A stretch of 63,783 bases of DNA, counting the filler, from Basidiobolus ranarum (lineage: Eukaryota): the NCBI GenBank assembly GCA_040143965.1. It is 3 parts of 3 records of this genome, joined end to end, with 100 filler letters (N's around TTAATTAATTAA, not from the genome) between each part and the next. Parts side by side here need not be neighbours in the genome. Positions count along the whole stretch, not along the records: positions 42,614 to 63,783 come from JASJQH010000212.1; 2 more parts are not named here. One strand, given 5' to 3'. A program made the position numbers and the translations under genes. This document shows, one piece after another, positions 1 to 63,783 of this stretch. Numbering within the stretch: the first letter of the stretch is position 1; every line of letters starts with the position of its first letter. The notes under the pieces are model-generated. The model was not told the origin of the DNA, made no database searches, and saw only the letters and a list, made by a program, of their open reading frames with translations.

Positions 1-1525
1 CTTCAACATCCTACATTAGACATTGAAGTAAAGGGCCGAAAGACTTGTCCACTTACCCAGCTATACTTCGGAGTAATTACAATGGACATGGCAGCAAGGA
101 GAAGACCTAAAGAATGTCAGATCAATCTCTAATGCCCTTATAAAGATGTGGGCTACACCAAATTGTCTTAGTGGTCACAATTAAAGAGTAGACATGATTG
201 GTTCGAAGTCAGTTGGAGTGTAGATAAAAGAGGGCATTGCTGGAGGATTCCCCATCTTGTGACGAATGAATTGAATCACATGGCGCAAGAAATATACCAG
301 ATCTGGATGGTTTTTTTCGCTGGGGACCATGAGAGTTAAAGAATATAATCCAGTTGACAGTTGTCATGTCAGAAATAAGACACCTTTCCCTTTAAATTGA
401 TGGCAAAGGCCTTGATAATGAGTGACTATCACGAATGAGTTTCCCACCTATTTTCAATCATGCAAGATGGATATCTGAATTTAACCTTTCTTCGTCTTGG
501 TCAATGAGATCAGGCTCGCTTGATCCTGACCCATATTTCTTATAGATACATTGACCTGTTAACATATGAGCTAATCAGAAAGTGAGATATACCTGGCTCT
601 CCCCTTCTCCATACACCCCTTTCTCTTACCAGACAGAAGACTTGCCATTCTCACGCCCAATGCATCATGAAAATGGAGCCCCCTAGTTCCTAAACATAGG
701 AGAGACTCTTCAAGTGATCCAAAGAGATACGCTGTTTAATATTCGTTTTAACATTTAATTGATTTTCAAGATCTTTCACCATATTTCCTGTCACACAGAC
801 CTCATACGCCCTCGTATCCCGAATCCCCCTCATATAGCTGCTGTCCCTGAAAGATCGGTGAGGAGTATATCAATAACAGTACTGTATCACTTTAAGAGAC
901 ACTGCTAGTGAGGGGAAATAATAGCCTGAAAATGAACTTGTTGATGGAGTTAATATGGAAGAGATCTTCGGCTTGGTTTGATAGTGAGGATGCTTTTACT
1001 CTTTGGAGGTAAAGCGCCGAAATATACCCCGCAATAATTTTGAACTAAGGTTAATTTTAGAATCACACGATTTTGAACCACTAAGGGAACGTACCCGCAG
1101 AGTACAGCTGGTTCAGGTAGTCAAGTTCCAAAGTATGAATTCTATTAGTAATAGAAACTTACAAGTGTTGCTGAAAGCAAACAATTATGCAAGTAATTTA
1201 TTGTTTACTGAATGTAAGACTATTTTCTAAAATAGCCTTTGCCACTGGATAGTTGAGATAATTTACTTCAAATCATCAGCACCTGTGAATATGATCATTA
1301 TTATCTTGGAAGACAACTAGCATAGTGTCTTTGTGAATTCAATAATATTTTGAGATGTGTTGGAACCATATTGAGGAATTTACAGACAGTTTATTATCTT
1401 TCTCTTTATGAAATCAACCAATCAATCGATTTATGTAGATTTACAGACATTAAAGCTCTTCCTGGTCAAGATGGAGGAAGTATGGGATGGAAGTTGAGGA
1501 GTAAGGCCATGTATAAATCACACAC

Positions 1526-2797
1526 TTATTTAGATTTAGCGAAACCCACACGGTGCTTACCAAGATCATAAATGGTGTAGTAGGCTCTAAGGAATACATC
1601 ACCAACAATCCAGAGAGGTCCAGCAGGAGCTGGAATATCCATTCCCATGAATCCAGAAACACATTGATTTTGAACCTTGAGAATATATTGATCAGCAGAT
1701 AAGATGAAAGGTTTGCCGCCAAACGTTAAAGTTAAGCTGGGAAGGCTAGGTATTTTACCACAATCCAAGACGTACTGTCCAGCAAAGTTCTTTTTCGCGC
1801 CAAGCAAGCTGTTGATCAAATCCGCCAAAGCTGAGGGTACAACTAGTAGTGAGCTTCCGGTATCAATAGCTGCTCCAACAGGATCCAACCCGATGTCATC
1901 TTCGCCAAAAGCTACGGATTCTAATTCAACTTCCCAATAGCCTTTACGAGTTACGGGGACCCAATGAATCTTTCCAGAATAATGAGCGGGGTTATACCCA
2001 CCTAAGACAAGTTCACCACCCTGATCTCCAGCCTCGGCATTATTTAACCAGAATGAAAACATTGGCTTATCGATTAGTCGTTTATCCACCATATGGTAGA
2101 ATGGTGGAATCACTCCTTTGACCGAAATAGTATTATACCCCATTCCCATAATACCATCAAATCTACCGAAAGCGAAGGCAAGGCCTGGTTCTTTGACTGA
2201 TTCACCAAAATCACAATTCTCGATAGTAACGTCGCCAACTCGTACTACATCATTGCTGATAATGCCTTCCAAGCTACCACTTCCGTAACGGATAGCAAAC
2301 TCAGTACCGTTGGCTTTGTAGGTAGAACTTTGCTGTGAGTTAAACCGGGTATGGAAGAAACAAGCAATGGAAGAACAATGGGTGGAGGGTACCCATAGAT
2401 TTGAGGAGCCTGTATCGAATACAACCTTGAAGGTTTGTGCAGGAGTACCAATGTTTACCTCACCAAAATATTGGGCATTCATAAAATTGGAGATTGGGAC
2501 ACCATGTTTAGCTTTACCAAATTCGTCCACCGGAATTACAGATTGCTGGTTTTTTTGGTTAACGATACCAAAGTATTTTTGAGCAGCATATTGCCCGGTT
2601 TGGGCATATCTCGAAAGTCTTTGAGCTGGGGTTTCATCTACCTTTTGAATCTTTACACTGCAGAAGGTTTACATGAAAATGATCAGTTTGTATTGTGTAA
2701 TTGAAGTTTGGCTCATAAATACTTACGTTGAAAATGCTGAAGTAACATCAAGAGCAAGAAGAACAGTCACAATGGATTCAAGGGCTGTAAACTTCAT
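1526..2797 (-). CDS. PEP4: Vacuolar aspartic protease (proteinase A / cathepsin D-like), 2 exons (2727-2797, 1526-2657)
   Basis: Two catalytic motifs (FDTGSSNLWVP, IDTGSSLL), plus NAQYFGEV, FDGIMGMGY and WIVGDVFLRAYY. Exon 1 encodes a signal peptide (MKFTALESIVTVLLALDVTSA). GT-AG intron at 2658-2726. Confidence 0.95.
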
Positions 2798-5700
2798 TTG
2801 ATTTGTACTCAAGGTATAGGAAGGAAATAAAAGTAGATTATATTGACAACAGAGTAAGTCTGAGCCTTTGTAGAGGGATGCGGCGGGTTTATATGGAAAA
2901 ACTGAACGATGAGAATGATGTGGACTGTCACAGTAACTGCGTACATAGCGTATAGATTATTATCGAATTGTAAGGGCTCTCCTTGTTGATTAATATACAA
3001 CCTCTGTTAGCTGGTTTGAAAATCTCACCCCTGGTTAAACTGGTTTTAGTTGCAGCTACAAATATGGTCAGCACCAGCAATATTTATTATTCGACCAGGT
3101 GATGCCAATTCCATATTACACATCTTTCATGACAACGCTACAATACAGATCCCATCTATTGGATGCGAATTCGCCTACCATTTACTTTTCCCAGTGTCGT
3201 AGCAATAATGCGAGCAAGTGGAAACGCATGAAGTGACTGCGGGAATATTTGACATAGTTCACTGGAATTGCTTGCTTTATCATGGAGGGTGAATGTCGAG
3301 ACGGGCAGACTCCATCATCAGCATGAAGGGTATAAAGGCGCCACATTTGGTCATTTGATGACTCGTAATCAAACAAATGAGCAATCAAATCACTGCGATC
3401 ATATGGATGTTAACAATTCACTCTTTTAGTCAACGTTTCAGGGAATAATACTTGGTGCTCCCATGCAAATGGTCATGCATTCACGGGTCTATTGCTAAGC
3501 GAATGCAAATGCAGCTTTTAGATTTCTGATACTTTGCAGGATCGCCCAAGCAAACCCAGCCTTTCTGATTAGCATTGTATCGTGAATCGAATATGCCACT
3601 TAGCTCCTTGGTAAATCATATCACATATTTAAGTGAGCTGTATACACGTCATGTGAGACAGTCCAGGAGAGGAAGGTAGCGGATGAATGCTATGTTGATT
3701 TGATCAATGGCAAAGAACTATCCAAAGTTGCTCAGACATTGTATATGTTGAGGGTGTTTGGTACACGGCGTATGACTTTGGTTGATAGATAACGTCATAG
3801 ATAGCCGGCCATTATCGCCAGCTGAACAGAACAAAAGGATGATGCAGTCAGTTTCCCCTATATCTCTGATATAATCTACAAATCCGCACTAATGCTTGAC
3901 CGGTTTGTCGCATAGGCAATATCGAACATGTTTCAGGTGGAATAATACAAAGCAACCCTTTTAATCACTTCATTATAAGCTTAATGCCCCCAGTTCATCT
4001 GCTCATATATTCACCAAAATAGGCAACTCTGCTCGTTAGCGGTCTCTCATCCATTCTGACCACATGTGAGCAAGCACTGGTAAAGAACTCACTTCTCCCC
4101 AGCATCCCACTCCTCGCCTGTATCTTCTGGCTTATCCTTCCTCGCTTAAGTGTGCCTTCATTGGGTTTCAGTCATCATTTGGATAACAGTCATGTGTAAC
4201 CATGGTCCTGCTTAGACACATCATTGATAGTGGCGGCCAGCAAGTACGCTCCGGATATAGTATAAAAGTAGTATATCAATTTTACGCAATCTCGTGAGCG
4301 ATATCTGTTGCTGGAATTAAAGCGAATTAGGCTGCGCGTTCTTTTTGTGAAGGAAGGGGATGAACAATTGATCAATAGAGTAGGGAAATCCATGGATTGA
4401 AAACAGATATTTGAGCAGCTAAATACCATCTGAAGCATATAAGAATAATCTAGCAACTTCAAAGTAGCTTCAAGATGGATTGAACACTCATTTTGATCTA
4501 GTAGGGCTTTGCAACTTTGTTTACTTGTTACATACCAGGTATACTGAATGAATGCATCAAATCCAGACTGATTGCAAACTTTACTTACCTACATTGACAA
4601 ACTATTCATGATTTGTGTGATATCTCTTTGAGCGGTGGACTAATCACTTTTGTATACACTAACTCCCCAGTTTTGCATGTCAAATAGAGTAGAAACCCTG
4701 CTCTCTTCGTTTCTTTTTGGAAGAGCCTGTGGAATATCATTGTCAGACTCAATCTATTCTCGAGTGCTTGATTTATAGTTTGCATATCCAAATGATGCAA
4801 TATACACCTCCGCAGTTTGCTTAAATAGTGATATCTTCATAAAAAATTGCAATAGATGCAATCAATGTATAAATGCTATCAGCTTATAAAATGGGCTCTA
4901 ACATGTGTGTGCATCATATAGTTGATATTTCAGTAGCCCGCACCATGCTATATATAATTTTCTTTTGTATACTTGACTATTGTCCATCTTGAATCAATTT
5001 AAAATATACACTGTTCAAATACCTATACGATTAGTACTACTCACATAAAAAATAGCTTGGTCAAATACAAGATTGCTGCCTCTCTTATTGCCATGTCTAC
5101 TTCTTGTTGTTGGTTCGGCTTTTGTTCCTTCATCAGCGTTATTATAAGCGTTTAGTGTTGATTTTAGAACCGAGTTTGGTTATTTTCAATCAATTGGCGA
5201 TGTTGTTCTTGGGTTTGAGTAAATGTTCAAGGTATCAGTATTATCTATTATCCTTTGAGTATACTAGGAAACATTCAATTTTTGTTTTAGAGTGATTTCT
5301 GCATTGAAGGAGTTCTACGGCATTATATGAACTTCATTTAGTATATCGACTTTGCCCTCCTGATAGACGATCTATCAATATTTTTACCGAGTCGATGGAA
5401 TTGGTTTTGCATATGGTTCAATACGCGTCATTAAGGCTGTATTTTATTTTTCTACGAAACAAAAATATACACTAGTGAAAAGTATCCCTTCAGGCGGGGA
5501 CAAGTTATGCACAATAGCCATGAGAACCATGCTAGTCACGTGCTAAGAGTTTTTTATATGCATGCTAAGTGTTAGGGTTAGGGTAATATAATAAATTAGA
5601 TAAGCTATGTTGATTAACTCTACACGAGAGTAATACTTGCGTTCTGAAGAGAGACCAAGGTCACAATGCTCATGCTCCAGAGATTAGTGGTGTTCTCTTG

Positions 5701-6358
5701 CCTATGTGCAGGAGTTGACCTCTCATGGGAGGGAGGGTTTCTTTGATATTATTGTTGAACAGAATGCTGAACGTGAACAGGAATATGATGTCAAGTGGGG
5801 ACATGAACCTCAATTACCACTTCAGGTAATGTCCCTATCCTATTAATATGCCAGGTGATCCGGAAGTCTAAAACTCTAAAATGGATTCTATATTATTCAA
5901 TTCGTGCTGTAGCACAACAAAGCAGTTGGCATTTCATCCCGCTAATAGCTGTTCATTATAAAGATATACGAATTTGCTGTTAAAATAGCTCATAATATTA
6001 ACCTGTGGTCTCGCTATCATGGGAAAATAATGGCCTGACAGATTGAGTGATTCGTCGGCTCAATTGTTCTAGTATTCTTCAAAAATATCGACTTTTCTGC
6101 ACAATAGTCCCATTGGAAAGGGGATAGGGGAAAGCTGTCACTTGGAACGTCAAAAATGAATCTAGATTCCGGTGAATTTTTTCCAAAGGCATTGTTTATT
6201 GTGCTTAGTTTAGATGGTATTTCTCTGCCCTATTTTGTCTTCATGATAATCCTATGAATATTCTAAATTCCCTCGAGTACCTGAATTACATCAATTTCCC
6301 ATCCTATACCTTCCTCCACACACAGATATACACAAGTTCTATTAGCTTGAGGTGAACG

Positions 6359-6934
6359 ATGAACTGCTTGAGAAATAGAACCTTTTCCTTGGTGAAGAAT
6401 ATATCTTGTAAGGGTGAGTGTTGCGTGATCCTTTTCTTCTCTACCAGTCTTACTAATTGTGCTGTTGTCCTGGCTGAAACTGAATAAATAGCTACCACCA
6501 AGAGTTTCTCTTCACTTAATATAGGTATACTTTGCATTTTCCAAAGTTCTTGTGTTTCAAAGTTAGCAAAACCCTAAACATTTTTATCCTTATATATATT
6601 CTTTTCAACTCCAAAAGCGCATAAGCAGTACTTGGTCATCGCGAAAGATTTCATCGATGCAGAAGCCATCTCTCGGCGTCTGGCTACTCGAGAAACACAT
6701 TTGGACCGTTGTAGGGATTTGCACAAACAAAACAAAATACTGGTAGTCGGTGCATTACGCTCTGATGACAGCGACTATGGAAAAATGTTAGGTTCGTGTC
6801 ATATCTACGAAGCGAAAAATGTAGAAGAGGTCAAAAAGATCATTAGTCAAGACCCCTATATCGATGCCAGAGTATGGGAAGACGTAAAGATTATTCCTCT
6901 CAAGTTAGTCAGTCTTTCTGAGGGAGCTCAATGA
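6359..6934 (+). CDS. YCII-domain protein (paralogue A), 3 exons, with a putative mitochondrial presequence
   Basis: QYLVIAKD...RRLATRETHL...GKMLGSCHIYEA...DPY is the YciI/YCII pattern. Two short upstream exons join in phase via GT-AG introns, giving MNCLRNRTFSLVKNISCKATTKSFSSLNIAHKQYLVIAKDF. Confidence 0.8.
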
Positions 6935-7373
6935 TACGTAGGTTGTGTGTACTTGATCACTTCATGCTACAGGTGAGTAACTCATCTACACTTAATCCCA
7001 TTTCATATCTTACAAGCCATGTTGAATAAGCCAGATTTTGAATGGCCCCCATATATTTCACTAGACTTACTCTCTTTATCTTACACTAAATGTCTGGAAG
7101 ATATCAAAATACCATTTTTTACTCTTTGACAGCATGTTTCTTTCATTCGATCATTTCGGAGGATATATTCTACTTTGTCGCTTAGACGAGCCTTTCACAC
7201 TTGCTTGTGAATGTTTTCTAATAAACGTGGTATCTCGCACAATTTAGGAGTTGAATTTTGTTAGATATTATGAGAACCAAGACTCACGTTCCTTTTACAT
7301 CCATACAAAGTTTATTTAAAAATGGCTAGAAGGATGTGCAAGTAGATATTAACTGGCAGTACAACAAAGAGAA

Positions 7374-7913
7374 TCAAGCCTTGAAAGGTAACGCCAACTT
7401 TAAAGGATAAATATCGATCTTGTCCCAAACTTTCCCTTTGATATATGGATCCTTGGCTATCATTTTTTTGACTGCTTCGGAGTTCTCAGCTTCGTAAACC
7501 AGGCAGGATCCTATCATCTTACCGTTCTCACCTTCTTCAGAAAATATTGCCCCACCAGCCAAGATGGTATCAACTGAATAGAGCTCGCGTGCGTTATCCA
7601 GGTGCTCCTCTCTGCTTGCCATACGGCGTGACAAAGCCTCTTTATCGGAAAAATCCTTAGCAATGACCAGGAATTGGCGAGAGGCTAATTGAGAAAATAG
7701 TCAAAATGCTAACGCCCATAAATCATAGAGGAACATAAAGAAAACATCTTACTGGGTGTGCAGGAAGATAGACCCCTTTTGGGTGCAAGTATGCCTACAA
7801 TTCATAATGCTTAGTTATTGAATACGATGCGAAGTAGTGTTGCAAGAAGAATTGGTTCGTAAACGGTTCTCACCCAGATGTTTAATGCTTTGTTTCAAAC
7901 CGGCGAAGGACAT
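7374..7913 (-). CDS. YCII-domain protein (paralogue B), 3 exons, with a putative mitochondrial presequence
   Basis: QFLVIAKDFSDKEALSRRMASREEHL...GGAI...GKMIGSCLVYEA...DPY. Spliced N-terminus MSFAGLKQSIKHLGILAPKRGLSSCTPTSR via two phase-1 GT-AG introns. Confidence 0.85.
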
Positions 7914-8960
7914 TCTTCAAGAGAGTTTAGTGGAGTGTAAAGATGACGATAGTGAAATACAGAGTTTGAGGCTGAGGTTTAAAAAAGGGGATGTATTTGT
8001 GAAGGACTACAAAAATCCAAATACCTGTGGGAAAGTTTCCCTGGGAAAGTAATCTCTATGAGATCATGCCTTTCATATCTACCATTACCTCAGGTCCATG
8101 ATGGGAAATATACCCACTCATTTCGTTTTACTTGAGTCAAATCCTCATGGCTATCCGAGCCAATGAGTAATCAACGGGTATCTTTATTCTAGAGATCGTT
8201 TGTGTGGCTCATGCTTTCCACCATTATTCCTATTGCAGCCACTGGGTCGTCGTTCTTGAACGTCACCACCAGGGATGGCTTGTAAAAGAGTGGGCATGCA
8301 ATCATGCTCAGCACTCACGATTTAATCTAAAAATAGCACCTACCTCAGTGATCAGTCTGTGTACAACCTGACCACGTGTTGGCAATATTGCCAAAGGAGA
8401 GCATAATTGAGAGCCTAGCAGTATTTTGTAAGTACGATTCCTGTACTTGGCCAGATAAATACAATTGGCTTCCGCTAGAACAGCATCTGGGCTACAATAT
8501 GAAACACCACTCAGAGCTGTGCCACAAGCACTTTCCCAAGTGGGTATTTTGTGAATGTTGCTTTCTCCAAGATACAGGCGCTTTAAACAATCAATTGCAA
8601 GAGATTGCTTAGAAGCGTATGACAGCGGTGAGCTGATTCTATAATCGCACATTCTGCAAATACATCCAGGAATTATAGGGATTTTCTGGTGCTGTGAGGC
8701 TGCATCAGGCTAAGGAAATTGATCTACTTGCGTTGCGTTCCTATCAATTTTAACGAAAAACTAGAAAAAAACCAAGACTTTTGATTTGCGATATTAAATT
8801 GAGCTGGAAAGGGATATAATCAATTTTTCTTGACATCGGAGCACATTCTATCTCATCGATCATTCCATCCATAATATCCACTCTGAGTCCTAATAGCAAG
8901 TCAACATATACATTCCTTCTAAACAATCAACTCCTCTGAGATCCTTCGTTCCTTGCCGAC

Positions 8961-9685
8961 ATGAGGAAGAAATATAAGACAAAGTTCCCCGTGGTAAAAC
9001 AAAGCTCTTCTCACATCCTTTTTTCAAAAAGTCATCCAATGCAAACGTTTTAATATTCCATCTGTTGTTTTTAGGCGCGCATCAAGAAGATTATGCAAAT
9101 GGACGAGGATGTGGGGAAAATGGCTCAAGCTACTCCAGTTTTAATATGTAAGATTCATTTACTTCCGATCAAGTATACTATTGCTTCCTTTACTTTTTCA
9201 CTTACTTTTGATATTTTGCTCAGCCAAGGCCTTGGAACTTTTCATGCAATCTCTCATTGACGAGGCTTGTAGTGAAACACGCTCTCGAAACGCTAAAAGA
9301 CTTTCTGTCGCTCATTTGTAATTGCACTTTTGTATTGAATAACCCTTCACTTTCGTTATCAATCTAAACTCGAATTACTGAATAGGAAAAAGTGCGTCTT
9401 GAACACTGAACAATTCGATTTCTTGCGTGATGTGGTGGCCAATGTACCAGATCCTTCAGAGAAAGTCGAAGGTGATATTGAGTCGGTACCAACTCCACGT
9501 GAAGACTCTCCCAAACCAGAGCGAAGTAGCTCGGGCCGGGGTCGCGGTAGGGGACGTGGTAGAGGTAGAGGTCGTCGACGGTAAGTACCTAAATTCCTCT
9601 TGAATCAGCCAAATCATCAGCATTTGTTCCTCTCTAATCAACAATCTTTATTTCGCATAGGAAAACAAATGAGGAATCCGATTAA
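8961..9685 (+). CDS. BUR6: Negative cofactor 2 alpha subunit (Bur6/DRAP1 histone-fold protein), 5 exons, RG-rich tail
   Basis: The spliced translation [51 protein letters not shown]...HLKKCVLNTEQFDFLRDVV matches the NC2-alpha histone fold. Four GT-AG introns; ends GRGRGRRRKTNEESD*. Confidence 0.92.
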
Positions 9686-12600
9686 ACTTAGATATACATT
9701 AAGCTGGTCTCTTTTCTTGACAGTTAGTTTGAACGCAATATGTTGATTTGGTATTTTAGATTTATTTGAAGTAGAGATTGGTTCCCTCTCACTTCCAATC
9801 CTCCTTCACCTCTCGTCTTAACGTCGGAGGTTTGTGCATATTTGTTTCACCCCCATCTCAAAGTATGTGTTTTAGCCGTTTCTTTAGTATTCTGATAAAC
9901 TTCCAGTCCGACTTACCACTAAGGATCATGTTAATAAGACGTGATGCTTTTTCATGTATTATCGAAGAATCTCACCTTTCCTCACCCTCCCGCACCTTTT
10001 CTTACGCCGAGAATATGTAAACCTTTTTTATACTTCATTTGCCTCTCACTCTACTTTTATTATACTTCACGCTCTATTGAGTCAGAAAATAAAGATTAAC
10101 CTTTGCCATCCCTTTTCTCAATCCCAAATCTACTGACCATATTATCAACGAAAAAAATTTCCTTACTTTTTGGGCAATCTTTTCTTTTCCCCTCCCCCAG
10201 ACGCAATGAGTTCATGCCCGGAAAAGTTATTGCGACAAAATCAATCCTGATTTGGTGAATAACTGGAAAGCGGGGGAGATCATGGAGTGAGCGTTGTTTT
10301 CCAATGAGATTTTCTGAGGAATGCGAGGTCTTTACAAAAGTTCAATCCGAGTGTTTCAGGGAGCGATGTCTTTGACAACCCTCTAATCCTTCAATAATGG
10401 CGAACAAAACGATCATTGGATCAGTCCACAGATGGATTAGAGACCTGGTGTTTGATTGCTAATCTAATTCCTCTTTCTTCTTTCTTAATATCCCTGGTTA
10501 TTGTACAGGGTACCCCACAAGGGTAGATCATAGCAATTGCTGAGTTTTATTACTGGAAACTAGAAACTCATGTACTTAGCTGCTATGTATATAGATAGAT
10601 AGATGGGCGCATTTCCATACTATCGAGCTATTGAAATCATTCAAGTGAGATACATCTTCGGGTAGACGCTACTTGAGTAGCAGTTTAGTAATTATACAAA
10701 TACCGAGTCCATTTGATACTTGCGCAATTCCTTATTAAAGCGGATCTACCACAAGTTGTTCCTATACCACTGGGCTAGAAATGGGTGAGCCTGGAGTTGG
10801 GATACAGTATTTGAAATGAACAGCTCTTCAGCATCTACAAATTGAAGTCTCGAAAGTACTTTGTGCTAGTGATATACATCTCCCCGTACCTCTTCTATGA
10901 TGAGCGCAGTGATGGGTATAACGCCTGCTAGGAATTTTAACATGATAAATTTAATCCATCAATAGTTAGCGAGAAAATTATACCCAGCATGTATTGTATG
11001 AAACGTGTATTATTGTGAAGGAAGTATAAAGATTGTTGCTAGCCAATGCCAAATTGGTGCTATTAGTGCTTGAGAATGCATATAATAGGCTTGTTCGATC
11101 CGATGCAATACTGTTCACAAAGAGAAGAATTGTAAGCTAATTGATGAACTGACCATAAATTCTCAGTAATATCAACATATTATACCAAACAATAACCCTC
11201 TAAAATCATTAGAGTTAGTATACGGAAATGCCTCATACGAGTGCGGGTTCTCGTCTTGCAAAGGTAAGCTCACTCTGCCTTATTTTTCTCAATTAATTAC
11301 TCGGTGTTAAGTTTAGTTATCGAGGCCTTTTAAAAGAGAAGTACAAGTTGGTTTTGAAACATTTTAAGTATCTTATGCTGGGCTCCTTAAAGCATTTAAG
11401 CAACTCGATAATCGAAAGTATTATTCAAGCTAAATTAAGGTTTATGGCAATAGAAAACAACAATCAAACTGTAAACGTTTCTTTACACCCGACATAAGAA
11501 AAAGTAAGGGATACATTTTATTTTCGTGGCGGGTTAGCATTTAATTATAGTGAGTGGCTTCCGGCTCCTTAAAATATGAAAGTAGATATGGACGGTTATT
11601 TGGTGGGATTGCGTTATACTCAACTACACTATAGTAAAGATGAAAATCCAGTCGTGTGGATAGTCATGAGCTCTCGAACTATACATTAGTGCTATATACC
11701 CTAGGTAAATCTTCCTCAAAGATTGGATAGTAGAGCTAATTATCCCAGAATAGAGTACAAGTTTCAATATTCAAGATTGATAGTTGAACTCGAATCAGAC
11801 CATCCAACTGTAACGGTAAATGCCACGCCATACACAAACGTATTCACCAATGCCAATATTCCGGTACAATCTCTGCTTCAATTAAGGGATTCTCTCAAGC
11901 ATGCCTTGAAATAAGATGGTATCTTGAGGTTTGTTGGATTAAAAATCATATAAATTTAAAGCAGGAAATTAATTTGTTGAAAATCATTTCTCCTGAATAC
12001 TAGCCGTACTTTTCTAGCTAAAATATTTCAACCAACATTCCGTATTTTTCTATTTCCCTTGAGATTTTCGTCCATCACAAGCTAGGATATTCATGGTGCC
12101 ACATGAGATATCATGTTCCTGTTTGATATATTCCAATCTTATTGCGGACGAGTACCTGATTGAGAGATTTAATTTTTTTTTATCGACTGATGATCATTCA
12201 TATTACATATAAACAAATCTCCAGATTCTTTCGGAAAAATATTATCCCAACCCCATCAAACCTATACTACAATGAGTAGTGAGAGTAGCGTGGTACTCGC
12301 CACTAGTGGGGTTGCCATCAATAGTATTCTAACAAGATGAGTTCAAATAAACTTTGAATTAATAGAAACATGGCGTATATTCTGAAGTTAAACTGGTTTG
12401 CTGAAGTGCACAGAACTACAACTTCTAGCGCTTACACTTTGAGCGAGTAAGGATTGACGAGAGTGACATTCGTCAACCAGATAGGACATACATGTGGATC
12501 AAATCGTGCAACCTTGTCCCAACGAACTGGCTTGGTGAAAATCCATTCACCAATACCTGGAATTCGCTTCAGCACGAGACATAATATGTATCTGGTAAAA

Positions 12601-13661
12601 AACTTTGTTCTACAGGTGCCCACTTCTCTCACGAAACCAGGCTTAAATAACTGGCTTCATAGAAACTCTAACTGACCATTCAGAAATCAAATCAAGAGCA
12701 CACTTCTACGAACAACTCTGTGTTGGGTGCTACCTCATTAGTTTTAAACTTGAATTGTACACCGAAGGTCAACATGTATCGTGTTTAACCACTCCGAACA
12801 ATAACGGATATCAGAGATAACTAAGTTTTTGTTAAAATTATCTGCGAAATCTAATCAATGCTCCGAGATGTGGTGTTACCGTATTGTAACAGCGTAGTGC
12901 TTATTTAAGGATCTTATTTCAATTCTCAAAATACCACTAGAGTTAGTTTTCTCTAACCAAGCAACACTGAAGGACTAACAGAAAATATTGTGTGCTTGGT
13001 ACATAGAAATCAGTATTCGAAGCACATATTAATCAAATATGTACTAGTTCTCGTAGTGATCTCTGCCTAAATATAGCAAAAATAATCATCTTTACATCTG
13101 AGCGTGATACATTGTATCAGGCTTTGTTGCTTTCAGATGTGGAGAACAGGAATAGTGCTTATTCAATATTGTATATATCTTTATGTGTTTTCTTTCTAAA
13201 CCTTAATATCTGTTCAGTGTTAGAGGCAGTTATATTTGTGCAACATCAAGAATCTTATCCCATTTAGAATTCAACTAGCGTTTTGGAATATCGGTTCGCT
13301 CTTTTCACCCCTTTTGAATAAATGCTTTAATGTGAACTCTGGGATAAGGGTGAAAATTTGGACAGGCTCATGCGTAACTATCAAAGACGTGATAAATTGC
13401 TAATATGGAAATTTAAGGAAATTGGATTGCAAGAGAAAAGTGCCCAGTTAGGGTTGGAGCTAAGGCTTCTATCATAGGTGTGACCATGATGCGAAATGGT
13501 TTGCTATGGAGAGATGCCATTACAGATTTCACCAAAAATGATTCAATACATCAGTTACTGGTTTAAATATCAATGTTGACTTACCCCTTGTAGTTTAGTA
13601 TAAATAACGGATGACTTGCCACTAAGGTTCAGTATCTAAAGTGTTTTAGATTTAACGTTAA

Positions 13662-15489
13662 ATGAGTAATTTAGCATCTGGTGAGGTGCAACTAACTGAT
13701 GTCCCAGCTCGTTTGGAACAGCTAAAGTGGAGCCGTTGGCATACGAAAATAGATTTGCTTTTATTTGATGCATCCGTTACTCTTGGATAATCTAACTTTT
13801 GAATTTAACAGATTACTGCTGTATTGGGAGCTGGCTGGGCCCTTGACGCTTATGAAATTAATATTGTATCCGCTGTACTGAACCTACTTAAAGAGCAGTT
13901 CAAAGTCACCAGTCAGCAAGCTACGTACATAAAAACCGTCTGGCTTGCTGGAGCTTTGGTAGGTGCACTCGGATTTGGCTACGTATCCGATCGTTATGGA
14001 GAAAGAAGACCTTTTTATTAACGATCTTAATGTACAGTTTCTTTACGGTAGTCACAGGTAATTTCTAGATTCTTCTTGCATCTGCGCTTAAAGCTCTTCT
14101 GATTATTGTATTGGAACGATTTAGCTTTCTCGGTAAATTATCCAATGTTCTTGGTCTTTCGTTGTCTAACAGCTATTGGTGTTGGTGCTGAGTATACCGC
14201 GGTCAATGCTACTATCACTGAATTCATTCCAGCAAAATAGCGAGGAGGTGTCAATACTCTAGTGATGTCTACTTGGGCTATTGGTGCACTCTGTGCTAAC
14301 TTGATTCAGGTAATGCAATCATCATAAGACAATATTCTAAAATCTGCCTGACTGTACTGTTGAGCATTTCTGGTCCAATTCAGCTTCCATCTAACCCATT
14401 TCCTTTTGAGTAGATTCCTTTGGTTAAATACGTTGATCCAGACTTATGTTGGCGTATTGGAATGGGTAGCGGAGCTGTCGCGGCTATCTGCGTATTCTGG
14501 TTCCGTAGGGCTCTCCCTGAGTCACCACGTTGGTACCTTAGTCAAGGTCGCTTCGAAGAAGCTGAGGCTGTAGTTGCCAAAATTGAAACTCTAGCGGGTC
14601 AACCTTTACAAAACTCCGAGACAATTGAAAAGATGGTTTATGATGTACCTAAACATGAGAATTTCTTTGGACATTTCATCACTCTTTTCGTCAAGTATCC
14701 CGGACGTACAGTTTATGCCATGATTTTGAATGGCTCTCGAGCTTTCGGTAACTATGGTGTTGCCGGATTCATGTCTCTTGCTATTCTTCCTTTGGCCAAG
14801 ATCCTTAATGAAAATATGCCAACGTTCTATCTGTGGGGGAATGTTGCCACTGTACCTGCGGGCCTATTGAATTCATGGCTAATGGTAAAGGTTGATCGGA
14901 AAAATTAGTCCCTATCAATTATATTCTAGTCATTGTTACAGCTGGTTGTCTTCTACCTGCCGCAAACACTGCAGCCAGTACAGGAGCTACCGTCAGTCTT
15001 CAATTAACATATTGTGCTTATATGTTTGCATACACAATGGCATGGACAACAGCTTACCCTACACTTACAGAAGTATTCCCTACTCATCTTCGCTCCAGTG
15101 GTATTGGAATCGCTGTTGCGGCAGGACGTGTTGCCGGTGCCGTTGCCCCGCTATTAATGATCGCAATATTTGAAGAAACCGGGCCGTTAGATTTAATCAC
15201 TGGTAAACATTCAAATGTTGCCGGGGCAATCGGTTTGTTGACTAGTTTCTTCGGACTCGCATTGATAGCATCGATTCCATGGTATTTCTTCGGAGTTGAA
15301 GGCCGTAATGTGACGTTAGAAGGTATGGTGGCCAAAACAAACAAGCAAATCATCGTTGAAGAGACGGGAGAGAAGGGGGAAAACATTCATATTTGCATGA
15401 GAACCAAAAATGATCTGATATTTACATCTTTTAACTTTGATAACATATTCTTTTTAATCTTGAAAGGACAATATCTCGACTATTCCTAA
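13662..15489 (+). pseudogene. MFS transporter (bacterial-type sugar porter / aromatic acid-like), pseudogenised
   Basis: Motifs TDVPARLEQLKWSRWH, ALDAYE, GYVSDRYG(RKK), GVGAEY, EFIPAK*RG, LPESPRW and TEVFPTHLRSSG. Lesions: first intron donor reads AT instead of GT (13749), 1-nt frameshift near 14000, in-frame TAG at 14238-14240, frameshift in the A-run near 14900. Confidence 0.85.
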
Positions 15490-17769
15490 ATGTAGTTCGT
15501 ATATTAAACTATGACTTAAAAGCATTCTGCGACAAAACCATTTGTAACCTTTCGTCTAAATTCGATCCAGTTGTGCGTATATCATTAAACCTTTAGTTCA
15601 ATCTTTAATCTCTTACATATTCAAGTGCATTAGGCTAGCTATACGATCAGCTTATCACTAGAAAATTACCGCTTAGTGAATAGATGCCCTCACTTCTCTA
15701 GGCAACTTTTGTTTCTTGCAGAGGCCATACCATCAACGGCGAGTCATTCAGACTAATGCCCCTACATTGGTGGATACCAGTCATTATTATTGGTTATACA
15801 ATGTAAGAGTAAGTCAATAGAACCAGGTAAATGCAAAGCGGGCCATCAGCACCGTTGGGTAGATATTGTTTGAATTTGTGTTAATTAAATTGTAAGTATT
15901 TATGTTTAAAGGAATGGAAGGCAGTATTTCACATCATATTGATAGTATTAGAAGCGAAAGTAAAGCAACATTGATATCTAAGAAGTTGTATAAAATATTC
16001 AAGGAGTATGGATTACCGTGGGCATCTTTATAATCTGAATAGTCGCAATATATGGTGTCAACTCTATCAATGTTCGGAAGAGAAACAAAAAGCACGATAA
16101 CAATGAACTGTTCATGTGAGTGCTTCATTTCTTTTTACCCAACTTCATAAATGCCGTGTCATAATATGCACAAAGCGTACAACCTCGAGTATAGCTTTAT
16201 ATGAATTTGCCTAAGAGTCCCTGATACAAAATGCCAATGATATTGCATTTTTGTTACATTCATAAAATCCCACATATTGAAGCAGCAGTCTCTAGTTTGC
16301 AGATTTCCTATAGAATCTTTTTGGGAAGTATGGAGAGAGACCTACTTCCTAAAACCTTGCATTTTTGCTTATAGTTTAGGGCAATACTAAAGTGACATTA
16401 GCGGACCGATCAACAGTCTGAATTGTGACGTTTTGAGATGGGAAATAGGTTATCCTGGTTCTATTAATAAAATTGATGGTAGAGTGAACACCACACCATA
16501 TTCCACTATCCTAGTGCTGAGTATGTAGTTAAGCTCTGAGAGCTGAATATTCTAACAAAATGATAATACCTAAGGCTGCCAGTGGCTAAATACGCAGTGC
16601 AAATCACAGTATACCACTATAAGTAGGCTCTGGCCTCCTCTTAACTCATTACAAGCTGAAGATATTTCAAACAATGCTTGTAGCACCAACAAAACTTCAA
16701 TGAATTTTGGGAGTACAACACCATAGGAGCAGCTTAGGATACCAAAGGTATACCCTCTAATACCCATCATTAGTGTAGCTCAATATCTTGCAAAAATTTA
16801 TATGGTACAACGGAGAAGTACAAAATGCAACGCAGATATTACTGCAAACTAAAATTTCTCCAAAATTATACAGCGAGTTTATTCTCTATTAACTCTAAAG
16901 GTGTGCTTTTGAAGTTCATGTACATCAATAAATTACTTCCAAGTACTTAAAATTTACGGTTCCCTAAGTGACTATTATCAGTGGAAGCCCTTTACACTTA
17001 ACCATATTGTTACTGTCAGTTATACCTAACTTCTAGACTGGTATACATCGTAATGCAAGCCAAATAACTACAAATGACTCTTCCCGTTTAGATAGGCTTC
17101 ATCACAAAGTAACATGACTAATGATGTATCCATTATTTTATAAACAGGAAATTGTGCTCCTCCATGCCTCCGTTATCCAGTCTTAACAAAGAAATCAGTT
17201 TAACTACAGTCACCTACACTTGATTTGACTGCAGCAACGTGATTCTGAACCTGAACAGAGAGTCAATCAATAGCGACGAATATTAATCACAATTCGTGCG
17301 ATTGTTAGCTAGAAAGGCGTGGGAATAGCTCTGAGTATCGCTTATATCTCTGGTGGTGTGGGAAACTCGGTACCAACTACACAGTAGTGCACCTTTTTGA
17401 GTAATAATCCTATTCTGAAGCTCTGTGTGCTTTCAAGATGTGTTACGCGTTACCTTACATCATAAGAGTAGCCATTTTGGAAACTGTAGAGGAGTATCTT
17501 GATAAATTCTCTGAAGGAGGTTAAGACTTATTTATTTTACACCCTGAGTACTAAACAGAAGGAGACTGTTCATTGCTCGATGTGGAAGTAACCATGCCTG
17601 ACAAAAACACGATCAGCGATTCAACCTGGTGATTGCCACATTCTTGATTTATTTATATTTGCGTTACCAAATCATTGCCTACACACAAAAATGGTCAAGG
17701 AGGATAGATAGTTGGGAATATAAGGATAAGTGCGATGTGCCAAAGGTTCTGAATACAGATCTGACAAAA

Positions 17770-18975
17770 TCATAGAGATGCTGGGCTTTTGCCTTCAATT
17801 ACATCTTTAAGTAAGTGGCCAACAGCCTCAAATTCCTCCAAGTAATTATATATCTGAGCTGATAAGCGAGTATACCATGTATCTCTGTACTGGTAAACCA
17901 TTAAGGCGACATTATATTTCTCCAAGATTATTTCCGCAAGACCACGAATATATGTATCGCCATGCTGGCTGGAAAGAGGCAGTCGAATATTAACCATGGC
18001 TCCTATTTGATGCTCGTCACCGACTACTTCGGTACCAAGAATTTGAGCAACTAATCGTCCACCTTGCAGTGCCATCTCATGTATATATGTAAGAATCCTT
18101 TGCTCGCCAATAGCCTGGCGAAACTCTAGTGCTGCTGTGACAGACATGATCTGACTGTAGTCGTTTGTACCGGTCCACTGAAAGTCATCATAAAATTTCC
18201 TGGTTGCATATCCATGCGATATAGAGGAAGGGTGAATATTTGCCTGATGCCTTTTAGCTACATGCAACAAGGCACACGGGCGAGCACATTGCCCCCACTT
18301 ATGTATATTCGAAACGAAAAAATCCGCATCGTATTCTTCAAGTTTTAGTGGAATTTGACCATAGGCATGAGCAGCGTCCACTAAGACTAGAATTCCCTTC
18401 GACTTACAAAGGCGAACCAACTCTTTAAATGGGAAAACAATCCCCGGGGTGGAGGAAATTGCATCAACAATAAGTAATTTGATATTTTGTTCTCTGTCAA
18501 GAAGATCTTCCATTGCGTGCACGAATTCTTCATCCTTGAAGGGAAAATTAACAGGAACCTCCACAAGTGATAACTCTTGGGTATCCTGCAGATAATAGAG
18601 TAGTTGCTGGACTGAGTCATAAGTGGTACTAAAATAAGCCACTTTTTCTCCAGAATTGAATTTGAGCGAACGAATCACCGAGCAAATGCCGGAAGTGGCA
18701 TTCGGAACAAACACCAAATTCTCTTTATCCGCACCTACATAGTCCGCCACCTCATTGCGTACTCGGTTGTACTCTGGGATATACTCTAGACGTAGCCACT
18801 TGTCGGGATTTTTTTCACCTCTGTCCAACCAGTTACGTCTCACTTTTTCAACATAATGAGGAACAGTTCCAAAGCTTCCGTTATTGAGGTTGATATAGCC
18901 AGGCTCCAATGGATATAAATTACGTGCCGCCTTTCCTAGAGGGTGGTTGTGTAGACTCTTTAGTTCGTCCTGCAT
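17770..18975 (-). CDS. PLP-dependent class V aminotransferase / C-S lyase (Egt2 hercynylcysteine sulfoxide lyase-like / LolT-like), intronless
   Basis: Motifs YINLNNGSFGTVP, FVPNATSG, VDAAHAYGQ, FVSNIHKW (PLP lysine), WTGTNDYS and RLSAQIYN in a 401-aa ORF. The substrate cannot be confirmed from sequence. Confidence 0.85.
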   Translation of the reverse strand: MQDELKSLHNHPLGKAARNLYPLEPGYINLNNGSFGTVPHYVEKVRRNWLDRGEKNPDKWLRLEYIPEYNRVRNEVADYVGADKENLVFVPNATSGICSVIRSLKFNSGEKVAYFSTTYDSVQQLLYYLQDTQELSLVEVPVNFPFKDEEFVHAMEDLLDREQNIKLLIVDAISSTPGIVFPFKELVRLCKSKGILVLVDAAHAYGQIPLKLEEYDADFFVSNIHKWGQCARPCALLHVAKRHQANIHPSSISHGYATRKFYDDFQWTGTNDYSQIMSVTAALEFRQAIGEQRILTYIHEMALQGGRLVAQILGTEVVGDEHQIGAMVNIRLPLSSQHGDTYIRGLAEIILEKYNVALMVYQYRDTWYTRLSAQIYNYLEEFEAVGHLLKDVIEGKSPASL

Positions 18976-20513
18976 TTTCGATCAACACTATCTTTGGAGA
19001 ATATCAAGATTGCTGAAGTATTTTTCAGTTATGCCAGCTACTTCTTATTCTGTCTTCTGTCAAAGTGATTAGTAATTACAATCTCAAAACCAGAATTTTG
19101 TGCAGTTCATGACTCAGGTCATAGGGTCATCCGGATGTTTTAAACCTATGCAATGACTAAAATACTTAGTCTTACTTTGGAGCTCTTCCAACATACCAGT
19201 AGTACTTGTCCGTGGACATACTATTAATGACACATAATGTGTTCTACTGATTACTCTTGACACAATATAATCCTTACTGTGTAACTCATATCGGCAGCTG
19301 GTAAACTTGAATTAGACAGTTGTTCTCTCTATCCAGCGGAGTGGGATCTAAATAGTGTCGAATAGCAACTACCATCATTGGTACATCTCTTTTTGGATGC
19401 TCCTTTGGTGCAGGTTCCATCTTCTGAAGCAACTAGTAAAGCTAACAAGAAATAGAGTATTCGCAACACTTCGGCTCTTCGTTGTTGCACTCTGCCAGTT
19501 GTAGTTTTACTTACAATAATCCACGTTTAAGTACGGAGCAACTATGGTGACAAATAAATGCTTATCTCTACTAACCATTGGTGTAATTATTTATGAATTG
19601 CACAAGCACAAAAGTTTCTGTAGTTCTTTATGTGCAAACAAGAGATGAATTTTCTTAAATATTCACTCACAAACACTTGCGTCTGGGAGTGTGGTCTAGT
19701 ACATACAGGACGAAGGTCACAAGCATTGGATAATACATTTAATAGGAGTAACTTAAAAGTCTTACCGAAGCTACATTAGTATAGATGGAGTTCAATAACA
19801 ATGTTCTTGAAGCATGCAAAGCTACTACTGTTAGTTTCTATTTGGCCACCATATTTAAAAGTATCTAGAACTAGATAGGACTGAACAGGTCTCGATCTTC
19901 TTAATATCCAGTCAAAATATCTTGATCTAAAAACCATTTGATTCCTTGTTATTAAATCAAAACTTGGAGCAGATATCTTTTATGAAAATATTTGCATTAA
20001 ACTTAGGAGGTACAAAAACCACCCGGTGGTGTAAAACTTTAATTAGCTTATATACTAATCTATACAAAGTGACATTAAGGACATCAATCTTTTAAGATAT
20101 TGTGACAATATAGGATCATATATATACTTAACTGGATGACCCATGCAATTAAGTTCTTAGGATCTAAATACAGTGTTAAGGGGGATGGGTGGTAAATAGA
20201 GAGGAAAGTATTAAGGATACACCAAATGGACAATAGGACAGAAAGCCTGAATAATAGTGATTATGAAAGGTATTCAGCAGCTAAGGTACTGCTTTTAATA
20301 ATCTAGCTGGAAGTCTATGGTTATGTTTTAGGCTTCTTTGTTTCATGCAATAATAAAGCTAATTCAGACACAAGAAAATCATCCTGTATCAGTTTCCAGT
20401 ATGATGGTGGATTTGATGGTAGTGTAGTTAGTGTTGTGAAACAATATACAAAATTCCCTAACTTCTTCACTCCCTATTCAACTTGTGTATGTTTTTGTTT
20501 AGTTGACCACTAT

Positions 20514-20851
20514 TGTTAACAAGCCACCTGAACTGATCCCATAACTTGATCATACAAGCTATCACACAGCTACCTATCAATTCCCTAATCCCTTCCATCA
20601 AATCATATGACCAATCACATGATGCTTATCCCATCACTTTTGCTTGCCTAATCATATGCCAAGACACAAGTCAACATGAGTAATAAAAGCATAATAACAT
20701 TCTTTCACTGCCAAGACTTCAGCAGATGCATGACTCATTTAGCTATCTATATATCTATCTGGTCATATTTCTCTTCTATCAGAACCAGTCATCTCTTTTC
20801 TTAGCACTGACTAATTCAGTTTTCTGTGAAAAAGTTTAAATCATGATAACA
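20514..20851. mobile_element. Possible solo LTR
   Basis: Bounded by TGTTA...TAACA and flanked by ACTAT / CCTAT, a near-identical 5-bp target-site duplication. Lies in a CpG-free tract and has an internal TATA-like run. Confidence 0.4.
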
Positions 20852-20990
20852 CCTATAAAATTATTTTTGAATGCACTGAATTCAATTCAGATCAGGGCTG
20901 GGGGAGATAGTCATCACTAGGTGAATTATTGATTTCAAACAAAATAAAGACAAAATAACTACTTCTGTTGTTTCTTAACCCAAGTATGTG

Positions 20991-21008
20991 TTAGGGTTAG
21001 GGTTAGGG
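20991..21008 (+). repeat. Short interstitial (TTAGGG)3 telomere-like repeat
   Basis: TTAGGGTTAGGGTTAGGG read directly, between two imperfect ~50-bp direct repeats (ttatt..tcaaacaaaa..aaag..ataactacttctgt). A 2-copy version occurs near 5573-5583. Confidence 0.6.
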
Positions 21009-21226
21009 GGGACACAGTCACCAACAGTTGAAATCTTTATTTCAAACAAAACAAAGGAGCCATAACTACTTCTGTAGTTTCTAACTAATGTATGGAGATC
21101 AGGACTATTGGTATAAATGTTGCAAAGCAGAAAAGTTAAGTCAGTAGAATCTAAGACACTATTAAGTGGAGTGGGAGGGAGTAACAAAGGTAAAAATGGT
21201 TTGTCAACAATGGAAATTAGTGGAAT

Positions 21227-21326
21227 NNNNNNNNNNNNNNNNNNNNNNNNNNNNNNNNNNNNNNNNNNNNTTAATTAATTAANNNNNNNNNNNNNNNNNN
21301 NNNNNNNNNNNNNNNNNNNNNNNNNN
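21227..21326. other. Assembly gap with artificial linker
   Basis: 44 N + TTAATTAATTAA (stop codons in all six frames) + 44 N. Confidence 0.97.
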
Positions 21327-24300
21327 CTGTTAATAATGCCAAAATGGTTTCAATCCTTTATGACCATCATACGAGCAGGGAAACCTGATATTCGGGATAT
21401 ATACAGTGTTTTAGCCTAAAATGAGACAATTTAAAAAAAATTAGACGCTTCATAAAATATATGGGACGATTGCAAAAAATCAGTGCCTAAATAATTAATA
21501 CCATAAGGCAAATGACCTACCACTGAATAAATTAAGATAGCATCAAGCTCCTATTCATCAATATGAACATAATAGTTTAGAATCGTGACTTCAGCAGGTT
21601 TAGGAGAGTCTAGATCCTTTAGTTTGTAAGAGTAGCGAGGGTTTCTTGACATACTCCTGTTCTACCAGAGATCATTGCATCTACCTTACCTATCGGCCTA
21701 GGAACTTCATCAAGAAAGACCGCATCTGTGGCCTCTGTTGGGTGGAAGATTCAACATACAAAATTCCGATTGGGAGGATCAGTCGAGGTTTGAGTACATT
21801 ACAACATGTGATCACTGATCAATGATAGAGTAGCAAGTAAGCACCATCGAACGGAGTCGCTAACAGTGCTGCCATATGTATTCACACATTCTGCCTCACT
21901 TAGTATGATTGAATCTCATAAGGACAGGTTATAGTGGGCCAAGTCCATGGCCAATGACGATAGTAGCAAAACCATTGAGCATAAGGAATTCCGAATATCA
22001 AATTGAGTGGTCATTTGACACGAGGACCTGTTTGAATCACAGAAGCCCTTCCACTTGACTAGTGGATGCTGGCATTTCGATCCGTACCCTAGCGAGCTAA
22101 TGAAAACAATGTATCTTAGATGAAATCATCATCATATTGCATCCTTAGCCAACTGCTAAACGAGGAGTATATCGTACACCCTTAACAAACCATAGCCAAT
22201 AGTTGGCCAGTTGTGAGGACCCATGTCACTGGAACAACATTCCTGGATCATAAGCTATTGATTGCTCTACGTCGGATGTTCAGCTGAAAGCTCCGGTCAC
22301 TTGCTGCAGCTCTTGCAACGCTGAAACTATCGCAGAGTCCCATGAAAACCCGCAAGCTGATGAGCAGTTATTGTATTTGAAGACGAGTATCCACCAATAC
22401 TAGTCCGGATCTGCATACTTCAAAATGGCTTTCGAGTGATTATCTAGATCTTAGATATCGTCTCTGACCTTGTTGCCGCAAAGTATGAATAGGCATTTTC
22501 GTATTCAATATAGATGGTGAATGATGACTAATGGGCAATGATATCCTGTCACCTGCATCGTCCCCTTTCAAATAAAGTAATCGAGTTTCTTTGAAACAAA
22601 GTATCCATCGTTCCACATGCAAGACTAGCGAATATTCATTATACCCTCTTCGGCCGGGCTACATACCCACTCAGCTGGATGTGGCCATTTGATTAATCGG
22701 ATGTGACGCATCGTGAAGAATCTAGCTTATGAGTTTGGTCGGATTTTCACAAGGCGGAAGCGGTCGAACCCATCTTGAACTCGAGCTTGAGATCTATCTA
22801 GGCATTACTCAATTTGGATAATTAAATGGCACGTATTTATGGCCAAACTACTGCAAGTACACTTAGTAATCCCTCAGCATTCGACGAATCACACCAATAG
22901 CTGTTGAAATTAGAATATGGCCAATTAAATAACTGATTTTCGGAGTTGTACTCGAGTATCTAGGTTTGCATGCACATCTTGTCCATGTCTCTTATTTTCC
23001 TAGTTGGCGGTATGCGATCCAAGACTGGCATTCAACATACCACTACTATGTTCATATTAGCTAAGGCTGTGTTAATATTCGCTACATCTTCTCAAAGATT
23101 CCTCCAAGGCTCGTACTTATATAATTAGTAGCGACACTTTAATTGGAACTAAGCTTCAATGACATTGAGCCAGCCCGAGCCTAGAACTATCCATTCTCAA
23201 TCCTTAATTTGAATGGAAGAAGTAATGGTATTCTTTACATTTGGTGTCACTGCAAATGGATCAGAATCTATATCCCATCGCTTTGGGAAGAAGGCAAACC
23301 GGGAGATCGGGTGATTTATAGATGTGGAATGTATGACTTATTGAACGAAATGGTACAGATCGTATACAATAAAATGGAGCGCAAATCTGGAAGTGATTAC
23401 AAAGCACATTGTCAGCAGCAATAGTCTACCTAACCCTACTTCACAACTGACCGGGAAACTAGAACATTATCAACCACTTCTGTATCAAATACGTCTCTTT
23501 AATGGTAAGTTCAGTTGAGCTGCGGCTTAGTGTATGAAGGATAGGGCGAGTCAGGAATGGGGACCGCAAAAGCATCCTTTTTGGGGGGAAGGGGAGGTAG
23601 CATGGGCTTTCATCTCTGGAAAAACTTGATCCAGATTTCCCAATCAACTACAGCTCATCCTAGTTGGTTGTTGCTTTGAGGTTTTGAAATGGCATAAACG
23701 TAATTACCGATTTTATCACGAATTTCGTTACTAAACAAAGGTATGCAGTTAGCAAATGACTTGCGAAATATATCAATGGCGTTTCAGGTTTTACTGGTAT
23801 CATGAAGGCTGAGAATTCGGAAGAGCGCCATGATGCCGCTGATCATGTTGGGAGACATGATTTAAGCTCACAGATTGATCCTTGCTATTTGATGCATTAA
23901 GGTGAGTGGTAAACAAGCCCAGGTGAGTAAAGTTCTTTATCACCCACCCGAGACAAACCTCAATATGGAAGGATCCGGTAGTCATGGCATGACCTAAGTT
24001 CGGGTCTTTTTCCAGACAAACAATTCACTGGTGAGATGTTCACCATCCTCTGGTTTAATCCTATAAACTATTTGATATTCTTTAGCCTCATCCTCCGTTT
24101 CAGCACTGGCTAGCCAATCACCGTGACACAGCGGCTATTACCAACAAATATCGGAATGCTGATGGTTAGCAATGAGGATTCCGTTGAATCAAGAGCAACG
24201 AAGCGAATGCCACAGCTAACTGGGTGCATTTCTTCCTTGGCTATAGGATAGGAAAGTATGGGTGGCACGAAATAAAGCAGCTCTCGCCCATTTGTATAGT

Positions 24301-24983
24301 AACTATTCCTGGATTTAGCAGGCGGTTCTTTATCAGGACTCAAATGCCATTATTGCGCTCCATTTGAGGATTTGGGTCTAAACTAAGAAAGGCATGTTCG
24401 CTTTTATGGACGTTAGCTGCAGTAATTGGATCCAAACCTCACCCGATCTTCTTCATTTTCCTTTATTCAGCTCCCAATTTTACTATAGTCATTATACTCA
24501 TTTATTTTAACTCCAACCGACTGTAATCTACGATGTGTTGGCTCACTTTCCTATGGTCACGAATTGCCGGAGTTTTCTCTGGTAGGACTAGTCATCTGGA
24601 ATTCTATATAAAGCCAGGCCAGTTGCACGTTCTCCCCTTAAAACATTTGGTAAAATTTATATATATCTCAATATCACATCTGAGCCCCCCAGTATAGTCT
24701 CCAACATTTCGCCCGTTTGCTTTGCACCCTAGCTCCAGCTATTCTGATCATAGTTGAGTGCTCAATTTCCCTAGCCTCAATACCGAAGGATTCCAGAGTT
24801 TTCGACGTTAGATATATTTAGGATTCCTGACGTGTAGTCCTTCGCAATAAATCAACCGATCCATAACCATATTTTAGTGAAATCTTGGCGCGACTCGTTT
24901 ATTCTCACTACCCTCGCTCCTGCACCTCACTTTGAGCAAGATATACCTCTATAGTTACATTACGCTTCATCACATCGATTAGT

Positions 24984-26347
24984 ATGGCCAAATCGCTCCC
25001 TATCGCTACTAATGGGTACAGGTTTCTCCCTGACCTAGAAAGCCTTGGGTACAAGGCTGGCGGGTTAGTACACGTTGTGAACAGTAAAATCTACAGAGCC
25101 CTGGAACTTACTCTTATTTTATGACTCCAGGAAGTACTCTCTTATCGTTCGCCAGCAGCCCAAACAAGCACGTCTTTGTAGTTCTAAGGAGAAAGTAGAC
25201 CGTAGACCCATCGACCCACCGCCCATCGTTCAAATCAAGGTGAACGGCTATGAGGATAATGAGTAAGTATTAGTCATTTAGAGATGACTTAAAGTGGTGT
25301 TCTTGAGCGACTGACTCTCATTTTTCAGTGATTACCTCCAGAATCCATATTTTATAATGTATGCCAGCTTGGTCCCAGTAAACCCCTCAAATACTGCTCC
25401 ACTGTCACCCAGAACGCTTACGGGTACATTAGCATCATCACTTTACAAACTCAAAGACGTTGATAATACAGGCAAGCCAATTATCCCTGGTTAAGCTCCT
25501 TAGAGGGGACTTTTACTAACTTCCTTGCAATCAAGTAGATGGTGGTTTCTTTGTATTCTCCGACATATCTGTCCGAGTTGAGGGACAATTCCGTCTCAAA
25601 TTTAGTCTATTTGAAATTATCAAGTAGGTAGTAAAGCATGCTAATTTCAAGAATCCAAACATTAACATACGGGCCATGTAGTTTTAGCGCTGTTCCTTTA
25701 GCTACAATTTTCTCCGATACCTTCACAGTATATCCACCTAAGATGTTTCCAGGAATGGCCGAGTCTACTTTTCTTTCCCGATCATTTTCTGATCAAGGAG
25801 TGCGTATCAGAATTCGAAAAGAATATAGGTCCAAAGCGTATGTAACTGCTTCTATTATCAACTGATGGACTCGCTATTAATAATGATTCTTTTATTTCTG
25901 ATCCTCAGTCGACATAATTCTGAAGATTCCCTCGAAAGTAATCCAGGGAAGCGTAGATCTACGGAGGAAGTCGTATATCCTTCGCAACATCGTAAAATCT
26001 CAACTTCAGGCGAAAAACCAAGCCAAATTTCAATAGAAAAAACCAATAACAAGGGAATGGAGCGTAGCCAGTCGATTCTAAGCTCCAACTCAGAATCAGA
26101 TACAAAAACATCTGGGAACTCACCTATACTTCATGGAGATGCTCACACATTCAAACCACTCTCGGTACCGCGAGAAATCCAAGAGATTTTCAAGGAAAGC
26201 CGCCTGGAGTTCCGGGCAAATCAAAGTGAAGAGATACCATGGAGAAGACCATCTTTTACTAAAGATGAAGAACAGTCGTTTGAATTACTATTTGACTCGT
26301 ACCTTAGGGAGCGAAAGATCCCTCATTGTTCAGCCAAATGCCATTAG
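24984..26347 (+). CDS. Velvet-domain transcription factor (VosA/VelC-like), 6 exons
   Basis: [123 protein letters not shown]. Includes a GC-AG intron at 25472-25538. Confidence 0.93.
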
Positions 26348-29300
26348 ACGTGGCTGAAGGATTGAGAAGTCACATTCATTCATTCATTCTAAATAATTTT
26401 ATTCAACATTTTGGTATTGGGTATTTTGTTTGCTTTGCTCATGTAAATAATAATCATGATCAGTTTTTTTTAACGCATTCACTTTGGAACTATTTCAACC
26501 TTCCCTTTGTTATTTTATTAATTCCTTACCACCCAGCTATCGATTCACTCTGAACAAGCTATCCCATATTATTTGCCCATGAACTAATCGATCTTTTAAT
26601 TGTACTATTTCCGTGTGCTTCCTAGAGATATATTAATAGATTTAAGCGAAGTAAATATCTCCCATTACCCCTAAAATTCCATCTACACCCACGTCTACCA
26701 TGGAAGCTTCGCCATGCGTCGCACAAGGATCCCATCCACGTGTAATGTTGTACTCTAGAGATACAAAGTCTCCATGGATAGATCATATATGGTCACGAAA
26801 GCAACTTCTCTGTATGAAGTTACCAAATACGAGACTTCATTAAGAAAAAAAAATGGAAGACGAAGCAACTAAAGGTATTCGTTATGGAAATATTTCGCAA
26901 TATGAAAGCAGTCACTCGATTGAAATTATTGGCAAGTTCCTCGGCAATTGGCTTTTGATCGTTGTACACCCAATGACTCAGGAGTAAGCAATCGACCATC
27001 CTTAAACTGAAAAAGAAATCATCAAATTATTTAGGTCCTTTCTGTTTCTCAGAATTTCCCGCTAGTCCTAGCTCTAAGTAATTACTTTCTCACCTACAAG
27101 CTCCTTGAAGTCACCTGGATTTCCAGTAATTTCTATCTATCCAAATCACTGTTACTAAAATGTAACTTCTATTATACTGGTCATCCAATCCTATTTTAAT
27201 CTTATCTTGTCCGATCTTGATATGGTATCGAACCTGTCAGTTTCATGACTCTAGTCAGATGGATATCAAGGGTGTCTTGCTGAATATATTGAGGCTGTGC
27301 TGCATCATCTCACTTCATTTCACCACACCTCGCCACTTGTCTACCTTCTCATTATGATAGAGTGTTGCGAAGAAAGGCTATCGAGTCTCTGAAGCAACAA
27401 TGATTGTCCATTTTGTGGCTGAGCCCAGAGAACCAAAACCAGCTAACCAACCATTCCAGGATGTGAGTGCAAGTGCGACTAATATTGGGTTCAAATGAAA
27501 AGCTCGTGGATCACAATCATATGGGTCCATTTACCCGGTAAGTTCTCAAGATCCATGGGTGACAATTAGGTTAGATATGCATTCTTGTCACACATTGCAA
27601 GCATAGAGACTCGCCAACAATGGATGATCCAACCAGTTCTCAAGAAGAGATCCGATCTCAAAGCCAAGGTCTATCGAAGCAACATTCCATCTTCTTACTG
27701 CAGGTGGATAGTGTGAAAACGCTGGCGGTGCTTGCTAGAGACAAACTCTCTACAGAGTGGATTCATAATTGATTCGTGGTTCCTCCTCCCCTCCCCTTTG
27801 ACCTGAAAAGATATAACCCGGTAATAAAATAACGGAACCCAACGAAGTGCAATGAAACGAGGAGAAGAGGAATGTAACGTAACGCAACACAACGTCACTT
27901 CTTGTCATCATAGTTGTATTAACATCTTGTTTCACAAACATATCTCATTCCTGGCACCTCTCCAATTACAAACACTCTTCCAAGCCAATCACTACTTTCA
28001 TTACATGTTGCTACTCCACTCCACTCTGCTCCTCTTCTCACCTCACCATTCATCTACAATTCCCTCATCGCTATCGAAAGAATGTGATGAGTCCATTGGC
28101 GCCAATGATACAAATGGTCATTGAAGCAGGAATACAAACCGGATGCGCATTGGCGAGACTAATTACAGGCTAGGCTAGTGGTCAGAGTAATAGCACTTGG
28201 CTGATCAGTGCCATTAGACTTGTACAATGCTACTCAAGATATTCTAGGCTCGTTTACACAGGATAGCAACAATAGTGAATGTCTAAGCGAAAGTAAACCA
28301 GGCTTTGCGGTATTTATTTGACAATATCTGTGGTATGTCGAGAGGGGCAGATACTAGTGACCAGCGCAAAGGTGATAAGGGTGAGGCAATATGATGGGGT
28401 GAGAGCAGGGGAGGGGAGGGCATGGGAGTGGTGAGGTTAGTGATGCATGATGTGAAGGATATGATTGGTTGCCTAGAGAACCATAATCGCTGAATTGAAT
28501 CTGGATAAGACCTCATTTATCCCCTTAAACTTTGCTGATTTTGAGAACTGTGACTCCGCAGCGTGTTCGGTGTATTAGCTCGATGGGAAAGCGTTTATCT
28601 CGGGAAAATGTTTATGAAGTTGCTAAAGTAGTCCTACTGAGATAGGTAATAAGGAAATAAATTTGGATGAGACACGAGAAGAAAGCTTTGTTAGGAAGGG
28701 CTGTAGATTTCATATATTTTGGGATAAACCTGCAAGAAACTTCACCAAATCCTAGCAAAAGTCTCACGGTCGGAGAATATATTGTGGTATTTGTGTTACA
28801 GATTCTTTATTGATGGCATTCCACCCATGTAAAGTATATTACAATAGTTGGAACTCTATCTCAGCTTAACCCTGACCTGTGTAATATTGAATTTATCTTG
28901 TGGCTACAATTGATCCTTTTATTGTAGCAAATATTTTGAATGCATGCTGCAGTCATGTCGATACATCCTAGTATTTGGGCGAAGTGTATTTATGTGCATG
29001 ACTTCAACTGGTTTGTTGAGGTCAATGCACCCTAAATCGGATTTCGTATAACCTATTAAAGCCAATCACCATGCACTACGTAACGGGCGAACTCTGTCTA
29101 GTTTATGCTTTCATATATTCTACAGGTTGTTCGTCTAGTTTTGGCTTATCTAGGGGGTGAACAACACGCTTAGTACTACTTAATGGTACACTACAGTTCT
29201 TTGTATTTCAATTTATTTTTACACAAGACCAAAAGGTTTATTTCTTTACATGCTTACCAAGCATACTAAGAGAATACATCAAATATTGTTGGTGTGTACA

Positions 29301-30888
29301 TCTCAGCTGGCAGGCCAAGTCAAAACGGGCCTGATACCAACAATCATAGCCTTGAAGTTATAGCATAGTAGCTGATACAGAAACTATCTGTGCAAATTAG
29401 CTACTAATATCTACTTCAGCTACTGTAGCATGGACATCCCGTTAAGTGAATTATCAGTTTTTATCAAATCAGGTATTATGTAAACATGCTCATTGTTGAA
29501 GATATGAGTCCAGTGGCTAAAGTATATCTACTAAGTGCTTTCAGCTCATAATCACTTGTTCTTGGCGTAAATTCCATCAGATTGGATATTCCTATGAATC
29601 TCAGATAGTCAACCCAACACAAGTTATACTGAAGCCTTAATAAAGCAATTTATTAACTGGATCAACTATTCCACAGATAGCATGTTAATGGTGTCGAATG
29701 CTGAATGCTGATCTTCAGAAAGTCGAAGGTCGATCGGATATAGGCTCGTTGCAAGGGTAAATAACATGTGGTAAACATAAATTTGAGTGAATAGAAAACT
29801 TGATAAGCTAGTTTTTTTTAGTGAGTCTTAATTTTGATTGGTACCAAATATATTTTCAGCGATCCCACTTTAGTATTGATCTAATCTGCCTATCTTAGAA
29901 ATTGTACTTTCCAGTAGATTGTGGCTATGGGAGTTACAAAATGATTATCGAAAGAGTATGTCAGGGGTTTTGCTAAAACTTTTCAAAATGGAATGGTCAA
30001 CCTTCGATTTTGCCAAGCTTCAATATACATTTATAGAACTCTCTGCTCAGCATGTCCTAATTAGACTGCATAGTAGTTCTCACTGTCAAGTAGCTATCGT
30101 CTGTAAAACAATATTTGATCCCTACTGCAAGCCAGCATCTATTACAGCGAAACTCTGGAAATCCTCGTTCATTCACCTTTACAAGACTTGATTTCTCCTC
30201 AAGGTTAGGAGTATGCACTTCTTATGGTTGAGGCTTCTGCTAATGGGCCAATTATTGCAAGAGAACCTTATATTGAATGTCTGTGCAGTTGTATGGGTGT
30301 ATTTTCGAAATCTTCGTTTTCAGATCGTGAAATGTAATGCCTAGACACCACTTATGGTTAGTCACTTAATCTAAATGTTAATGCCGGTATCAATTTCCGT
30401 CGAGCCCACATTGGGAGTGGAGGTTCTATGGCGATCTAAAGACGGACGAACATTCGATTTAGAAAGTCATGCTGATTAGGTAAAAACTGCCATGATACTG
30501 AGTAAACTGCACATGTTTAAAGAGATAACGGCCAAATATGTTGGAATGATTGATGTCATTGGTTTGCTGACAATTAAAAAGTGTACAATCACGATCTGTA
30601 TAACAAGTTGAAATAAAAATGGTAAGAACATCTTCGCTTATATCGGGAAAGGAAGATACACCGAGGTTTTCTAAGTACTGAATTGGTTAGTCTATTATTG
30701 GTTTGGGGGGATTTAACAAAAGAGATCAGATCCTAAAACAATTAACAACTCAAAATAGTATTTTGGAAATGCAAAGAAAAACATGCTAGTCATGAGGAAA
30801 CCTTACATGTCGAGCCCAACAGACGATTCAAAGTATAAAAGTGGGTTAGGAATGTACGAGTTTCAACACCCAATTTTGCAATACTGCG

Positions 30889-31815
30889 ATGTCTGCAATT
30901 GTCGAAGAACAGATTACAATTCCCGAGAACATCAATCCAGCCGCAGGTAAACCTGGGCAGGATTCCAAGGGCCAGATAGTTGCTGCTGAGGTCAAAGTTA
31001 ACGAAGGTTTGTCCAAAATGCAAAGATTCTTGAACACCGGTGCTCTGGGTAATTTCCGCTCCACCTACAGAGAATACATGGCAGAGTTCTTAGGGACTTT
31101 TGTGTTCATAAGCTTCACAATTGGTGTAATGCAACAGGTCAAGATGGAGATTGGAGGTTACTCAGCGACTGGTAACACCCTCTCCTGGGGTATTGGCTTT
31201 GGTTTCATGTTGGGGTTGTATATGTGTGCTGGTATTTCTGGAGGCCATGTGAATCCAGCCATTACCCTCTCAATGGCAATAAACCGTGGTTTCCCTTGGA
31301 AGAAAGTGCCCGGGTATATAATTGCACAAGTTTTGGGAGCATTCTTCGCTGCTTTGTTGAATTTCACCTACTTCCATGCTCAGATACTTAGATTCGAAAA
31401 AGGAAGTCGGGATATTCAATCAGCTGGTCTTTTTGTAGCTTTCCTTGCAGATTATATGTCTATCGGTAGCGCTTTCTATGCTGAGTTTGTCAATACTGCC
31501 TTTTTCGCTGGTTGCATTTTCGCTATCACAGATCGTCTAAACACTGGTGCCTCAAATTATGCTCCAATGACTCTCGGTCTGTTGATGGCCGGAGTCGGTC
31601 TTAGCTTCGGCTCTCTTACCGGCTTTATCATGAATCCCGCACGTGATCTAGGTCCTAGAATCTTCATGTCAATGGCTGGCTGGGAAAGCATTCCGTGGAC
31701 TGGTGGTGATTACTTCTTCTGGGTCACATGGGTAGGACCAACCTTCGGTGCAATTCTGGGTGGATTTCTTTATGAATTTTTCGCTTGTTCCACCCCCAAT
31801 AACAAATTCAAATAA
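30889..31815 (+). CDS. Aquaglyceroporin (MIP family, GlpF/Fps1-like), intronless
   Basis: AEFLGT, SGGHVNPAIT, MNPARDLGPR (D after the second NPA indicates the glycerol type) and YFFWVTWVGPTFGAILGGFLY. Confidence 0.93.
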   Translation: MSAIVEEQITIPENINPAAGKPGQDSKGQIVAAEVKVNEGLSKMQRFLNTGALGNFRSTYREYMAEFLGTFVFISFTIGVMQQVKMEIGGYSATGNTLSWGIGFGFMLGLYMCAGISGGHVNPAITLSMAINRGFPWKKVPGYIIAQVLGAFFAALLNFTYFHAQILRFEKGSRDIQSAGLFVAFLADYMSIGSAFYAEFVNTAFFAGCIFAITDRLNTGASNYAPMTLGLLMAGVGLSFGSLTGFIMNPARDLGPRIFMSMAGWESIPWTGGDYFFWVTWVGPTFGAILGGFLYEFFACSTPNNKFK

Positions 31816-32827
31816 GTGGTTCTTTTTGCGATTCTCCCTTTGAAGCAAGCCAAATATTTTTAATGCAATGACATGGTATCACCATAAATCAGTAGTATTA
31901 GTTACCAGCATTGTTCAAAAACCGATAATCCGACTGTTTTATAAATAAACTAGAATATATTTTTTTACTCAAGAAACGCTATTTCGTCCACTGTTATATG
32001 GTAACGGTGAATATTTCATCTGCTTTGTGAATGCTTGCAGCTTTTAAATGGGCCCTTTAAAGTCAACAGTTGTTTACTGAAACCGCGAAATCTGAGAATC
32101 TGTATATTAACCAAATCGACTATGGATCGTTTTTGGCGAATCATTCATCCTTATCGAGTTTCTGGGTGCCTGGAACATGGCTCATTGGATGGCATTGGTT
32201 GATGGTACAAACAATATTACAATTAATTAGAAATTATGCAATGACTGGCGGATGGGTGAGCATTCCTGGGATAACCAGCACTGCGTTATTCGTACGCACC
32301 TACATAGGCACAGCCTAAAACCAAGCTAACACCAACTGAAGCTTCCATCATGTTGATCCGTCCTGAAGCTCCTTTTTCGGTGGAGATTTAGACGCTGAGA
32401 GTTCCGTCCTTGCACTGCATTGTCTCATTAAGGCCATTGGAGCTTGTGGGTTTGAGTTGCCGTGGACAAGTAAATCCCTAGATTGGAAGTCAAGAAATAT
32501 AGAACACGATAAATCACTCCCTAATTGAACAATCTATTAGGATTATTGTTAGGATCAATTTGATAAGCTATACATGTATTTACTAGGGTCTGGTAGATGA
32601 CAGCCTCAAATCTAGTTCGCTATCATTTGAGTGCTTCATAACATAATCATCAGAGTTTCTCAAATACACCACAACCTCTATTTGACGCTTTTTATTTTAT
32701 TTTAAACTCTATCCATCTCTTCCCTCTTATATTATAAGCTGGCTTACAGGCAAGCACTATCATATTCTTATTCGTCCTCAAGCTATTCTTCCCTTTTTCT
32801 TAAGCCTCAAGTACTATCCGAAGTATA

Positions 32828-33608
<781 letters not shown>

Positions 33609-34360
33609 GGGCTATAAATCTTTCCAGGGTTGAATCCCACTGTTCACTCCACTCACCAATTTTCACTTGACTCGTAAGAACGAGAGATTATTTTTGTTAG
33701 TTTCCTAAAGCCAAGAAAGAACCTACAACCATGTTTCAAACTACTTAAAATTTCGTTGGGATAGAGAACTCTTTCCATTTTTCTCTTACTCAAATAATTA
33801 GTACTTTCCTTCCCTCCTCACACAAAAGTTCGCACTCATTTTATATTAATCTCCGTTTATTGCTAACATGAATATATATCTAACCCTGGAATATGGAAAA
33901 ACTTTACCTCGCATCTCTTTGTGCTCTTCGAGAGTTATATATCTAGCCAGCATGTCAAGTTTTAGTAGAAGATCGCATCATATGATATGCTCGTTACAAA
34001 CAAATCCATACGATATTTAAGTTAAATGATGAATTATTAATTTCGATGATGTCGTTTTTATGAAATATTGAAAATCCAGTAATTCTATTTGTCCATTGAA
34101 TTATCCTCTTAATCATGTGCCAAGTTCGGAAATAGACCGTCCTCATTTGGCAACATCATAATTAACCTTGAAGTGGGATTGGATAGTAACTACTTTACAT
34201 TATAAATAACTTCATTAAAACTCTACGGTAATTAAAGAATGGTGATACAAGAGAATTCTCAATGGGACGTTTCTAATTTTTTTCTCAGCCTTTGTATAGG
34301 TCTTTACAAGACTGTTCTTTTACTTCCACTCGTTTATTCCTTAGTTCATTCAATATACTA

Positions 34361-36178
34361 ATGACTTACGATTACGCTAACATTAGTAGAAAAAGACGAT
34401 TTCATTGGTCTGATATATTTTGTATATGGTTCAGATGTTGTGATAGTAAGCCTATTGTGAAAAGATGTTGTCAAGTTGGGGTGGTTTTGGCTTTCCTATT
34501 CATGTTAAAAGCCGTTTCTTATGGACACTGGCGCTGCTCTGATTCTTTCTGGTGTTCAGCTATATTTCCACCTAAATACCCAGTTCCACATCAAACGCTA
34601 CAGCCTTCCGGAAATGCTGGACAAACAAACCTATTGTCTGTGGATACAAACACTAATATCATTGACTATAAAGCCTTCACTGACCAAGGTGATATTATCC
34701 CCGACTACTCTTATGTTGGCTACTATAACGGGGAGAAAGAAATTCCCGAGGATATACCAGTTGTAGAGACTTTGGACCCTTCCAACGGAGATGATACCAC
34801 TAGAATTCAAGAAGCTATCCAAAAAATTGCAGCATTACCAATTGATGGAAAAACCAACTATAGGGGTGCCCTGTTTTTGAGTTCAGGTATTTTTACTGTT
34901 AGTAAAGTTATCAATATAGGTGCCAGTGGCATAGTCATTAGAGGAGATAAGGCGGGGAATACTACTATTGTTTCTACGTTTAAAGACCGCCAGTATACTT
35001 TCAATGTCGATACCAAAGCCAGATTTGTTGTAAACCGCAGAAGTCAGACTGCTATCATGCAAAAATACGTTGCTCTAGGTGCCACTAAGGTTCAAGTCAC
35101 TTCCAAAGATTCCAGGAAATTTGTTGCTGGAGATACTATCGTGATTGCACGCTATGGTAATTGGGACTGGATCCATGAGATTGGTATGGATACTTTATCT
35201 TGGCATGATCCCAATGATAGAAATTCATATGATTGGAGGCCTTTCGAACTCTACTCTACTCGGAAGGTGCAGGAGGTAAACAATGATGAGGGAACCATTA
35301 CTTTTGATGCACCTTTAACTACAAGCATCAATCAAAAATGGGGAGGTGGTTGGGTTGCGAAATACTCATACCCAGACAGACTTGAACATGTCGGAGTTGA
35401 GTATCTTAATGGGGTGTCTACTTATGACGCATCAGTGGTCAAAAAACTTGAAAATGGAGACACCTATTTGGCAGATATGAACCACGCTCTTGGGTTTGTT
35501 CTCATTAAAAATTGCGTGAATTGCTGGGTTCGTACAGTCACCGGTCGTCACTTTGATTATTTCATTACAACCCAGTCGTCTCTACAAGTTACCGTCCAGG
35601 ATTGTACTTACAGTGAACCAGTCTCACCCATTGACGGTGGTTACCGCTATGCTTATTATATGGCGGCGGGTAGTGAAAGAATTCTGTATAAACAATGTCG
35701 TGCTACGGATGCCCGACATCCATTTATCGTCGGATCTCAAATTACAGGACCTAATGTCTTCCATGATTGTGAATCTACAAGAGACATTGCCACGAGTGGT
35801 GAGTTTTATATTTATATTTTCTCCATTACCCTTATGTTATGAGCAATTATACTTACCTATCAAATAGAACCTCACATGCGTTGGTCCGTTGGAGGTCTCT
35901 TTGATCAAGTCAAGTCCACGATTGCCGTTCAGTACCGTGGTTATATGGGTAGTGGTCACGGGTGGTCAGGTGCGAACTACATGCTTTGGAACTGTGAAGG
36001 GAGTGCCATTGTACAAAAGCCACCTACAGCTCAGAATTTTGCCGTTGGTCATGTAGGGGAAAAGTTAAAGCCAGCATTTCAGGGAAAACAAGATGGATGG
36101 TATGAGGGTACAGGAAAGCATGTGGAACCAGCCAGTCTTTACCAGCAACAATTAAAGGCCAGACTTCAAAAAAAATAA
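34361..36178 (+). CDS. Pectin lyase-like right-handed beta-helix protein of bacterial type, with N-terminal membrane anchor, 2 exons (intron 35799-35867)
   Basis: IPDYSYVGYYNGEKEIP, GDDTTRIQEAI, RGALFLSSG, GIVIRGD, GPNVF, SEPHMRWSVGGLFD, RGYMGSGHGWSGANYMLWNC, VQKPPTAQNFAVG, PASLYQQQL. Hydrophobic segment VGVVLAFLFMLKAV near the N-terminus. Confidence 0.8.
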
Positions 36179-37779
36179 GCGAAAGGAACTGTAATTGAGC
36201 GCCGGATGATCTCAGCCAACCCCTAAACTTGTTTCTTTCCAAACTTCAGTTTTGTTTCTTTTTTGATTAATTCAATCCTCATTTCCCACATTGATTATTC
36301 ACAACTACCAATAACTCACTCATTTTACTGCTAATATGTTATTGTACATTTATTCCTTAGTAGCTGAAATAAAGTATTCCCAGCACTCGGATCTCTATAT
36401 AATCTTATCTGACTATTCAACAATATCGGGAATTCTTAACCCTTGTTAGTTTCAAAGCAGAATAAGCTAGATTCTGATCTTTGAATCATCATTAGATGTC
36501 GTTCTAGCTGCGAATGCCAAGTTGAAAACTCATATGAAGAAATTTTTGATGGGCTTTTGCAGAGGAAACCCTAACCCTCTAATTGCTTAGGATTTCCCTC
36601 ATCCATCACACTAACGCTATGCTTGCTCAGATATAGGACTCCTGAAACGCTTCGGACCGAGATATCAAAAATAGATTGACGCTGATAGGGCGATCAGGAG
36701 ATCTATGTATTTTGCCTCTGTCGGGGGATTGAGAATTTTGATCATGAATCCAGTAAACATAGCCATGCATCCTCTACCATTCATGGTATTTGTAGAGAAT
36801 AGACAATAGAGATATGAATATACGAATGCTACAAATGCACATGCTAACCCTAATTTCACTAGACGACTCATTCTTAACGATCTTAAGGATCACTATACGC
36901 CAGAACAATCCAACTGATGAAAGCAAGATTAGTGACCGGTTGCCATCTAATACGCTTCATTTTGCTCTACTTCTATTGATTCTCTATTCCAGCCATATAT
37001 TCTTGACTGGATCATATCGATACTCCGTTCTTTGGAACTATCTGTGATGCTCGTTTCCTTGTCAATGGCGAGTTCCTGGAATGTTTTCTAACCAATATGT
37101 ACAGATATTGTTTTCAGCTTATTTGTACGAGTAAGGAAGCTATCTCGGAGGTTATCCAGAAGGCATCACCCTAATCCACCGCTATTCTATAAAGTAAGAT
37201 AAGAGTAATATTCTATTACATTCAGCATCAATCTCCCCTGTGAATCTGACACCAATAGCTCGTTTGTTTGATAATTAAATATAATTTTGCACACATTTTC
37301 ACGGCTATAATTTCGACTAACCACGTTATCTGTAACCCAGTCCCATATCTCCGCTGTCATAAAACAATCGTCAATTTTAAACTAGATCTCTTACGAGGTC
37401 GAAACGTAGTCACAACCTTTGATAAGGCTTGATTTGAATCTAGATACTATTTCAATTGGTTTCAACTAGCAGTGTGGCAGTTAATTTGTATTGCTAGACC
37501 ATTATCCTTCGTCGAAACCATTCTGTATTCTCCTATATATTGCATAGGTTCGACATGTTGCAGTTTGATTTATTCTGCTCATCCATTCATTTCTTTAACA
37601 ACGTCATTAATTTCGTGTGTGTAGAAACCACTCACCTTAACATACATTAATTTATCTTTTCCTCTCCATACTCTTTCCTAAGTGTAGGTTTCCTTCACAT
37701 CCCCTCGATAATTATTGGAGAATCCCGGTTCATTTAATTTTTTGCTACGAAACTTCAATCCTATCTATTTTGTGTGAAT

Positions 37780-38538
37780 ATGAGAGTTCAAGCTGACCCT
37801 CTAGCAATGCAAACACTCAAAGTTGCCAGGACAAATAACCTGAGCACAGAAGCATTACTCCGCAAAAAAGGCAGTTTCAACATTCCTACTAAAAGAGGAG
37901 CCGAACATACTCTCAATATCTCTCAGCCCATCGATAGTAATTGTCCTACTCTTCCGGTTGCGAATACTCGACCTATGACTGGATTTGAACGCATTATGGC
38001 AGCTGCTGGTGCTGACACTGAGACACAGCTTATGAGCTTTATAAACGACTATAATGATTTTGAACCTATGCCCAGTCTTATGGCTGGTTCAAGCGGAGGA
38101 GATACTTTCGAACTAGATTCCGAAGCCGGTACAAGAAAACAGAAGGTATCTTTCAATCAAACACTTAGAGGTTATGTTTCAAACAAAGGATCACATTCAA
38201 ATTACAATCAATCCTTATATATACCTAAACTGAACTCTACCAAGCCCAGTTTATGCTTCGAAAAGATTTCACCAAACCGTGGGTCACAAAATAGAGAATC
38301 GTTGTTGTCCAAAATGCTACAAAATTACAACGAAACACCCGAATCCAGAAAAGTTGCCCCCAATAGATGTACCATTAATTCGGTTCGCGAATCGATTCCA
38401 CTTCGTCTACCACTACCATGCGACACTCCTTACGAATCCAGTAGTAAACCGTTCATTAGCCTTCGTGGCATACGTAATGCCTACGTTCCTCAACAAAGAT
38501 ACCAAACCTATTTTGATGAGGTGGTTCAGATTTGGTAG
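37780..38538 (+). CDS. Hypothetical, probably disordered Ser/Pro/Asn-rich protein
   Basis: Open frame of about 250 codons with protein-like composition, preceded by a pyrimidine-rich leader. No domain recognised. Confidence 0.55.
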   Translation: MRVQADPLAMQTLKVARTNNLSTEALLRKKGSFNIPTKRGAEHTLNISQPIDSNCPTLPVANTRPMTGFERIMAAAGADTETQLMSFINDYNDFEPMPSLMAGSSGGDTFELDSEAGTRKQKVSFNQTLRGYVSNKGSHSNYNQSLYIPKLNSTKPSLCFEKISPNRGSQNRESLLSKMLQNYNETPESRKVAPNRCTINSVRESIPLRLPLPCDTPYESSSKPFISLRGIRNAYVPQQRYQTYFDEVVQIW

Positions 38539-39429
38539 TCCACCGACACAACGAGGAACGTAATATATTATCCCATCTCAGCCCTAAATTACAAACACCT
38601 ACCACAACAATCCTTGTACCTTTAATATGGTTCCTGGCGAAATCTATATATGGTAATTAATAATTCTATCCTCTTTTTTATCACAATACTAGTAGACTAT
38701 TCATTAGAGTATGTATAACCAAATAAGAATCTTTCTTCGAAGCGATAGATCTACTTGGCAAGAAATACTTGTAGAGCGGATTTCATTAGCTTGATTCCTG
38801 TAATCGTCAGACTATAGGCATTGAAACTCGCATAATAAATATGCATCATAGAAGCCCTTGATTCTTAGATATATCTTGATTTAACTTTATAAATAAAATG
38901 TACTGTTGTAACTAACATTGCGGGAACTGAGGAATTATTAACTGGTTTCTTTAAGTATTTAGCGTTCTTTAAATAAAGCCCCTGATTTCATTACCAAATC
39001 ATATAGAAATCTCGATGTTTCCAGTACTTGGGAATTTCATAAGATAATGGGAATCTGCTCCTTTCTTGTCTTATATTTAAGTCCAATAGGTTAGAATCAC
39101 AGCAACCCATCTTGATATATAGTATTATAGTACATTACTTAGGGATATTTAGTCTGGTGTGTGCTGCATCTGCACTGATGAGAACTCGACCTCAGATATG
39201 CACATTGGCAATGTAAGGTAGATCAATTTTATTTTCACTACTTTGAAAGAGCTATAAACTGTAACAAGTGTTGAAAAATTACAGTTGAGTATGCAAAATA
39301 CACATACATCCGAGTTTAGTATATTTAATATTTATATGTTGAATACTTAAGCCAAAATCATAAAATCTATTGAAGAAACGTTGAGAAAAACCTAAACTTC
39401 AAACTGATTCACAGCTCCCCGACCATCTT

Positions 39430-40538
39430 AACATTTTAAAAGCGTTGAAAATAACATAGCTTAAGCATATAGTCATATAGTTAGTTACCTAAATTTCACC
39501 ATGTTATTATGAGATCCATGAGGAATTTATGCTCAATATTGAGACCAATTTGGAAGTTTGAAGATTACATGATTATCTCAATCTTGTCCAAGAGACCCCA
39601 AACTCTATACACATGTTACTGGGACCTTCCGAAATATATTTTTTGTTAAAGTACTTGGGAGCCTGTTGAAAGTGGTTTGGAGAATTAGAGAAATTGGTGG
39701 TTTTCACTTATCGATTTATTGAGTAGAAAGTTGACATTTATAGTTTTGTCAAGTTGTAAGCAAACTAGCGTGTAGAATGTGTTAAAAAGGTCTCAGAAAC
39801 ATATGTGCAAAGTTTGGGGCTTCTAATACAAGTTATCGAAATCTATATATCTGAGAACTTCCAAGTAAATTCCTCTTGAGAATAATGGGTAATATCTCAG
39901 TGAAGTATAGGATAACTAAATACTAAGCTACATATGACTATATAGGTGTTTAGGCAATACTAATTTCAACATTTTTCATGTTGTTTTATCTACTTCCTGA
40001 AAAAATTTACACTCAATAAATCATTAAGTGAAAACTACCAATAGTCCTCCAACATTATTGAATTAAAAAAAAGTATTTTTACTTGGATTAAAAATGAAGA
40101 AAATTCACCGTATCTTTGTGCTTTTTGTTGTAATGTTTTGGGAGTTGTTGAAAGTGAATTGGAGAACTAGAAGAATTGGTCGTTTTCACTTAACGATTTA
40201 TTGAGTGTAAGTTAACATTGATAATTTTATCAGGAAGTAGATAAAACAACGTATTTAATGTGTTAAGAAAGGTCGCAGGAACATGTACACAAAATATTCT
40301 CAAGAGGAATTTACTTAGAAGTTCTCAGATATATAGATTCTTTCAAACCTGTACTAGAAGCACAAAACTTTGCACACATGTTCCTAGGACCTTCCTTGAC
40401 ATATTCTACACGTTAGTTTGTTTACATCCTGACAAAAGTATAAATGTCAACTTTCTACTCAATAAATTAACATGTGAAAACCACCAATTTCTCTAATTCT
40501 CCAAACCACTTTCAACAGGCTCCCAAATACTTTAACAA
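39430..40538. repeat. Nested inverted-repeat (foldback/MITE-like) cluster of a dispersed repeat family
   Basis: 39643-39884 is the imperfect reverse complement of 40295-40538. Inner arms ~39979-40043 pair with ~40177-40250. Related pieces occur at ~39430-39630, 42614-42723 and ~60944-61051. Confidence 0.8.
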
Positions 40539-42467
40539 CTCCCAGTCACATATATATATGGGGAATAATAACTCGAATAGTGGGGCTAATTCTACACCAT
40601 CACTATATACCAAAATCAGCTGGGCTTTGCTTGACTTCATTTTCCACTTTTAAGCTCTGATAAAAACGTGCCCAAAACGAATGGCATGTCTGATTTTGTT
40701 TAGTTGAGATCCTTGATAAAATACTTTTGAGTATGGCTAAACCTTACCCATAAGAGCCTCAGAATCAATCAATTCTACGACATTGGCACATATCTTCACG
40801 AAGTAGCTTTCTATTTTACACTTATTATATAGTTCTCATATACTGAACTAGTGATATGAGAATTGCAAGATTTCTTCTCTAGCTAAGCAATCCGTTCATT
40901 TTGAAAGAGTAGTGAATTACTAGCAGTTGAATGGAAATAGACTTCAGCGGCATTAAGTACGAGCAAACTTCGATTGATAAGCATCATGTTCGTCTGCAAC
41001 TACAGCAGGATAGTCTAAGCGTTTATGTAAACTACTTTTCCTTTTTTTTCCTTGTTTAGTTTAGTAAGTAGTGATAACTTCATCAGGGTTTTAAAATAAG
41101 TTATCAAATTGTTTCATCACTGCCATTCAACTACCATAAATGTTTTTAGGCAGGATTTGACTGTTGAGGACTGTGAAACGGTTTGTGAAGTATTATGGAC
41201 AAGATATTCGGCAAGAGAATTCCAGATTTGCCATTATTACTGGTGGAGTTTCACGACAAGATGATAATCCCGGACCAACTTACAAAAAAGGAAAATGAGT
41301 TCTGAAAAATCCAGATGACGAATAGAATTCTGATGTGCAATCAAGTTTACATTAACCATATGAGTATCAGGGCATCCCGATATATATACTTCACAAGGCT
41401 TCGATTAAAGGATTGACTGCTTTCTTACTAGTACGTGCTAATGATGATTGTTCCGAGTTGAGGCCTTGAACAAGAGCCATGGCTATTAAGATGCATAGTC
41501 GGAACAACAAGAGGGAACTTTGTGTATCATGTTGTTGGTAATGGGAGAAAAGCTAACTAGTAAAACAGCATTTTATACAGATCTGCCGGCCTCCTAATGC
41601 AGAATACCACCATCTAGAATATGCCACAGAAGGATTGATAATGATAGACTGTCGTACGGAATTCGACGTTGATGCCTCATCATACTATACGTTCAGTAGC
41701 AAATATCCCAACGTCTTTTTCTGAATTGGAAATTACATGATACTCTCCACATCTTGAATGACTCTATTGCAAGAGATGTGCCAGAGCTACATGATTCGCT
41801 GGCTAGATTTCGTGGCATGCGTTTTGATAGGAAACTACTGTACAAGCAGTGAATTGGTCAGGCTATATGGGCTGAATAAATAAATCATCCCTTTTACCCT
41901 TCGATCTCACAATAACCTCAGGTTCAGGGAAGAACTCGGTCATTATAAGCGTGATAACATCATATTCAAGCGAGCATACCAACCGTATCTACAGAAAAAG
42001 AAGCCAATGCCTGGGTATCTACCAATTTATACTACTAAACAATTATTCGTAATCTATTTCAGCAATGTATTTTCGTGTATGGCTATGGAATTCAATCTGA
42101 TTGGGCTGGTTAATGTATCTAATTCGAACACTCCCCTCCAGAATGATTAGCAGAATTGAGTGCCCAAGCAAAATCAAGTGTGACTGGGTGAGTGTGTGAG
42201 TGACAGGAAATCCTAGTAACGTGAGGTGAAAATATTTCAACGGAAAGGTGCAGATTCGATTTTTCTTTTTTTTTCTTCTTTTTTTTTAATGAAAACGAAT
42301 TATATACCCATGTTGATATTAATGGCTAAATGAATAGGAAAGGTCAACTGAATCGGAAAAAAAAATCCCTATGTAAAAAGGGAATTTTTTTTCAATTAAA
42401 TATGATGGAATCTTCCCATTAAGTAAAATTATTCGCTTCTTGCTTTCCCTCATCCACTACATCAAAA

Positions 42468-42513
42468 ATGGGTTCCAAAGTTACTGATAAATCCACCAAG
42501 GCCTCAAAGGTTC
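42468..42513 (+). CDS. 5' start of a gene truncated by the assembly gap (Lys/Ser-rich N-terminus)
   Basis: AAAAATG context after a CT-rich leader and GAAAA/TTTT-rich upstream motifs. MGSKVTDKSTKASKV runs into the N-run. Confidence 0.35.
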
Positions 42514-42613
42514 NNNNNNNNNNNNNNNNNNNNNNNNNNNNNNNNNNNNNNNNNNNNTTAATTAATTAANNNNNNNNNNNNNNNNNNNNNNNNNNNNNNN
42601 NNNNNNNNNNNNN
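42514..42613. other. Assembly gap with artificial linker
   Basis: 44 N + TTAATTAATTAA + 44 N. Confidence 0.97.
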
Positions 42614-42723
42614 TAAGTAAATTCCGATTGAGAATAATTGATAATATCTTAGTGAATTATAAGATAACTAAGTACTAAGCTATATATGACTATATAGGTG
42701 TTTAGGCAATGCTAATTTCAACA

Positions 42724-43497
42724 GCTATAAGGCTACAAAGTCTCCTCAAGGAATTACAATATGATCAAGTTAATCCTACCCTAGTGTATCCAGATCATGT
42801 TAGCTGTATTCTGACCACCATGAATCCTGAACATCACTCAAGGATGAAACATATTGATATAAGACTTCATCTTATTCAAGAGAAAGTTTGAGATAAAGAA
42901 ATGAACTTTATTTATTGTAATACTAAAAATGTGCTTGCAGATTTACTAACAAAACCACTGAAAAAATCAAGTCTTGAAAAGTTAAGAGCAGGCATAGAAA
43001 TTAGTGAGCATAAGCATAATGTGGAATAGGAATTAAGGGAAGATATTGGATAATTGATCTTTATTCAACATCTTAGTTAAACTTTAGTTTTGATGCATAT
43101 ATCAGAAATAGAAAGCAAGGTACCTATGACCTCTACTTTCTATTTAGGAGTATCTCTATATCTATATAACCAGTATGTCTTATTTATCCCCACTTATCTA
43201 TTAAATCTTATTACCTAAGTTCCTGAGTATCCCAAGCAATTGATATATTTCTCTGCTATATAAGTCACTATATTCTCTTAAGAATAAAGTAACTAAAACA
43301 CAATCATAAGTTGCCTCTATTATACAAAGTCTACCCCCATTATGTCAAGATCCTCCAACATTGTAGCATCAAGTGAATTAGAGTCTTCTTCCCAAATGGA
43401 GATTACTAATATTCCAATGTTTGATAGAGAAGATTTCCATGAATAGAGATCCAAGAATATATCAAGGTCATCCCCATTGTGTCAAGCTCCTCCAACA
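42724..43497 (+). mobile_element. Degenerate Ty1/copia retrotransposon relic: RNase H end, PPT, LTR (43044-43360), gag start and a second LTR end
   Basis: LQSLLKELQ...NPEHHSRMKHIDIRLHLIQEKV*...YCNTKNVLADLLTKPL is the copia RNase H. PPT TTAAGGGAAGA; LTR bounded by TATTGGA...TCCAACA; LTR 3' end repeated at ~43462-43497. Confidence 0.85.
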
Positions 43498-43948
43498 ATA
43501 TTCCCATCCTGATAATTGATTAAGCTATATTCCAATTTTCAACACATTAAATAAAACATAATAAACCTGGATTAATGATAATTCACTAGTAGCCCAAGTG
43601 CTGCTAGTAATTGCTGTAATCAACTCTTTCCCATGGCAAATATTTATCAGTATTGATCTTTGTTTGTTCAGCATGTATTACCCATAAAGTAACCAATGTC
43701 AAAGATTTATCTTGATTGAAAATAGTTGCTAGGTATTCAACCAAAATATATGGCTATTGATGGTTTGAAAATCACCTGATTAAGGTAAAAACACATGAAT
43801 AAAATGAAAATATCAATCCCCGAAAGTAGGGAAATTTTTTCCTCGAATTTTTTTTTGGGATTGAATTGAATTGAATCATTTGTAAAATTCATATAATATA
43901 GTGATAATTGTTTCAAGAAACTAATAGGATATTTATCCCCAAGTAACT

Positions 43949-46248
43949 ATGAAGACGGTGGAAACCAAAAAGAAAGTTAAACCTCGGACCAAAAAAGAGA
44001 AACATGGTATAGTAGTAAAAAGTGAAGAAGTTCTTCCTGAACTAAACCCCGAAAACTCCCTTAAAAGAAAAGGTTCTGATAACCTTGAAAAAGACTTGGA
44101 AAAGAAGAAAAAAAAGAAAAAAACTCTTCAAGAGGATACACCTTTAGATAAAGAGTCGAAAAAACAAAAGAAATCTAAAGGTAAAGGTAAAGAGAAGAAT
44201 GATAAGGTGATCTCCCCAGAACAATCAAAAGTAAAAAACGAAATCGAGCGTACTCCGAATTTGTCTTTAAGTATTGTACCTGCCACATTACCTTCTCCCT
44301 CAAAAATTTCTTTATCAGACCAGAAGAAAGCAAAAAAGCAGAAAAAAGAAAAGAAGAATAAAAAGGAAAAGAACGAATCCAAGAAAGTAGATAAAGAAGA
44401 ACCTAAGGATAAAGTACAAAAGAGCGAATCCAAGGAGAAAGAAGGAAAGAAGCGGAAGAAGGAAAAGAAAGAGAGAAAGGAGAAGCAGGAAGAAAGTAGT
44501 GAAAACTTCTCTGAGATAAAGTCGAAGTCTAGTAATCTGAAGGAATGTGATATCAAAAATGGACCAAAACCTATTGATAACGCGTCTGTTTCCGTCCTCT
44601 CAACAATTACTCCAGAATCTGCCTCGAATACAATCAATCAAAAGAATGTCAAAGAAGACCTTATACTATCCAATAAGCTAAAGAGTGAAGCATCAAACAG
44701 CATGGCAGCTATCGTAAAAGCATCTCCTACTACGACTGATTTGGGCACTCAACATAAACGGAGAGTGTCTACGCGCTCTGTGTCCAAAGCCAAAGAAGCA
44801 ACTCCAATTTCAATACCAACCACAGCAAGTGTTCCAAAGAAAGCAACCCCAATTTCAATACCAACTACACCGGGTGTACCAAAGAAAGCAACTCCAATTT
44901 CAATACCAACTACAGCGAGTGTACTAAAGAAAACAAGCACTATTTCCAATCCCACTACACTTGGAGCACCGAAGAAGCCTACACCAGTCAAAGCACGAAA
45001 GAAAGCAGCACCGCGTGCTAAGCGAAGCAGTAAATACCCGCTCACTCCCGAAGTGATTCCAGATGATTCCGATGAAGAGTTTAGTAAGAGACTTCCTGAA
45101 GTGTGTGGTGGCAGTGTATTTATGGATGAGACTGAAGAGGAAAAGGCTCAGCGAATCCGCTCATACTCCGATTTTCAACGTACACGCGACGAGGTTATTG
45201 GGCATCCAGGGTTGATAGAATATAATTCTGACGGCATCAGCAAAGTTCAGCAGAAGTTTTTCACCCCGAAAGAAATCAAAAGTCTGGAGGACACTGGGTA
45301 CGCCATAAGAAAAGGGAAATTCAGTAAGGACGAGGATGTCATCATCACCAAGGCAGTCGAGAAATATTTAGAGGTATGTAACGCATGGTTGATTTGAATT
45401 TGGTGTTTGAAATTGACAAGTGAATTGGCGGTTAGGAACGCGGCAAAGGAGTTGAGCTGATTCAATACATCTTGTTCAAAAAGTATAAAGATAAAGACAA
45501 ATCCGGTGGAGAGGAAACCGATAAAGTCATCACACTGTGCCAAGAGGTCGGCAAAGTGGTCCCCACTCGGACTCTGAATGCAATCTATTTGCGTCTGCGT
45601 CGTAGATATCACCCAGACAACTACGGTGGACGATTTACGAAGGAGCAAGAGATGCTGCTCCATCAATTGACTCTTATACACGGTAAAGATTGGAAAACAA
45701 TAGGTCCTTTGCTTGGACGGGAGCCTAGTAGCTGTCGTGATCGTTGGCGTTTCCGGAAACTCCAAGAGTATCGGACAGGTCCATGGACTGAAGAGGAAGA
45801 AGAAAAACTCAAAAAAATTGTATACAGTTTGACCATCGATAAAGGACGCTCTGCAGAGCGTGACATCTCCTGGGAAGTAGTTGCTGAGAAGATGGTCACT
45901 CGCGATGCATCCCGATGCAGGTCCTACTGGTACTCTGAGCTCTGTATGAAGCTTAAAGAAGCGCCCAGTGAAAAGGAAGGCCTGGCCAATACACGAGAGT
46001 TCTTAAAACGAATATATGAATCCAATGTTAAGCACGACTCTCATATTCAATGGAGAGAACTTATTGATGATAAATGGAGTCCCTGGACCCCACCCTTTAT
46101 GCAGAAGACCTGGTATCAATTAAAGTCCCTAATCACTGACGCTGAAGACATGAGCTTTGAGCAAGTACTTCAGTTCTTGATGCGTCAAAATGACAAGTAT
46201 TTCGAGCACCTATCGCTAGAAGAGCCCCCTCTCAAAGGCTCCGATTAA
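43949..46248 (+). CDS. Myb/SANT-domain DNA-binding protein, Reb1/Nsi1/TTF1-like, 2 exons (intron 45374-45435)
   Basis: Lys-rich N-terminus; IRKGKFSKDED, GRFTKEQEMLL..HGKDWKTIGPLLGREPSSCRDRWR, TGPWTEEEEEKL, ISWEVVAEKMVTRDASRCRSYW. Confidence 0.88.
44792..44971 (+). repeat. Coding tandem repeat, 4 x 45 bp (KKATPISIPTTxxVP)
   Basis: Units start at 44792, 44837, 44882 and 44927. Confidence 0.9.
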
Positions 46249-46441
46249 CGATGGAAGAGACTGGCCGCACTGGCTCTAATAATGACATTTATGTACACAC
46301 CCACACCCACACAACATTTCCCTTAATCAAAGCTTAGACTGTTTAGATTCAATAAAGCCCCTTCTTATGTTATATATTAGGGTTCGGGATAAGTTAGTTT
46401 GCGGTTTATTCAGAATATTAATGCATAGTTAGGGTTGGTAC

Positions 46442-47133
46442 TCATAGCAGTGCAACTGGTATGGTGATGGAGAAGTGAGCGGGACAGTAATACTCTCCAT
46501 CTACTACAGCATACGTTTTAGTATCAGCAGCCACCATTCGACAGCAGATGGAGCATCTCAGTGGATGTGTCGCGGCTTTGGCATCAATGCTAGATCCGTG
46601 TGAATTAAGTGAACGAAACACACATTGGGGTTTAGGGAGATCGGTGTACTTGGTAGGTTGTATTTGAGATGTTCTGATGAAGATTTCCTCCTCTTGTTTC
46701 AAACCACAAATCAGCGGACTGGCTGATGGCGTATCAACCGAGCTCAGACTGAGACCACTATCCTGGGAAGTTTGTGAGGAACGACGAAAGCGTCGGGGAG
46801 TGTGCCCATTGTCGAACTGTCAAATTAAATAATCAGATTAATTAGAATTGAGATAGTATTCATAATTTAATTAGTCAGGGTGGGTTACGAAATATGATGT
46901 TGGGATGTTACCTTGGCAATGAGGGAAAGTATGTTAACGTTGGAGACACGGCGCTTTTGCTCCGGTGTCGTCGTACGGCGAGTGTGTTTCGGGAGGCCAG
47001 CCTCATGGTAACGACGGATTTCGGAGGTAATGCGTTTAGCTGATGGTTGCTCACACTCGCGTAAGCATGCGTGGCGTTTACGAGATTGGCTGTTGCTAGA
47101 ATAAGATAATCTAGGACTAGGCGAATCCCTCAT
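46442..47133 (-). CDS. Small basic protein with C-terminal CxxC...CxxH (half-LIM-like) Zn-binding motif, 2 exons (46912-47133, 46442-46816)
   Basis: A phase-0 GT-AG intron joins the two ORF-track fragments (...LIAK|FDNGHTPRR...). C-terminus CSICCRMVAADTKTYAVVDGEYYCPAHF. Confidence 0.65.
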
Positions 47134-49022
47134 GGTAAAGATTTGACAAAATAAAAGGCAGCAAGAATGAGAATCTATGAGTGCAGTGTGGTGGTATTTA
47201 AAGTAGCTTGGGTTGTGAAACTATGGATGGGTGATCGGCACCTACCAAGAAGTGTACATCAATGTGACATCCGTTTGATCCCTTGCAACTCCCCTAGAGA
47301 TCAACGTTCACCTATAGTGTGATCCGCGCCCCCTGTTATATTGTTGACTATGATTAGGTGAATGATGATCACTCTTTCTACTAGCGCAGCTTGGGATGAT
47401 GACTACCAATAGACCATCACCATGGGCTATATGTCACCTCTTTGTGTCATCTAAAACACCTTTCGCCACCGTTGCCAACCCAAACATACCAACTCTTGTT
47501 TCTCAATGCCGCACTCGGAAGCTGGATTTCGTAACATTCACATGAAGTTTGACACGAGAATTATATCCGATAACTTGTTTCAATTCATCTCGGTCAATCA
47601 ACCTCGATTAATCGATCGATTCAACTCACTATATCAAGTAGTACTTGGAGATTCACCGAATAATACATACGTTCCGATAGATTTGAAAGAGACATGTAGA
47701 CACCTCGTATTGAATCAATGATCATCCATGGTTTTGTGTTTATTTATTCTCTCTCTACCACCAAAAAATCTCATAGTACAAGTAGTATTTTGTATTAAGC
47801 ATCTAACGATGAGAAAAGTGTCAATAGGAGCATTTACACAAGTCGGCACTATCATGTATATTAAGTGACATCTAATCTTTTGCTATCAAAAGTACATCAA
47901 ACTGAGCGGCCAAGAAAAGGTATAGTATACATTTGGTATTCATTTTCTTTCACGGCGAATTCCCATCACCACCTTTTCCTTACGACGTTTCTTTTTTTCT
48001 GGTCCTGGGCTATCGGTTACCTCTGTCATTCTTTGAGCTAATTCCGTGTCATCGATATTCGTTTTCTTTTCTACCGCTAATTCACGATCTTGTCGTTGTT
48101 TCTTTTCGCTATTGACGGCGGTTTTCTACACGAGGATAGCAGATTAGGGATAATCCTGGTTTACGATATGCACAATTAACTTACCTCAATGTCTTCGTTG
48201 AAAGACTGATAGGACTTACGACCGACCAGACCAGTCATATTGAAACTCAGATAGCTGGGTTCATATTCTACTTGAAGTTTTCTTTGAAAAAAGTTTGGTT
48301 TGAAAGAGTCTTTCTTTCAAGGAGATATCAAAAAAACTTACGGCTTTTCTATTAAACTATCTTGGTATTCCACTTGCCACTGTGATTGGGCAAGGGCTTT
48401 TTGTTCAGCTTCTTCTAACCGGTCACGAAGATCGCGTTCTTCTTGTCTTTGCATAAACTAATATATTGAGTAATAATTTGGAATTTATTAAGAAAATTTG
48501 CTAAAAAAATATCGAACTAGTGAAACGAACCTTCATGTTTAATAATTTACTAGACAATTCTTTCTTGTGAATCTCTCGTGTGTTCGACATTGTATAAATT
48601 TCTGAACTTAAAATAAGTTTAGCTAACGTTGAGGTTTCGTGTTGACTGCAAGAAAGATTATTTTAAAGAAAATTTCTAGTCATATAAGCAGTTAAGTAGA
48701 AAAAAAATCAGCTTATCGGTGGAATTTTTTAAACCATTTTGAATATCGCAACGCCGATTATTATATAAAGACCCTTTAATAATCAATAACATCTGATAGT
48801 CGCTTAAACTTGGGTTAAATAAATAACACAAACTGTATAGCTTTGCTTAAATACAGAGATCTGTATTAGATACTAGGATTTCTTAATAAATGCTTTTTAG
48901 TTGCTTCCAGTTTCCTAGATAAACAAAACATGAAATTTAAATCATAATTGGTCCGATTAGCTCAACAGTGATTTTTGACAACAAAGCTGTGTATTGAACG
49001 TAGTGAGAGCCTGTGTACAGCA

Positions 49023-52000
49023 ATGGAGAGACGCAAAATACCCGAGACTATAACGCAATTTGTTCAGGCAGCACAATGTTTAGACTTTCATGGTAAGTAC
49101 TAGCCCACATCTTACCTTGTTCTCAAATTTAATTGTTCGTCTGTTAGCGTCTAATGACTATTCAGAGCTCTCGGTGGCCTTACAGGTAATGGTTGTAGTT
49201 AGGTTACTTCTCCATGGGGACAATATCATAAATAATTTCCTTATTTTATCCATAAGAATTTGACCGTTTCTCTTCTAAGCTCGAATACTTTAAATCAACT
49301 TCATTTTCTTGCCAAACTATCAGCAAATCCATATGCTGAACGCAATGCATTGGTGTTATACGAATTCATAGATATATTGATCCAAATCTTCGAAGCAGAA
49401 TATACTCAAAGCAAAGTTGTATCCAACATAATAGTTATTTTAACACAACTCGGTAAGGAACTCGTTACGCTATTCACTTTATCGTTCTCGAAAGACTAAG
49501 GATCAGTATTTAGGAAATATTCCTAGTCTTCGTCAGGTTATACACCAAAGGAAAAAGGGTATTATTGATATTGTATCCGTTCGACTACAATCCACTTCAA
49601 ACGACAAAGAATGGTTTCTTAAGGTAAGATCGCATCTAAATAATTTCTACGATTTTCTTAGCGAGGTAACCTGACGTACATGTTGTAGTATATCAGTTTA
49701 CTCAAGGCTCTTACGTATGAGGTTGAGATACTGTATCCAACACCAGAGTCCATTCGGCTTATCAAGTTCCTTCGAGATGTGATGTACGTACAAGTAACAA
49801 AAACACCCTGTTAATATATATGTCGATACTAATTCATGGTATATAGTAAGAAAGCAACGGATAAGGAGGTTCTCGGAGACACTCTCGCACTCTTTAGTCA
49901 TCTTGTTAGATTTAATGAGTCGATCAAAGACAATATTGTTGCAACACCGCATATGTCGTCTTTCTACAGAACATTAATTCAATCACTAAGCAGTGATGAT
50001 CTTTCAGTGATCGTTTATTCTCTGAATATACTTTCAGACCTCATTATTAACGACAAATTGGGTGAGATGGTAAGAATGGTAGTTTCTATTTATTGTTGCG
50101 ATCCGTGATTTAATTGAAGTATTCTTTGTAGCTGTTCAATCGTAACAACATCTCTCAAACCTTCAAACTGATCTTTAACCTGATAACCAACGGGAAATCA
50201 GTGGAAATTGTACGACCTTCTGTAAACCTTGTTGGCGCAATAACATCCAGCGGAACTATCAAAGAATACTTGGACAAGTATAGCCCATTTACCTTTGATA
50301 TTGTTAGTGGATTCGTGCTAAATGTCCTCTGATTATTACTATAGCTACCAATATTTAGAGGTATGTCTACGCCGAGTAACCGCTTTAATATCTTCTGGAA
50401 GACATCAGCTCGTTTTACCGGTAAGAAGAAGAATTGTTGATTGATCAGCGAGGTTCATTTCGACCAGTTCTAACCAATCTCTATGCTAACCTCATCTGAA
50501 CGACAGGCTCTTGACCTCTTATCCATCGTGGTCCAAAGGAAAATTTCTACCGAGACTGTATTCCGTATTATGCATGATTGTGGAGTGTTTTCTGCTTGCT
50601 TGCAGTGGGTTCAATGTCGAATTCGAGAGATAAAACGAGGCAACTACTTGGAAGATATTGAGTGGCCATATCTAATTGACGATATCTGTACCTTTTTCAG
50701 GGACGTATTGAAGGTAGAGGGTTCATGTTCATCATTTCCATGATAACTATGGAGACTAACACCATGACAGGCTGAGTTCACTAGCCATTCAAAATCAGCC
50801 ATCAAGGATACAAGTCGAGCCGGTGTCAGTATTGATCATGACGATTTGGAGTTGGTGATCACTTCTGTACTTGACTCTATAGCCGATGTGTTCATGGATG
50901 GATACTCATTTTTGGAACACGATCTTTTTGTTTACATTCAAATATCTCCGATGTTCGAGCTAGTCAATTATATCCTTTTTTCTCTTACTCTCTTTAGTCA
51001 GATTTACAACGAATCGTCTCCTATTCTTAACCACATAGCTTCTACATTTAGCTGAGATTAATCTGTTGCAGAGACACTTGGCAGATCGCTTAGATATTCA
51101 AAAGTTACTCCAGACTGTCAGGGTATGTTTGCCAGAGAAGAACACCAATCTTCTAACCCCCAAAGAGGAAACCACCATATTTTTCCTTTGGTTGGTCGTC
51201 AAATATTACGAGTATCAGCAGACCGTCGGAACATCCCACGAAGTTAGTCTATCCACCCAATTTCTTCTTGAGAGTGACTATTACTGAATGTACTTTTTAC
51301 TCTCATAGGGTCGTAATGCAATGGCCAATCTGGTGGATCTAGAGGTAGTCGCGGACCTCATAGCAGTAGTGATATCTTGTTCCACTCAAAATACCATTGT
51401 CAAATGTGCATTCGAGATCCTTGGTGCATTATCATGTCAACAACAGGTGCAACAAAGGTATTCCCGGTAACGAGTATTTCTTGGGATGCATTCAGTGTTA
51501 ATATTTTCTACCAAGGTTGTGCCGTATTAATGAGAATCGCTGTCTAATGACTTCAGCCAATGATTCATCCATGGGTGTACCAAAAGTTACTCCATTTCTA
51601 GGAACGAGGACCTCATTTACGCAAACCCACATCAGCGAAGGTTAGTGACAAGCATATCGTTGATCAAGAGAAATCTCTTTCTTGAGATAGTATTAACTCT
51701 TACATCTTCTACTTAGATGATATCAAAGCACGACTTGAAAGTGAGCTTAATTCAGCGAAAATTGAGATGAGAAAAGAATTATTGGTAATTTCATTTGAAT
51801 TCTTATTGTATGGTACATGTACCAACTGAATCTCTTTAATTTAAACCCAAAGGCTCAAGATGAACATTTTGAGGAAGTTAAACAAGATTATGAAGAGCAA
51901 TTGGAAGCATTTCAGGTATTGATTCCTTTTTATTCGCCTGTATCTCATTGGATTCTCCGCTAACTTTCAACACATATTCAGAGCGAGACAAAGCATCTCA

Positions 52001-53241
52001 GAGAGCTTCTAGAGGCTAGAACCTTGGCACTGAATCAAACCGAATCTTTGATAACCGAACTTCGGGGTACACACACCCGAATTGAACAAGATGTATGTCT
52101 ACTCACTATTCACTGTATAGATCAAGGCAGACAGAAACCGATATTAACATTTGAATATTGATCAGATCACCAGTTACAAAGATAAAGCCCTAGAGTTCGA
52201 GACGAATTACAATAGGTTAAAGTTCGATTTCGATAAGAAAATCGAAGATAACGAACGACTAAGAAGTGAATTGAAGAGTATGAAAGAAGAAGTAAGTATA
52301 TTTATCATTTCAAAGAGTGATCTATCAACTCACTCGAATTCTTGATATTACTAGATAGCTATAGCTTACACCGAAAGAGAGAATCTCCAATGCTCATTAG
52401 TCACTTGTCAAGGTGATTACGAAAATCAAAAACAAGAGTAAGTGGTACAATGATTGCATCGATCTTGATCCCATCCCACTTACATTCTTTCCCTATTCAA
52501 TTTGATGCACCAAGAATGGACCGGGTTCAACAAGAATATTCCACAGTAACATCCAAGATGAAGGAATTAGAAGATAGCCTTCAAACCATGAAAGAGCAAA
52601 ATCGACAACTTGAAGAAGAAAATTCCATGTAAGTGATATAATTATGAAATTCATTTCGATACAATACATCTAATACCTCTACTTTCTATAGTAATATGAG
52701 TAAAATTTTGGAAGATAAATACAAATATGAGTCTTTGACAGATGGTTTGTTCCCCGATATCTCATTATTTTAATTGAAGGTATTTCATTTGTTAATCTCT
52801 TTGATTTCATAAATCATTTAGAAAACATCACACTTCAAAGCAAGTATTCCAAAGAAAGGGAGAGATATGAATCGATAAAACAACAATATGATGTTTACAA
52901 GGATGAACATATGGAACAGAATCTGACTCTCCTAAGAAATCAAAAAGAAATTGAAGACAAGGTGATTCTATGAACTTGATGATATATCTTTTATTGATGT
53001 ACTAATGGATGAAATTCTTTATTAGTACGATTGTGTCTTGGATGAATTGAACCGGCATAAAAATGAACTTGAGAAAGCAAACTCGGTGATTCAGGAATTG
53101 GAAGAAGAACTTGAAAAGCATGAACATATTGCCTCTATGATGATGAACATGTACAATGGTAAACGATCGGATAATGGCGCGAGTATAAGCACCAATTCAA
53201 GTACGAATTCTAGACGAAAATCACGTTTATCAAATGAATGA
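49023..53241 (+). CDS. CIP2A: CIP2A-like protein (N-terminal armadillo repeats, C-terminal coiled coil), many exons
   Basis: ISLLKALTYEVEILY and SFYRTLIQSLSSDDLSVIVYSLNILSDLIINDKLGEMLFNRNNISQTFKLIFNLITNG closely follow the animal CIP2A ARM region as I recall it (SFYRTLITLL..VVVFALSILSSL...GEKLF...NIHQTFQLIFNILING). Long coiled coil ending EELEKHEHIASMM. Confidence 0.82.
50970..51045 (+). other. U12-type AT-AC intron in the CIP2A-like gene
   Basis: 5' site ATATCCTTT, branch site TTCTTAAC at 51024-51031, 3' end TCTAC. Removal joins FELVN-Y-LAEINLLQRHL in frame. Confidence 0.88.
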
Positions 53242-53474
53242 TATAGTTCTTTGATTTCATTCCTATAATTATGATCTCTGTAAATATTAGCGATATTAGC
53301 GATATAATCACTCCATTCCATTTCAAGTGTTATCAAATAAATGAATATTTATTGAATGGAAGGTTCATTTCGAGGATTTATTGATTTGACGTAATTAAAG
53401 AAATATCAAATAGGTGTGCTTTGGGGGAGGGGGGATCGATGCCGATATGAACAAGATATCGTTTAGAATGATGT

Positions 53475-55761
53475 TTAAAAGTCACCCATATCATCATCAT
53501 CGTCATCCATGTCAGCCTCTTCAATTTCTTTAGCCAATTCACGTTCTCTTTCACGAGCAGCCTCCGCTGATTCCAACTCTTTACGATGAGCATTCAATGG
53601 GAAACGCATAGCCTATATGGACTCATGTTAGTCAATAGACAAAGACAGATTAACCATTAGTTATGTTACCTTGATTGAGTCATTATGAAGATCAAGACAG
53701 AAGCTAATCCGTTGATGGAAGGCATTTTGTGGTTCATTTGTGGAATAAATATCTACGTTTTCTTTAGATTTGATGAATCCATTTTCATGATCAATAGTGG
53801 CATCAATAACTCCATCTTTGATAGCCTATTTTTAGCAACAATCAAAAGAGTTGAGTTATCATTCATCTAAGTTTTCTTGAATAGATTCTTTACCTTAGCT
53901 ACGATATACTCCGCATCTTCCTCGCTGTCAAGGTGAAGCTTCAGACAGATGTCACGTAAAGAGATACGTGAATATGAAAGACTAATCATACGGATACCGG
54001 TTTTGATCACATTGTGACGAAGTCTAGAATCCATTCAAATTAGTTCAGATCCAGTTAACGACAATATCTCAAAGATAGAAATTACCTAAGGATAAGGGTA
54101 TAATTCTTGTCCGCACGGAAAACCTTTCCGAATTCCGCCAGTGTATCCTGGAACTTGGTCAAATCACCAATACGAACAGCTAGTAATCCCATGATATTAT
54201 TAAAGTGAAGATTTCATGCCATTAATTTCCCCTGAACCTACCTTGAGTGATATGAAGATAAGGAATCAATGCTTTACGAAGAACTGGTTGCCTAAAGATA
54301 GAACGCTCGGGGATCTCTCCCATGAGTAATTGTACAATGATCGCCAATTTATGAACCTATCGGGATGTAAGTAAAGGCTATGGATTCGATGAGATAAACA
54401 GTCAACTTACAGTTTGTTGGAACCCAGCTGTAATCACGTTTTGAGGTGCTTTACGAATAGCTTGTAGGAGATGGGCGTGGGAAGAACTATAGTCAAGTTG
54501 AAGTGCCTTGATACGTCCTGATCAATTAATAATTCACGTAAGTATAATGCTCATTCATTCTAGAAAGAAGCTGTTATATAGTTTACCAAGATAATACATA
54601 TATCTGGCGAATTGATTGTTGCCAGCAGATTCAGGGAAGGTAGTCTTGGTTACCAACTTATCCGCTTGATCATAAAGGTTGTAGTGGAAGTAATTCCTCA
54701 ATAAAAGATTGAGAAGTGTTGCCTAAATTCCATCGACACATTAGTATACTTTGTGGATCGATTAGTTTCAAAAATTCTCGATACAAACCTGGCAGTCATC
54801 ATCACGTCTTAGGGTAGCGGTTCTCTGGGCAGCAAGAAGTTTACTAGATGTTTCAACATTAGTTAAAGGAGAGCAAAGTCAATCAAAAATATGCTTGTCA
54901 TTACGGTCTGATTTCAGCTAATCTGTCTGTGAGTTCATAGGCTCTAGAATGGTAGAAGTAAATACGAGCAGCAATTTGATCAAGAGAGCGTCTATTATAA
55001 TTATGGACAGCGTCAAGTAGATAGTTGGCAAGTTCGATGCTCTATAATGAAATATATCTCAGTTAGACGAGGTGAGTTTCTTCTACTAATAAATTAAGGG
55101 TAACATTACTTTGTTGTATTCCTTCTGGTCCAAAAGATAAGTAAGAACCAGTAGACCAATATACAGTTCAATTTCGGGAAGTGCTTCTGAAACTTTTACG
55201 TCGTGGGTATCTACTTCCATTGATTCCGAAGTCTAATTTTCGTATTTATCATAAGTATATTGGACAATGCTTGCAAATCAAAACAGTAAATGACCTACAT
55301 CAAGGTAACTAAGAAGTTTGCTTTTCATTCCATGCTCTAAATAAGTCAATTTGGTTTGAGTTTCCAAGTTCAAAAAGAATATCAAGTAATCTCTATAGAT
55401 GAAATCTATACTTTAAATTAGGATAACAATCAATACCTTTGGGGAATTTGAGTTGAATAGCTTGTTTGATAACATCGGAGGTAATCCGTCTTCTAAGTGA
55501 AGCAGTAATACGAAGAGCTCTAGTAGTGAAACGTGACTCGGTAGTTAAAACTGCCTTCTCCAATAAATAGAAATTATGCTTCAAATCTGGCAAAGGGTTG
55601 ATTTTAGTGTTTATAGACGAAGTACTGTAAAAGTTTCTCCACTAACCTCCTAACACAAGAGCAGAAGATTCGGAAGCTTTTTGTTCTTCCGATTTTTCTT
55701 CTACCATTGGTATGATTTGGTCATCTGCAGAGGGTTTGGTATCAGTCTCCATGTTGGTCAT
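53475..55761 (-). CDS. RPN3: 26S proteasome lid subunit Rpn3/PSMD3, multi-exon
   Basis: [96 protein letters not shown], acidic tail DDDDDMGDF*. Confidence 0.93.
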
Positions 55762-56309
55762 TTTAGGATATTATTCTCTACACAGAGGAGTTGTTATGAG
55801 AGTTCTATCACGAAATCATTTCTACCTGCTTCTGGGGGTTTACGCAACGGGAATTTTTGGTGACGTCTTCGAAAAAAGCCCCCTTTTTTTAAATGTCATC
55901 GCATTTATGGAAATTTTATCGATGATTAATTTTGGAAAAATATCGAGAAAGAAATCATTGATCAAAGAGGTGTTGGTTTAAATATTAATCAAGTCATTAA
56001 TTGAATGATGAGAGTATCATACAACTTGAGGTAAGCAATATCCGATGATCTACTCTAACCATTCACACATTTACTAGTAACACGTTCAAGAACATCCATG
56101 CCAACACACCCCTGCCTAAGCAACCTTCGATCATTGAATTGGCAAGTTTATCAAATACATTCCATAAATAGGGGAGGCGAAGCATAATAAAACCACATCT
56201 ATCTTAAACTGTACGGGAAAGTGGGAGTGAATGAGATCTTAGGATGGTATTTACTTGCTACTAAGCCTTCTCGATGAAAAGAATAGAATGAACAAAAAAG
56301 AGGTTGATT

Positions 56310-56639
56310 TTACATGATATTACACTCACATCCGGCTCCTTTTGCTGCGAATAGGTCGGTTGTGTTGGAAGTGCCCCAGACCGAAGGCACCAAGTAATCC
56401 CTGGTCGTTGTGACATACTTGATTAACCTAATTCTTAGAGTTAATTTTATTCCTTTCTATAATGGCAGTTGTATCACTTACATGTGACTGGCTTGCGAGG
56501 TTGGAATTCGTTGGTGGTCAAGTTGATGCTTTAGATAGTTGTTATACTCCATCATCTTTCTCAGCTTGTGTTCTGACATAACGTTCAGCCCAGTTACGGG
56601 TGTAGCCAGGTTACCACTACTAGGAGATACTGAGAGCAT
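56310..56639 (-). CDS. Heterotrimeric G-protein gamma subunit (Ste18/GpgA-like), 2 exons (56482-56639, 56310-56427); alternative start at 56579
   Basis: The spliced translation MSEHKLRKMMEYNNYLKHQLDHQRIPTSQASHMLIKYVTTTRDYLVPSVWGTSNTTDLFAAKGAGCECNIM* shows the fungal GGL motif (D.LVPSVWG) and a CAAX box (CNIM). Confidence 0.9.
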
Positions 56640-57280
56640 TGAATGTAAGCAAACCAATAATATTGATTGCACTGAAGGTAAATCCAGGAATGTACGTAAG
56701 GATTATGTAAGGTAGTGTTCGAGCGATTGTCTGGTAAGACTTAACGGAAAGAGAACAAAGTCAAGAGATATCAAGAGCGGTCATAGACAAGTTATACTCC
56801 CAATGTCTCTAGCTAAATGTCAAATCAGGGGCAACTCAAGTTAGGGAGTGAAATTCAGATGATTCGGTTCAGTTTTAGCTCAATTAAATTAGTCACTCTA
56901 TTAATGAATAATATACTCACTGCAAAGGATCAGTAATTTACACTCAGCCATCCCTTCCCCATCTCCTTACGATACAAGTCCGTTGAGCCCAATAAGTCCA
57001 AAAAGATGAAACCAAGATGCAAGCTCTACCACTAGCTCCATATATATATGCTCTGTACAGGTACGCCACTACTTTCTCCGAGAGAGTTCGACATTCTTAG
57101 CTATGCAATCTATGCAGTTGTTAAACATCACGTTCCATTAAATTGATTAGAAATATTGATCTCATGTAAAGATTGATATCGAGAATTATGCTTATGCAAT
57201 ATTAATATTACTACTTTGGATAATAATTAATTTCAAAAATTCTACGTTAACTTGAACCATATTTGAAGAGTGTTCACCAA

Positions 57281-58278
57281 ATGGTCTTTACGAAATTACT
57301 TCGTCCCTGTTTAACTCATGTTAACCGGACAACGAGGTTTCTTGCTCAACATGGTTCACAACAACTTACCCATCAAGTCAAAAGAAATATCCACGCTACT
57401 CCTGCCATTTTAGAGGTCAAATCTGGTAACTACTTAGAGTTTATTTCCGTTGATAAGAGCCTCAGCTAAATACACGTACTTTTTTTATTGGCGTCTGTAC
57501 GCCTCATCAAAGATCTTGTCTCTTCTATTGAACAAGCTATGGAGCGATGCAAAGTGCTACCACCCGGAGATCTACCAAGTTTTCTGGTGGAATTCAAAGA
57601 GAAGAGCTCGTTCAAGGTAGGAGATTAATCATTTGAATATTCAGTTGGTTTGAGTAAACTAAATTGAATTTTCATAGATTCGAGACATGCCTGGACAAAC
57701 AAACGTTACTATGTCCAGAGCCTTCGGAAATGAAAAGTATTATCATTACTTGACTCTTCAGTTGTAACCTTCTTATTAATACGCAAACTGTTTAGAATTA
57801 AGATAGACTTTTCTATTGATGACATACAACTGGCTCAAGTAACCAAAAACCCCAAAACCCAGGTAAGATTCACTCATTAGCATATACATTACTTTAACTG
57901 ATATCGACTTGGATACCAAAGGTACGTGAGGTGGCATCTTTTCCAGTAGAATGCCTTATAACAATCACAAAAGGAGAGGAGAATGGATGTTTAATGTTCA
58001 AAACTATGATTGAAGATGGAGATTTGTTTATTGAACACGTTTTCTACCACCCTGAGGCGGATATTTCCAAGAAACATGAACTTGTTGGGTTCAAAGGGTA
58101 TCTTGGACCAGATATAAATGTGTTGGATGATGATCTAAAAAGAATAATTTACCAATTTCTCGAAGAAAGAGATGTAGATGAAGTAATCAATCTGTTTATC
58201 CCTAACTACATAGAGTATAAGGATCAGAAAGAGTATCACAAGTGGCTGAAGAACTTGAAAGCATTCATTGAAGAATGA
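57281..58278 (+). CDS. MAM33: Mitochondrial acidic matrix glycoprotein, MAM33/C1QBP family, multi-exon
   Basis: Basic presequence MVFTKLLRPCLTHVNRTTRF; IRDMPGQTNVTMSRAFGNE; YLGPDINVLDDDLKRIIYQFLEERDVDE...YKDQKEYHKWLKNLKAFIE. Confidence 0.85.
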
Positions 58279-59239
58279 ATATCAACCATCAACCATCAAC
58301 CACACCTTCATGCACATTCACTCATCGTCACCTTACCCTTACCCTTCCCTTCCCTTGCCTTACCCTTCTCTTACCCATCTATACATTGTTATCATAATAA
58401 AGTTGCTATTTGCATGTAATGATCTGTTTTTACTCAAGGGTACCCAAGCTTCGGTATCTGCTTAAAGCGAAATCCATAGGCGTTGGAAAAAAAAAGTAGT
58501 TATCCAATAGATTCCCCTGATTAACCCAAAAATCCCCTGGATATCTCAGTGAGTATTTTCAATAAATGTCGAGTGAAGCAAGTAACTAACATCACCTATC
58601 TTCTCTATCTCCCAAGGCTCATCATGAGGTGACAAGGTATATACAATCTTCATATTCATATTCATCCAAGCAGCACTCGACGGTTTTTATCCTTCATTAA
58701 CGAGGTGCCTTATGGCCTTTCTCGGACCCAATGAAGACTATGGTAGAACTGTCCGTGCAAGATTAAAATTTATCTCCGATTTGCCCTGGCACATCACGGT
58801 TTCTTTGTATCATTGAATCTTTACCGATGTGACATTACTTAATCATGAGAACAGTCTTCACATTCCTATCTCGCTAGTCTGAGACTAACATTTACATTTC
58901 TAGGGTCTTGCCGATGTCATTGTAAATAAATTTCTTTTAAGTTTCAATCGTTTTATGCCAATTTATATTATTGCTTTATCGTTGTGTAATACAAGCAACA
59001 CAAGAAACGCATCAAGTGTTTCGGAGTGCATTGCATCAGCCTCATCTTCATATAAGATGAAACAGTTCGGATGGATTGTTAAACTAAGCAGTGTTGGATA
59101 CCTGACATGCGCCAGGATCATGTCGATTGAGATAACTTAAAGTTGAACCAGGTGCACAAAGTTATGATGCTGGGATTGACTTGATTTACTTTCAACCACT
59201 CCACAGTCGATTTCTTGGTACTCGTCCTTGTCCACTCCG

Positions 59240-60298
59240 ATGATACTTCCTTGGCTATCCATATTTTCCATTCTTAGTGTAGTGAAAGTAGGTTCGGCCT
59301 ATGTATATCGAACCAGTGAAGATGTATACACTGTGGAAAAAGGATATCGGTGGGAGGCCCTAGAAGATTTCGGATTTACTTCTATCTCAGCAGGAGTGGA
59401 TGACACTGCATGGGCGGTAACTAAAGATAATGGTCTGTATCGGTTTACTGGTAAACGCTGGGGATTGATTCCAGGTAAGATTCGATCCATTGCAAGTCTA
59501 GATATGAATACGGCTTGGGCTGTATCACCCAGTGGAAGTATCTATCGCTTCTTCAATGGGATTTGGAAAGGGTACCCCGGTAAACTTACCTACATCTCAG
59601 CAGCCATGGCGGATGGGTATGTGGATAGAGTGGAACATGTTTGGGGAATATCTCCGGGTAATACGATATGGTATAGCTACTATCAACCTAGAGAGGATAA
59701 ATGTTCCTGGAAAAGTATGAGAAAACCAAATGGATTAAGAGCGTTGGCTATCGCTTCAGTAGGGGACGGAACAGCATTTGCTTTATTTGATGTAAGAGAT
59801 GCACAAGGATATGTTGTGTATAGATGGAATGGATCTTCATGGAGTTTAATTGATGAAAGATTTGTTTCAATTTCCAACGGTTCTAATGGTAGAGTGGTAG
59901 GTTTTATGGCTGATGGAACCATTCGATTGTTCTCTTCTGATACCATGTCTTGGTCTACAATACACGCCCCAGGATTGAATCCAAAAACCGTTTCGGTTGG
60001 TGTTAGAATTTGGGCCCTATCTGATACTCCAGTGGAGGAAAAATCTACCTACAAAGGAAGTTCTTCTAGAAGTCCACCACCTCCCCGCAGAAAATCCCAT
60101 AATGGGAAAAGACCCTACTCTCGGACCCACTCTTCCTCCTCCACCACTTCTACCTCTTCCTCCTCCGCCACTAGACCCAAGAGGCCATATAAGAGAGTGA
60201 ATGGAGGTAAGAAGAAGTATGGTACGAAAACTTCCGCGAAGAAAGAGTATTCAGTCAAGTTACTCAAAGTGCTAAAAGAATCGCCACCTATAGCTTAA
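59240..60298 (+). CDS. Secreted tectonin (TECPR beta-propeller lectin-like) with a basic Ser/Pro-rich tail, intronless
   Basis: Signal peptide MILPWLSIFSILSVVKVGSA. About six repeats of W..(I)PG...IS......(A/V)WAV...G.(I/L)Y.....W. Tail SRSPPPPRRKS...RPKRPYKRV..KKK. Confidence 0.8.
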   Translation: MILPWLSIFSILSVVKVGSAYVYRTSEDVYTVEKGYRWEALEDFGFTSISAGVDDTAWAVTKDNGLYRFTGKRWGLIPGKIRSIASLDMNTAWAVSPSGSIYRFFNGIWKGYPGKLTYISAAMADGYVDRVEHVWGISPGNTIWYSYYQPREDKCSWKSMRKPNGLRALAIASVGDGTAFALFDVRDAQGYVVYRWNGSSWSLIDERFVSISNGSNGRVVGFMADGTIRLFSSDTMSWSTIHAPGLNPKTVSVGVRIWALSDTPVEEKSTYKGSSSRSPPPPRRKSHNGKRPYSRTHSSSSTTSTSSSSATRPKRPYKRVNGGKKKYGTKTSAKKEYSVKLLKVLKESPPIA

Positions 60299-61099
60299 AC
60301 GCAATCCTAAGCATGTATAATTTAGAGATATTTGGTTGACTTGTTCCTAGTACACCTTCTTTTCCACACCTTTCCTCCACACCTTTTACGTTCCATGATT
60401 TCAATTGTTAATTCAAAGTAAAATAAATTCAATCACTCACAAGATCATGATACTTACTTATACTTAATACTACTCGGTGATAAGTAGAAATGTTTACTAC
60501 TCTATCTGCAACATTTCACTTGCATATTTGAAACAATTATCGAAGATACTACAAGGATATTTTGTTCTGAACATATCTTGTAGATATACTACAATAAATT
60601 TCTGAGTAATATCCTTGTTCTTACGTGTTTTGTAAATGCTTGATCAAATTTGATTGCCAGCAGTATACATACTCAACAAGGTGCAACATTTACTTTCTAA
60701 GATGCTCAATAAATAACATCATACAGTTAGATTGAAAAATATTGTTTCATCAAACAATATTAATGGCATCAGTTTTCAAGCTATCCTACCTTGACTCAAA
60801 ATGCCCAGATATAAATGATTAGAAATACTCTAGCCAGAGTAATACAGAGAGTGGCAATTTTCTCTTGTACTATGAAAGCTCAAAAAAATGATGATGTGTG
60901 AGCTCTATAAAAGATGCATTATTTTGCCAATTTAGAAAATACTTAGTTTTGTCACGATGTAGGCAAACAAATATTTAAAACATGTCAAGGAAGGTCCCAG
61001 AAACATGTGTGCAAAGTTTGGTGCTTCTAGCACATGTTTGAAAGATCTATATGCATTGGTTTAAAAAATTATAACATTTTTTCCTTCATACTTTTGAAC

Positions 61100-63783
61100 A
61101 TTCTCCTTAAGCACTTTTGATATTTTTATATATCCTTGTAGTGTGACACTACTGACGGTGCTTTGCAGTGTTTGTGTGGCTTTTTGCTTGCATTTAAGTT
61201 TGGAGCTAATTTCAACACTTCAAAAAGTACCAGTTGAGGTTGGAGAGCCATGAGTGTTATTTGCTGGTGTTTTGGCTTGTTGAGAGGTGCCAGGTGTTGG
61301 ATAAATTCCCAAATTAAGCACTCCTCCAACTGGTGTACCTGGTTCATCTTCATATTAAGCATTTTTGCCAGTATAATGGACTCTGGAAATACAGATCATC
61401 ATAATGGTGTGAAGAATTTGGCAAGTGGGATAGTAGAGTCTAAACTTGCAGCCTCCTTTGCTTTTCCCTTAGGTTTACTAACTTCCTGCTCCTAGAATAC
61501 TTCTTTAGCTGCTTTTCTTTTCCAAGTCAATAATTGTGTACATTTTTGAGATGCTTCATGAATAGCCCTATACTAACCCAATTGCCATTTGCTTGCAAAA
61601 ACCCAGGATAAGCCATATGAAATCAGTCAAGAATCTTCTGAGTAACTCCTGGTTTTTGGTTTTCCACAATTGGCTCAAATCAAGGTGATTTTGAGGAAGA
61701 TTCCACACAGTTCCAAGATGTTAAACCACTCATCATCAGAGCAAGTATGTGACAGCTCTGACATTCAGAGTTTGTTGGCTTGCCAGTTTTCCTATAAGAT
61801 TTCTACTTTCATCTGCCCATGCAATTTTTGGTTGTTGTGTAGGCTTGATGGTTCAACAAATATTCTGTTCTGCTAGATTATCATGGTGATGTTCATATGT
61901 ATGGTGTGGGATTGATTGAAATCCTATATGAGAATGGATAGAGGGAGCAGCATGTTGCTGTAGCTCAAGTACAGCATTCTGAAGGTCTTGTATCATTGTT
62001 GAGTGCCTCTCTACCTGTTGACTAGTTGCTTCAGAATGCAGCATAAATTGCAATATTGTGGCATTATTGTTTATTATGGCCTGTATAGCAACTTTGTAGT
62101 TTTTATGTGTGGTCATATACAAATCATTATGGAGTTATGCCTGCAATTCCCTTTTTGTAATAATTCTATCCAAATATTCTATGGAGGGTTGTTAAATAGT
62201 GGGCAAAGTAGCCATTTTGAAAGTCAATGGTCCTGATGGTATTTCCATTGAACTTTGCTCAAGTATTGATTTACTACATAATTGGGGGATTACAATCTCT
62301 TCACTTGCACTATTGCAGGAAAGGAACACATCTGGTAAATTGATCAATGCTTCATCATTACTTGAGTTTTTTTGGGCATGTTAATGCCTTCCAAAGTGGA
62401 TAGTGGATCACTAGATTACTCATCAATCAAGCCCTCTGTTCTTGCTGGTTTTTTTCCTTTTGTGCCAGCAGGCTTTTGATTAGAAGCAAATTTTGATTTA
62501 GATTTGAATGCTGTTTGAATGGCATCAGAATTTTCAGATGGTAAACTGGGGATTATGACTTTGATATGGTAAACTTGGTACAATGAAATTGTTTGGAAAC
62601 AGTTTATTATAGACCAAAATTGCCATCCATTACTGGAAATATCTTGTAAATCCCCTGATGACTCATCTGTGACACCACCTCCAAATCAGCTGAAGCTATT
62701 GATGGGCTATACCTAAAATACCACCATTACATTGGAGGTGTTCTTTTTTCTATAGTATCATTCTCATGTTGCAACACAAACATGTAAAGAAGCCCTACTA
62801 TAATTGTCACAAATTCTTGTGCTATGAAAGCTGTAAGCTTCTTAGAAAAAATAATCTCAAGCATGGTCACTGCATAAAGCCACTAGCCACACAAAGCCTG
62901 GTGAATATCAACAGTAATAAGTGGACAAAATTGACTTTAGTGTTGCCCACCAAATCCACTGGCTGTGCTTTGCCTCAAATATTTGGTAACACTGCCAAGA
63001 GTCAAGGTATCATGGAGTTACCACAGTTATATAACCAGAATGATGTAGGTAGAAATGCAACTTTGGTCAAACCAGTAAGTCCAGACAGCTTTGAGGACAT
63101 GCTGCTAGATGTTGACCTTAGTTATTTCAGTACTGATGGTAGTATATCAGAAGTTGAAGAAGAATACAATGATTTTATTACAGACTCTTTGTTATTGGCA
63201 AGCATTAGTCCATACATAACACTTCAAGTAAAGGAAGCAGCTTTGATTATTGAGGAGGAGAAAGTTCAATCCAATCATAGCAACCAGGTGTTTAATGATT
63301 TTGTTACACTTTTACCACAGTTGATTGGCAAGTGTTGCTTGCCACAGATCTAATACAAGTGGAAAACACTTGTCAATAGTATGACTTATAATCCTTCAGT
63401 AATTAAACTATCTTTGTGTCCAAATGGTTGTTTGGCTTTCACCAGTGATCTGAACACCTGAAGTCATGTACTGTTTGCACACAATTGGCAATCACTAAAC
63501 TAGGTAAATATTGTTTATATTTTGCTTACATACCATTGATTCCTCATCTTAAAGTTTTGATGAAATCACCCAAATATAGATTGTTGCTCCAATACCAAAG
63601 TACTCACCATAAAGCCAATGGTATTACTGATATACTTGATGGATATCACTACCAGAATCCAAAAAGTCAAGATTTCTTTGAGAACACATATGATCATGCA
63701 TTTGCATTGGCTCTGGATGGTATCTCACTAAACAAATATACTGTTGGAAAGGCTTGCTGGCCAATAATTTTAATCAACTTAAA
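61100..63783. mobile_element. Degenerate CACTA/EnSpm (Tnp2-like) DNA transposon relic, running off the window end
   Basis: Plus-strand fragments LCPNGCLAF, YIPLIPHLKVLM, ITDILDGYHY and AFALALDGISL...CWPIILINL resemble a Tnp2-type transposase. Stops and frameshifts are present, a broken minus-strand ORF spans ~61100-62500, and the region is CpG-free. Confidence 0.7.

Follow-up and report, generated by a model that had tools for sequence, protein, structure and literature searches.

An AT-AC intron with U12-type signals in the CIP2A orthologue of Basidiobolus ranarum

A sequence-only reading of genomic DNA from Basidiobolus ranarum had proposed that a CIP2A-like gene contains an intron which starts with AT, ends with AC and belongs to the U12 class. 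The locus raises the question whether these nucleotides are indeed removed as a minor-spliceosome intron, or whether another splice pair, another spliceosome or the absence of splicing has to be considered. The analysis was done on a stretch of 63,783 nucleotides, filler included (the window), in which three contigs of about 21.2 kb are joined by linkers (44 N, TTAATTAATTAA, 44 N) at positions 21227-21326 and 42514-42613. With high confidence, the segment 50970-51045 is taken to be a genuine U12-type (minor-spliceosome) AT-AC intron, the tenth of 21 introns in the CIP2A orthologue of B. ranarum. This reading is carried by the splicing signals, the reading frame, the collinearity with the protein family, a deposited protein in which the junction is used, and the occurrence of another U12-type intron in the window.

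The gene was assigned with the help of a deposited protein that was found by a single-exon query: KAK9765900.1, annotated as 'hypothetical protein K7432_005399 [Basidiobolus ranarum]' and 934 aa long (hereafter P0001). It was mapped exactly, residue for residue, onto the window from position 49023 to the stop codon at 53241, which defined the following feature.

49023..53241, plus strand: coding region of the CIP2A orthologue; the 934-aa P0001 is encoded in 22 exons separated by 21 introns

The Pfam domain CIP2A_N (PF21044) was recognised on exon 6 (E 7.2e-11) and on exon 7 (E 2.9e-06), with matches exceeding the cut-off of 26.3 bits, and P0001 matched human CIP2A (PDB 5UFL) with an E-value of 5.4e-33. 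At E <=0.001, 92 relatives were retrieved from the library, and proteins named CIP2A from Phodopus, Asterias, Polypterus and Mytilus were among the matches. A family profile built from 47 other full-length homologues, P0001 being excluded, aligned the protein over residues 11-911 (E 9.7e-105), a region that includes its C-terminal coiled coil. Across the AT-AC junction this alignment showed no indel and the top posterior marks. The gene at 49023-53241 is a CIP2A orthologue, collinear over its full length with animal CIP2A.

The structure around the junction is given below.

50771..50969, plus strand: exon 10, 199 nt; its last base, T, is the first base of the Tyr454 codon
50970..51045, plus strand: intron 10, 76 nt, AT-AC, phase 1, with U12-type signals, defined by the sequence and by the mapping of P0001
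50970..50978, plus strand: 5' splice site ATATCCTTT, matching the consensus RTATCCTTT at 9 of 9 positions
51024..51031, plus strand: branch-site motif TTCTTAAC, matching TCCTTAAC at 7 of 8 positions, with a single C-to-T difference
51044..51045, plus strand: 3' terminal AC; the intron closes with TTCTAC
51046..51242, plus strand: exon 11, 197 nt; it opens with AT, which completes Tyr454

The donor, the branch motif, the TTCTAC end and the T|AT joining on which the AT-AC proposal had been based are thus all present. Upstream of the junction the exon reads ...ATG TTC GAG CTA GTC AAT T and downstream it reads AT TTA GCT GAG; excision of the 76 nt gives FELVNYLAEINLLQRHL, in which the split codon T|AT encodes Tyr454. 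The unspliced sequence reads FELVNYILFSL... and meets a TGA at 51053-51055, confirming the read-through stop that had been reported for the locus. The junction can be slid by +1 or +2 nt without any change in the mRNA, and canonical ends are obtained only at 50970/51045.

Around the junction the deposited protein reads FELVNYLAEINLL. Under the exact mapping, this sequence requires intron 10 to interrupt the gene behind residue 453, in phase 1 and with AT-AC ends, at 50970-51045. In B. ranarum, the public model of CIP2A is already complete and already makes use of the AT-AC junction. The idea that gene finders would truncate this gene did not hold for the B. ranarum record, but it fits relatives, namely a B. 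meristosporus protein and an annelid model that are described below. An AT-AC intron in a deposited model would usually imply transcript support.

In U12-type introns the branch site has the consensus TCCTTAAC and is found about 10-20 nt ahead of the 3' end. In intron 10, 14 nt separate the end of TTCTTAAC from the end of the intron, and the last intron base is 16 nt away from the first A of the motif and 15 nt from the second. The donor consensus used here is that quoted in a passage of PMC8848931. The signals were compared in 23 introns, consisting of the 21 introns of the CIP2A gene and two introns of an ARF6 gene in the same window. No mismatch to TATCCTTT at positions +2 to +9 was found in the AT-AC intron and in one ARF6 intron; the best match to TCCTTAAC showed one mismatch in the AT-AC intron and none in the U12-type intron of ARF6. 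The other 21 introns (20 from CIP2A, one from ARF6) deviated from the donor sequence at 3-7 positions and, at their best match, from the branch sequence at 2-4, so that the U12-like introns and the others form non-overlapping classes. The 20 remaining CIP2A introns are all of the GT-AG type, measure 55-86 nt and carry signals unrelated to those of intron 10.

The possibility of a chance occurrence was evaluated with a compound pattern (RTATCCTT, a gap, TYCTTAAC, 6-20 nt, then AG or AC) that was searched on both strands of the window. It occurred twice. In 300 first-order Markov simulations it occurred 0.107 times on average, and two or more occurrences were seen in none of them. Both matches in the window fall within genes, on the coding strand, and each of them restores the frame. 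Rfam gave no match when run on the whole window. Taken together, the complete donor, the branch motif with one deviation at the right distance, the frame, the fit to the family profile and the deposited junction bear out the assignment of the intron to the U12 class.

The second match to the pattern lies in the ARF6 gene, whose relevant features are as follows.

32828-32921, plus strand: ARF6 exon 1, aligning to residues 2-27 of the ARF6 chain 2a5g_A in the PDB
32922..33028, plus strand: U12-type intron of the GT-AG subtype, 107 nt, phase 1, with GTATCCTTT, TCCTTAAC and 18 nt ending in AG
33029-33132, plus strand: ARF6 exon 2, aligning to residues 29-62 of 2a5g_A

Since the two exons cover residues 2-27 and 29-62 and leave one split codon, the junction is fixed by homology alone. 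The ARF6 case shows that such U12 signals mark real introns in B. ranarum. The ARF6 gene is on a different contig of the window from CIP2A, and the two may be far apart in the genome.

Two other sites in the window were considered. On the plus strand, exon 11 of CIP2A contains at 51123-51167 an in-frame stretch of 45 nt that looks like a tiny intron (GTATGT...CTAAC...AG). It was ruled out as an intron, being coding in P0001 and conserved as protein in P0002 of B. meristosporus. On the minus strand, a U12-like set was observed at 20220-20164, with the donor GTATCCTTAA and with CCCTTAAC ending 11 nt before AG, for a total of 57 nt; a search for coding context around this site revealed no clear one.

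Alternative splice pairs were collected in a permissive listing near the site, which gave 133 dinucleotide-compatible, in-frame and stop-free pairs. Five full products, that of the AT-AC pair and those of four GT-AG pairs, were scored against the family profile with the following results.

50963-51038, GT-AG: 340.7 bits
50970-51045, AT-AC: 338.2 bits
50930-51038, GT-AG: 324.2 bits
50997-51051, GT-AG: 323.2 bits
50963-51056, GT-AG: 317.1 bits

The pairs 50997-51051, 50963-51056 and 50930-51038 were ruled out with scores 14-21 bits lower. The remaining GT-AG pair, 50963-51038, is located 7 nt upstream of the AT-AC pair, spans the same 76 nt and is likewise in frame and stop-free. Its product differs from the AT-AC product by three residues (LLH versus VNY) and scores 2.5 bits higher, because animal sequences show a Leu-Leu-x-Leu pattern there. 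Homology is therefore unable to separate these two pairs and leans by those 2.5 bits to the GT-AG one.

One way to accommodate both pairs is a region of dual use, in which the U12 AT-AC intron 50970/51045 and the overlapping U2-type GT-AG intron 50963/51038 would both be spliced and would give isoforms differing in the three residues; this is considered very unlikely. Still less likely is that the U2-type GT-AG pair 50963-51038 is the true intron and that ATATCCTTT is a chance match inside it. The sequence CTTAAC, 8 nt ahead of ATAG, could act as a U2 branch site for this pair, but its donor GTCAAT does not resemble the local GTAAGT-like consensus: among the 21 GT introns examined locally, none has C at +3 and only two have A at +5. 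Such an intron would moreover require three coincidences at once, a perfect 9-mer U12 donor, a branch motif and an AC placed so that the frame is kept. The deposited protein carries VNY, not LLH. The spliced model of Jimgerdemannia flammicorona has Ala-Asp-Asp at the three residues, closer to VNY, and the retained model of the same fungus reads into ATATCCTT-like codons.

A different objection accepts the AT-AC boundaries and concerns the machinery. The termini and the type of an intron are separable, as stated in a passage of PMC10639083, and AT-AC ends alone are not decisive for the spliceosome; the intron could be a rare U2-type AT-AC intron excised by the major (U2-dependent) spliceosome. 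This is hardly credible with a donor that belongs to the U12 class from +3 to +9 and with a branch motif of the same class, unlike all U2-type introns of the gene, and in a genus where the congener B. meristosporus has minor snRNAs and hundreds of minor introns. It is just as hard to credit that the segment stays unspliced and leaves a broken gene or a short product ending at the TGA 51053-51055: minor introns are often retained, and retained-intron models are known in relatives (P0007, P0028), but the downstream exons are all open and aligned to the profile up to residue 911, coiled coil included, and the downstream part is preserved with 62% identity in B. meristosporus.

What is established about the minor spliceosome allows a course of splicing to be proposed for the U12-type AT-AC intron. 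Pairing with ATATCCTTT would be made by U11 first and by U6atac later. U12 would pair with TTCTTAAC, in which a G-U pair would be feasible despite the C-to-T change, and this pairing would bulge a branch adenosine located about 15 nt ahead of the 3' AC. Excision would join T|AT into Tyr454 and keep the frame of 934 aa open. The classic AT-AC U12-dependent introns, reportedly those of Tarn and Steitz in 1996, have in common with intron 10 the ATATCCTT donor, a TCCTTAAC-like branch site near the 3' end and the AC terminus. The CIP2A intron differs from them in its very small size, 76 nt, which resembles that of its U2-type neighbours (55-86 nt), and in the C-to-T change of its branch motif.

That a U11/U12 spliceosome is at work in B. 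ranarum itself is suggested by published data for its congener. For B. meristosporus, the passages concerned report 249 minor introns (0.554%; Larue & Roy, 2023, PMC10639083) and 237 minor introns along with U11, U12, U6atac and a low-confidence U4atac (Olthof et al., 2024, PMC11347168). By the published counts, Basidiobolus has the highest density of minor introns known in fungi. For Ascomycota and Basidiomycota, no convincing support for minor introns is reported, and the statement that Dikarya are devoid of the minor spliceosome while some early-diverging fungi retain it agrees with what these passages say (PMC10639083, PMC11347168). Phase 1, the phase of intron 10, is favoured by minor introns according to a survey passage. 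The intron described here belongs to the same genus and to the same intron class as those of B. meristosporus, and the survey passages in question make no mention of B. ranarum. An AT-AC intron in CIP2A is ordinary for the genus Basidiobolus and is to be expected there.

The gene as such is also known for a minor intron in animals. In mouse Cip2a, according to passages of two papers, the donor of the minor intron fits the consensus perfectly (PMC8848931) and the intron of this minor-intron gene is in phase 1 (PMC12956336), which bears out the suggestion in the sequence-only reading that animal CIP2A is a minor-intron gene. The B. ranarum and mouse introns thus lie in orthologous genes and have the perfect consensus donor and phase 1 in common, as far as these passages go; identity of position was judged from an annelid model and not from mouse.

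Conservation of the intron was followed through the protein sequences of other CIP2A homologues, several of which (P0028, P0007 and P0002) apparently derive from models truncated at or just past the minor intron. P0028, 'Protein CIP2A [Lamellibrachia satsuma]' (KAI0224826.1), is an annelid protein of 438 aa that is family-like and then ends with LQLLTDILSLVI. P0007, a protein of 527 aa from the mucoromycote J. flammicorona, ends with VLELADDILFP, while P0093 (924 aa), from the same species and with the same locus tag, continues with VLELADDLASLAEV; the accessions for J. flammicorona CIP2A are RUS31352.1 and RUS31353.1. The tails of P0028 and P0007 and the read-through of the window all have the form x-Ile-Leu, where x is a residue with a NAT codon (Asp or Tyr), which is how N|AT ATC CTT, the start of a phase-1 intron opening with ATATCCTT, would be translated. 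With the DNA deduced from the protein tails, the truncated annelid and mucoromycote models would diverge at the aligned codon into translated ATATCCTT.

Alignment of P0028 by hmmalign placed its Asp in the column of Tyr454. The position in J. flammicorona coincides with Tyr454 only in an ungapped alignment anchored on P-x-x-E-L, whereas MAFFT and HMM alignments introduce a 3-residue insert in J. flammicorona and displace the intron by 3 codons. A ATATCCTT intron at the same codon and in the same phase appears to be present in the mucoromycote and the annelid CIP2A, and the AT-AC intron of CIP2A is probably ancient, as one positionally conserved intron. If codon and phase are indeed shared by these two lineages, and considering the phase-1 minor intron of mouse, the intron would predate the split between fungi and animals. 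What seems new here is this indication that two fungal phyla (Zoopagomycota and Mucoromycota) and animals have one intron in common, with identical codon, phase and subtype; a literature search on minor introns of CIP2A/KIAA1524 found no fungal-animal conserved CIP2A minor intron named. P0087 (236 aa) also has a tail with Asn-Ile-Leu, located elsewhere in CIP2A at a place where homologues are natively similar. It was judged unrelated to a read-through of the junction, given the different site and the similar native motif.

Within the genus, the only CIP2A protein of B. meristosporus that was found is P0002 (ORX90677.1), which has 312 aa, is 62% identical to P0001 and begins 27 residues past the junction. 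With this start, the B. meristosporus annotation does not include the orthologous intron, and the start would fit a model that was broken at the intron. Searches with segments of P0001 found no other B. meristosporus protein covering residues 250-500. Close relatives spanning the junction were looked for with residues 380-560 of P0001 among proteins of near lengths and with residues 250-500 among shorter ones, and both searches returned P0001 itself or nothing. When the P0001/P0002 alignment was used to scan metagenomes for an orthologous DNA locus, 290 stretches matched and not one was confirmed.

The present analysis adds one well-documented minor intron, and one in ARF6, to the fungal lineage that is richest in them, and finds the AT-AC intron correctly treated in the public model of B. 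ranarum. A C-terminal residue with a NAT or NGT codon followed by Ile-Leu may serve as a cheap flag, taken from the protein, for read-through into missed phase-1 U12 introns. A shared intron would explain why CIP2A models are truncated elsewhere, as in B. meristosporus and L. satsuma. Should the region be of dual use after all, the GT-AG pair could represent a back-up path, or a snapshot of the conversion from U12 to U2 at an intron otherwise conserved from fungi to animals. If the shared position is true, the intron of CIP2A would be older than the split between fungi and animals, and the AT-AC subtype itself would have been retained.

What the first reader, a model, noticed from the sequence alone, without database searches (positions are those of the whole stretch)
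49023..53241. A fungal homologue of the animal oncoprotein CIP2A
Seen: ARM-like exons followed by a long coiled coil. Several segments match my recollection of human CIP2A (LQKLTYNVKI vs LKALTYEVEI; SFYRTLI; NIHQTFQLIFNILING vs NISQTFKLIFNLITNG; C-terminal ELNKHSHMIAMI vs ELEKHEHIASMM). Established: CIP2A inhibits PP2A-B56 and acts with TOPBP1 to tether broken chromosomes in mitosis, and to my knowledge has no orthologue in budding or fission yeast. Inference: the CIP2A-TOPBP1/PP2A module may be ancestral to opisthokonts and retained in this lineage.
Basis: partly seen in the sequence, partly recalled or inferred. Interest (0 to 1): 0.75.

Follow-up and report, generated by a model that had tools for sequence, protein, structure and literature searches.

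The report
Fungal CIP2A with conserved TOPBP1 partner
The fungus Basidiobolus carries a true counterpart of the human cancer-linked protein CIP2A, and its TOPBP1 protein keeps the short docking sequence that CIP2A binds in human cells, which suggests that this pair for holding broken chromosomes together during cell division is older than animals.

Summary
Confirmed: window 49023-53241 (+) is a single-copy, 22-exon, 934-aa CIP2A orthologue of Basidiobolus ranarum. It matches Pfam CIP2A_N (E 7e-34), its only PDB sequence hit is human CIP2A, and its model matches the whole ARM domain (Z 27.6, next 17.6). It is not Uso1/p115. Ten of 21 introns sit at the same codon and phase as in animal genes, including an AT-AC minor intron also present in human and mouse CIP2A. 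That a fungus has CIP2A is not new to databases: UniRef already names this protein, and chytrids, choanoflagellates and an oomycete have it too, so the family reaches beyond opisthokonts. What I did not find in print: this genome's TOPBP1 is of the long animal type and keeps, between BRCT5 and BRCT6, the CIP2A-docking motif (7 of 8 mapped residues) plus a second copy of its core. The CIP2A head residues tied to PP2A-B56 binding are not kept (0 of 7), and polymerase theta was not found. Best reading: a TOPBP1-binding mitotic scaffold older than animals; PP2A inhibition is unsupported. Binding and function are inferred, not shown.

The parts
49023..53241 (+). CIP2A gene, 22 coding exons, 934 aa: 49023-49092, 49148-49185, 49257-49452, 49514-49623, 49689-49783, 49847-50069, 50132-50277, 50345-50420, 50507-50713, 50771-50969, 51046-51242, 51309-51457, 51516-51640, 51717-51784, 51853-51915, 51982-52092, 52166-52291, 52355-52437, 52515-52628, 52692-52744, 52822-52961, 53026-53241
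   Evidence: exact spliced mapping of P0001 to the window; one PF21044 locus in the genome
49041..51549 (+). ARM-repeat domain, residues 7-580, matching human CIP2A 4-560
   Evidence: VIA-align Z 27.6, rmsd 4.0, 498 aligned to 5UFL; Foldseek ranks 1-2 are 5UFL chains
49847..50277 (+). exons 6-7, the best conserved ARM surface (residues about 170-293); overlaps the region predicted in a review to bind TOPBP1 (human 150-270)
   Evidence: 24 of 50 identical to hamster 201-250, the peak of the protein; L213, L229, N250 nearly invariant in 50 rows; review passage
50970..51045 (+). intron 10, 76 nt, AT-AC, U12 (minor) type, phase 1 in codon Y454; same codon and phase as the minor intron of animal CIP2A
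   Evidence: only 1 of 21 introns with an 8/8 U12 donor; Y454 = hamster T427; animal genomic loci; human and mouse
50970..50978 (+). U12-type donor ATATCCTTT
   Evidence: the same nine bases are listed for human and mouse CIP2A
51025..51031 (+). U12-type branch site TCTTAAC
   Evidence: can pair with the genome's U12 snRNA with one G-U pair (read); human and mouse sites hold the same seven bases
51865..53133 (+). long coiled coil, residues 638-899
   Evidence: one continuous helix in the model; introns 15 and 16 match animal positions exactly, intron 21 within one codon
53107..53154 (+). C-terminal motif E891-Y906; I898-Y906 aligns with the human tetramer motif 884-892, with M905 at the place of L891
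   Evidence: alignment; motif defined in preprint section 6

Best explanation
The gene encodes the vertically inherited fungal orthologue of CIP2A (shown, about 0.98). It most likely works as in animal mitosis: an ARM head on a long coiled-coil dimer docks onto a linear motif between BRCT5 and BRCT6 of the genome's long TOPBP1 (inferred from conservation on both sides, about 0.75); C-terminal ends join dimers into tetramers (inferred, motif partly kept); the oligomer holds broken or under-replicated chromatin together during mitosis (inferred from animal work, about 0.6). The fungal linker has two copies of the core motif, which could engage the two heads of one dimer (speculation). PP2A-B56 inhibition through the N-terminal head is probably not part of the conserved job.
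For: Orthology: Pfam E 6.8e-34; only PDB sequence hit 5UFL; fungal versus animal profiles probability 100, 720 columns; fold Z 27.6 against 17.6 for the next chain and 15.6 for p115; 10 of 21 introns at exact codon and phase in each of two animal loci, null mean 0.17, maximum 4 in 100,000 draws; the 8 named fungi fall on one side of one branch, support 98. Partner: P0106, 1567 aa, has seven Pfam-detected BRCT domains with an eighth inferred, its last pair matches human TOPBP1 at E 2.5e-32, whereas yeasts keep only BRCT1,2,4,5 (PMC6175577). F-D-x4-L-x2-L occurs twice in P0106 (F754, F799), both in the BRCT5-6 linker; two or more copies arose in 5 of 20,000 shuffles, and 1 copy in 69,387 residues of the other proteins in hand. 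Human F837, D838, V839, L843, L846 have the spacing of F754, D755, T756, L760, L763; F826, L827, F832, F836 of a binding-dead mutant have the spacing of F744, L745, F750, F754; expected count of the whole pattern 3e-6. Identity peaks in the predicted TOPBP1-binding stretch. In human cells TOPBP1 recruitment by CIP2A is independent of PP2A (PMC9288427).
Against: No experiment exists for the fungal proteins, and no RNA data could be read. I compared the motif with residue numbers from papers, not with an aligned human TOPBP1 sequence, and the two papers differ by one in numbering (F836 against F837). V839 is T in both fungal copies and L891 is M; the preprint reports that L891 changes other than Ile disturb tetramers. 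The four human positions 778-794 of the binding-dead mutant were not matched. Polymerase theta, a main animal effector, was not detected (the only family-A polymerase found is Pol gamma), though exon-wise searches are weak. A simple export-signal pattern found nothing in residues 556-660. The conserved ARM surface may serve B56 as well (recalled from Wang 2017, not held). I have the TOPBP1 motif from one fungus only. The tree is FastTree with long-branch warnings.
Confidence: 0.65

Rival explanations
1. The protein's main conserved job is to bind and inhibit PP2A-B56, as the name says; the TOPBP1 motif serves something else.
For: Two B56 loci are in the genome. N250, nearly invariant, lies on a surface that I recall being mapped for B56 binding (Wang 2017; recalled, paper not held).
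Against: K8, K18, K21, E23, E34, K40 and K490, the residues cross-linked to or needed for B56 binding in PMC9974998, read T, D, A, gap, Q, N, Y here: 0 of 7; identity over hamster 1-50 is 5 of 49, so that alignment is itself unsure. That paper claims head conservation only from humans to lancelet.
Confidence: 0.15
2. A true orthologue whose function has drifted: a general ARM/coiled-coil scaffold (spindle pole, vesicle tether or other) no longer tied to mitotic DNA damage.
For: The C-terminal half of the ARM domain is far diverged (4 to 11 identities per 50 residues past hamster 300); Pol theta not found; the nearest other family by language-model features is the tether Uso1/p115, 0.91-0.93.
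Against: The docking motif in TOPBP1 sits in a linker outside any Pfam domain and would be expected to decay without its partner, yet it is kept and doubled; the C-terminal motif is kept too.
Confidence: 0.17
3. It is Uso1/p115 or another ARM plus coiled-coil protein that only resembles CIP2A.
For: Same architecture; Uso1/p115 clusters score 0.91-0.93 by features and p115 reaches Z 15.6.
Against: No Uso1 Pfam match in P0001; CIP2A clusters score 0.96-0.97; Z 27.6 at rmsd 4.0 against 15.6 at rmsd 13.4; the genome's Uso1 is a separate gene, E 5e-71, on contig C13; shared introns with animal CIP2A.
Confidence: 0.01
4. The gene came from an animal host (the fungus lives in amphibian and reptile guts; recalled) by transfer or contamination.
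For: The best non-Basidiobolus hits by score are animal proteins.
Against: Only 26% identity to vertebrates against 62% to B. meristosporus; introns are 55-86 nt; the row groups with Jimgerdemannia, Dispira and chytrids, not with vertebrates; Jimgerdemannia shows the same intron read-through.
Confidence: 0.01

Closest known systems
Human CIP2A (KIAA1524; PDB 5UFL; Pfam PF21044)
   Same: ARM domain over its whole length, long coiled coil, C-terminal hydrophobic motif, similar length (934 against 905 aa), 10 of 21 intron positions shared with animal genes, the AT-AC phase-1 minor intron.
   Different: Head-domain lysines and acids tied to B56 binding not kept; second half of the ARM domain diverged; Met at the L891 position; no export signal found by a simple pattern.
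Animal CIP2A-TOPBP1 mitotic tethering complex (bioRxiv 2021.02.08.430060; PMC9288427; bioRxiv 2026.08.22.746418)
   Same: Long TOPBP1 with BRCT6 and BRCT7/8, and the F-L-x4-F-x3-F-D-x4-L-x2-L docking pattern between BRCT5 and BRCT6.
   Different: Thr for V839; a second copy of the core motif 45 residues downstream instead of the human upstream 774-798 patch (not matched); Pol theta not detected; MDC1, SLX4 and DDIAS not looked for.
CIP2A_N proteins of other early-diverging fungi, choanoflagellates and oomycetes (UniRef automatic names; eggNOG 7MGG7 and InterPro PF21044 as used in the 2026 preprint)
   Same: Same family; this very protein is already labelled 'CIP2A N-terminal domain-containing'.
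   Different: None is described functionally in the papers I could search; partner motif and intron were not reported there.
Yeast Dpb11/Rad4
   Same: Orthologue of the partner; NCBI names P0106 'dpb11'.
   Different: Yeasts keep only BRCT1,2,4,5; P0106 keeps the C-terminal BRCTs and the docking linker.
Minor (U12) introns of Basidiobolus meristosporus (Larue and Roy 2023, PMC10639083)
   Same: Genus already known as the fungus richest in minor introns (249); U11, U12, U4atac and U6atac are found here.
   Different: CIP2A is not named in that paper's text or its one readable supplement.

Membership tests
CIP2A | Pfam CIP2A_N above the curated cut-off | tested here: met
   117.8 bits against 26.3; residues 66-311 on profile 30-273 of 544
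CIP2A | ARM fold matching 5UFL over the full domain | tested here: met
   Z 27.6, rmsd 4.0, 498 aligned, model 7-580 on chain 4-560; the model was built from an alignment of CIP2A relatives, so this is not fully independent
CIP2A | long C-terminal coiled coil | tested here: met
   helix 638-899; profile match to animal CIP2A continues into it
CIP2A | orthology: single copy, vertical descent, shared gene structure | tested here: met
   one locus; tree; 10 of 21 introns exact
CIP2A | C-terminal tetramer motif (human 884-892, L891) | tested here: inconclusive
   hydrophobic pattern kept, Met at 891 position; no oligomer was modelled
CIP2A as PP2A-B56 inhibitor | head-domain residues K8, K18, K21, E23, E34, K40 and K490 | tested here: not met
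   0 of 7 kept, on a weak N-terminal alignment (5 of 49 identical)
CIP2A as PP2A-B56 inhibitor | B56 subunit present | tested here: met
   two PF01603 loci, C7010 and C1175
CIP2A-TOPBP1 module | TOPBP1 with BRCT5-BRCT6 linker | tested here: met
   P0106
CIP2A-TOPBP1 module | docking residues F826, L827, F832, F836/837, D838, V839, L843, L846 | tested here: met
   7 of 8 identical by spacing, Thr for Val
CIP2A-TOPBP1 module | upstream patch 774-798 | not tested
   no human TOPBP1 linker sequence was available from the tools (one search found no PDB match)
CIP2A-TOPBP1 module | physical binding and mitotic foci | not testable with these tools
   needs pull-down and microscopy
CIP2A-TOPBP1 module | polymerase theta as effector | tested here: inconclusive
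   no PF21099 match, controls silent too; only Pol gamma under PF00476
U12-type intron | RTATCCTTT donor, CCTTAAC-like branch site near the 3' end, AT-AC ends | tested here: met
U12-type intron | minor snRNAs in the genome | tested here: met
   U11 84.6 and U6atac 66.3 bits over cut-off; U12 49.4 and U4atac 46.6 bits full-length but under the cut-off of 53
U12-type intron | spliced at these ends in RNA | not testable with these tools
   no read data for this window; an in-frame GT-AG alternative (50963-51038, weak donor) exists
Uso1/p115 | Uso1_p115_head domain | tested here: not met
   absent from P0001 at E<=1; true Uso1 elsewhere

The most novel reading that the evidence does not exclude
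The CIP2A-TOPBP1 tether for broken mitotic chromosomes is an ancient eukaryotic module, older than the fungus-animal split and perhaps as old as the last eukaryotic common ancestor. Its original job is TOPBP1 binding, PP2A inhibition being a later animal addition. It works in Basidiobolus without polymerase theta, was kept in fungi whose nuclear envelope opens in mitosis, and was lost together with the C-terminal half of TOPBP1 and the minor spliceosome on the way to yeasts, which is why yeast genetics never found it.
Probability: 0.35. Interest if true: 0.72.

Novelty: new member of a known kind. Interest (0 to 1): 0.5.

Why it matters
CIP2A-TOPBP1 is a synthetic-lethal target in BRCA-mutant cancers and is discussed as animal biology. 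A fungal pair in which the TOPBP1 docking motif and the matching ARM surface are kept, while the B56-binding head is not, is a natural experiment on an open question: whether CIP2A is first a PP2A inhibitor or first a TOPBP1-bound chromosome tether. It supplies divergent sequences that mark the interface residues, a chimera test that a published assay can run at once (fungal tail or head in human CIP2A-null cells), and a reason why yeasts miss this pathway. The mere presence of the family in fungi is already in databases, and minor introns are common in this genus, which caps the surprise.

Tried and rejected
Complex prediction of residues 1-580 with P0106 732-815: no answer, score 0.00 against a mark of 0.34, run without my alignment, partner fold uncertain, peptides untested by the tool; it is no evidence either way. 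My hand-drawn first gene model was wrong (53 stops) and was dropped. Word-index protein searches returned only the genome's own proteins; relatives came from phmmer. A PDB search with the TOPBP1 linker found nothing, and the Atlas search with it gave only leads under 0.9. Alignments A2 and A3 were too diverse for the locus scan. The maximum-likelihood tree did not finish; FastTree was used, on 64 rows, leaving out proteins under 400 aa (among them P0002), near-duplicates and four hits without the N-terminal domain or partial. My own spliced alignment with an animal profile chose a GT-AG intron 50963-51038 instead of the AT-AC one; I reject it because its donor GTCAAT is poor, while the AT-AC form has a perfect U12 donor and branch site, fits the database protein and matches animal and Jimgerdemannia positions. 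A search for a canonical second U6atac gave 3 matches against 9 for the reversed control: none. Sequencing runs were not available, so splicing is unverified. Supplements of PMC8848931 and PMC12956336 could not be read; Wang 2017 is not held. Open mitosis in B. ranarum could not be confirmed from the held text (abstract only). Uso1/p115 identity and transfer from an animal host were considered and rejected (see rivals).
Full report
The gene. One exon retrieved a single database protein at 100% identity, P0001, 934 aa, NCBI hypothetical protein K7432_005399 of Basidiobolus ranarum, already auto-named 'CIP2A N-terminal domain-containing' by UniRef. P0001 maps exactly onto the window in 22 exons with 21 introns of 55-86 nt, provided that intron 10 (50970-51045) is read as AT-AC (without it the mapping stalls at residue 454). 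The genome has one PF21044 locus. The downstream neighbour on the - strand is RPN3/PSMD3.

It is CIP2A. Pfam CIP2A_N scores 117.8 bits, E 6.8e-34. The only PDB sequence hit at E<=0.01 is human CIP2A 5UFL, residues 63-321 on 46-302. A profile of 10 fungal-side rows matches a profile of 30 animal-side rows with probability 100 over 720 columns, well into the coiled coil. The AlphaFold2 model (mean pLDDT 76.7) ranks the two 5UFL chains first in Foldseek and aligns to 5UFL at Z 27.6, rmsd 4.0, 498 residues, model 7-580 on chain 4-560; the next chain has Z 17.6 and p115 15.6 at rmsd 13.4. The model was built on an alignment of CIP2A relatives, so the fold match is not fully independent. Uso1 is a separate gene.

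How widespread. phmmer found 92 cluster representatives at E<=0.001. I looked up 30 of the 91 others: 8 animals, 8 fungi (B. meristosporus, Dispira, Jimgerdemannia, Borealophlyctis, Rhizoclosmatium, Powellomyces, Spizellomyces, Dinochytrium), 6 choanoflagellates, 1 oomycete (Pythium oligandrum) and 7 without an organism name. None of the 23 named is an ascomycete or basidiomycete, but 61 were not looked up, so absence from yeasts is not shown. Of 12 non-animal or unnamed N-terminal-domain hits scanned, all 12 match PF21044 and 11 pass its cut-off. A FastTree tree of 64 rows puts the 8 named fungal rows on one side of a branch (support 98) and the 7 named animals on one side of another (96), with long-branch warnings: vertical descent, not transfer from a vertebrate host. 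A 2026 preprint (10.64898/2026.08.22.746418; passages and sections 6 and 23 read, supplements closed) already pools 490 opisthokont and 86 oomycete sequences but presents them as metazoan and never uses the word fungi; its taxonomic supplementary figure, which I could not see, may include fungi.

Shared gene structure and a shared minor intron. Intron 10 is the only 1 of 21 with a perfect U12 donor and has a U12-type branch site; all four minor snRNAs are found, U12 and U4atac just under their cut-offs. Human and mouse CIP2A are listed as minor-intron genes with the same nine donor bases (PMC6717393, supplement rows), and the mouse intron is phase 1 (PMC12956336, passages). Y454 aligns with hamster T427 in MAFFT and in an ungapped 24-column block of the profile alignment. 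A metagenome scan gave 15 loci; 7 span that codon: AT-AC phase 1 in L031, L030 and L023 (the last two share the same intron), GT-AG phase 1 in L035, and no intron in L022, L024, L025, which have few or no introns and may be transcripts. In L031 the exon ends in the same three bases as in human and mouse. L023 has lost the 8 other introns that L030 has in that span and keeps only this one. Two database proteins stop just there with the read-through of such a donor: a Jimgerdemannia isoform and a Lamellibrachia model. In all, 10 of 21 window introns match L035, and 10 of 21 match L030, in codon and phase, with 4 more within four codons; random placement gives 0.17 on average and at most 4 in 100,000 draws. 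Against this: an in-frame GT-AG alternative seven bases upstream exists and my own aligner chose it, and no RNA could be read. Minor introns are common in this genus (PMC10639083, passages and one supplement; earlier notes of this scan), so the intron counts as proof of orthology and age, not as the surprise.

The partner. A BRCT search led to contig C248 and protein P0106, 1567 aa, named dpb11 by NCBI. It has seven Pfam-detected BRCT domains, an eighth inferred at the BRCT4 place, and its last pair matches human TOPBP1 at E 2.5e-32; yeasts keep only BRCT1,2,4,5 (PMC6175577, passages). In human cells CIP2A binds between BRCT5 and BRCT6, through F837, D838, V839, L843 and L846 (PMC10566317 and bioRxiv 2021.02.08.430060, passages). 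P0106 has F-D-x4-L-x2-L twice, at F754 and F799, both in that linker and each followed by Ser-Pro; two copies arose in 5 of 20,000 shuffles and the pattern occurs once in 69,387 residues of the other proteins in hand. The preprint's binding-dead mutant changes F826, L827, F832 and F836, spaced as F744, L745, F750 and F754 here; the whole pattern is expected 3e-6 times by composition. So 7 of 8 mapped residues are identical, with Thr for Val. The papers differ by one in numbering, I had no human linker sequence to align, and the upstream human patch (774-798; PMC9288427, passages) was not matched. On the CIP2A side identity peaks at hamster 201-250, 24 of 50, inside the stretch that the review predicts to bind TOPBP1.

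What is not kept. Two B56 genes exist, but of K8, K18, K21, E23, E34, K40 and K490 (PMC9974998, passages) 0 of 7 are conserved, on a weak alignment. The C-terminal tetramer motif keeps its hydrophobic pattern with Met at the L891 place. Polymerase theta was not detected: no PF21099 match, and the single family-A polymerase found is Pol gamma; the assembly has 13,754 contigs and the search is exon-wise, so this is weak. A simple export-signal pattern found nothing in residues 556-660.

How it most likely works. Shown: orthology, architecture, a long TOPBP1 with the docking pattern. Inferred from animal work: coiled-coil dimers whose ARM heads bind that motif, joined tail to tail into tetramers that hold broken or under-replicated chromatin together in mitosis; in human cells this role does not need PP2A. 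In animals CIP2A reaches chromosomes only when the nuclear envelope breaks down. B. ranarum has many small chromosomes (PMC2106268, abstract only) and, as I recall, an open mitosis, which would fit; oomycetes, recalled as closed, would not. I put the TOPBP1-bound tether at 0.65, a drifted scaffold at 0.17, a PP2A inhibitor first at 0.15.

Novelty. The family's reach into fungi and oomycetes is in databases. In the held library I found no paper on a fungal CIP2A, on the fungal TOPBP1 motif or on the age of this intron: CIP2A+fungi+ortholog, 11 papers (listing, one read by passages); CIP2A+TOPBP1+fung, 5 (listing); CIP2A+minor spliceosome, 2 (both read by passages); the deep-lineage search listed 25 of 2,688, none holding CIP2A. 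Most subscription journals, Wang 2017 and several supplements were out of reach, and minor-intron databases may list the intron. Verdict: a real, new member of a known family, with evidence that the CIP2A-TOPBP1 pair predates animals; interest 0.5.

Noticed in passing
L005:1501-1634 (G000:C89): The one U6atac found reads GUCGAGA where the Rfam consensus has AAGGAGA, the box thought to pair with the minor donor (role recalled); no canonical second copy was found. Odd for a genome rich in minor introns.
   Followed up: partly
window 32922 (+) and 20220 (-): Two further candidate U12-type GT-AG donors, each with a CCTTAAC branch-like site downstream.
   Followed up: no
P0002 (B. meristosporus ORX90677.1): This model covers only residues 480-798 of P0001, starting shortly after the AT-AC intron: probably a gene split by annotation that missed the intron.
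   Followed up: partly
L035:6030-6107: In this animal-like locus the intron at the minor-intron position is an ordinary GT-AG intron: an apparent minor-to-major conversion.
   Followed up: partly
L030:1158 and L023:250: A second U12-like donor (GTATCCT) upstream of the first aligned exon in these two loci.
   Followed up: no
window 53475-55770 (-): Proteasome lid subunit RPN3/PSMD3, tail to tail with the CIP2A gene.
   Followed up: yes
window 45436-46248 (+): Myb-domain open frame with two repeats.
   Followed up: no
window 21227-21326 and 42514-42613: Runs of N: the window is joined from separate contigs; its start is C210 and the CIP2A gene lies on C212.
   Followed up: yes
P0101: A member of a choanoflagellate CIP2A-like cluster is named 'ribonuclease HI' by its source, probably a misannotation.
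   Followed up: no
G000:C7010 and C1175: Two B56 (Rts1-type) loci in the genome.
   Followed up: no
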